Source: a bacterium (GTDB taxonomy: Bacteria; Patescibacteriota; Microgenomatia; UBA1400; PJMF01). Taken from it: a DNA stretch of 38,873 nucleotides. The stretch is taken from the NCBI GenBank assembly GCA_900299405.1, contig OMJP01000010.1, forward strand, positions 1 through 38,873, given 5' to 3'. Numbering within the stretch: the first letter of the stretch is position 1; every line of letters starts with the position of its first letter. Shown one piece after another: positions 1 through 38,873 of the stretch. The notes beneath the pieces were generated by a model, which saw nothing but the letters and a program-made list of their open reading frames with translations, was not told the DNA's origin and made no database searches. The position numbers and the translations under genes were made by a program.

Positions 1-1
1 A

Positions 2-74
2 GGGCCGTTAGCTCAGTTGGTAGAGCGTTGCATTCGCATTGCAAAGGTCGGGAGTTCGACTCTCCCACGGTCCA
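2..74 (+). tRNA. tRNA-Ala (anticodon CGC), CCA not encoded
   Basis: Cloverleaf: acceptor GGGCCGT/ACGGTCC with the G3:U70 Ala identity pair, D arm GCTC/GAGC, anticodon arm TTGCA-TTCGCAT-TGCAA, T arm GGGAG-TTCGACT-CTCCC. Confidence 0.96.
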
Positions 75-77
75 CTT

Positions 78-593
78 TTATAACTCCTTCACCATCTGCA
101 CCTCGTCATCGTACTCTCCCTGCCATTTGACAGCCTTGCTTTTGACGCCGTACTCGGTAAAACCGAGTGACTGGTAGAGTTTTTGGGCTGGTTGGTTTTT
201 ACGGTTGCAGTTGATGAAGATCTGCTCGATGCCGTGCTGTTTGGCTAGGTCGGTGATGTGGCTGATTAATTTTTTGGCGTGGCCTTGGTGGCGGTGATCG
301 GGGTGGACGTAGAGATTGAAGAGGGCGGCGGTGTGTTGCTGTTTCGGCAGCTGGGAGGGATCGAGTTGGGCGTAGCCGATTAGCTCTTGAGGTTCAGCAT
401 CGGTAAAGAGGCCGTAGTAGCCGCCGAGCTGGGGCGAGGCGGCGTAACGAATTTCCCAGGCGAAAGCATCGGTTGGCTTGTCTTTTTCGCTTTCATAAGT
501 AGATAAGTAGCTATCAGGATTGGTCTGCAAAGCCTGCAAGCGGAGGGTTTGGTAAGCGTGGGCGTCTTGAGTAGAGAGTGGTCGAATTGTCAT
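78..593 (-). CDS. GNAT family N-acetyltransferase
   Basis: LYVHPDHRHQGHA acetyl-CoA motif and N..A..LY.SLGF motif; start moved to ATG 593 (MTIRPL), which overlaps the upstream stop as ATGA. Confidence 0.88.
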   Translation of the reverse strand: MTIRPLSTQDAHAYQTLRLQALQTNPDSYLSTYESEKDKPTDAFAWEIRYAASPQLGGYYGLFTDAEPQELIGYAQLDPSQLPKQQHTAALFNLYVHPDHRHQGHAKKLISHITDLAKQHGIEQIFINCNRKNQPAQKLYQSLGFTEYGVKSKAVKWQGEYDDEVQMVKEL

Positions 594-1669
594 TCGTTTG
601 AGTTGGCAGTCAAATTGACAGCTCCAGTTTTGGTGGTCAGCCAAGTGTTTTCATAACGATAGCCAAATTTTCCCGGCAAGTAAATCCCAGGTTCAATAGT
701 AATTGCCATGTGGGGTTTTATTGCTTGTTCGTTGTTCCAAGACAGAGAGGGCGGCTCGTGAATCTCGAGCCCCAGCCCATGCCCGGTGGTATGAATAAAC
801 TCTTTGGCAAACCCAGCCTCACTGATCACCTCACGAGCTGCATCATCCAGCTCTTTGGCCGTCAGATTTTTCTTGCTTTGTTTGAGCAGTTTAACCGTCT
901 GCTGATAAGCATTTCTAACAATTTTTTCAACCTTGAGAAACTCTTCACTCGGCCGCTGGCCTAACCACACCGTTCTAGTCATGTCGGAACAGTAACCATC
1001 AACCGTCGCGCCCAGATCGATCAAGACAGGCATCTCTTTCTTAAGCTTCACGTTTTTTGGCTGATAGTGAGGCAGTGCTCCTGCCGCGCCAAAAGCCACG
1101 ATAATCGGAAAAGCAGGTTTCTCTGAACCAGCTTTGAGCATCAGTTGCAGAATCAGGCTGACGACCTCTTTTTCCGTCATTCCTGGCTTGAGCTGTTTGA
1201 TTGCCTGAGCCATTACTTGCTGGGCGATTTTGGCAGCTTTCCTGAGTGATTTGCTCTCGGTTTGATCTTTGGTTACCCGCAGCTCCCACAGCCATTGAGG
1301 TGGCAGATCAGCCAATTTTCCCGACCAATGATCGCTCAACTCTCGCTGCTCAGCCACACTGAGAGTATGGGGATCGATGATTAGTTCACTAACATTATCG
1401 CCAATATTTTCCGCCACTTTGTCCAAATCAGTAGTCGGAATCGTTTTTAGCCAGCTTTGCTGAGACAGAGTGGGGGAGAAACGATGGTGAAAGAGAGCGG
1501 TTTTTTTGGGTGAAACTAGTAGAAAAGCCTCCCGCTCAGACGGTGCTAGTTGAGGGAAATTCACTAGATAAAAAATATCAGTAGGTTTGGAAACGAGGAT
1601 TGCTTGGTTGTTGTTTAGCTGCTGCTGCAGAGCTTTAAGGCGCCGCTGATAAACCGCCAAGCTAGTCAT
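590..1669 (-). CDS. Xaa-Pro aminopeptidase/dipeptidase (M24 family)
   Basis: Metal-ligand motifs DLGA..DGYCSDMTRT, HTTGHGLGLEIHE, EPGIY, RYEN; creatinase-like N-terminal domain. Confidence 0.92.
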   Translation of the reverse strand: MTSLAVYQRRLKALQQQLNNNQAILVSKPTDIFYLVNFPQLAPSEREAFLLVSPKKTALFHHRFSPTLSQQSWLKTIPTTDLDKVAENIGDNVSELIIDPHTLSVAEQRELSDHWSGKLADLPPQWLWELRVTKDQTESKSLRKAAKIAQQVMAQAIKQLKPGMTEKEVVSLILQLMLKAGSEKPAFPIIVAFGAAGALPHYQPKNVKLKKEMPVLIDLGATVDGYCSDMTRTVWLGQRPSEEFLKVEKIVRNAYQQTVKLLKQSKKNLTAKELDDAAREVISEAGFAKEFIHTTGHGLGLEIHEPPSLSWNNEQAIKPHMAITIEPGIYLPGKFGYRYENTWLTTKTGAVNLTANSNE

Positions 1670-2359
1670 TTATTCACCTCGATCAAAAGGGGCTAAAGCT
1701 CTGATAACAGTGACGATTGTTTCGTCTTCATCGAGGTAGCCGATCAATAAAACCTGATCATCTTCCAAAAAATCCTCCAGCTCAGCTTCTTCTCCTTGGT
1801 TGTTTTGGTATTCAGTTTGATTGGTGAGGCTGACGGCAGCGACTTCTTCTTGTCCACGAGCTTGAAAATCCATTGACCTGGTGTTAATTTCTTTGATTGC
1901 TCCTAGCTGGACCAAATGCTGATTTGGTCGAGGAGACGCTGACAGTAAAGTGATTTTTTTCGGGGTAAAAACGTCATTGTTGTTCAATCCGAGAACTAAA
2001 ACCCAGTCATCAATCGCAATTTCATCTGGTTCGATCGCTTCATCACCCTCCATGAGTTCAGCCTCAGCTAGTGCTACGACGCGATTGATTCCACGGCTGT
2101 CGACAGTTAATGTTTCCTGCGAAACACGAATTACTTGGGCCACAAATCCCCGGCGACGATCGCTGCCGCTGAGTACTGTTTCGACATTTTCTCGTTGCTG
2201 CTCGACGATTTTCTCGATTCGTTCACGCAGAGTGTCGGTAGTATTGCTGGCATTTTCTTGAACACTTTCTACTTCTTGGGCTTGTAAACTAGGAACGATC
2301 ATCAACACTGCGGTCAACAGCAACGACCCAATTAGTAGTTTCAATTTATTTAGTTTCAT
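1670..2359 (-). CDS. Secreted hypothetical protein with two beta-rich (OB/DUF5666-like) repeats
   Basis: Signal peptide, coiled stretch, two repeats ending in D.VL.(L/I)G; coupled to neighbours; family assignment is inference. Confidence 0.6.
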   Translation of the reverse strand: MKLNKLKLLIGSLLLTAVLMIVPSLQAQEVESVQENASNTTDTLRERIEKIVEQQRENVETVLSGSDRRRGFVAQVIRVSQETLTVDSRGINRVVALAEAELMEGDEAIEPDEIAIDDWVLVLGLNNNDVFTPKKITLLSASPRPNQHLVQLGAIKEINTRSMDFQARGQEEVAAVSLTNQTEYQNNQGEEAELEDFLEDDQVLLIGYLDEDETIVTVIRALAPFDRGE

Positions 2360-2820
2360 TAGTTGTCTCCTTCTGTTTCGCCACCGTCGCTGGATTCTTC
2401 GGCGTCATCAGTCAAGGTTTCATCACTGACTACCACGGTTTTTTCAATCGAGATCGAGCGACCATCTTCATCGACTACATGGACGCTGATGATGTTGGCG
2501 CCTTCTTCCAGTTCGACCTCGACCGAGAAATTCCCAGAATCATCAGAACTGGTGATGACTTCTTCATTATTCACAAACACCACCACGAAACTATTAGGGA
2601 TCGTAGTGCCGGAAACAGTCAGAGAGGTGTCGTTTTGTACCGCCTCATCGATGGGAGTGTTGAGCACCAGCTCGCCGGCAAACTGCTGATCTTCGCTCAC
2701 TGTTTTATCACGAGTATTCCTCGGTTGGGAAATGCCGGTTCTGGCTTGGTAAATGCCGTACGTTATGAACAGTCCTAGGGAAAGACCGATCAAAATAGCG
2801 ATAACTATTTCTTTTTTCAT
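2359..2820 (-). CDS. Membrane-anchored Ig-like domain protein
   Basis: N-terminal TM helix; VSGTT.P...V.VN...G.FS..V.L.EG.N.I pattern of bacterial Ig-like folds; start set at MKKEIV, 9 nt after a TATAAT. Confidence 0.65.
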   Translation of the reverse strand: MKKEIVIAILIGLSLGLFITYGIYQARTGISQPRNTRDKTVSEDQQFAGELVLNTPIDEAVQNDTSLTVSGTTIPNSFVVVFVNNEEVITSSDDSGNFSVEVELEEGANIISVHVVDEDGRSISIEKTVVVSDETLTDDAEESSDGGETEGDN

Positions 2821-2888
2821 CAATTGCCTATTATAAAGGATTTGCACAGAATGGTATCATTAGAAACATTACAGTTTAGAAACTGATT

Positions 2889-3551
2889 ATGACAATTACT
2901 TATCACGGTCACTCTTGTTTTAAATTGCGCGGCAAAAATGCTGCGGCTGTCACTGATCCTTACGAAGATAGTATTGGTTTGTCCCTGCCCAGTCTCAGTG
3001 CTGACGTGGTGACGATTTCCCATGACCATGGTGATCACAATCAAGCTAGCCGGGTGAGCGGCACTGCTCGCCGGGACAATCCTTTCGTGATTGATCATTT
3101 GGGAGAATACGAAGTCGAGGGAATCTCGGTTTTCGGTGTGGGTTCCCATCATGATGATCAGGAGGGGAGCGAGCGTGGGGCCAACAATATTTTCACTATT
3201 TCGGTCGATGGTGTGCGTGTTTGTCATCTGGGTGATTTGGGTCATCAGCTGACAGAGAGCATGATTGATGAGATCGGCATTATTGACGTTTTATTATTGC
3301 CGGTAGGGGGCAAATACACTATCGATGCCAAGCAGGCAGTCGCTGTGGCTAGAGCTCTCGAGCCAGGAATCGTGATTCCGATGCACTACCGTACTGCCGA
3401 ACATGACGAAAAAAGATTTGGCGAACTGCAGGCTGTAGAAGACTTTTTGAAAGAATTCGGCGCTGATGATGCCAAAAAAACCGACAAACTGAAAGTAGAA
3501 AGCGATCGACTTCCAGAGGAGATGGAAGTAGTAGTCTTGGAGAAAAGCTAA
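2889..3551 (+). CDS. MBL-fold metallo-hydrolase
   Basis: GHSCF, HDHGDH (HxHxDH), HLGD and IPMHY motifs. Confidence 0.9.
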   Translation: MTITYHGHSCFKLRGKNAAAVTDPYEDSIGLSLPSLSADVVTISHDHGDHNQASRVSGTARRDNPFVIDHLGEYEVEGISVFGVGSHHDDQEGSERGANNIFTISVDGVRVCHLGDLGHQLTESMIDEIGIIDVLLLPVGGKYTIDAKQAVAVARALEPGIVIPMHYRTAEHDEKRFGELQAVEDFLKEFGADDAKKTDKLKVESDRLPEEMEVVVLEKS

Positions 3552-3586
3552 ATCGACCGCTGCCCGCCACCTGCTCCGTTTCGCGT

Positions 3587-3615
3587 TTGACTCTGCCGCC
3601 CAGACTCGATAAAGT
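3587..3615 (+). promoter_or_regulatory. Sigma70-type promoter of dnaB
   Basis: TTGACT-17 bp-TAAAGT, ending 12 nt before the ATG. Confidence 0.55.
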
Positions 3616-3627
3616 ACGACCAAGTTT

Positions 3628-4941
3628 ATGAAGGGCCAAGTACCACCACATGATCTTGATGCCGAGCGCTCGGTGCTCGCGGCGGTGCTGATTGATTCCG
3701 ATGCGATCGTCAAAGTCAGTGAGTATCTCAATCCCGACAGCTTTTACGCTCCCGAGCATCAGGTGATTTTCACTGCGATGCAGACGCTTTACGAAAAGCG
3801 TGAGCCGATCGATGTCGTTACCCTTACTGCCCAACTCAAAAAAGACAAACAGCTCACCAAAGCCGGTGGTTCTTCTGGTCTGACTGAGCTTTCCAACCTG
3901 CTTTCTACCGCGGCCAACGTCACCAATTATGCTCAGCTAGTGCGGGAGAAATTCGTCAAACGCAGCCTGATTAGTTTAGCCGGTGAAGTGAGCGAACTAG
4001 CCTTCGACGAGGGGAAAGACGTGCAGGATATTCTCGACATGGCGGAGCAGCAGGTGCTGTCGGTGTCGCGGATTCAGTCTGATCGGGCCTTTATTCCGCT
4101 GAAAGATACTTTGGTGGAGAGTTTTGATCGCATCGATGAGCTGCAGAAATCTGGTGGAGAGCTGCGTGGTGTGGCGACTGGTTTTCAAGATGTGGATCGA
4201 ATGTTGGCTGGTTTACAGAAATCGAACTTGGTAATTTTGGCTGCCCGGCCGGGTATGGGTAAAACTGCTTTTGCGCTGAACATTGCTCACAACGCGGCGG
4301 TGCTGGGCAAAAAGAAGATCGGCTTTTTCTCACTGGAAATGAGTCGTGAGGAGCTGGTCGACCGGCTGCTCGTTTCCCAGGCTGATATCGATGCCTGGAA
4401 ACTAAAAACTGGCAGATTGGATCAGCAGGACTTTTTGAAGCTATCAGACGCGATGGGAGTTTTGGCCGAGGCCGAGATGTTTATCGATGACACCCCTGGG
4501 ATGAGTATTTACGAGATGCGGACCAAAGCTCGTAAACTGATGGCCGAGCACGAGATCGATCTACTGCTGGTCGACTATCTGCAGCTGGCTCATGGTCGCA
4601 CGCACGACAATCGGGTGCAGGAAGTGGCAGAGATTTCTCAAGGACTAAAAAATATTGCCAGAGAACTTCGTATTCCAGTTCTTGCTCTCTCTCAACTTTC
4701 GCGGGCGATCGAGAGTCGGGGAGAGAAGTCGCCGCAGTTGTCAGATCTCAGAGAATCTGGCTCGATCGAGCAGGACGCCGATGTGGTGATGTTCCTTTAT
4801 CACAAAGATGATGATATTCGTGAGCAGGTGACGTTGAAAATTGCCAAACACCGCAACGGCGCACTAGGCGAAGTCGAGTTGTTCTTCCGTGGTGATCGGG
4901 TCCGGTTCTACGGCATGGAAAAAGCAGCCAAACAAAGCTAG
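3628..4941 (+). CDS. dnaB: Replicative DNA helicase
   Basis: PPHDLDAE N-terminus, Walker A AARPGMGKT, VDYLQL, LSDLRESGSIEQDAD, KHRNG. Confidence 0.98.
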   Translation: MKGQVPPHDLDAERSVLAAVLIDSDAIVKVSEYLNPDSFYAPEHQVIFTAMQTLYEKREPIDVVTLTAQLKKDKQLTKAGGSSGLTELSNLLSTAANVTNYAQLVREKFVKRSLISLAGEVSELAFDEGKDVQDILDMAEQQVLSVSRIQSDRAFIPLKDTLVESFDRIDELQKSGGELRGVATGFQDVDRMLAGLQKSNLVILAARPGMGKTAFALNIAHNAAVLGKKKIGFFSLEMSREELVDRLLVSQADIDAWKLKTGRLDQQDFLKLSDAMGVLAEAEMFIDDTPGMSIYEMRTKARKLMAEHEIDLLLVDYLQLAHGRTHDNRVQEVAEISQGLKNIARELRIPVLALSQLSRAIESRGEKSPQLSDLRESGSIEQDADVVMFLYHKDDDIREQVTLKIAKHRNGALGEVELFFRGDRVRFYGMEKAAKQS

Positions 4942-4954
4942 AAATTTAATTAAA

Positions 4955-5188
4955 TTAGACAGCGGTAAAGCCGAACAGCAGGTAAATTAATCCTCCAGTC
5001 AGCATAATAAACATGAAGAAAAAGCCGAGGTTGCTTTTGAGGTCTTTGATGGATTCATTGGGGTCGGGCTTGTCCATACTGACGATGATGATCAGGGCAA
5101 TCGCCAGCCAAATCAAACCCCGAGTCACGACCGACCAAATGCTGTCGATGGCGAAGGCTTGATGGAGAAGTTCTTGGAGCAGTTCCAT
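4955..5188 (-). CDS. Small two-TM membrane protein
   Basis: Two hydrophobic helices, fills the gap between dnaB and tRNA-Leu, TATAGT 8 nt upstream of the ATG. Confidence 0.7.
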   Translation of the reverse strand: MELLQELLHQAFAIDSIWSVVTRGLIWLAIALIIIVSMDKPDPNESIKDLKSNLGFFFMFIMLTGGLIYLLFGFTAV

Positions 5189-5250
5189 TTGATTTCACTA
5201 TAGACTGGGTTTGTGGGAAAATGCAAGTTAGGTTAAAATACTTTTCTCGT

Positions 5251-5334
5251 GCCGAGGTGGCGGAATTGGTAGACGCGTAGGTCTCAAAAACCTATGAGGG
5301 CAACCTCGTGAGGGTTCGATTCCCTCCCTCGGCA
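5251..5334 (+). tRNA. tRNA-Leu (anticodon CAA), CCA not encoded
   Basis: Acceptor GCCGAGG/CCTCGGC-A, anticodon arm TAGGT-CTCAAAA-ACCTA, long variable arm GAGG-GCAA-CCTC, T loop TTCGATT. Confidence 0.96.
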
Positions 5335-5364
5335 CAGCATTTTTAAAAAAGTAAGGTTCATTAA

Positions 5365-5814
5365 ATGGCGTTAAATACAAACGAACAATCAGTCAGTGGT
5401 AAAGAGGCTTCAGAGCAGGAGCCTGCCAAGTCCAGAATTTTGTTGGTAGAAAACAGCAAAATCGTTAGAAATGGCCTGGGAAAAGCTTTGTTTTCCTTAG
5501 AGAATGTTTCTCTGGTAAAAACTGCCTCTTCAATTGAAGAGGCTCTCGCACTGTTAACCAACAACAACAATGAATTTAATTGTGTGATTAGCTGTAGTTT
5601 TGGTGGTGATTGCCAAAAAATTGATGATTTACTAGTCGAGCAGAATTCCGACATTTACTTCACGGTGCACACTGGTTTGCCGGTGACTTATGTCGACCAT
5701 CAGCTGAAAAGCAAGTATTCCAGAGTAGTTTTTAAAGGAGATCAAACTCCTGAGCAATTGGCTTCTTTGGATTGGGACAATTTACCTCAACGCCCAAATC
5801 AACCCCAGCAATAA
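5365..5814 (+). CDS. Stand-alone receiver (CheY-like) domain protein, atypical
   Basis: RILLVEN beta1, ASSIEEALALL helix, FTVHTG beta4 Thr, VFKG Lys; Cys at the expected phospho-Asp position. Confidence 0.6.
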   Translation: MALNTNEQSVSGKEASEQEPAKSRILLVENSKIVRNGLGKALFSLENVSLVKTASSIEEALALLTNNNNEFNCVISCSFGGDCQKIDDLLVEQNSDIYFTVHTGLPVTYVDHQLKSKYSRVVFKGDQTPEQLASLDWDNLPQRPNQPQQ

Positions 5815-6228
5815 AATCTGTGGCATTAGACCCAGTAGTACTCGGGGAGTGGAGTGGTGGAATTTGCCGTGGAATTCGTTCAAAGGTTTTAAAATAGCTG
5901 GTTCTTTGGGGAGGAAGTTGCGTGGCGCCTCGATGAAGTCAGGCACTAGGGAAACAAAGGCTCCTGCCCAAATGTGGTAATTGATCGCTTCAGTGCCGCT
6001 TTGCCAAAACCAGTAGATGAGTCCGACCGAGGCTGCCAAATCAAAAATCTCCAAAATCATGGCGGTACGTTTGCTGCGGGTGCCATTTGACAGACCAGTG
6101 CCGACGTCCCAGTGGGGGATCCAGTCTTGCAGATAGTGAGCCGCTAGGGTGAGAGGAATGTACAGTGCTGGGTGGGGCAATTTGCTGGCGATGAAAGCGC
6201 CAGTGGCGGCATGCGATACAGAAAGCAT
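5782..6228 (-). CDS. Membrane metal-dependent hydrolase-like protein (YdjM-like HxxxD family)
   Basis: N-terminal H, HYLQDWIPH, PD and FHGKFH motifs among TM helices; start set at ATG 6228, 7 nt after TATAAT. Confidence 0.6.
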   Translation of the reverse strand: MLSVSHAATGAFIASKLPHPALYIPLTLAAHYLQDWIPHWDVGTGLSNGTRSKRTAMILEIFDLAASVGLIYWFWQSGTEAINYHIWAGAFVSLVPDFIEAPRNFLPKEPAILKPLNEFHGKFHHSTPRVLLGLMPQILLLGLIWALR

Positions 6229-6254
6229 GAAAAGCATTATATACTACATGTCAT

Positions 6255-7082
6255 ATGTGGCCGATTCTTTTTTCTTTTGGCTTTCTGACGGTGCGCACTA
6301 GCTTGGTGGTGCTTTTGCTTGGTTTTCTGGTGGCAGGGTTTGCTTTTTGGTGCCGCGGAAAAGAAGAGCATTACTCGGAGATTCAGTTGTTTGATGGTTT
6401 GGTGCTGTCGTTTCTCGCTGGGGCGGTTGGCGCGCGGCTGGGTTTTATTATGCTGCATTTCGACCAGTTTGGTTTGAATCTTTTTCAGTGGTTGGACTTG
6501 GTCAATAGTCCTGGCAGTTTGGATTTGATGTTCCTGGTTTCGGCGACTTACTTTTTGTATCGTTTTGCTTTACGCAAAAAATGGGATGCTTTCGAGGTCT
6601 TGGATTTTTGGGCGCTGTCGCTATCGTTGTGGCTGATGTTTTCTTCACTGGCGGATTTTGTGGCTGGCACGGGCAGAGGCAAGTTTACTGACTTGTTTAT
6701 CGGAGTGATTTTCCCTGGCTCGATTGAAAAAACTCATCCTACTCAGCTGTATTTTGCGCTGTTTTACCTACTGTTGTCTCGTTATTTGGTCTGGGCAGAG
6801 AGTCGTTACCGGATTTTTGAGTGGTACCGGATGGGTCGCAAATCCGCGCAGACTGGGTTTTTGATTAGTAACTTTTTGATTTTTTACTCGCTGTTTTCAT
6901 TACTGATGTTGTTGTTCCGTTTGCCGGAGTTTGTGATTGGCAGCTGGAGCTTTGACTGGCTGCTATATTTGGCGGGGATGTTGGTGGGGGTGCGGATTTT
7001 GCTGCGTCGCTCTGACAAGTCTTTCTTGCCTCTTTCTTTTAAAAGGCGTTTTGAACGACAGGATGACGAAGTCTTACCCTAA
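6255..7082 (+). CDS. lgt: Prolipoprotein diacylglyceryl transferase-like membrane protein (degenerate)
   Basis: M.PILF N-terminus, GARLGF and HPTQLY motifs, multi-TM profile; catalytic motifs diverged. Confidence 0.7.
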   Translation: MWPILFSFGFLTVRTSLVVLLLGFLVAGFAFWCRGKEEHYSEIQLFDGLVLSFLAGAVGARLGFIMLHFDQFGLNLFQWLDLVNSPGSLDLMFLVSATYFLYRFALRKKWDAFEVLDFWALSLSLWLMFSSLADFVAGTGRGKFTDLFIGVIFPGSIEKTHPTQLYFALFYLLLSRYLVWAESRYRIFEWYRMGRKSAQTGFLISNFLIFYSLFSLLMLLFRLPEFVIGSWSFDWLLYLAGMLVGVRILLRRSDKSFLPLSFKRRFERQDDEVLP

Positions 7083-7905
7083 TTTGCCAGAGATTCTTTT
7101 TGAGGATCAGGATATCTTGGTGATCGCCAAGCCGGGAGGGATGGTGACGAATCGGGCGCAATCGGTGAGTGGCGAGACGCTGCAGGATTGGTTCGAAAAA
7201 CAGCAGGATCAGAGTTTTCCCGACGATTGGTCCCAGCTTTTAACTGATGATTTTTCCAATGAGTACGGCGAGCCGGAGGAGATTTACCAAGAGCGGCAGG
7301 GGATGGTGCATCGTTTGGACAAAGATACTAGTGGGGTGATGGTGTTTGCCAAACATCCCGGCAGTCTTATCAACCTGCTGAAGCAATTTCGCCTGCGCGA
7401 AGTGCAAAAAGAATATCTTGCCTTGGTACATGGTCAGTTTCGGGTAGAGCAGGGGAGACTGACTGCTCCGCTGGGTCGCTCTCGAGACAATCGGCAGAAA
7501 TTCGCGGTGGATATCGAGGGTCGTAAGGCGGTGACTGAGTACGCTGTCGAGCAGACTTTTGACCAACTCGACTTCGACAAATTAACTGAGAGGCTAGGGG
7601 AGAGTGCCAAAAAAATCAAAGACAATGAGCGGCTCTACGAGCAGGGTTTTTCTCTGGTTCGCTGCCTGCCGAAAACTGGCCGCACGCATCAGATTCGCGT
7701 TCATCTGGCCAACGAACGACATCCAATCGTCGGTGACACCAAATACGTCGGCCGCAAACGCGCGAAAGTAGATCCCCTCTGGTGCCCGCGCCAATTCCTC
7801 CACGCAGCCTCACTAGAATTCAGGCACCCCCGGACAGGCGAGCAGCTGAAGTTCGAGGCGGAGCTAAGCGAGGATTTAAAAGTAGTTTTAGAAAACTTAA
7901 ACTAA
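7063..7905 (+). CDS. RluA/RluD-family pseudouridine synthase without S4 domain
   Basis: KPGG, catalytic HRLDKDTSG, TGRTHQIRVH, PIVGD.KY, LHA..L.F.HP; start set at ATG 7063. Confidence 0.93.
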   Translation: MTKSYPNLPEILFEDQDILVIAKPGGMVTNRAQSVSGETLQDWFEKQQDQSFPDDWSQLLTDDFSNEYGEPEEIYQERQGMVHRLDKDTSGVMVFAKHPGSLINLLKQFRLREVQKEYLALVHGQFRVEQGRLTAPLGRSRDNRQKFAVDIEGRKAVTEYAVEQTFDQLDFDKLTERLGESAKKIKDNERLYEQGFSLVRCLPKTGRTHQIRVHLANERHPIVGDTKYVGRKRAKVDPLWCPRQFLHAASLEFRHPRTGEQLKFEAELSEDLKVVLENLN

Positions 7906-7964
7906 TGCTCAATTAGCTGATAATTCTCCTCGACAAAAACCAGCTTCTCTGCGTATAATCCGCT

Positions 7965-8567
7965 ATGGACATCAAACAAATTTCTTTTTCCGGTGAGAAA
8001 ACCAAATATCTGACGCCAACATGGAACGACATGAACCAGTTGGCTTTTTTGATTGCCAAAGAGATGCGCGCTCAGGGCAAAGAGATCGATCGGATCGTGA
8101 CACTGGCCAAAGGCGGCTGGCCGATGACGCGCTCGCTAGTGGATTTCCTCCAGGTTGGCAAAGTCGCCAGCATCGGAGTGAATTTTTACAAAGGCATCAA
8201 CGAGCGGATGAAGACACCAGAGATTTATCAGAACCTGCCTGTGCCGATCAAAGGGGAGCGAGTGCTACTGTTCGACGACGTGGCTGACACTGGCGCTTCG
8301 TTGAAATTCGTCAAAAAATACCTCAAGGACATGGGAGTCAAAGAAGTCATTACCGCGACCCTGTTTTACAAACCTCACAGCGCTATCGAGCCAGATTTCT
8401 ACGGACACAAAACCAAAGCCTGGATCATTTTTCCCTATGATTTGATCGAAGCTGTGGACTTGCTGGGCGGCAAATGGCAGGAAAAAGGTTTGCAAAAGGC
8501 TGAGATCAAAAAACGCTTGAAACAACTAGGCGCAAAAGAAGAGTGGCTGCGGGAGTATTTCGCTTAG
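7965..8567 (+). CDS. Type I phosphoribosyltransferase (purine-salvage-like)
   Basis: PRPP loop VLLFDDVADTGASL, AKGG, WIIFPY. Confidence 0.88.
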   Translation: MDIKQISFSGEKTKYLTPTWNDMNQLAFLIAKEMRAQGKEIDRIVTLAKGGWPMTRSLVDFLQVGKVASIGVNFYKGINERMKTPEIYQNLPVPIKGERVLLFDDVADTGASLKFVKKYLKDMGVKEVITATLFYKPHSAIEPDFYGHKTKAWIIFPYDLIEAVDLLGGKWQEKGLQKAEIKKRLKQLGAKEEWLREYFA

Positions 8568-8601
8568 CTTGGTCAAAAAGTCACTGTTATAATGCGTAAC
8601 A

Positions 8602-9114
8602 GTGGCTATCTTAACTAAAGACGAGATTCTCAAGGAAATAAACGCGGGGCGGATTGTGATTGATCCGTTTGATGCTGCCAGTGTTGGGCCAGCTTCGGTC
8701 GATTTTCATTTAGGCAATACTTTTCGTGTTTTTCGTCGTTCTACTCAAGCGTTTGATGTCGGTGAAGATGTCAATTTTGATGAAATTACCAAAGTGATCG
8801 AGGTAGAGGATTCGATTTCACTGCTGCCTGGCGAATCAATTCACGGCATTACCACTGAGTCACTGAAGCTGCCCGACGACCTTTGCGGCTGGATTCAGGG
8901 CAGAAGCACTTTGGCGCGCCTAGGGCTGCTGGTGCACATCACTGCCAACTTTATTCACCCTGGCATGGAAGGCAAACAAGTGTTAGAAATGACCAATGCC
9001 GGTCCGATCGCGCTGAACATCAAAGTCGGCATTCCGATCTGTCAGATTATTTTTGAGGAAACCAAAGGCCAGGCGACTTATACCGGTAAATTTAGCAAGC
9101 AGGATAAACCGTGA
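8602..9114 (+). CDS. dcd: dCTP deaminase family protein
   Basis: ILT..EI, PASVDFHLG, GRSTLARLGL, catalytic LE, ICQI.F. Confidence 0.88.
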   Translation: MAILTKDEILKEINAGRIVIDPFDAASVGPASVDFHLGNTFRVFRRSTQAFDVGEDVNFDEITKVIEVEDSISLLPGESIHGITTESLKLPDDLCGWIQGRSTLARLGLLVHITANFIHPGMEGKQVLEMTNAGPIALNIKVGIPICQIIFEETKGQATYTGKFSKQDKP

Positions 9115-10430
9115 GCAAAGACAAAATTTTTCAACTAATCAAAGATGAGGAAGCTCGCCAAAAGGCGATGATCGGCCTGATTCCTTCCGAGAACCACATT
9201 TCTCCCGAGGTTTCTGAGGTACTTTCCAGCTCTCTCTCGAGTAAATACGCTGAGGGCTATCCTGGCAGACGCTACTACGAAGGCAACCAAGTGATCGACG
9301 AGATCGAGAATTTGGCCAAAGAACGCATCCAAAAATTGTTCAACGTACCGCACGCCAATGTCCAGCCATATTCCGGTTCACCGGCCAACAGCGCCGTTCA
9401 GTTTGCCTTGCTGGAAGAGGGCGAGACGATGATGGGTTTGGCCTTGGCTGGGGGAGGCCACCTGACTCACGGCCACCCCAAAGTCACTTTTTCTGGCAAA
9501 TATTTCAACTCGATTCAGTACGGTCTCGATGACAACGATCGGATTGATTTTGACCAGATTCGCGAGCTAGCGAAAAAACACCAGCCCAAACTGATGATTA
9601 TCGGCAACACCGCCTATCCTTTCCTGATGGATTTCAAGAAATTCCGCGAGATTGCCGACGAGGTTGGTGCTTGGGTTTTGGCAGATATTTCCCACGTCAC
9701 TGGTCTGGTAGTGGCTGGTGAACATCCTGATCCTGTACCGCATGTAGACGTAGTGATGAGTACTACTCACAAGACCTTCCGTGGTCCACGGGGAGCGATG
9801 ATTTTGGTGACACAAAGAGGTCTGGATCGTGATGAAAAGCTCGCTAGCCGGATCGACCAGGCAGTTTTTCCCGCTCTGCAAGGTGGGCCGCACAATGCTA
9901 CTACTGCTGGGATTGCGGTGGCTGCTGCTGAAGCTGCGCGACCGGAGTTCAAAAAATATGCTCAGCAGATTCGCAAAAACGCTGATGTATTGGCAGATTC
10001 GCTGAAGAAAAAGGGCTTAAAATTGGTTGGTGATGGCACCGAAACTCATCTGATGCTGATCGATCTCACCAACTACAGCGATGGCATGGGTTTGCAGGTC
10101 GCTTTTGCGATGGATGTGGCAGGAATTTACGCCAACCGCAACACTGTGCCCAACGAGCCGCTGTCACCGTTTTATCCCTCTGGAGTGCGCCTGGGAACAC
10201 CACTGGTGACTACCAGAGGCATGAAGGAAGCAGAAATGAAACAAATAGCTGACTGGATCACCAGAGTAGTGGAGGAGGTCAAAACCGAGGTTCTGCCCAG
10301 TGACAAAGTTGAACGCCGCACTTTTATTAAAGACTTCCGCGCCAAAGCCTTGCAAAACAAAAACTTGCTGGCGATCAGAAAAGAAGTCGAAGCAATGGCC
10401 AGTAAGTTTCCGTTGTTTAGTTGGGACTAA
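9111..10430 (+). CDS. glyA: Serine hydroxymethyltransferase
   Basis: LIPSEN, KYAEGYPG.RYY, GGHLTHG, TTHKTFRGPRG (PLP lysine), GVRLGTP. Confidence 0.98.
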   Translation: MSKDKIFQLIKDEEARQKAMIGLIPSENHISPEVSEVLSSSLSSKYAEGYPGRRYYEGNQVIDEIENLAKERIQKLFNVPHANVQPYSGSPANSAVQFALLEEGETMMGLALAGGGHLTHGHPKVTFSGKYFNSIQYGLDDNDRIDFDQIRELAKKHQPKLMIIGNTAYPFLMDFKKFREIADEVGAWVLADISHVTGLVVAGEHPDPVPHVDVVMSTTHKTFRGPRGAMILVTQRGLDRDEKLASRIDQAVFPALQGGPHNATTAGIAVAAAEAARPEFKKYAQQIRKNADVLADSLKKKGLKLVGDGTETHLMLIDLTNYSDGMGLQVAFAMDVAGIYANRNTVPNEPLSPFYPSGVRLGTPLVTTRGMKEAEMKQIADWITRVVEEVKTEVLPSDKVERRTFIKDFRAKALQNKNLLAIRKEVEAMASKFPLFSWD

Positions 10431-10432
10431 TC

Positions 10433-11287
10433 ATGGCAAATTCCAGGAGAATCGGCGCGCACTTGTCCACCCAAGGTGGGGTAGAGAAAGCGGTCGAACG
10501 GGCACACGAGATTGGCGCCAATGCCCTGCAGGTTTTCTCTGGTAGCCCACGGATGTGGCGACGAACTTCTCTCGATAAAATCGATGTTTCCGCTGTTCAT
10601 GAAAATCAAGAAAAATACGACGTCAAACCAATCTTCACTCACGCACTCTACTTGGTGAATCTAGCTTCTGATAACCCAGAATTGGTGGATAAATCTGTGG
10701 ATGCCCTCAAGCATGATCTTAGCTTTGACAATCATATTGGTGGTGCTGGGGTGGTGGTCCATCTGGGTAGCCATCAGGGTCGAGGTTGGGAGGCTGTGCG
10801 CGATGAGGTGGTGAAAAATATTAAAGCAATCTTGAAAAGCACCCCTGAAAACTCCACTTTCCTGATCGAAAACTCTGCCGGGCAAAAGGGCAAGTTAGCC
10901 AGTGATCTGCACGAAGTGCGCTGGTTGCTAGATCAGCTAGATTCTCCTCGAGTAGGTTGGTGTTTTGATACCTGTCATGGTCATGCCGCTGGGTACAAGT
11001 TAGTTGATGGACAGGAAGGTAGCGCACTTGGTCTAATGGAGGAACTGAAACTCTTCGACTCACTGCGCTGTATTCACCTCAACGACAGCAAAGACGCTTT
11101 TGATTCTGGCCGCGATCGCCACGAAAACATTGGTGATGGCGAGATTCCCAGTGATGATTTGCGCAGTTTTCTCAATGACTCTCGATTAAGTGGTATTCCG
11201 CTGATTACTGAAGCGCCTGGCTTGGATGGCAATGGTCCAGATGCAGAAAATATCTCTCGGATCAAGGATTTAGTTAGCTCAAAATAG
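10433..11287 (+). CDS. nfo: Endonuclease IV
   Basis: IGAH, HALYLVNL, VVHLGS, IENSAG, DTCH, HLNDSK, DRHENIG, ITE Zn ligands; start set at ATG 10433. Confidence 0.95.
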   Translation: MANSRRIGAHLSTQGGVEKAVERAHEIGANALQVFSGSPRMWRRTSLDKIDVSAVHENQEKYDVKPIFTHALYLVNLASDNPELVDKSVDALKHDLSFDNHIGGAGVVVHLGSHQGRGWEAVRDEVVKNIKAILKSTPENSTFLIENSAGQKGKLASDLHEVRWLLDQLDSPRVGWCFDTCHGHAAGYKLVDGQEGSALGLMEELKLFDSLRCIHLNDSKDAFDSGRDRHENIGDGEIPSDDLRSFLNDSRLSGIPLITEAPGLDGNGPDAENISRIKDLVSSK

Positions 11288-11744
11288 CTGGTTTTTGTTT
11301 AGTTTTTCTAAAGACTAAATAGTCTTGGATGTTTTGGTAGTGATCGAAAGCAATCTCTTCTTTCACTGGTATAGACTCCAGCTCGAACCATTGTTGATCA
11401 TCACTTTCCCAATCTCCTGAACCAGTTTTTTCTTCCGCCTCACAGTAGAGCACAAAGGCAATGTTTTGCCGATCTTCATGTGGTCTGTTGGGATAATCGT
11501 TGATTTTCAGTAGCTCAACATTGCTGACAGTCCAGCCAGTTTCCTCCAGAATTTCTCTGGAAGCGGCTTCTTTGATATTTTCATCCCGATCGACAAAACC
11601 ACCGACCAGACCCCATTTTCCACCCTCCAGAATTTTATTGGTTCTTTTTACCAGAAGAATTTTATCGTCTTTCAAAACCAAAACATCCACGGTTACGTGT
11701 CTCAGTGAGCCTTGGTTTCCATTTTCGAAGTTGCAAACAAGCAT
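11274..11744 (-). CDS. NUDIX hydrolase
   Basis: Nudix box GGFVDRDENIKEAASREILEETGW, AFDH tail; start set at ATG 11744 after extended -10 TGcTATTCT. Confidence 0.9.
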   Translation of the reverse strand: MLVCNFENGNQGSLRHVTVDVLVLKDDKILLVKRTNKILEGGKWGLVGGFVDRDENIKEAASREILEETGWTVSNVELLKINDYPNRPHEDRQNIAFVLYCEAEEKTGSGDWESDDQQWFELESIPVKEEIAFDHYQNIQDYLVFRKTKQKPAILS

Positions 11745-11813
11745 CCCAAAGAGAATAGCACAAAACAAAACGAGTTTCTGAGCACCAGGCTAGAGGAGTG
11801 TTACAATACTGTC

Positions 11814-12734
11814 ATGGAAACCAGAATTCTTGACGGCTATCGGCTGGCTGTGTCGCGAAAACAGGCTTTGCAGTCCAGAGTGGAACAATTGCTGGCTGCT
11901 GGCAAAAAACCAGTGATAGCGGCGATTCTCTTTACCGAGGACTCGGGCAGCGTGCTGTACACTGATCTCAAACGGGAAATGGCCGAGAGCTTGGGAATTG
12001 GCTACCAGGTTTTTTCCTATTCCCTGCAAGACGAAGCAGGGCAAGTAGTCGAGAAAATCACAGAACTCAGTCAGGATTCGTCCGTTACCGGCATCATTGT
12101 CCAGAAACCTTGGCGTAATCTGTGGATTCAGACTCGTGGTCTTGATGCAGAAGAGGGCAAACAGCAATTCGCCCAGTGGTGGGAGAGCCTGATCACTGCC
12201 ATCGAACCAAGCAAGGACGTTGATGGTCTACACCCCTCGACTTTAGAAGCGATTAAGTCAGGAAACTGGCAGGAGCAGGGAAAAGTTTTGCCAGCTACTT
12301 GTAAGGCAGTGCTGAGTTTGCTGGAAGAAGCTTTAGAGACAGAAAACCTCTTTGCCACCCTTGCCGATCGCCAATTGAAGACTGTGATTCTGGGCAAATC
12401 AGATTTGCTCGGTCAGCCACTGTTTGCCTTATTGCAAGCGAACAATCTAAATTCAGAAATAATTGGTTCATCGCAGCTAAATGACAGAATCGAGCAAGGA
12501 ATAGCCCTGACCGATGCCGACATTATTGTCTCCGCTACCGGCCGAACAAAACTCGTAACAGGGGAGCTGATTAAGGAAAACTCCATCGTCATTGATGTCG
12601 GTGAGCCGCAGGGAGACGTCGATGCTGCCAGTGTTCTCGGCAAGGCCTTAGTGCTGACCCCCGTACCCGGTGGGGTAGGACCAATGACAGTGGTGAGTTT
12701 GATGGAAAATGCGCTTGATTTGGTTTCAGCCTGA
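11814..12734 (+). CDS. folD: Methylene-THF dehydrogenase/cyclohydrolase
   Basis: ILDG, YxxxK (YTDLK), KDVDGLH, VIDVG, TPVPGGVGPMTV; start set at ATG 11814. Confidence 0.93.
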   Translation: METRILDGYRLAVSRKQALQSRVEQLLAAGKKPVIAAILFTEDSGSVLYTDLKREMAESLGIGYQVFSYSLQDEAGQVVEKITELSQDSSVTGIIVQKPWRNLWIQTRGLDAEEGKQQFAQWWESLITAIEPSKDVDGLHPSTLEAIKSGNWQEQGKVLPATCKAVLSLLEEALETENLFATLADRQLKTVILGKSDLLGQPLFALLQANNLNSEIIGSSQLNDRIEQGIALTDADIIVSATGRTKLVTGELIKENSIVIDVGEPQGDVDAASVLGKALVLTPVPGGVGPMTVVSLMENALDLVSA

Positions 12735-12847
12735 TCTGTGATATAATTCCCTCTAGTATAAAAAATACGCTGACTTGTTTTTAGGTCCTGCATCTGACAA
12801 GTAAAGCGCTTCTCTCGAGAACTTGAGAGGAAAATAAGGACAAAAAT

Positions 12848-13570
12848 ATGACGGATTATTCCAAACTACCTGATGTGGCTCCAGATTATGATCTGCGTGA
12901 TCTTTTGGAAGCGGGCATGCATTTTGGCCACCAATCAGCCAAATGGCACCCCAAAATGGCAGAGTATCTCCACATGGAGAAAAACGGGGTTCACATCTTT
13001 GATTTAGCCAAAACTGCCGAGCAACTGAAGCTGGCTTACAACTACCTCTACGACCTGGGTAAAAACGGCAAAAAAGTGCTGTTCGTCGGCACTAAACGCC
13101 AGATTCGTGAGATCGTGCGCGAGCAAGCCCAGCAAGCTGGTGCTTTTTATGTGGTGCAGCGCTGGATGGGCGGTCTGCTCACCAACTGGGACCAGATCAG
13201 TAAATCAGTTCGTCGGATGAATGATTTGGCTGAAGGTTTGGAAGGTGACAAATTCGAAGGCTACACCAAATTCGAGCAAGTACAGTTCGAAAAAGAACTC
13301 GGCCGGTTGCAGCGATTTTTTGAGGGAATCAAAGAGCTCAAAAAGCAGCCCGATTGTGTCGTGGTGATCGACCCCAACAGGGAAGACATCGCGGTGGCAG
13401 AATCAAACAAAGTCGAAGTGCCGGTAATTGCTTTGATCGATTCGAACACCAATCCCACCAACATCGACATTCCCGTCCCCGGCAATGATGACGCGGTGAA
13501 CAGCGTTTCGTTGGTAGTCACTGAGCTAGCCAAAGCTTATAGTGAAGGTAAGAAAGCAGCTAAAAAGTAA
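12848..13570 (+). CDS. rpsB: 30S ribosomal protein S2
   Basis: LLEAGMHFGH, WHPKM, FVGTK, RWMGGLLTN, PVPGNDD; precedes tsf. Confidence 0.98.
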   Translation: MTDYSKLPDVAPDYDLRDLLEAGMHFGHQSAKWHPKMAEYLHMEKNGVHIFDLAKTAEQLKLAYNYLYDLGKNGKKVLFVGTKRQIREIVREQAQQAGAFYVVQRWMGGLLTNWDQISKSVRRMNDLAEGLEGDKFEGYTKFEQVQFEKELGRLQRFFEGIKELKKQPDCVVVIDPNREDIAVAESNKVEVPVIALIDSNTNPTNIDIPVPGNDDAVNSVSLVVTELAKAYSEGKKAAKK

Positions 13571-13582
13571 GTAAAGGATTTT

Positions 13583-14041
13583 ATGTCATTTTCAATGGAC
13601 GATCTCAAGCAGCTTCGTGAGGAGACTGGTGCCCGGGTGATGGATGCCAAAAAAGCTCTCGAAGAGGCTAAAGGAGATATGGCTAAAGCCAAGAAAATCG
13701 TGGAAGAAAAAGGGCTCGCCAGAGCAGAGAAGACCGCCGATCGCGAAACCAAAGCCGGCTATGTGGCCAGCTATGTCCACAACAACGGCCAAGTGGCCAG
13801 CATGGTGGAAATGGTTTGTGAAACTGATTTCGTAGCACAGAACGATGAGTTCCGCACCTTAGCTCGTGACATTGCGATGCAGGTGGCCTCGATGAATCCT
13901 GCCGACGTGGACGAGCTGCTGGGACAAGAATTCATTCGTGATGGCAGTCAGACAATCGAGAAGCTAGTCAAAAGCCTCAGCGGTAAAATCGGTGAACGCA
14001 TGGAAGTGACCCGCTTCACTCGTTACGCCATCGGCGAATAA
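13583..14041 (+). CDS. tsf: Elongation factor Ts (short form)
   Basis: LREETGA..MDAKKAL, CETDFVA, IAMQVA, KIGE...V.RF.R. Confidence 0.96.
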   Translation: MSFSMDDLKQLREETGARVMDAKKALEEAKGDMAKAKKIVEEKGLARAEKTADRETKAGYVASYVHNNGQVASMVEMVCETDFVAQNDEFRTLARDIAMQVASMNPADVDELLGQEFIRDGSQTIEKLVKSLSGKIGERMEVTRFTRYAIGE

Positions 14042-14056
14042 CGATATAATTTGGGA

Positions 14057-14986
14057 GTGAAAGATTTCGCTGCCCAGCAATCTCGGAAAAAATCCTCAAG
14101 AAAAAAAACCAAACAAAGTGGTGGTTTCGGCCAGCTGTTGTGGTTGGTTGGCTTACTGCTAGCTGGCGGCTTACTGGCGATGATGATCGCTCAGTCGTGG
14201 CGCTGGGCTGATTTTGTGGGCGAGCGGGGACAACAGGCAGTTTTATTCACTACCGAGGAAGTCGACCAGACTGGCGCCTACTTAGTGCGTTTTTATTTTC
14301 CTGATCTCGCCATCGAGGTTTTTCCGATTGAATCAGAGACCCAGACAGAAGTGATGGGCGGTTATGGTACTTACCGTTTTCAGGCGGTTTATCCGCTGCT
14401 GGAGTTGGAAAATAAAGACCATTCCTATATCCGTTCCACGATGAGTTTGTCGACCGGCATGTTGCTGGACGAGTTGTGGGTGGTGAACACCGATCGGCTA
14501 CAAATCAACTCTCAAGCGCGGCTGAAGCAGTTTTTGGTCACCAATCTTTGGCGTAATTGGCAGGTGTCACTGGCGGACAAATTGGCGTGGTTGGCGTTAG
14601 CCGCTGATCATCGTACGGAATTTACTCTGCGTCAGAACGTTACCGAGCTACCCGATCAGCGTTTTCTGGTCAAAGATTTCGCCCAAGCAGAACCGCTTTG
14701 CACCATTGCTTTGGTGAATACGACTGACATGAATGGTCTGGCTGGCCGCATTGCCCATCTGCTGGAAAGTCACAATTTCCGAGTAGTGAGAACCGTCAGT
14801 AACGACACTACGGCCGAGCAGACCACCGCCATTACCCAGGCAGAAGTCAGTGAGGATTGTCAGTTGGTCTTGGATAAAGTTACCAGCCTAGTGCCTGGTC
14901 CGGTGAAACAGCAGGTCGATGAAGATGAGGCGCTGCGGCAGCGGGCTGATCTGGTGGTGCAGTTGGGGACGGACTTGGTGCAGTAG
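14057..14986 (+). CDS. Membrane protein with C-terminal LytR_C domain
   Basis: Basic N-terminus plus TM helix; VNTT..NGLA...A..L...F.V and ADLVVQLG.D match LytR_C; GTG start 6 nt after TATAAT. Confidence 0.75.
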   Translation: MKDFAAQQSRKKSSRKKTKQSGGFGQLLWLVGLLLAGGLLAMMIAQSWRWADFVGERGQQAVLFTTEEVDQTGAYLVRFYFPDLAIEVFPIESETQTEVMGGYGTYRFQAVYPLLELENKDHSYIRSTMSLSTGMLLDELWVVNTDRLQINSQARLKQFLVTNLWRNWQVSLADKLAWLALAADHRTEFTLRQNVTELPDQRFLVKDFAQAEPLCTIALVNTTDMNGLAGRIAHLLESHNFRVVRTVSNDTTAEQTTAITQAEVSEDCQLVLDKVTSLVPGPVKQQVDEDEALRQRADLVVQLGTDLVQ

Positions 14987-15010
14987 CTCGAGCTAACTCA
15001 ACAGCTGAGC

Positions 15011-15760
15011 TTAATAATCGTCGCCGTTGTTGATTTTTTCCAGGGTGTCTTGAAACTCGTCGCTTTTGTCGCTTTCGTGCTCACCGGTCTCGACGGGGAT
15101 ATCGTCTTCGATCAGGAACTCCTCATCGACGATGTTCAGCGCCGCGCTGGCAGCTTTACCGCTAGGGAAGGACTGGAGATCTTTGTTTTTGGCAGAGGTT
15201 TTGCTTTCGCGCAGGTGAACGCTGCAGGCATTGTCAGCAAAAGAGTGAACCAAACAGATGTACTCGTTGCCGCGTTTGATGAGTTTGCTTAAGCGGTGTG
15301 AGAGGTCGTCTGGTAGAGCACCGATGTATTTGCCGCTTTCGGTCTCGATCGAGATGTATTTGTTTTTCTTGGTGACGAGTTTGCAGGCCTCACCGACGCG
15401 TAGCTTGGAAAGCACTTTTTTCTGTGCCAGTCGGTGTAACTCGACAATCTTGGTTTTTCCTGGTTCCTCGATGAAATAGGTGTTCGATAGAGCAGAGACC
15501 GATTTTTCCTTGTTTTTGAGGCTCTCGAGGTGTTTTTTGGCGATCAGATTTGATTTGTCTTTTTCGAGGACTTGTTTGAAAGCATCACGAGATTTGTAGG
15601 GTTTGCCGAGCTGCATGTAAGCGAGACCCAAGCGATTTAGCGCTCCGAGGTCGTTTTCGTCTCTTTCGAGGATTTCTTCATTGATCTCGACGGCTTTTTC
15701 CCACTCTTGGTCTTTGGCGGCGGCGATGGCGTCTTGTACTAGTGCTGAGTATTTTTTCAT
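15011..15760 (-). CDS. TPR protein with C-terminal HIRAN-like domain
   Basis: TPR pattern W..A...N..IL....ALNRLG.AY; YIGALPDDLS.RL..LI..G resembles HIRAN; start set at ATG 15760. Confidence 0.7.
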   Translation of the reverse strand: MKKYSALVQDAIAAAKDQEWEKAVEINEEILERDENDLGALNRLGLAYMQLGKPYKSRDAFKQVLEKDKSNLIAKKHLESLKNKEKSVSALSNTYFIEEPGKTKIVELHRLAQKKVLSKLRVGEACKLVTKKNKYISIETESGKYIGALPDDLSHRLSKLIKRGNEYICLVHSFADNACSVHLRESKTSAKNKDLQSFPSGKAASAALNIVDEEFLIEDDIPVETGEHESDKSDEFQDTLEKINNGDDY

Positions 15761-15895
15761 GGTTTTGGTGGTTTTTGTTCGCTTAGGATTGTGCACTAAA
15801 CTTGTCCAAAAACTGTGCGCAAGGATACTGGTAGAGCCTTGTATTGTCAACCTTGACCTTCTCACCTACAATCGCTCTTACACAAGAGGAGTCTT

Positions 15896-16465
15896 ATGTC
15901 CGGTCATAGTAAGTGGAGTACTATCAAACACAAAAAAGCGGCCACTGATGCTGCCAAAGGCAAGGTTTTTGGTCAAATCGCCAGGCTAATTCGCGCTGCG
16001 GTCAAAGAGGGTGGTTCGGGTGATCCGCAAACCAACGCCAGCTTGAGGCCGCTGCTGGAAAAGGCTAGGTCAGAGAACATGCCCAAAGACAAAATCCAGA
16101 AGGCGATCGATGTTGCTTTGGGTAAAGGCACTGGCGGTCAGGCGCAGGAGATTGTCTATGAGGGTTTTGGTCCTGGTGGAGTAGGCTGCCTGATTGTGGC
16201 GGTGACTGACAATGCCAACCGTACTAGTGCTGAGATCAAGCATATTTTCAGTCGTCTCGATGGGTCCCTGGGTTCTCCTGGCTCGGTTTCTTATATGTTT
16301 GCTAGAGGGAATGACGGTGGTTACGTGCCGACGATTCCTTTTCAGGTAGAGGAGAAAAATCAGCAGGATAAACTGCAAAACTTACTCAATGAGCTCCAAG
16401 AAAACGAAGATGTTGAGGAAGTTTTTTGTGCGGGCCAGTGGCCGGGAGCTGAGCATGCGTCGTAG
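15896..16465 (+). CDS. yebC: YebC/PmpR family protein (shortened)
   Basis: MSGHSKWSTIKHKK, NMPKD.I, YEGFGPGG, TDN.NRT, DV..VF; SD GAGGAG upstream. Confidence 0.95.
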   Translation: MSGHSKWSTIKHKKAATDAAKGKVFGQIARLIRAAVKEGGSGDPQTNASLRPLLEKARSENMPKDKIQKAIDVALGKGTGGQAQEIVYEGFGPGGVGCLIVAVTDNANRTSAEIKHIFSRLDGSLGSPGSVSYMFARGNDGGYVPTIPFQVEEKNQQDKLQNLLNELQENEDVEEVFCAGQWPGAEHAS

Positions 16466-17222
16466 AGAGAAATTTGTTTTAGCGGCTGCCTTGCTGAGTG
16501 TGGCTTTGCTGATGGTGCAGTATGTGGGAGTGGAGTGGCGTTACTGGGCTTTCGGCGGCTTTATGGTGGTTTCTTATCTGGTTTCTTCCTGGGCACTGTC
16601 TGATGATCTGCAGCCCCATGAGTGGCTGACGATTTTGCCTTTTCCTGCCTTGTACGCTGGCTCGGTGTCGCTGTTTTATTTTTTACTGCCGACTGCTTTT
16701 CTGACTAGAGTAGCGGTCTTGGGGTTGTTCGGAGTGGGGATGTATGGTCTTTATCTGACGAGCAATATTTTCTCGGTGGCCAAAGGGCGCACGATTCAGT
16801 TACTGTACGCGGCTCACGCTGTAGGCTTGTTTTTTACCCTGTTTACTTCGATGTTGTTCACCAATGCGATTTTTTCCTTGCGCCTGCCTTTTTATGCCAA
16901 TGCGGGGCTAATAGGCTTGGTTCATTTGCCGTTGGTGATGATGAGTTTGTGGTCGATCAAGCTGGAGGACCATGTCAGTCCGATGATCTGGCAGTTTTCC
17001 TCGATCATGACCCTGGTGCTGGTGGAGCTGGTGATTATTTTCTCCCTGCTGCCACTGCCAGCCTGGCACGTCGCCCTATTCGTCATGGGGGTGCTCTATA
17101 TCGGTCTGGGAGTGCTGCAAAGTCAGATCAGAGAACGCCTATTCCAAAACACCGCCAACGAATACTCCCTCGTCGCAGTCTTGCTCGGCATCATTTTCCT
17201 GATCCTTTTCCCCTGGAAATAG
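16455..17222 (+). CDS. Polytopic membrane protein (DUF5656-like)
   Basis: About 8-9 TM helices, NIF.V...RTIQL..AA motif; overlaps the yebC stop; family name from recall. Confidence 0.65.
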   Translation: MRRREKFVLAAALLSVALLMVQYVGVEWRYWAFGGFMVVSYLVSSWALSDDLQPHEWLTILPFPALYAGSVSLFYFLLPTAFLTRVAVLGLFGVGMYGLYLTSNIFSVAKGRTIQLLYAAHAVGLFFTLFTSMLFTNAIFSLRLPFYANAGLIGLVHLPLVMMSLWSIKLEDHVSPMIWQFSSIMTLVLVELVIIFSLLPLPAWHVALFVMGVLYIGLGVLQSQIRERLFQNTANEYSLVAVLLGIIFLILFPWK

Positions 17223-17330
17223 TCAGCAAATAGGGGAGAGTTGCACAAAAAATTGACTCAATTCTGTTGATCTTCTTTGAAACCTTTAGATGTGGTATAT
17301 TTAGCGTATCAATAGTCAAGAAAGGCAAAA

Positions 17331-17930
17331 ATGTCTGCTATTCGCGGCAAAGAATTTTTGGGTAGGGAACCGGAGTTTAGAATGGGCATAATGTCTACAG
17401 GACCCTCAGCGCCTGATGTGATGGCAAATCCCACTTCTGCTATCTTTGACGAAGGCTTAAGAGTTGCCCTTTTTCACAGTAATTCTGCCAATAGTTTATA
17501 CGACACAGTTGAGCACACCTATGATGCTTCCAGATCTGGAGAAGCAAAAGCGAGATATCCTCGACACATTATTGCTAGGTTGTTGATGCAAGCAGCATAC
17601 GACTGTTGGTTCATCGAGAATAATAAGAAGTTGGCACGAAGGTTATTGGGGCAGCTCAACAGTCCTTATCTTAGGAAAGATAAGTTAAGCACTCATAATT
17701 TAGAAATGACTCTAAATAGCATATTCGTTTTAATGAGGAAAAAACGAAAGTATGATAATCCAGAACAAGAGGAATCGTTTAGGGAGTTATTTGCTGAGGT
17801 GGTTAAAGGTAACGATCAAATAAATATGAATGTGAATTTTACTCTGGATATTATAGCTAAAGAAGCCAAGGCTAGAGTAGATCTGGCGTCGGATTTATTG
17901 GCTGCTTCGATATTGTCAGAAGAAGAGTAG
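17331..17930 (+). CDS. Hypothetical protein, AT-richer than flanking genes
   Basis: 199-aa ORF with AAGG upstream and a terminator downstream; no recognised motif. Confidence 0.6.
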   Translation: MSAIRGKEFLGREPEFRMGIMSTGPSAPDVMANPTSAIFDEGLRVALFHSNSANSLYDTVEHTYDASRSGEAKARYPRHIIARLLMQAAYDCWFIENNKKLARRLLGQLNSPYLRKDKLSTHNLEMTLNSIFVLMRKKRKYDNPEQEESFRELFAEVVKGNDQINMNVNFTLDIIAKEAKARVDLASDLLAASILSEEE

Positions 17931-17988
17931 TTAAATTTCCCGCCTGGAGACCAGGCTAAATTTTCGGAAAAATAGGGTAGACTAGAGG

Positions 17989-18016
17989 AAAACCAGGCTT
18001 AACGGCCTGGTTTTTT
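17989..18016 (+). terminator. Rho-independent terminator, possibly bidirectional
   Basis: AAAACCAGGC-TTAACG-GCCTGGTTTTTT. Confidence 0.8.
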
Positions 18017-18583
18017 GATGGGTGCAAAATTAAGTTTGGCAAACTACCAGGCTATATTGGGAATTTTCTAAATGTAGAAGTTTAATTTTTACGGTAAATA
18101 ATCACAAAAAACTAGGGTAGAGGCGGCAGAAAAAAGGGCATAGGCACCAGATAGAGAATAGGGAAATGATATAGTTTGATAGGGTATAACCAAATTGTGG
18201 AAAACTATAGGATTTCCTGTGAAAAAGTTATAGGATCTTTTAGGGAGTGATACCAGGCTAAATGATATATTTTGTTACAGTTTTCTGGCCTCAAGTGCCA
18301 GATATTTGCAAGAATAAATATAGGCACCTAGCCTGGACAGGGAGTGAAATTGCAAGATAATCTCCTCTGGAAAACCCCTGAAACCAGGCATAAACGGCTC
18401 CGAGGAGAGAGGTTCATAGGAAACCCGAAGCGGTTTTTCGGTAAAGCGACATGCAAAGTGGCAGCCACGCTGGAAAGAGGGCGTAAAGGAAAAATATTTA
18501 ATGCAACTTTTATAAATAAATAGAGGCGAGCAGGGAGCACTACTTCTCTTCGTGAAACCTGCCCCCAAAAGCCTAGACCAATT

Positions 18584-18611
18584 ACGTCGCACAATATAAC
18601 TTTTACGACGT
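18584..18611. other. dif-like Xer recombination site (28 bp)
   Basis: ACGTCGCACAA-TATAAC-TTTTACGACGT: 11-bp arms matching 9/11 as an inverted repeat around a 6-bp spacer; left arm shares CGCAnAA with the E. coli XerC arm; about 770 bp from a xer gene. Confidence 0.8.
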
Positions 18612-19345
18612 TAACCTAGACAGTTTGAGAGAGGCTGGCTCGGTGGCTTTTGCTGTTTTTCCTCAAGTATTTGCGCTTTTAGCTGCCTATCTGTGCCGCC
18701 GTTTTTCTCGGTTATTCTCTATTTATTTCCCTCGGTATGTTTTCTTGATTGCTACTTGAGAGCTACTTGAGTAAGTTGTTTATCGGTAGTGCCCGGTAGT
18801 GGCTTAAGCTAGTTGGACGGCCAAAAACCGCCAAAATCCTATTGATCACTTTTAGCAATAAAGATTGATGTATCAAGCTAATTCTTTTAGACGACCTACC
18901 CATCGTTTTCGCCAGAAAAAGCCGTTTTTGAGCCGCTAAGAAGCCTAAAAATTGCCTGGTGTTCATAGCGGTCTGAGCCCGTTGGTATTGGGATTGTTAA
19001 TCACCTTTGCTGAAATGACTTTGATCAATCGATTAGTCTTTGCCGATTGAGTTTTATTCGAGTTAATTGTCGCCGCGATCACCAAGTATAACTAAAGTTT
19101 TTTTTCAAGTTGACCCGAGTGATAATCATCAGCGGCCAACATCCTGTTTGCTGTGATTTTTATATCGAATAGGGCTTTAGATATCATAATATGTCAGGAA
19201 AAATAGACTGACTTATCAGAAATTTTTGCCTATTATCGCTATTAGCACCAGACAGGGGAGTCTGACAAAATCTCATAGTATCTGCACTCACCGACGGCGA
19301 ATTTTTCCTTGATTCACTCCCCTTTTGTGCTTGTTTGGTTGATCT

Positions 19346-19374
19346 TTGACTGTGCTGCTCTTTTCTTCTACGAT
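19346..19374 (+). promoter_or_regulatory. Sigma70-type promoter of the xer gene
   Basis: TTGACT-17 bp-TACGAT, ending 10 nt before ATG 19385. Confidence 0.6.
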
Positions 19375-19384
19375 GAAGTTACCG

Positions 19385-20323
19385 ATGGCAAGCAAAACTA
19401 TCCCCTCTCCGGCTATGATGGATTTTTTGGAATCTTTGGAGGTGGAACGTAATCTCTCTCCCCTAACGATCCGCAACTACCACCATTATTTGGAGCGCTT
19501 CAATGCCTGGTTCGCGGAGCAGGGATATAAATCCATCGAGGAACTCGATAAAGACATCTTGAGGAAGTACAGGATCTACCTCTCGAGGTATGTCGATGAG
19601 CAAAACAGGACACTCTCGAAGAAGACCCAGAGTTATCACATCATTGCGTTGCGCTCTTGGCTCAAGTGGCTAGTCAAAAACGACGCCAAGGTGCTGCACC
19701 CCGAGAAAGTCGACCTGCCCAAGGCAGAATCGATTCCGATGAAGTTTGTTTCCGCCGAGAAAATTCAGCGTCTACTCGATGAGCCAGACGTCACTGACGA
19801 CCAAGGTCTGCGCGATCGAGCGATTCTCGAGGTACTGTTCTCGACTGGTTTGCGGGTTAGCGAGCTGGTGAGCCTGAATCGTGACCAGATCGACCTGGAC
19901 CGCCGCGAATTTGGCGTGATCGGTAAAGGCAGACGCCCTCGAGTAGTTTTCCTGAGCGACGCGGCAGCAGAATGGCTGGAGCGCTGGCTGGATGCTAGAG
20001 AAGACAACTGGCGGCCGGTCTTCATCCGCTTTTCTGGCAAAAAACCTGATTTACTTGATGATGGTGAGCAAATGAGGCTGACAACCAGAAGTGTCCAGCG
20101 CCTGGTGGATAAATACAGTCGCCGGGCTAGGTTGCCGATTAAGCTCTCTCCGCACGGCATTCGTCACAGTTTCGCGACCGACCTACTCAGTAATGGCGCC
20201 GGCTTGCGCGACGTTCAGGAAATGCTGGGCCACAAAAACATCGCCACGACGCAAATCTATACCCACGTCACCCAACCACAACTGAGAAAAGTTCACGAAA
20301 AACATCACTCACAGACACAATAG
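19385..20323 (+). CDS. XerC/XerD-family tyrosine recombinase
   Basis: SAM-like N-domain (FL..L..ERN.S..TI.NY); full catalytic set TGLRVSEL, GKG, HGIRHSFAT, LGH, TTQIYTHV. Confidence 0.95.
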   Translation: MASKTIPSPAMMDFLESLEVERNLSPLTIRNYHHYLERFNAWFAEQGYKSIEELDKDILRKYRIYLSRYVDEQNRTLSKKTQSYHIIALRSWLKWLVKNDAKVLHPEKVDLPKAESIPMKFVSAEKIQRLLDEPDVTDDQGLRDRAILEVLFSTGLRVSELVSLNRDQIDLDRREFGVIGKGRRPRVVFLSDAAAEWLERWLDAREDNWRPVFIRFSGKKPDLLDDGEQMRLTTRSVQRLVDKYSRRARLPIKLSPHGIRHSFATDLLSNGAGLRDVQEMLGHKNIATTQIYTHVTQPQLRKVHEKHHSQTQ

Positions 20324-20503
20324 TTGTTGTTGTTAGCTATATAAAAACATTAGTAAATATTTAGTAACTACTTGATACATTAATGATAGTTTTAAAAATA
20401 TTTAAGTAGGCTTTTGATTTAGTTAAAATTACGGTAAAATTCAGCTAGACAAACAGCTTCTTTAACAAGTTCGTTATTCGTTGGCCACTTATTCGCCCAC
20501 CAA

Positions 20504-20523
20504 TTACCCACCATGGTGGGTAA
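20504..20523. repeat. Perfect 20-bp palindrome inside a longer imperfect inverted repeat
   Basis: TTACCCACCA-TGGTGGGTAA, flanked by GCCACTTA...TAAGTGGC. Confidence 0.85.
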
Positions 20524-20847
20524 AAAGTGAATAAATTAAGTGGCAAATTGTTGAAACTAATGGCCACTACTGCCCTTTATCCACATTTCAGACGTAAATT
20601 CTCTAGGACTTTAGCAGACAAAGTGAAACTCTGCTAATTGGTGATTTTGATAACAAATTATGATATATCAATCCTTTTTTGCAGTATTTTCTTTAAATTT
20701 CACTCGATTTTGTTCATAAATATCACACCAAAGCGGACGTTTGGACATAAACAAACAAGATCAAAAAAGATCAGTTTTTCCACCAATCTCGCATGATATT
20801 CTTGAGTAGTGATGATACAATCACTTCGTTCTTAAACAACGGAAATA

Positions 20848-20920
20848 GGGCCTGTGGCGCAGCTGGTAGCGCGTCTGTATGGCATACAGAAGGTCAGGGG
20901 TTCGAGCCCCCTCAGGTCCA
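20848..20920 (+). tRNA. tRNA-Ala (anticodon GGC), CCA not encoded
   Basis: Acceptor GGGCCTG/CAGGTCC with G3:U70, anticodon arm TCTGT-ATGGCAT-ACAGA with the A32-U38 pair typical of tRNA-Ala(GGC), T arm AGGGG-TTCGAGC-CCCCT. Confidence 0.96.
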
Positions 20921-20944
20921 CAAAAGTTTGATTAGATTGAGAAA

Positions 20945-23701
20945 TTAACTCTTCTTCTCTTCCTCTTCTTCCAGCTCAGAAGTCAGAGCGACGGCTACAA
21001 CAGCGTTGTCTTTGGCGAGTTTCATCAAAATGACACCTTGAGTGGGTCGAGTGAGGGTGGGAATTGATTTTTTGCTGATGGGTAGCTTGATGGTTTGGCC
21101 GTCTTTGGTGCTGATCACGACTTCTTTGTGAGCTTCCTCGAGCACTCTAGCGGAAGCGACTTTGCCAGTCTTTTTGGTGATCTCAGAGACCTTGACTCCC
21201 AGGCCAGAGCGTTTTTGCACTGGATATTGATCCAAAGTAGTGCGTTTGCCCATGCCGTTTTCGGTGACGATCAGCAGTGAGGTTTTGGCCAGGTGGTCTT
21301 TATCATTGGGGAAAGCCTCCACGCCGACCACAAAATCATCTTTTTTGAGAGTAATACCCTTTACACCCTTGGTGTCGCGCTGGGAAGCCTTGACCTCTTC
21401 CTCGCTAAAGCGAATCGATTTACCGTCGTGAGTGATGAGCATCAGGTGGTCTTTGCCACTGGTCACCCTGCCCCAAACCAGCTCGTCGCCGTCGTTGAGG
21501 GTGATGGCGACAATGCCGTTTTGGCGGATGTTTTCGTAAAGTTTGACCGCAGTTTTCTTTACCAAACCATTGCGAGTAGCCAAAGTAATGAAATGGTCTT
21601 TATTTTCTTCTTCCTGGTCGACGATCAGCACCGAGCGCACGTTTTCCTCTGGCTGCATGCTGAGTAGATTGACGATTGCGGTCCCCTTCGCTTGTCTGGA
21701 AGCCTCTGGAATCTCGAAAGCCTTCATCCGGAATACCCTACCCTGGTTGGTAAAGATCATCAGCGTGTCGTGAGTGTTGCAGCTGATCACTGCTTGGAGG
21801 ACGTCTTCCTCTTTCATTTTCAGGCCAGCTGCCCCCTTCCCTCCTCTGGATTGGGAGCGCAGGGCTCCGGGATTCATCCGTTTGACGTAACCGCTTTCAG
21901 TGAGGGTAACCACCGCGGCTTCGTTGGCCACTAGGTCTTCTTCGCTAAACTCGCCGACTTTGCCTTTCACTAGCTTGGTCAGGCGCTCGTCACCATAAGT
22001 CTCGATCATTTCCTCGGTTTCAGTGATGATCAGGTCGAGAATATCTTGAGTAGAGGTTAGCAGTTTTAGCAAAGCATCCATCTGTTCTTTGATGGCTTGG
22101 TACTCGTCCTCGATCTTTTTGCGCTCCAGAGCGGCCAGGCGCTTGAGCTGCATGTCGAGAATTGCCGTAGCCTGGATTTCGCTGAGTTTGAATTTCTTCA
22201 TCAAGGCCTCGCGAGCCGCCTCGGTATCTTGCGATTTCTTGATCGTTTCGATGACGTCGTCGAGATTTTGCAAAGCAATCAGCAAGCCCTCCAAAATGTG
22301 GGCACGATTGCGGGCTTCGTTGAGCTCGTATTGGCTGCGTTTGACCACTACTGTTTGGCGGTGGACGACGTATTCGCGCAAAATCTGGCGCAAGTTCATC
22401 AGCTGTGGAGTGCCATCGCTGTTGAGCGCCACCATGTTGGCCGAGAAAGTCGATTGCAGGTCGGAGTATTTGAAGAGCTTGTTGAGCACCACTTTGGGTC
22501 TGGCAGTGCGGCTGAGTTCGATCACCACTCTCATACCAGTACGGTCTGATTCATCGCGCAGATTTTTGATGCCTTCGACTTTTTTGTTTTTGACCAAGTC
22601 AGCGATCTTCATCAGCATTCGGGCTTTGTTCACCTGGTAAGGCAGCTCAGTTACCACGATTTTGTAGCCACTCTTACCGTCTTCCTCGATCGAGGCTTTG
22701 GCGCGCACCACGATCCTGCCCTTGCCAGTACGGTAGGCTTCTTGGATCGCTTTGAAGTCATACATGATGCCCGCAGTGGGAAAATCAGGACCCTGGATGT
22801 GAGTCATCAGGGTGTCGAACTCGATTTCACTGTTGAATTCACCGGTGAGCTCTTCTGGCTTGGCGGCCAAAACAGCATCGATCGCCTCATTGTCAGCTAT
22901 TTCCTGACTACCGATCTTGGCTTTTTTGGCTTTGGCCGAGGCAGCTTGGGCTTTTTTCAGTTGCTCAGCAGTGAGTACAGGCTTTTCGACCTCTGATTTA
23001 CCCTCTTTGATCATGGCAATGATGGCATTGCTGACTTCGGTCAGGTTATGAGGTGGAATCTTGGTAGCCATGCCGACCGCAATACCCTCGGAACCCATTA
23101 GCAACAGATTGGGAATGCGGGTGGGTAGCACTGCGGGCTCTTGGAGCGAGCCATCAAAGTTATCGACAAAAGGGACGGTTTCTTTATTGATGTCTGCCAG
23201 TAGTTCCTGAGCAATCTTGGCCATTCTGGCTTCGGTGTAACGCATGGCAGCGGGATTGTCGCCGTCGACCGAGCCGAAGTTACCCTGACCATCGACCAAG
23301 GGATAACGCATGCTGAAGTCTTGTGCCAAACGCACCATCGCCATGTAGACTGAGGAATCACCATGGGGGTGATATTTACCCAAGACGTCTCCGACAATCC
23401 GAGCTGATTTTTTGTAAGCGCTGGTCGGACCGATGCCACTTTTGTGCATCGAGTAAAGGATCCGGCGGTGGACCGGCTTCATGCCGTCACGCACATCTGG
23501 TAATGCTCGAGAGACAATGACGCTCATGGCGTAATCGAGGTAAGACTTCTCCATCTCGGACACAATCGAGGTATGCTTCACTCGACCGTAATCGGTTTCT
23601 TCGATTTGACCAATCTTGGCGCCGTTGCCGTTTTGCTCTGCAGCCTCAGTCATTTCTTCTTGTTCTTCTGCTGGTAGTTGTTTTTCTTGATCGTCTGCCA
23701 T
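20945..23701 (-). CDS. gyrA: DNA gyrase subunit A
   Basis: [30 protein letters not shown] catalytic Tyr, GyrA box QSRGGKG, beta-pinwheel repeats, acidic tail. Confidence 0.97.
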
Positions 23702-23724
23702 ATTAATTAGTAGTTAAGGGTTGT

Positions 23725-24669
23725 TTATTTTTCTAAAGCCTTTTCGATTGCCGGAGCGATTTCTTTTTTACGAGACATTTTCGGTCCGATATTGAGGATG
23801 TTGTTTTTTACTTGGCCGCCAAAGGCTTTTTCTGCTACTGCTGCCTCATCATCTCCCAGGATAAGCAATTTGGTGTTCACTTGCAAAATATCGGTAATGG
23901 CGACGAACAGCAGCTCGACATCTTCTGCTTGCTTTACTTTGTTCATCGCTGCCAGTAGAGCCTCTTTTTTTTCTGCCAAAATCTCGGCTTGTTCGACAGT
24001 TTCCAGCTGGTCGATAAAGGTCGACCTAGCAAAACCAAAGACTTTGTAGTCATTGCGGACGATTTCCTCGTCACTGAGAGAAGAAACATCTGATTTGGCC
24101 TTGAAAATCTCCAAGGTAAAAGCCTCGACATCAGCAATGCCCGCCAGTTCAGCCAGCTCAGCGCCGAATTTACGATCCTGATCAGTAGTGGTGGCTGATT
24201 TATAACCGACAGTGTCAGATAAAATTGCTGCCAACATCAAGCCAGCCAAAGTTTGGTCAGGCTTAACCCCCTCTCGCTTCATGAGGAAATAGACAATGGT
24301 CGAGGTTGAGCCCCAAGCTTTGAAGTTCAAGAAAATCGGCTGAGTAAAACTGAAGCTAGGCTTATGATGATCCACGATTTCTGCGATCTGCTCGACCGGC
24401 AAGTCATTGAGGTGCTGTGACTCTTCGTTGTGATCCACCAGCACGATCTTGTCGTCTTCATTGATTGCTTCAGCTGTGATCTGGCGCGGAGCTTCCACCC
24501 CAAACTTCTCGAACACAAAACTGGTTTCCGGATTCAGCGGATCGACAATTACTGCCTCGGGATTTTCATAACCAAAGGAAGGCTCTTGCTTGAACAAATC
24601 TTCCAAAGCCATCGCGGCGACGACTGCGTCGGTGTCTGGTTTCTGGTGGCCGATGATATAGGTTTTCAT
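23725..24669 (-). CDS. ppaC: Family II Mn-dependent inorganic pyrophosphatase
   Basis: GHQKPDTD, LVDHN, IVDHH, ILSDT, SRKK motifs. Confidence 0.94.
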   Translation of the reverse strand: MKTYIIGHQKPDTDAVVAAMALEDLFKQEPSFGYENPEAVIVDPLNPETSFVFEKFGVEAPRQITAEAINEDDKIVLVDHNEESQHLNDLPVEQIAEIVDHHKPSFSFTQPIFLNFKAWGSTSTIVYFLMKREGVKPDQTLAGLMLAAILSDTVGYKSATTTDQDRKFGAELAELAGIADVEAFTLEIFKAKSDVSSLSDEEIVRNDYKVFGFARSTFIDQLETVEQAEILAEKKEALLAAMNKVKQAEDVELLFVAITDILQVNTKLLILGDDEAAVAEKAFGGQVKNNILNIGPKMSRKKEIAPAIEKALEK

Positions 24670-24683
24670 AATTAGTTAATAGT

Positions 24684-26771
<2,088 letters not shown>

Positions 26772-26776
26772 TCATT

Positions 26777-27472
26777 CTAATCTAAAGTGAGTCGATGTAT
26801 GGCAAATAGAAAGTGTTCCAAGACTAACCTCACATTACCATTTTTCTCCAATGAATCAAGAGCTGCTGAGAGATTTTTCATGATGGCTGGCGATAATTTG
26901 GTTTGTCCAGTAGCAGCTTGATAAATGACCGAGCGCAGAGTTTTCTGAGCGACGTCACGATCTTTGAGTTTTTCTGCCAAATCGATGACGTGCTGGTAGG
27001 AAAACTGTTGTGGTTGGGCGAGAAATTTTTGTAGCAGCTCAAGCTCGGCGCTGGGTTGCTGTTTTTCATCAGCCTGGTTGGCGGGGCTGGTCCACAAAAT
27101 CTCTCGGCAGCGGGAAACAATGGTGGGTAGTAACTGGTGGCCGGAACGAGCCACCAAAATGACCTGTGAATTGCTGGGCGGCTCTTCGATTAGTTTGAGC
27201 AAAGCATTTTGGGCTGCCAAGGTGGCCGTTTGGGCGCCACATAGCACCACACCCTGCTGTTCATCTTTTCCCCTAGAGAAACCCAAGTGGCTCACGATCT
27301 CCCTCACCAAATCAATTTTGACCGTCTCCCCTGCCCCATTGAAATAAATCGCTTGTGAGTTCTGCTGTTGCTCTGCTAAAAAATCTTTAGCCGCCTGCTG
27401 GTGATCGACTCCTTCTGGAACAACGAGCAAGATTGATACAGAAAGATTGGCTGACGCTGCTTTTTTTCCCAT
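26777..27472 (-). CDS. holB: DNA polymerase III delta-prime-like clamp loader subunit
   Basis: IDLVREI, AQNALLKLIEEPP, LPTIVSRC (SRC motif). Confidence 0.78.
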   Translation of the reverse strand: MGKKAASANLSVSILLVVPEGVDHQQAAKDFLAEQQQNSQAIYFNGAGETVKIDLVREIVSHLGFSRGKDEQQGVVLCGAQTATLAAQNALLKLIEEPPSNSQVILVARSGHQLLPTIVSRCREILWTSPANQADEKQQPSAELELLQKFLAQPQQFSYQHVIDLAEKLKDRDVAQKTLRSVIYQAATGQTKLSPAIMKNLSAALDSLEKNGNVRLVLEHFLFAIHRLTLD

Positions 27473-27499
27473 AGTGTTTGTGTCATTATATTACAGACT

Positions 27500-29272
27500 A
27501 TGAATAAGCCTGCCCAGGTTACTCCAGCAGCTGATTTTTCTGTTTCGCCGCAAAACTTTCTTGACGTGTTGGTCAAAGAAGGTAAACTGACGGCCGAGCA
27601 GGTCAGCCAGGTGCGCAACAAACAGTTGCAGACTGGCGGTGGTTACGAAGATATTTTGCAGCAGGACAAATTGGCTACCGAGCTGGAAATCGTCGAAGCC
27701 AAAGCAAAACTCAACGACATTCCTCTAATTCGCATCGCGGAAACTAGTGTTTCTCCAGAGGCACTCAATGTTGTCGGCGAGGGGGTAGCTCAGCGCTATC
27801 AGGCCTTGCCTTTCACTTATGACAAACAAAACGGAATTCTCAAAGTGGCGATGGCTGACCCACTGGATTTGTCAGCCACCAACTTTTTAAAACAAAAAAC
27901 AGGCATGAGTCTGGAGCTTTACTATGCCCTGCCCTCTGAGCTGGGCCGGGCGCTGACCGAGCGCTACTCCCAAGATATTTCTTCGGAAGTGACTCAGGCT
28001 CTGGAGCAATCCGATGGCCCTGCCGAACAAGTAGTCAAAGAAACCTCGGCGGCTTCCCGAGCGGAAGTGGTTCGCGATGCGCCAGTCAATAGAATCGTCG
28101 AGACGATTTTGGAGTTTGCGATCAAGGCCAGAGCTTCTGATATTCACGTCGAGCCTCAGGCTGGCAGGACCAGGATTCGTTACCGGATTGATGGTTTGTT
28201 GACCGAGAAACTAGTGCTCCCCAAAAGTGTTCACGATGCGGTGGTGTCGCGGATCAAGATCTTGGCCAATTTGAAGATCGATGAGCGACGTTTGCCACAG
28301 GATGGACGGTTCAATTACAGTGCCGAAGGTAAAGAGATTGATCTGCGTGTGTCGAGCTTGCCGACGATTTATGGTGAGAAAGTAGTGATGCGGTTGCTGG
28401 AGAAAAACACGGCGGTGCCGTCGTTGGAAGATTTGGGTCTCCATGGCTTGGCCCTGCAGTGGGTGCAGGAAAGCATCAAAGTGCCCCGTGGGATTATTTT
28501 GGTAACTGGTCCGACTGGATCTGGTAAGACCACGACGCTTTACTCGATTCTGCACAAAATCAATACTCCTAAAGTCAACATCATGACGATCGAGGATCCG
28601 GTCGAGTATCAGATCACTGGTGTCAGTCAGGTGCAGGTCAACCCTCAGGCTGGACTGACTTTTGCCAATGGTTTGCGGTCTTTTTTGCGGCAGGATCCTG
28701 ACGTGATCATGGTCGGAGAAATTCGTGATACTGAAACGGCCGAGTTGGCGGTTCAGGCCTCGCTGACTGGTCACTTGGTGTTCTCTACCCTACATACTTC
28801 GTCGGCTGCTGGAGCTTTGCCGCGGTTGTTGGACATGGGGGCCGAGCCCTTTTTGCTCTCCTCCACTATTACGATGATCATGGCGCAGCGGGTGGTGCGG
28901 CGCATCAATCCTGAATTCCGAGAAGAATACACTCCAGATCCAGCAGTAGTGGAAGACATCAAGCAGGTCTTGGGAGAGCGCTACACTCAGTGGTGCCAGC
29001 AGAACCAACGCGATCCGAATAACCCAATTCTCTATCGACCTTCAAGCGACATTCCTGCTACTGAATCTGATTATTTGGGCAGAGTCGGTATTTTTGAAGT
29101 TTTGCCAGTCACTGAGCAGGTCAGTCATTTGATTACCCAGAAAGCCTCTGACGCAGAGATCGAAAAGGTGGCCTTAGCCAACGGGATGTTGCTGATGAAG
29201 CAGGACGGTTATCTCAAGGCTTTGGCTGGTATTACAACAATTGAGGAAGTATTACGGGTAGCTGAAGTTTAA
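27500..29272 (+). CDS. pilB: Type IV pilus extension ATPase (PilB/GspE)
   Basis: N-terminal domain with MADP, ASDIHVEP, RRLPQDGR, GPTGSGKTTTLY, LRQDPD, TGHLVFSTLH. Confidence 0.95.
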   Translation: MNKPAQVTPAADFSVSPQNFLDVLVKEGKLTAEQVSQVRNKQLQTGGGYEDILQQDKLATELEIVEAKAKLNDIPLIRIAETSVSPEALNVVGEGVAQRYQALPFTYDKQNGILKVAMADPLDLSATNFLKQKTGMSLELYYALPSELGRALTERYSQDISSEVTQALEQSDGPAEQVVKETSAASRAEVVRDAPVNRIVETILEFAIKARASDIHVEPQAGRTRIRYRIDGLLTEKLVLPKSVHDAVVSRIKILANLKIDERRLPQDGRFNYSAEGKEIDLRVSSLPTIYGEKVVMRLLEKNTAVPSLEDLGLHGLALQWVQESIKVPRGIILVTGPTGSGKTTTLYSILHKINTPKVNIMTIEDPVEYQITGVSQVQVNPQAGLTFANGLRSFLRQDPDVIMVGEIRDTETAELAVQASLTGHLVFSTLHTSSAAGALPRLLDMGAEPFLLSSTITMIMAQRVVRRINPEFREEYTPDPAVVEDIKQVLGERYTQWCQQNQRDPNNPILYRPSSDIPATESDYLGRVGIFEVLPVTEQVSHLITQKASDAEIEKVALANGMLLMKQDGYLKALAGITTIEEVLRVAEV

Positions 29273-29290
29273 AAATCTGGAGTTAAATCT

Positions 29291-30373
29291 ATGACAGAAA
29301 ACAACACACAAACCACTAGCATGCAGGCCTTACTAGAGATGGTGGTGACGCGCGGCGGCTCGGATCTTCACATATTGGTCGGCTCTCCACCCCACGTGCG
29401 AATCGCCAACCAGCTCTATCCGGTCGAAAACCTGCCGCCGCTCACCGTGGAGGCTGCCGAGCAGCTGATCTTGCCCCTGATGAACCCCGAGCAGCAGGAG
29501 TACTTCCGCACCAATCGCGAACTGGACTTCAGCTACCAATACAGCGATCGTGGTCGTTTCCGGGTCAATGTTTATTACGAAAAAGGTCGTATTGCTGCTG
29601 CTTTACGCTTAATTCCTTTACAGATCAAAACTATCGATGAGCTCGGTCTGCCAAGTGTTTTTCACCAACTAACCCAGTTTTCTCAAGGATTGGTGCTAAT
29701 TACTGGTCCCACTGGTGAGGGAAAATCGACCACTTTGGCGGCGATGATCGACGAGATCAACCACACGCGCAGTGAACACATCATCACTGTTGAGGATCCA
29801 GTAGAGTTTGTTTACCGACCGGATAAAAGCATTATTTCCCAGCGCGAAGTCGGCAAAGACACTCACTCTTGGGAAATAGCCTTGCGTTCGGCTTTGCGTG
29901 AGGATCCTGATGTAGTGCTGGTCGGTGAAATGCGAGATCTGGAGACCATTGCCGCCGCCATCACCATTGCCGAAACCGGCCATTTGGTTTTAGCTACTTT
30001 GCACACCGCTACTGCTGCTCAGACGATTGACCGCATTATCGACGTTTTCCCTAGTCACCAGCAGGATCAGGTCAGGATGCAGCTGGCTGCTACTTTACGC
30101 TATGTGGCTTCGCAAAGACTGGTGAGCAAAAAAGATGGCAGTCTGACGGCAGTTTTTGAGTTACTTTCGGCCAACTCAGCAGTGCAAAACCTAATCAGAG
30201 AGAGCAAAACTTACCAAATCGACAACGTCATCCAGACCTCGGCCAACGAAGGGATGATGCTGATCGAAGCCAATTTGGCTCAACTGGTCAGACAAGGGGT
30301 CATCACCAAAGAGCAGGCGCTCAAAAAGGCCTTTCGCCCCCACGAATTATCGAGATTGTTGGGAGAGGGTTAG
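29291..30373 (+). CDS. pilT: Type IV pilus retraction ATPase
   Basis: SDLHI, RFRVN, GPTGEGKSTT, ALREDPD, AETGHLV..TLH, AVQNLIRE (AIRNLIRE-like). Confidence 0.95.
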   Translation: MTENNTQTTSMQALLEMVVTRGGSDLHILVGSPPHVRIANQLYPVENLPPLTVEAAEQLILPLMNPEQQEYFRTNRELDFSYQYSDRGRFRVNVYYEKGRIAAALRLIPLQIKTIDELGLPSVFHQLTQFSQGLVLITGPTGEGKSTTLAAMIDEINHTRSEHIITVEDPVEFVYRPDKSIISQREVGKDTHSWEIALRSALREDPDVVLVGEMRDLETIAAAITIAETGHLVLATLHTATAAQTIDRIIDVFPSHQQDQVRMQLAATLRYVASQRLVSKKDGSLTAVFELLSANSAVQNLIRESKTYQIDNVIQTSANEGMMLIEANLAQLVRQGVITKEQALKKAFRPHELSRLLGEG

Positions 30374-30385
30374 CCCTAGAAATAT

Positions 30386-31588
30386 ATGCCGATTTTTTCT
30401 TACACCGCCAAAAACACCCACGGCGAGACTGTCAAAGGCAAAGTCGAGGCTCAAGCCAAAGATCAAGCTGCTTCGATTTTGATCAGTCGTCAATTATTGG
30501 TGATCGATGTCGTGCCACTGACTGATTCGGGTCTGTCGATGGTCAATAGTTTTCTCAACAAAGTTAAGCACGAAGATTTAGTAAACTTTACTCGGCAGCT
30601 GGCAACGATGATCGAGTCAGGCCTGCCGTTGGCCAAGGCTTTGTCGATTTTGCGCGAACAAAACAACCCTGCGATGGGAGAAGTGGTTGGTAATTTGCTG
30701 CGTGAGATCGAGGGTGGCAGCACTTTTTCCCAAGCTTTGGCCAAACAGCCAGATGTATTCAACCGTATCTATATCCAGCTGATCAAAGCAGGAGAAATCG
30801 GCGGCGTCTTGGACCAAGTCTTGAATAAACTGGCCGAAAACCTGGAGAAAGACAAAGAGTTCCGTGCCAAAACCAAAGGGGCAATGATTTATCCAGTGAT
30901 CGTCATGTCAGCAATGCTGGTGGTAGGTTTCGTGATGATGGTGTTTGTGATTCCCAAACTCTCAGATATGTACACTGATTTTGGGGCCGAGCTGCCTCTG
31001 CCGACCTTAATTCTGATTTCGATGGCAAACTTTGTTAGTCGTTTTTGGTGGCTGTTTGTTTTGCTAGCTATTGGGGCGGTTTTTGGCTTGCGGTCTTGGA
31101 AGCGCACTCCTCTGGGAGAAAGAAAGCTTGACCAGTTACTACTAAAGATGCCGATTATTGGCTCTTTGCGCGAACGAGTGATTTTGACGAACTTTACCAG
31201 AACTTTGTCGTTGCTGCTGACTGCGGGGGTGCCGCTGCTAAACTCTTTGGCGATCGTGTCGCAATCAATGGCTAGTGCTCTGTATCGCGATGCGATGACC
31301 GAAGTGACCAAAAAAGTAGAAAAAGGCGTTGCCCTTTCTCGGGCTATGTCGGTTTATGACCTCTTTCCGGGCATCTTACACCAGATGCTTTCGGTGGGTG
31401 AAGAAACAGGCAAACTCGATGAAGTACTGCTCAAACTTTCGAGTTATTTCGAGGCTGAAAGTGAGCAGGCAGTCAAAAACCTGACCTCAGCAATGGAGCC
31501 CGTGATCATGGTGGTTCTCGGTCTGGGTGTTGGGGCAATGGTGATCGCTATCATCATGCCGATCTACAGTCTGACCAGTCAGTTTTAG
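30386..31588 (+). CDS. pilC: Type IV pilus platform protein (PilC/GspF)
   Basis: FTRQLATM..SG.P, GE.GG.L, AMIYP, GEETGKL, EP..M motifs; three TM helices. Confidence 0.95.
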   Translation: MPIFSYTAKNTHGETVKGKVEAQAKDQAASILISRQLLVIDVVPLTDSGLSMVNSFLNKVKHEDLVNFTRQLATMIESGLPLAKALSILREQNNPAMGEVVGNLLREIEGGSTFSQALAKQPDVFNRIYIQLIKAGEIGGVLDQVLNKLAENLEKDKEFRAKTKGAMIYPVIVMSAMLVVGFVMMVFVIPKLSDMYTDFGAELPLPTLILISMANFVSRFWWLFVLLAIGAVFGLRSWKRTPLGERKLDQLLLKMPIIGSLRERVILTNFTRTLSLLLTAGVPLLNSLAIVSQSMASALYRDAMTEVTKKVEKGVALSRAMSVYDLFPGILHQMLSVGEETGKLDEVLLKLSSYFEAESEQAVKNLTSAMEPVIMVVLGLGVGAMVIAIIMPIYSLTSQF

Positions 31589-31659
31589 TCTTTGACTTGC
31601 CTTGACTACTCGATTTAGTGTAGAGTATTAACAGTTAATTAATTAACCAAAGGGAGACT

Positions 31660-32319
31660 ATGAAGTTACTGCCCACTATCAAAACCGCGCTGCAAACAGC
31701 AATCGGCGCTACTCGTCAATCAGGACGAGGTTTTACCATGATCGAGTTGCTGATCGTGATTGCCATTCTCGGTATTTTGGCGATCGCTGTTTTATCTGCT
31801 ATCAACCCTATTGAACAGATCAACCGTAGTCGAGACACTGGTAGCCGCTCCGATGCAGAGCAGCTCATTAGTGCCATCGATCGTTACTATGCTTTCAATG
31901 GTTATTATCCTTGGCAGACCGGCGCAGCCGACACTGCTAACGCTGCTTTGGCTTGGACTCAGTTCGAGGATTCCACTGATCTAACCGACAGTGGTGGCAC
32001 TTGTAAAGTAGCTGAAAAACTTGGTACGGCCACTACCGCTGGTTGTACTGGGGCCGATGAGCTCAAACAGAGCTTTTTGGACAGGGTCTCGGCCACTTCT
32101 TACAACTTCCTTTATCTCTACAATGATGGAGCTCAGGGAAGTAGCACTTATGCTTGTTTTGCTCCTCGTTCCCAGGCTTTTGTCCAGGAGGTCGAGCAAC
32201 GACTTGATCCAGATGGTGATGGCACTTTGGACAACTATCCAGCCGATTATCCGTCCGATGACGCGATTGGTAATACCACTGAATGTGGTACCGCTGGAAA
32301 CTGTGTCTGCTTGCCATAA
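31660..32319 (+). CDS. Probable major type IV pilin
   Basis: Class III signal RG|FTMIELLIVIAILGILA; strong SD AAGGGAG; own terminator; directly after pilC. Confidence 0.88.
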   Translation: MKLLPTIKTALQTAIGATRQSGRGFTMIELLIVIAILGILAIAVLSAINPIEQINRSRDTGSRSDAEQLISAIDRYYAFNGYYPWQTGAADTANAALAWTQFEDSTDLTDSGGTCKVAEKLGTATTAGCTGADELKQSFLDRVSATSYNFLYLYNDGAQGSSTYACFAPRSQAFVQEVEQRLDPDGDGTLDNYPADYPSDDAIGNTTECGTAGNCVCLP

Positions 32320-32339
32320 GCTGATTAATAAGCAACGAG

Positions 32340-32366
32340 AAACACCCCGCTCAGGCGGGGTGTTTT
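32340..32366 (+). terminator. Rho-independent terminator after the major pilin
   Basis: AAACACCCCGC-TCAG-GCGGGGTGTTTT. Confidence 0.88.
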
Positions 32367-32390
32367 AGTTAAACAAGGTATACTGGAGAT

Positions 32391-33218
32391 ATGGTTTTTT
32401 CGTGGTTAATTGGCGGTTTGTTATTCATGGTGGGCGCTGCAGTGGGCAGCTTTCTCAATGTCCTTGTTTCTCGCTCTCTAGAGGGTAAGAACTGGCTGAC
32501 TGGGCGCTCTCAGTGTGATCACTGTGACAAGCAATTGGCTTGGTACGAGAACATTCCCCTGCTGTCTTTTGTCTTACTGCACGGTCGATGTGCCCACTGT
32601 CAGCGCCCCATCGATCTGAGTCATTTCTTGGCAGAAATCCTGACAGGCTCGCTGTTTTTGTGGTGGTACGCGGCTATTGTTTTCATTTTCCAGCTGGTTA
32701 CCAATCCTCTCGCCTATCTTCAGCCGTTATTTTGGCTGGTTGTCGGTTTGTTGGCGGTGGTGATTTTTATCAGTGATTGGCGCTATCAGCTGATTCCTCG
32801 CTGGACGATTGTTGCTTTGACGGCTTTGTCGCTGGCTTACCGCTTGCTGCTAGTCAGTGTTGGTGCAATGCAGTCGGCAGATTTTTGGCAGGGCCTACTA
32901 GCCACCCTACTGTTGGTAGGCTTTTTCTTTGGTCTGTGGAAATTAACCAAAGAGCGGGGTTTTGGTGATGGTGATGTGCAGTTGGCTGTACCACTGGGTT
33001 TATTATTGGGCACCTGGCAGCGAATCACAGTGGCGGTGATGCTGGCTTTTTTCTTGGGAGCAGCTGTTGGCTTGGTATTAATTCTCTTCAAAAGGAAAAA
33101 ATTCGGTCAAACGATTGCTTTTGGTCCATTTTTACTACTAGGAGCCTTGCTTAGTCTGGTCTGGGGGTATGAAATCTGGGATTGGTATGTCAGGATATTA
33201 TCAGGAACTGCCCTATGA
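32391..33218 (+). CDS. pilD: Prepilin peptidase/N-methyltransferase
   Basis: GSFLNV, RSQCDHC and GRCAHC Zn motifs, catalytic Asp in SDWRY and GDGDV, FGPFL. Confidence 0.95.
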   Translation: MVFSWLIGGLLFMVGAAVGSFLNVLVSRSLEGKNWLTGRSQCDHCDKQLAWYENIPLLSFVLLHGRCAHCQRPIDLSHFLAEILTGSLFLWWYAAIVFIFQLVTNPLAYLQPLFWLVVGLLAVVIFISDWRYQLIPRWTIVALTALSLAYRLLLVSVGAMQSADFWQGLLATLLLVGFFFGLWKLTKERGFGDGDVQLAVPLGLLLGTWQRITVAVMLAFFLGAAVGLVLILFKRKKFGQTIAFGPFLLLGALLSLVWGYEIWDWYVRILSGTAL

Positions 33219-34243
33219 GAATTCTACGTCTCTTTTTTTCCTTTACTGTGGCGATTTTGGCGATTGGCAGTGTGTCGCTGCTGATTGGCAGAGAGCTATT
33301 GCTTTATTTAGGAATCAATCAGGTTCGGGGTGCGGCTCGTGAGCTACGTTCTTTGGAAGTCGGTAGTGAGTTTGCTCAGACTTGTTTGGAATACGGTGGG
33401 TCACTGCCAGAAAACGAGGCTCTTACCAAATTACAACTGCGTTTTACATCGGACAAAGAATATGTTTTGGAGGCTGTTTGTCATGGTGGCGAGGCGGTGC
33501 GTAAGGTCTTCCGCCAGGACTCCCTTCCCCCACTGGTGCTGAAGGTTGCTGGTCAGTCAGGCATCGTCAGTGGTCAGGAAAACCACGGGGTGATGCTGAG
33601 TATTCTGGGCAGAACAGGTGCTGTTTTTGAGGAAGATGAGTTTATCCGTAGTTCTTTGAGTGTCAAAAACAAGGCAGAGCTTGATTTCAGTCAGGGACCT
33701 ACGACTACTTGCTCGGGTTATGGCTATGCGTGCTGCAATGAGAATTATCAAGTTGGTCAGGGTGACCAACAGCAGGCAGCGCTCGATTGTCCTCGATCTT
33801 GTTATAGTCAGTGTGCTGATCGGCCGGTGGTCTTGGGTTTCAACAGTGACCCTCGAGCTGATTTAGAGACGAATGTAGTGACGGTCGATGCCGGCGATGA
33901 GGTCGAGTTTTTCTACACGGTCAGCGATATTCGTGGCGATGCTTTTGCCCAGTTTGATGAACTCGATAATCAGGTCAGCCTGTCATGGGATCAGCGCTTA
34001 CTCAACTCGCTCGCCCAATGGTTTCCCCAAGGAAAAACCACTGATTCTTTGGAAAAAATCGTGATCAATTTCGGCGATGGTAGTGCGCTGGATTTGTCTG
34101 ACTTGCAAGGCAGTGTCACTCACGCCTATACTTGTACCAGACAGCTTTGTGTTTATAACGCCACGGTTCAAGCCGTGACTGTCGAAGGTCTAACTAGTGC
34201 CTTGAATGAAACCAGTAAAGTTCAAGTGCAAGTAAGGCCTTAG
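33215..34243 (+). CDS. Membrane-anchored Cys-rich protein with C-terminal PKD-like domain
   Basis: N-terminal hydrophobic helix, CSGYGYACC...CPRSCYSQC cluster, INFGDGS...HAY PKD motif; ATGA overlap with pilD. Confidence 0.7.
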   Translation: MRILRLFFSFTVAILAIGSVSLLIGRELLLYLGINQVRGAARELRSLEVGSEFAQTCLEYGGSLPENEALTKLQLRFTSDKEYVLEAVCHGGEAVRKVFRQDSLPPLVLKVAGQSGIVSGQENHGVMLSILGRTGAVFEEDEFIRSSLSVKNKAELDFSQGPTTTCSGYGYACCNENYQVGQGDQQQAALDCPRSCYSQCADRPVVLGFNSDPRADLETNVVTVDAGDEVEFFYTVSDIRGDAFAQFDELDNQVSLSWDQRLLNSLAQWFPQGKTTDSLEKIVINFGDGSALDLSDLQGSVTHAYTCTRQLCVYNATVQAVTVEGLTSALNETSKVQVQVRP

Positions 34244-34260
34244 GAAAGTGAAAGGAAAAC

Positions 34261-34698
34261 ATGATCTTCAAAAAAAATCGCGGTTTTAGTTTGCTCGAGT
34301 TATTGGTAGTGATCTCTATCATTGGTATCTTGGTTTCGATTAGTGCGGTGGCTTTCAATGTGGCTCAGCGGTCAGGACGTGATGCTCGCCGCCGTGAAGA
34401 TGTCAAAGCGATGCAGAGCGCTTTCGAGCAATACATGGCAGAAAATGGTACTTATGAGGCGTGTGACACCATGGCGGAATATGATAGTGGCTCTGGAGCG
34501 TTGATGCCTGGCGGTTTACCCACTGACCCGCGCAATACTGGCAGCTATGTGTATAACACCAGCGATGGTTGCGACGCCACTAGTTACTGTATTTGTGCCT
34601 ATCTGGAAAGCGGTACTGGGAATGCTAATGCCCCGACAGCAGCGACTTGTGACTATGCTGCTGGCGGTGATTATTATTGTCTAACTAACCTACAATGA
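34261..34698 (+). CDS. Type IV pilin-like protein (GspG-like)
   Basis: RG|FSLLELLVVI, RDARRRED...A.E.Y, P.DP, Cys-containing C-terminus. Confidence 0.9.
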   Translation: MIFKKNRGFSLLELLVVISIIGILVSISAVAFNVAQRSGRDARRREDVKAMQSAFEQYMAENGTYEACDTMAEYDSGSGALMPGGLPTDPRNTGSYVYNTSDGCDATSYCICAYLESGTGNANAPTAATCDYAAGGDYYCLTNLQ

Positions 34699-35099
34699 AA
34701 AAACGCTTTTTAACTGGTTTTACGATGATCGAGCTGCTGGTAGTGACCACGATCATGATTATCTTGACCACGATTGCTCTGGTTAGTTATCGCAACGCGA
34801 CGCAAAACAGTCGTAATGCGAAACGCAAGACCGATGTTCAGACTGTCCGCCAGGCCTTAGTCCTCTACCGCAGCGACAATGGCTGTTATCCAGAAGACTC
34901 TACTTATTTGGAAATGGTGGCGACTATTAGTGAATATCTGAGCGAAATTCCTTACGACCCCCAAGGATCAGAGGCGGAGCCTGGTTACACCTATACTCCG
35001 AGTGGAGTGGGAAGTTGCAATACTACTGAGGCCACAGGGTTTAGTTTGGAAGCCACTTTAGAACCGGACGATACTGCCTATACCGTGCAGAATCCTTGA
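34695..35099 (+). CDS. Type IV pilin-like protein (GspG-like)
   Basis: TG|FTMIELLVV, RNAKRKTD...AL.LY, P.DP; ATGA-coupled. Confidence 0.9.
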   Translation: MKKRFLTGFTMIELLVVTTIMIILTTIALVSYRNATQNSRNAKRKTDVQTVRQALVLYRSDNGCYPEDSTYLEMVATISEYLSEIPYDPQGSEAEPGYTYTPSGVGSCNTTEATGFSLEATLEPDDTAYTVQNP

Positions 35100-35102
35100 T
35101 AT

Positions 35103-35579
35103 ATGAAACTCAATAACGGCTTTACTTTGATTGAATTACTGGTAGTGATTGCGATTTCTTTGGTGGTGTTGGGCGGCGCCTTGGCTGCTTTTATCAATTA
35201 TTCTGAACGGCGGTCGGTGCTGAATGCTGCCAATGAGCTCAAGACTTATTTGGTTGCAGCCCAAAACAGAGCCAATGCTGGTGATCTGGGTGGTTGTGAC
35301 CAGCTGGCTGGCTACCGAGTACAGACTTATCTCAATGGTAACGTGACGGAAATGAGTTCTCAGGCGGTTTGTGAGACTGGTACGGCCGATACGGCCCGCA
35401 TCCAACAGCTTCCTGGAGGAGTGACTGTTAGCCCCAACGTGGATGTGACTTTTCAGGTCTTGAATGCTGGCTTCAACCTGGATGATGCTAGTGAAGATGT
35501 CACTGTGTCTGGTGGCAGCAATAGCTATTTGTTTACTATTTATCGTGAGGGTCGAGTGAGTGAAGGAGACTGGCAGTGA
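35103..35579 (+). CDS. Minor pilin (FimT/GspH-like)
   Basis: NG|FTLIELLVVI, A..L...L..AQ..A helix. Confidence 0.85.
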   Translation: MKLNNGFTLIELLVVIAISLVVLGGALAAFINYSERRSVLNAANELKTYLVAAQNRANAGDLGGCDQLAGYRVQTYLNGNVTEMSSQAVCETGTADTARIQQLPGGVTVSPNVDVTFQVLNAGFNLDDASEDVTVSGGSNSYLFTIYREGRVSEGDWQ

Positions 35580-36031
35580 GGGGTTCTAGTTTGGTCGAGA
35601 TCGTGATTGTGACGGGGGTGATGGGCTTAGTGCTGACTGCGATCGTGGCTGGGCTGACTTTGTCGCTGAAAACTAATGCCGAGGCTGAGTATCGAGCCCA
35701 AGCGGTCAAGCGTAGTCAAAACGCGATGGAGGTTTTTCGTAGAGAGAGAACGGTGCGTGGTTGGGACACTTTCCTGGCTAGTTTTACTGATGGGGCGACT
35801 TATTGTCTGGCTGAGCTTCCCGAACCGAGTGCTGAGTTTGTCAGTGGTGAGTGCGAGGATGGTCAATCGATTGTGGTATCTGGGATTGATTTTTATCGTG
35901 AGGCGACGATTGATATCGACACTACTACTCCCTCAGATCCTCAGGTAAGGGTACAGATCAACACTACTTGGGATTCTGGCGGTGGTGAGCGCAACGTAGA
36001 GTTGGTCCAGGTTTTCCGCCAGTTTAATTAA
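35576..36031 (+). CDS. Minor pilin (PilV-like)
   Basis: RG|SSLVEIVIV, A......ME..R helix, C-terminal V.V...W; GTGA overlap with the previous gene. Confidence 0.8.
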   Translation: MRGSSLVEIVIVTGVMGLVLTAIVAGLTLSLKTNAEAEYRAQAVKRSQNAMEVFRRERTVRGWDTFLASFTDGATYCLAELPEPSAEFVSGECEDGQSIVVSGIDFYREATIDIDTTTPSDPQVRVQINTTWDSGGGERNVELVQVFRQFN

Positions 36032-36579
36032 TTGTTTCTCAAAGTTACTCCGGTTTGGAAGTTTTCGATGGCTGTTTCTCTGCCCTCTTCTTCTCCGGTG
36101 CCGATTTTTAGATCAAAGCTGACTCCGACGTAGTAGGAGCCTTCTGCCCCGTTCAGGCAGGTGAAGTTCAGATTCGAGAGGGTGGTTTCATCAGAGGTGA
36201 GGTAGTAGTAATCGTCGATGGCGGTGGAGTGCGAGGCGATTTTGGGGTCTTCCTCTGGATAGGCTTGCAGGGTGGTAACGTAGCCATCGAGGCCTTCCAA
36301 AGCGATGTTGGTCATCGGGTTTTCAGAGTCGTTATTGCAGGTAGTGGCACCATCTAGTCCGGGCACTAATCTCTTGGTGTTCCGCATCAAAAACTCGATC
36401 TGCGAGAGGGCGCTTTCTCCCTCACTTTTTACCCGCTGGGAAATGCTGGCTTTATTTGAGGCGATCAGGAAGGTCATAAACATGGTAGTGACGGTCAGCA
36501 TGATCAGCACGGTCAGCGAGGCCACCACTAGTAGTTCGATCAAGGTGAAACCAGAAGGGTGTTTTTGGGCAGTTGGCAA
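36028..36579 (-). CDS. Minor pilin (PilW/GspJ-like), convergent with the main pilin run
   Basis: SG|FTLIELLVV, LTS.....L.F.C, FQT.VTLRN C-terminus; TTG start. Confidence 0.85.
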   Translation of the reverse strand: MPTAQKHPSGFTLIELLVVASLTVLIMLTVTTMFMTFLIASNKASISQRVKSEGESALSQIEFLMRNTKRLVPGLDGATTCNNDSENPMTNIALEGLDGYVTTLQAYPEEDPKIASHSTAIDDYYYLTSDETTLSNLNFTCLNGAEGSYYVGVSFDLKIGTGEEEGRETAIENFQTGVTLRNN

Positions 36580-36583
36580 ATCT

Positions 36584-36670
36584 TTAACTTTTCTTGTCTA
36601 AATACCAGATGTAAAGGCCACCCAATGTCATCACAGTAAAGATCAGGGTTAAAGTTTGATTAGCGTCCAT
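36584..36670 (-). CDS. 28-aa single-TM peptide MDANQTLTLIFTVMTLGGLYIWYLDKKS
   Basis: Strong SD GGGAGG just upstream of the ATG, overlaps the upstream gene stop, one hydrophobic helix with a basic tail. Confidence 0.6.
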   Translation of the reverse strand: MDANQTLTLIFTVMTLGGLYIWYLDKKS

Positions 36671-36878
36671 AGTTCCTCCCATCATGATGTTCTTTCTGGA
36701 GCAAATTAACGGATATGCTCCACAGTAATAGTGATGACAGTATACCAAATAAAAAGGTTGGGTTAATGATATTCGCCTGAGATATCTGTACAAAAACCAG
36801 TCCACCAATTGCCAAATTGGCTGTGTCAGCTAACTTATCCGCAAGATGTTTTCTTTGTTTTTGGTTTAATTTAGTCAT
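36660..36878 (-). CDS. 72-aa two-TM membrane protein
   Basis: Amphipathic N-terminus plus two TM helices; TATAGT 7 nt before the ATG. Confidence 0.7.
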   Translation of the reverse strand: MTKLNQKQRKHLADKLADTANLAIGGLVFVQISQANIINPTFLFGILSSLLLWSISVNLLQKEHHDGRNYGR

Positions 36879-36921
36879 TAACTAAACTATAACCAAGTTT
36901 TTTGACATTAACTGTAACTTT

Positions 36922-38682
36922 TTAAAATCTAGGACTAATTTCTCTCCAGGTCATTTGTGGTGACTTGATTTCCTGAGGAGCGTTGAGTAGTAGGTCAGGT
37001 CTATAAACAAATACCTCAGTAGCAGTGTTGTTGTTCAGGGTTGGGCTACTGCCGTTATCAAAGTTTCTTTGGAGGTCTACTCCACTCCAGCCGACAAAGG
37101 TGCCTGCCCCAATCAGCTTTCGATCGGTAGTACCTGCTTGTCCCGCCACTGCTAGTACTCCGTCAGCGACATATACTCCTTCGATGTTGGCTACATTTGC
37201 TTGGGTGGCATCGGTGGTAATGGTGTTGTAGCCGACACTAGAATTGATAGTTAGATCATTATTTACCACAAACATCAGGAAGCCTGTACCTCCGGTAGCG
37301 ACGGTGATGACTCGAGTGTTTCCTGGGACGGTATCATCGATGATGAGATCTCCGTTGACTAGCACTACGATTTGTTCGTCATTGGCGACACTCCAACCAT
37401 GGGTTTCGTTGATGGTTAGGTCACCGTTGTATAGATAAGTCACCAGACCTTCTTCCGCTGTTGGTTTGTTGGCATTAGCCAGTGTTACAGCACTGCCTGC
37501 CAATTTGTTGTAAAAATAATTGTAATTTTCTGTTGGTACTTCTACTCCAGAGCCTTTGGCTTGCACGGCATTGGTGCGGCTGTCGCTTTCGTGGATGTAA
37601 TTGCCACCACTGTCACTGGTCACGATTTCTCCCAGCTTTGTCAGCGGGAAGCCGGCACTATCCAGATTTCCTGCCGCGTCAGAGCCAATCAAGGCAGGTT
37701 TACAGCTAGGAGATGTGCAGGTCGATTCAGGAATATTTGACTCAATATTGTTCAGCGCCCAAGCACTACCACCCAAAGTCTGGAACCAGGCACTGGCGAT
37801 GTTGCCACGTTGGACGAAGAAATTTACCCCGGAGCCAGGAGTTCTATTGGTATAAATACACCGATAAGGATCAGTAGGATCAGCGTTACAAGCACATTGC
37901 CAGGGATTATCAGGATCAGCAGGAGGGAAAGGCAGGTCTAAAGTAATAGTGTAGTCAGAGTTTTGAGTATTTGTAGTGATGTTGTATGTTGCGCCACTAA
38001 AAACTTTAGCCTTGTTTTCTCCAGTTCTGCTGACGTTTATAGTCCCTCCTGTAGAGGCCAAAGAAGAAGTATCTCCTACACAAAGATTATCAGTACCACC
38101 CAGTCCTCCTGGAGAAGCATTGGGGTCGTCATAAATATTTCCTATAAAAGTTCCAGTAGGAGTTGGTGTAGGAGTTGGCCCACCACCCCCTCCTCCTCCA
38201 CCAGGAGTTGGGGTAGGAGTGGGAGTAGGAGTTACGCTTTCTCCGTAACAACAACCAATTGTTGGTGGTGGAGTTCCATTGCACTCGTATTCTGTTTCAT
38301 ATACCTCCCTGGAATCGGCGTATACACCACAAGTTCCACTTTGAGAACAAGCTCCTAAATAGTTGCCCTCCATATCAACGCATTTACATGAGCTTGTTAC
38401 TACTGGTGGAACATCGCAAGATCCATATCCTGGACTAATTGAGCAGCTACAATTAGAACTTCCATTACAACTACAGGTGTCAGAATGGGCACCTTTGCTC
38501 CAGCAATAACTTCCGTTCCACTCACATGCAGTATGAACGGCAGCTGATCCACCATTTTCCTCCCAGCAAACGTATCCTGGACCACATCTGTCATCAGCTA
38601 ATGCTCTATTGTTATTAAAAAATAAAAATAAAAATACCAATATTATCGGTCGTAAAAAAAATTTAAAGTAATTTTTTAACAT
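36922..38682 (-). CDS. Large secreted protein: Cys-rich N-domain, PT/poly-G linker, beta-rich C-domain
   Basis: Signal peptide, dense Cys in residues ~33-145, (TP)n-G8-(PT)n, WFQTLGG motif, repeated (V/Y).GDL.I beta motifs, YRPDLL...W.EI.P end. Confidence 0.85.
   Translation of the reverse strand: MLKNYFKFFLRPIILVFLFLFFNNNRALADDRCGPGYVCWEENGGSAAVHTACEWNGSYCWSKGAHSDTCSCNGSSNCSCSISPGYGSCDVPPVVTSSCKCVDMEGNYLGACSQSGTCGVYADSREVYETEYECNGTPPPTIGCCYGESVTPTPTPTPTPGGGGGGGGPTPTPTPTGTFIGNIYDDPNASPGGLGGTDNLCVGDTSSLASTGGTINVSRTGENKAKVFSGATYNITTNTQNSDYTITLDLPFPPADPDNPWQCACNADPTDPYRCIYTNRTPGSGVNFFVQRGNIASAWFQTLGGSAWALNNIESNIPESTCTSPSCKPALIGSDAAGNLDSAGFPLTKLGEIVTSDSGGNYIHESDSRTNAVQAKGSGVEVPTENYNYFYNKLAGSAVTLANANKPTAEEGLVTYLYNGDLTINETHGWSVANDEQIVVLVNGDLIIDDTVPGNTRVITVATGGTGFLMFVVNNDLTINSSVGYNTITTDATQANVANIEGVYVADGVLAVAGQAGTTDRKLIGAGTFVGWSGVDLQRNFDNGSSPTLNNNTATEVFVYRPDLLLNAPQEIKSPQMTWREISPRF
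38155..38232 (-). repeat. Coding low-complexity repeat (Pro-Thr)n-Gly8-(Pro-Thr)n
   Basis: Codon-degenerate PT dipeptides flanking eight Gly codons. Confidence 0.85.
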
Positions 38683-38693
38683 TGATAGTTTAA

Positions 38694-38873
38694 TTATTGT
38701 TCAAATTGCCAATTAGCGGCACTTACGGATATTGGAACTAATATGTCGCCTTTCAAATCACTTCCTTTTCTTGTTTGGTTAAATAGTTCTATGTCATCTT
38801 CAGAATACAGGCTTAATATAATTTCATCATTGTTTCCTTGAGGTTGGACATTGGCGTTTATTGCATTGGGTAA
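38694..38873 (-). CDS. Partial hypothetical protein (3' end only), AT-rich
   Basis: Open frame from the window edge, ...LPNAINANVQPQGNNDEIILSLYSEDDIELFNQTRKGSDLKGDILVPISVSAANWQFEQ*, stopping 11 nt before the next ATG. Confidence 0.6.
   Translation of the reverse strand, partial: LPNAINANVQPQGNNDEIILSLYSEDDIELFNQTRKGSDLKGDILVPISVSAANWQFEQ

What the first reader, a model, noticed from the sequence alone, without database searches (positions are those of the whole stretch)
18584..20323. Candidate single-recombinase Xer/dif chromosome-resolution module in a CPR-type genome
Seen: a 28-bp site with exact 11-6-11 geometry (ACGTCGCACAA TATAAC TTTTACGACGT) whose arms are near-symmetric (9/11). It lies in a 1.4-kb gene-free region about 770 bp upstream of one intact tyrosine recombinase. 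Known: E. coli dif (GGTGCGCATAA TGTATA TTATGTTAAAT) has asymmetric arms for XerC plus XerD, while single-enzyme systems (XerS/difSL, XerH/difH, archaeal XerA) use one recombinase, with xerS and xerH lying near their site. Inference: this is a homotetrameric Xer system with its own ACGTCG...CGACGT site type. I do not know of an experimental description in Patescibacteria, but cannot check the literature here.
Basis: partly seen in the sequence, partly recalled or inferred. Interest (0 to 1): 0.8.

Follow-up and report, generated by a model that had tools for sequence, protein, structure and literature searches.

The report
Conserved dif site beside CPR Xer
The 28-base palindrome is very probably the site where these ultra-small bacteria unlink chromosome dimers; it lies next to its recombinase gene and phages copy it, but the genome has a second recombinase and the site is not at the replication terminus.

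Summary
The site is real (window 18584-18611) and single-copy in its genome. Its 11-6-11 geometry alone is not special: the window holds 12 such palindromes against 5.5 in simulations. Comparison makes it significant.

- **Conservation:** the same 28-mer occurs once per genome in 37 of 41 genomes of the order and in 70 of 121 of the class. A reversed-pattern control gave 0 and 1 hits. The flanks are not conserved.
- **Linkage:** it usually lies 0.5-1.7 kb upstream of one conserved xer gene (Xer-1).
- **Homology:** the commonest Patescibacteria form matches the E. coli dif core at 17 of 22 bases, so this is a canonical-type dif, not a new site type.
- **Phage copies:** 85 viral contigs carry exact copies of the arms (control 0), as elements that exploit Xer would.
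- **Recombinase number:** this genome and 115 of 121 class genomes carry a second Xer paralogue. However, Xer-1 is the only tyrosine recombinase in most other Patescibacteria. I give about 50% to Xer-1 acting alone and 33% to a Xer-1/Xer-2 pair.
- **Position:** the site sits where gene orientation converges, but 4-29% of the chromosome away from the GC-skew shift.

The scan has noted this kind of site before on other DNA (77 notes). I found no paper describing it.

The parts
18584..18611 (+). 28-bp dif-type site. Left arm ACGTCGCACAA, centre TATAAC, right arm TTTTACGACGT. The outer arm bases GTCG/CGAC are identical on both sides. The inner bases (CACAA against the complement of TTTTA) and the centre (T....C) are conserved and asymmetric.
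   Evidence: Conservation is confined to positions 3-26 and the flanks are unconserved. One copy per genome in relatives.
19385..20323 (+). xer-1, a Xer-family tyrosine recombinase of 312 aa counted from the conserved ATG at 19385. The ORF is open from 19346.
   Evidence: Pfam. NCBIfam XerC 253 bits and XerD 247 bits, both below their cut-offs. Best solved relative is E. coli XerD 1a0p at 135 bits. An orthologue is present in 41 of 41 genomes of the order. The start codon was chosen from the genus alignment.
19346..19374 (+). Promoter-like TTGACT-17-TACGAT that ends 10 nt before the ATG at 19385. If real, the xer-1 mRNA would be nearly leaderless (inference).
   Evidence: The block is conserved in the two same-genus genomes aligned.
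17931..19384 (.). 1.45-kb region without a credible gene that holds the site. Apart from the 28-mer it has a few genus-level conserved blocks of unknown role.

Best explanation
The 28-mer is the chromosomal dif site of this Microgenomates (Patescibacteria) bacterium, and the adjacent gene xer-1 encodes the recombinase that acts on it.

Proposed mechanism:
1. After an odd number of crossovers between sister chromosomes, the two dif copies of the dimer are brought together at the septum by FtsK. This genome's FtsK has alpha, motor and gamma domains.
2. Xer-1 binds both nearly identical arms (GTCGCA.AA on each side).
3. Four subunits synapse the two sites and exchange strands across the 6-bp centre.
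4. The conserved asymmetry (C at position 9, centre T....C) sets the order of cleavage.

I think Xer-1 most likely does this alone, as a homotetramer. It would then resemble XerS, XerH or XerA in the number of recombinases, but on a site whose core is homologous to canonical dif. Phages and small filamentous-phage-like elements carry copies of the arms with a different centre, and presumably use the host enzyme to integrate.

Shown here: site conservation, copy number, linkage, homology to dif, phage copies and gene content.
Inferred: binding, stoichiometry, FtsK control and dimer resolution itself.

Odds: about 0.85-0.9 that this is a dif-type Xer site, and 0.5 for the whole statement including 'Xer-1 alone'.
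For: (1) Copy number. The pattern TCGCACAATN5TTTTRCGA with at most 1 mismatch hit 38 of 41 genomes of the order. 37 had exactly one hit, and the reversed-pattern control gave 0 of 41. In the class it hit 71 of 121 genomes (70 with one hit); the control hit 1 genome.

(2) Shape of conservation. Information content is about 2 bits at positions 3-26 and near 0 in the flanks, across 26 loci. The palindrome does not extend beyond the 28-mer: 3.24 against 2.96 complementary positions out of 10 in the control. This fits a protein-binding DNA site, not an RNA.

(3) Linkage. In 36 of the 38 genomes the site is on the same contig as xer-1. In 34 it lies about 0.45-1.7 kb upstream, and in 35 of 36 it has the same orientation. 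It lies within 3 kb of xer-1 in 65 of 80 loci from Pace-, Gottesman-, Levy- and Woesebacteria records.

(4) Homology to dif. The common phylum form TCGCACAA TGTATC TTATGCGA matches the E. coli dif core quoted in the finding at 17 of 22 positions.

(5) Position. The shorter arc from dnaA to the site is at least 0.35 of the chromosome in 13 of 14 single-contig genomes. Gene orientation converges at the site in 11 of 12 loci examined. In G064, from another class, the site sits where skew changes sign.

(6) Phage copies. 85 IMG/VR contigs carry exact copies of both arms, against 0 for the reversed control. Of the 80 loci examined, 79 have no Xer-like gene in the stretch held. 13 have a related large terminase and 2 a filamentous-phage assembly ATPase family. 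Their centres differ from the host centres.

(7) Xer-1 alone. 167 of 284 sampled genomes of other Patescibacteria classes have exactly one PF00589 match. In 5 of 5 complete single-contig genomes that gene is the Xer-1 orthologue: 41-50% identity and E 1e-62 to 1e-84, against E 1e-13 to 1e-19 for Xer-2. 3 of those 5 hold one unique site of this family. The outer arms, which discriminate XerC from XerD in canonical dif, are identical here.
Against: A second intact Xer-family gene (Xer-2, 304 aa, contig C40, 26% identical to Xer-1) is present in this genome.
- Orthologues occur in 39 of 41 genomes of the order.
- 115 of 121 class genomes have at least two PF00589 matches.
- Xer-2 has no conserved site of its own nearby.
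- It lies 3-12% of the chromosome from dnaA in 8 of 8 single-contig genomes. Together with xer-1 lying near dif, this is the arrangement Kono et al. 2011 report for xerD (near the origin) and xerC (near dif) (passage).
- The arm asymmetry is conserved, which would also suit two proteins.

The site is not at the replication-associated GC-skew shift.
- In the window, skew is positive on both sides.
- G013: the shift is at about 490 kb and the site at 741.5 kb, which is 29% of the chromosome.
- G026 and G038: about 100 kb away, roughly 10%.
- G072 and G402: the site is at one edge of a transition zone of 30-100 kb.

An octamer-polarity scan in G013 gave no clear KOPS-like switch at the site. No binding or recombination has been measured.
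Confidence: 0.5

Rival explanations
1. The site is a dif, but it is served by two recombinases as in the XerC/XerD system. Xer-1 (next to dif) and Xer-2 (near the origin) each bind one arm and form a heterotetramer.
For: - Two Xer-family paralogues are conserved throughout the class.
- Both are catalytically intact by motif, and both find XerD as their best solved relative.
- Xer-2 has no site of its own nearby.
- The gene positions mimic xerC near dif and xerD near the origin (Kono 2011 passage).
- The inner-arm and centre asymmetry is conserved.
- The site core is homologous to canonical dif.
- FtsK has a gamma domain.
Against: - The outer arm bases are identical on both sides (GTCG/CGAC), so there is nothing obvious for two 26%-identical proteins to tell apart.
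- The same site family works in genomes that have only the Xer-1 orthologue.
- Xer-2 is present whether the right arm is of the TTTT or the TTAT type, so it does not track the arm change.
- Four class genomes of 97-99% completeness have the site and only one PF00589 match (G346, G359, G367, G380). They are multi-contig, so this is weak.
Confidence: 0.33
2. The site is mainly an attachment or cassette site for mobile DNA (phage attB, or an integron-like platform run by the Xer-type enzyme). Chromosome dimer resolution is not its selected role.
For: Many viral contigs carry the arms. G036 and G384 each show a second, weaker copy nearby.
Against: - There is one copy per genome in nearly all relatives, with no arrays.
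- Class- and phylum-wide vertical conservation with a housekeeping-like gene.
- Terminus-side position and convergence of gene orientation.
- Exploitation of dif by mobile elements is what is known for true dif sites (abstracts of PMC9226527 and 10.64898/2026.06.12.731946 in the listing).
Confidence: 0.08
3. The palindrome is an RNA hairpin (part of an unannotated RNA, or a terminator) or an operator that regulates xer-1.
For: - It lies in a 1.45-kb gene-free stretch that has other conserved blocks and promoter-like boxes.
- The stem could form 9 of 11 pairs.
- T-G combinations at positions 2/27 are common: 32 of 82.
Against: - No Rfam match.
- Conservation stops at the edges of the 28-mer, and the stem shows sequence invariance, not covariation.
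- There is an invariant C-T mismatch at positions 9/20 in 81 of 82 sites.
- The distance to xer-1 varies from 0.45 to 6.8 kb; the site is inverted in G007 and in 4 of the 80 named-record loci (L136, L138, L141, L143), and unlinked in G383, G064 and G091.
- The same letters occur in phage genomes.
Confidence: 0.03

Closest known systems
XerC/XerD-dif of E. coli and most bacteria, with FtsK
   Same: A 28-bp site of 11-6-11 form, single-copy. Its core is homologous: 17 of 22 positions for the phylum-wide form and 14 of 28 for this window's site, against the E. coli dif quoted in the finding. The recombinases are Xer-family with XerD as best solved relative. FtsK has a gamma domain. This class has two paralogues.
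   Different: The outer arms are identical instead of distinct. Neither protein reaches the XerC or XerD equivalog cut-offs: 253 against 335 bits and 247 against 330 bits. One xer gene sits right beside the site. The site is 4-29% of the chromosome away from the skew shift, whereas Kono et al. 2011 report a strong correlation between dif and the shift-point (abstract). Most of the phylum has only one Xer.
XerS/difSL of streptococci and lactococci (PMC1914069, PMC2965235; abstracts seen in the listing)
   Same: The recombinase gene is genetically linked to its site. One recombinase suffices there, and FtsK is involved.
   Different: Xer-1 is not a XerS: NF003462 scores 126 bits against a cut-off of 267, and only over the C-terminal half. 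The site here has a canonical-type core and symmetric arms. A second paralogue is present in this class.
XerH/difH of Helicobacter and Campylobacter (PMC3325230, PMC5241119; abstracts in the listing)
   Same: A single chromosomal Xer with its cognate dif, and near-palindromic arms (the latter is recalled, not checked here).
   Different: Only a weak sequence relation: 5jjv at 47 bits, C-terminal domain only.
Archaeal XerA/dif (PMC2958812, PMC3646895; abstracts in the listing)
   Same: A single Xer acts on a dif-like site. NF040815 (XerA) scores 205 bits for Xer-1 and 175 for Xer-2, close to its cut-off of 220.
   Different: This is a bacterial lineage with a complete FtsK. The score is below the cut-off.
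'Cand' subgroup of Xer-related simple tyrosine recombinases (Smyshlyaev et al. 2021, PMC8138268; passage read)
   Same: That paper groups Xer-related recombinases from 'Candidate' phyla, which probably includes proteins like these.
   Different: The passages I read name the proteins only and describe no site. I could not test membership because its profiles and datasets are not available here and supplements are closed.
Integrative mobile elements exploiting Xer, such as CTX-phi (abstracts in the listing)
   Same: Phage and filamentous-phage-like contigs carry the host dif arms with a changed centre, and no Xer-like gene is seen in the stretch held.
   Different: Integration was not shown. Only up to about 15 kb of each contig was held, so an integrase elsewhere on a contig is not excluded.

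Membership tests
dif (Xer chromosome-dimer resolution site) | 28 bp: two 11-bp imperfectly inverted arms around a 6-bp centre | tested here: met
   Conserved extent is positions 3-26.
dif (Xer chromosome-dimer resolution site) | One copy per chromosome | tested here: met
   Own genome: 1 copy at up to 6 mismatches (the genome is 71% complete). Order: 37 of 41 genomes with exactly one copy, 1 with two, 3 with none. Class: 70 of 121 with one, 1 with two.
dif (Xer chromosome-dimer resolution site) | Sequence relation to known dif sites | tested here: met
   The phylum-wide form matches 17 of 22 positions and the window site 14 of 28, against the E. coli dif quoted in the finding (compared by hand).
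dif (Xer chromosome-dimer resolution site) | Lies at the replication terminus / GC-skew shift point | tested here: inconclusive
   The site is on the terminus side: the arc from dnaA is at least 0.35 of the chromosome in 13 of 14 single-contig genomes. Gene orientation converges there in 11 of 12 loci. But it is not at the skew shift in this class: 29% off in G013, about 10% off in G026 and G038, and at the edge of a transition zone in G072 and G402. There is no sign change in the window. It is at the sign change in G064, from another class.
dif (Xer chromosome-dimer resolution site) | Bound and recombined by the cognate Xer, and resolves dimers under FtsK control | not testable with these tools
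   Needs EMSA, cleavage and resolution assays.
Single-recombinase Xer systems (XerS, XerH, XerA type) | Only one Xer-family recombinase in the genome | tested here: not met
   Two are present in this genome. 115 of 121 class genomes have at least two. The feature is met in other classes of the phylum: 167 of 284 genomes with exactly one.
Single-recombinase Xer systems (XerS, XerH, XerA type) | Recombinase gene adjacent to its site | tested here: met
   773 bp in the window. 34 of 38 genomes of the order are within about 1.7 kb.
Single-recombinase Xer systems (XerS, XerH, XerA type) | Protein belongs to the XerS, XerH or XerA family by sequence | tested here: not met
   XerS 126 bits against a cut-off of 267. 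XerA 205 against 220. XerH structure 47 bits.
XerC/XerD pair | Two paralogues that reach the XerC and XerD equivalog models | tested here: not met
   Xer-1: XerC 253 against 335 bits, XerD 247 against 330. Xer-2: 173 and 172 bits. Neither protein prefers one model.
XerC/XerD pair | dif arms with different outer sequences, one for each protein | tested here: not met
   The outer bases GTCG/CGAC are identical and near-invariant.
XerC/XerD pair | FtsK with a gamma domain present | tested here: met
   PF17854, PF01580 and PF09397 all match the 715-aa FtsK of contig C31.

The most novel reading that the evidence does not exclude
Patescibacteria keep a simple form of the bacterial Xer system, perhaps the ancestral one: a single Xer acting on a nearly palindromic dif whose core is that of canonical dif. 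Within Microgenomatia three things have changed.
1. dif has become tied to its recombinase gene.
2. A second, origin-proximal paralogue has been added. This would be either an independent origin of a two-recombinase arrangement or a new function.
3. dif has come apart from the point where forks meet. It marks the convergence of gene orientation but lies 4-29% of the chromosome from the GC-skew shift.
If so, these cells resolve dimers at a place that is not the replication terminus.
Probability: 0.25. Interest if true: 0.7.

Novelty: new variant of a known kind. Interest (0 to 1): 0.5.

Why it matters
- **A usable landmark.** Chromosome dimer resolution is a near-universal housekeeping step, but I found no description of it for the candidate phyla radiation, a large share of bacterial diversity with tiny genomes and no routine culture. 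A defined 28-bp site with its enzyme marks the segregation terminus in hundreds of metagenome-assembled genomes and can serve as a check on their assembly.
- **A direct biochemical question.** One Xer or two on a symmetric, canonical-type dif can be tested with purified proteins.
- **A handle on phages.** The site identifies phages that integrate through the host Xer.
- **Replication and segregation.** The offset between the site and the GC-skew shift, if real and not an assembly effect, bears on how termination of replication and dimer resolution are coupled.

Tried and rejected
- **Rfam** on the whole window at gathering thresholds and on 17850-19450 at E up to 10 gave only tRNAs and chance-level hits. 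The RNA-gene reading was dropped.
- **Palindrome extension** into the flanks looked suggestive by eye but is not above a shuffled-partner control: 3.24 against 2.96 of 10.
- **Covariation of the arms:** positions 2/27 and 7/22 vary independently, so this gives no argument for one protein or two.
- **Octamer polarity scan** in G013 for a KOPS-like switch gave two broad, weak maxima near 530 and 740 kb with a maximum z of about 6. Inconclusive.
- **A conserved site next to Xer-2:** none found. Only tRNA-like words and a promoter-like box appeared in 12 loci.
- **A second, degenerate site** in the 6.8-kb gap between site and xer-1 in G038: none at up to 5 mismatches.
- **Rfam on the insertion** in the G072 xer-1 gene found nothing. 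It proved to be an in-frame intein-like insert.
- **Earlier notes of this scan:** the look-up near this place returned nothing.
- **Not attempted:**
  - a Xer phylogeny with XerC, XerD, XerS, XerH and XerA references, because I held no reference sequences;
  - Complex prediction, because a pass for any pair of tyrosine recombinases would not separate the homo- from the hetero-tetramer model;
  - structure prediction;
  - RNA or DNA read mapping.
Full report
**The observation**

The 28 bases ACGTCGCACAA TATAAC TTTTACGACGT stand at window 18584-18611. The arms pair at 9 of 11 positions.

The site lies in a 1.45-kb stretch (17931-19384) with no credible gene. The only ORF of 100 aa or more there (18275-18592, minus strand) has no Pfam match. 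Rfam finds nothing above chance.

Downstream lies an intact tyrosine recombinase gene.
- Pfam gives Phage_integrase E 3e-42 with the SAM-like N-terminal domain.
- All catalytic motifs are present.
- The conserved start is the ATG at 19385, 773 bp after the site. It sits directly behind a conserved TTGACT-17-TACGAT box.

The window is the whole of contig C10 of a 685,783-base, 43-contig genome that is 71% complete. The site is unique in that genome even with 6 mismatches allowed. Record titles of the nearest relatives place the organism in Patescibacteria, Microgenomates group, 'Candidatus Pacebacteria'.

Taken alone the palindrome is not remarkable. The window has 12 palindromes of 11-6-11 form with at least 9 of 11 pairs, against a mean of 5.5 (maximum 12) in 100 simulated windows.

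**Comparison with relatives**

The recombinase (Xer-1) has an orthologue in 41 of 41 genomes of the same order, at 39-83% identity.

The core pattern TCGCACAATN5TTTTRCGA, with at most 1 mismatch, gave these counts:

| Sample | Genomes hit | With one copy | With two | Reversed-pattern control |
|---|---|---|---|---|
| Order (41) | 38 | 37 | 1 (G036) | 0 genomes |
| Class (121, at least 95% complete apart from the own genome) | 71 | 70 | 1 | 1 genome |

Combining for the 38 genomes with a hit:
- In 36 the site is on the contig that carries xer-1.
- In 34 it lies about 0.45-1.7 kb upstream.
- In G005 and G038 it lies about 6.0 and 6.8 kb upstream.
- In 35 of 36 it has the same orientation; G007 is inverted.
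- In G003 and G040 the two features lie on different contigs, with xer-1 near a contig end.

In 80 loci from named Pace-, Gottesman-, Levy-, Woese- and other Microgenomates records, 65 carry the site (at most 3 mismatches) within 3 kb of xer-1. In 4 of them (L136, L138, L141, L143) the best match lies on the opposite strand.

Aligned on the site, 26 loci show about 2 bits of information at positions 3-26 and almost none in the flanks. The palindrome does not extend into the flanks beyond a shuffled control. The C/T mismatch at positions 9/20 is invariant in 81 of 82 distinct sites, and the first and last centre bases (T....C) are conserved. This is the signature of a polar, protein-bound DNA site, not of an RNA helix.

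**Relation to canonical dif**

In a sample of 301 Patescibacteria genomes, 201 have a match at up to 2 mismatches. The reversed control hit about 52 genomes by my hand count. The commonest form outside this class is TCGCACAA TGTATC TTATGCGA.

Against the E. coli dif quoted in the finding, that form agrees at 17 of 22 positions. The window's own site agrees at 14 of 28. The element is therefore a homologue of canonical dif, not a separate site type.

What is unusual is that the outer arm bases are the same on both sides (GTCG...CGAC). In E. coli these bases differ between the XerC and XerD arms.

The tallies include the unpublished genome G193, and those include G373. No statement here rests on either genome individually.

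**One recombinase or two**

The draft genome holds a second Xer-family gene (Xer-2).
- It lies on contig C40, encodes 304 aa, and is 26% identical to Xer-1. It has the same two domains and intact motifs.
- It has orthologues in 39 of 41 genomes of the order and in five further single-contig class genomes.
- 115 of 121 class genomes have at least two PF00589 matches at E of 1e-10 or better.
- NCBIfam cannot assign either protein to XerC or XerD. Xer-1 scores 253 and 247 bits, Xer-2 scores 173 and 172, all below the cut-offs.
- Both proteins have E. coli XerD as their best solved relative.
- No conserved site lies beside Xer-2.
- It sits 3-12% of the chromosome from dnaA in 8 of 8 single-contig genomes. 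Kono et al. 2011 say xerD tends to lie near the origin and xerC near dif (passage).

These points favour a two-enzyme system.

Against that, outside this class the phylum mostly has one tyrosine recombinase. PF00589 matches in 284 sampled genomes of other classes (transcribed by hand):

| Matches per genome | Genomes |
|---|---|
| 0 | 3 |
| 1 | 167 |
| 2 | 82 |
| 3 or more | 32 |

- In five complete single-contig genomes that single gene is the Xer-1 orthologue. It shows 41-50% identity and E 1e-62 to 1e-84, while Xer-2 finds the same gene only at E 1e-13 to 1e-19.
- Three of the five hold one unique site of this family.
- Xer-2 is present whether the right arm is TTTT-type or TTAT-type.

The site family therefore works with Xer-1 alone elsewhere. 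The identical outer arms give two different proteins nothing obvious to distinguish, and the gene-site linkage recalls XerS/difSL. I put Xer-1 alone at about 0.5 and a Xer-1/Xer-2 pair at about 0.33.

**Position on the chromosome**

An FtsK with alpha, motor and gamma domains is present.

In 14 single-contig genomes the shorter arc from dnaA to the site is 0.20-0.49 of the chromosome. It is at least 0.35 in 13 of them. The three genomes of other classes give 0.47-0.49, and the eleven of this class give 0.20-0.46.

Using long ORFs as a proxy for genes, gene orientation converges at the site in 11 of 12 loci.

The GC-skew shift does not coincide with the site in this class:

| Genome | Length (bp) | Skew shift | Site | Offset |
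|---|---|---|---|---|
| G013 (same family) | 853,053 | about 490 kb, opposite dnaA at 62 kb; origin-side change near 50 kb | 741.5 kb | 29% of the chromosome |
| G026 | 1,049,888 | about 450 kb | 348.7 kb | about 100 kb (roughly 10%) |
| G038 | 1,089,434 | about 710 kb | 818.9 kb | about 100 kb (roughly 10%) |
| G072 | 766,412 | zone of intermediate skew, 480-580 kb | 584.8 kb | site at one edge; the point opposite dnaA at the other |
| G402 | 905,201 | zone of intermediate skew, 90-120 kb | 90.4 kb | site at one edge; the point opposite dnaA at the other |
| G064 (another class) | 843,892 | sign change at 640-670 kb | 672.6 kb | site at the sign change |

In G013 the skew shift was taken from the replication-associated component, which is the mean of the skews of plus- and minus-strand genes. 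The 250 kb between the shift and the site carry genes that point toward the site.

In the window itself skew is positive on both sides of the site. An octamer-polarity scan in G013 was inconclusive.

The site marks the convergence of gene orientation on the terminus side, but not the skew shift. Kono et al. 2011 report a strong correlation between dif and the shift-point in other phyla (abstract), so this is a real difference or an assembly problem. I cannot tell which.

**Phage copies**

- An exact search of IMG/VR for both arms (GTCGCACAATN5TTTTRCGAC) found 85 viral contigs. The same pattern read backwards found none.
- In the 80 loci examined, only one has even a weak Xer-like match in the stretch held, at 22% identity.
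- 13 share a large terminase (PHROG E 4e-36 for the one scanned).
- 2 small contigs share a filamentous-phage assembly ATPase family.
- The two outermost bases of the 28-mer were not part of the pattern, yet they are mostly kept.
- The viral centres (TATACA, TATGTA, TATATC and others) differ from the host centres (TAATAC, TATAAC, TATTAC), mainly in their last bases.

Identical arms with a partly different centre and no integrase in view is the pattern known for mobile elements that exploit host Xer at dif (abstracts in the listing). I infer that these phages integrate at this site. That is independent support that the site is recombined in vivo. Integration itself was not shown, and an integrase elsewhere on the longer contigs is not excluded.

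**Literature**

Five full-text searches combined dif or Xer terms with Patescibacteria, candidate phyla radiation, Saccharibacteria, Microgenomates or Parcubacteria. None returned a paper describing such a site (listings only).
- Smyshlyaev et al. 2021 name a 'Cand' subgroup of Xer-related recombinases from candidate phyla (passage).
- Kono et al. 2011 predicted dif in 16 phyla (abstract and passages).
- Their supplements, which could list such genomes, were closed.

Within this scan the same kind of module has been noted often: 77 notes in at least 73 genomes. Two of them are on Microgenomates and also report that the skew does not switch at the site. One of those speaks of 'the single Xer gene' of Microgenomates, which my counts contradict for this class.

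**Verdict**

It is a genuine dif-type site with its Xer, in a variant form:
- a canonical core with symmetric arms;
- the recombinase gene beside the site;
- an extra conserved paralogue in this class;
- a position off the skew shift;
- phage mimics of the site.

The mechanism (binding, stoichiometry, FtsK control) is inferred, not shown.

Noticed in passing
L207 6653-8869 (minus strand; genome G072): The Xer-1 orthologue is one 738-aa ORF. An in-frame insert of about 420 aa sits inside the catalytic RH|SFAT box. The insert begins with C, ends with HN followed by S, and holds LAGLIDADG-like motifs, so it looks like an intein in a Xer recombinase. G412 (same family) shows the same low PF00589 score and may share it.
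   Followed up: partly
L207 10029-10526 (minus strand): A free-standing 165-aa ORF with a LAGLIDADG-like start (..LVDGEGCF..) lies directly beside the dif-type site of G072.
   Followed up: no
G026, G038 and G402 (loci L090-L106, L187-L206, L252-L258): These single-contig genomes have a GC skew of one sign all round the chromosome: all positive in G026 and in the 100-kb stretch of G402 read, all negative in G038. The replication step is superimposed on that offset. This is a genome-wide departure from strand symmetry that I did not explain.
   Followed up: no
window 18160-18320 and 18860-18935: These blocks are conserved among the three same-genus genomes aligned. They include two TGATATAG/TGATATAT boxes (18167, 18263), TTGCAAGAATAA (18306), and a palindrome TTGATGTATCAA (18865) followed by AAAAAGCCGTTTTTGAG. 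They may be promoters, an operator or a small RNA.
   Followed up: partly
G036:C4:124013-124034 and 130518-130539; G384:C6:31567-31588 and 31822-31843: Two genomes have a second, 1-mismatch copy of the site in inverted orientation, 6.5 kb and 255 bp from the first. In G036 the xer-1 match is also split in two, and no Xer-2 was found. This could be an inversion or the remnant of an integration.
   Followed up: no
viral loci L259-L338: Phage copies of the site keep the arms and the first centre bases (TAT/TCT/TGT) but differ from host centres in the last bases. In several tailed-phage contigs the site lies just upstream of the large terminase gene (for example L260: site 5335-5358, gene from 5486).
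   Followed up: partly
window 15896-17222: The YebC/TACO1-like ORF (15896-16465, 189 aa) covers only the N-terminal domain and the first third of the next Pfam domain. It overlaps a 277-aa ORF in another frame (16389-17222) that has no Pfam match. This may be a frameshift or an unusual fusion.
   Followed up: no
G013 490-741 kb (loci L071-L084): About 250 kb (29% of the chromosome) carry genes mostly on the strand that the replication-associated skew marks as lagging. Either a recent large rearrangement, an assembly error, or replication that does not end opposite the origin.
   Followed up: partly
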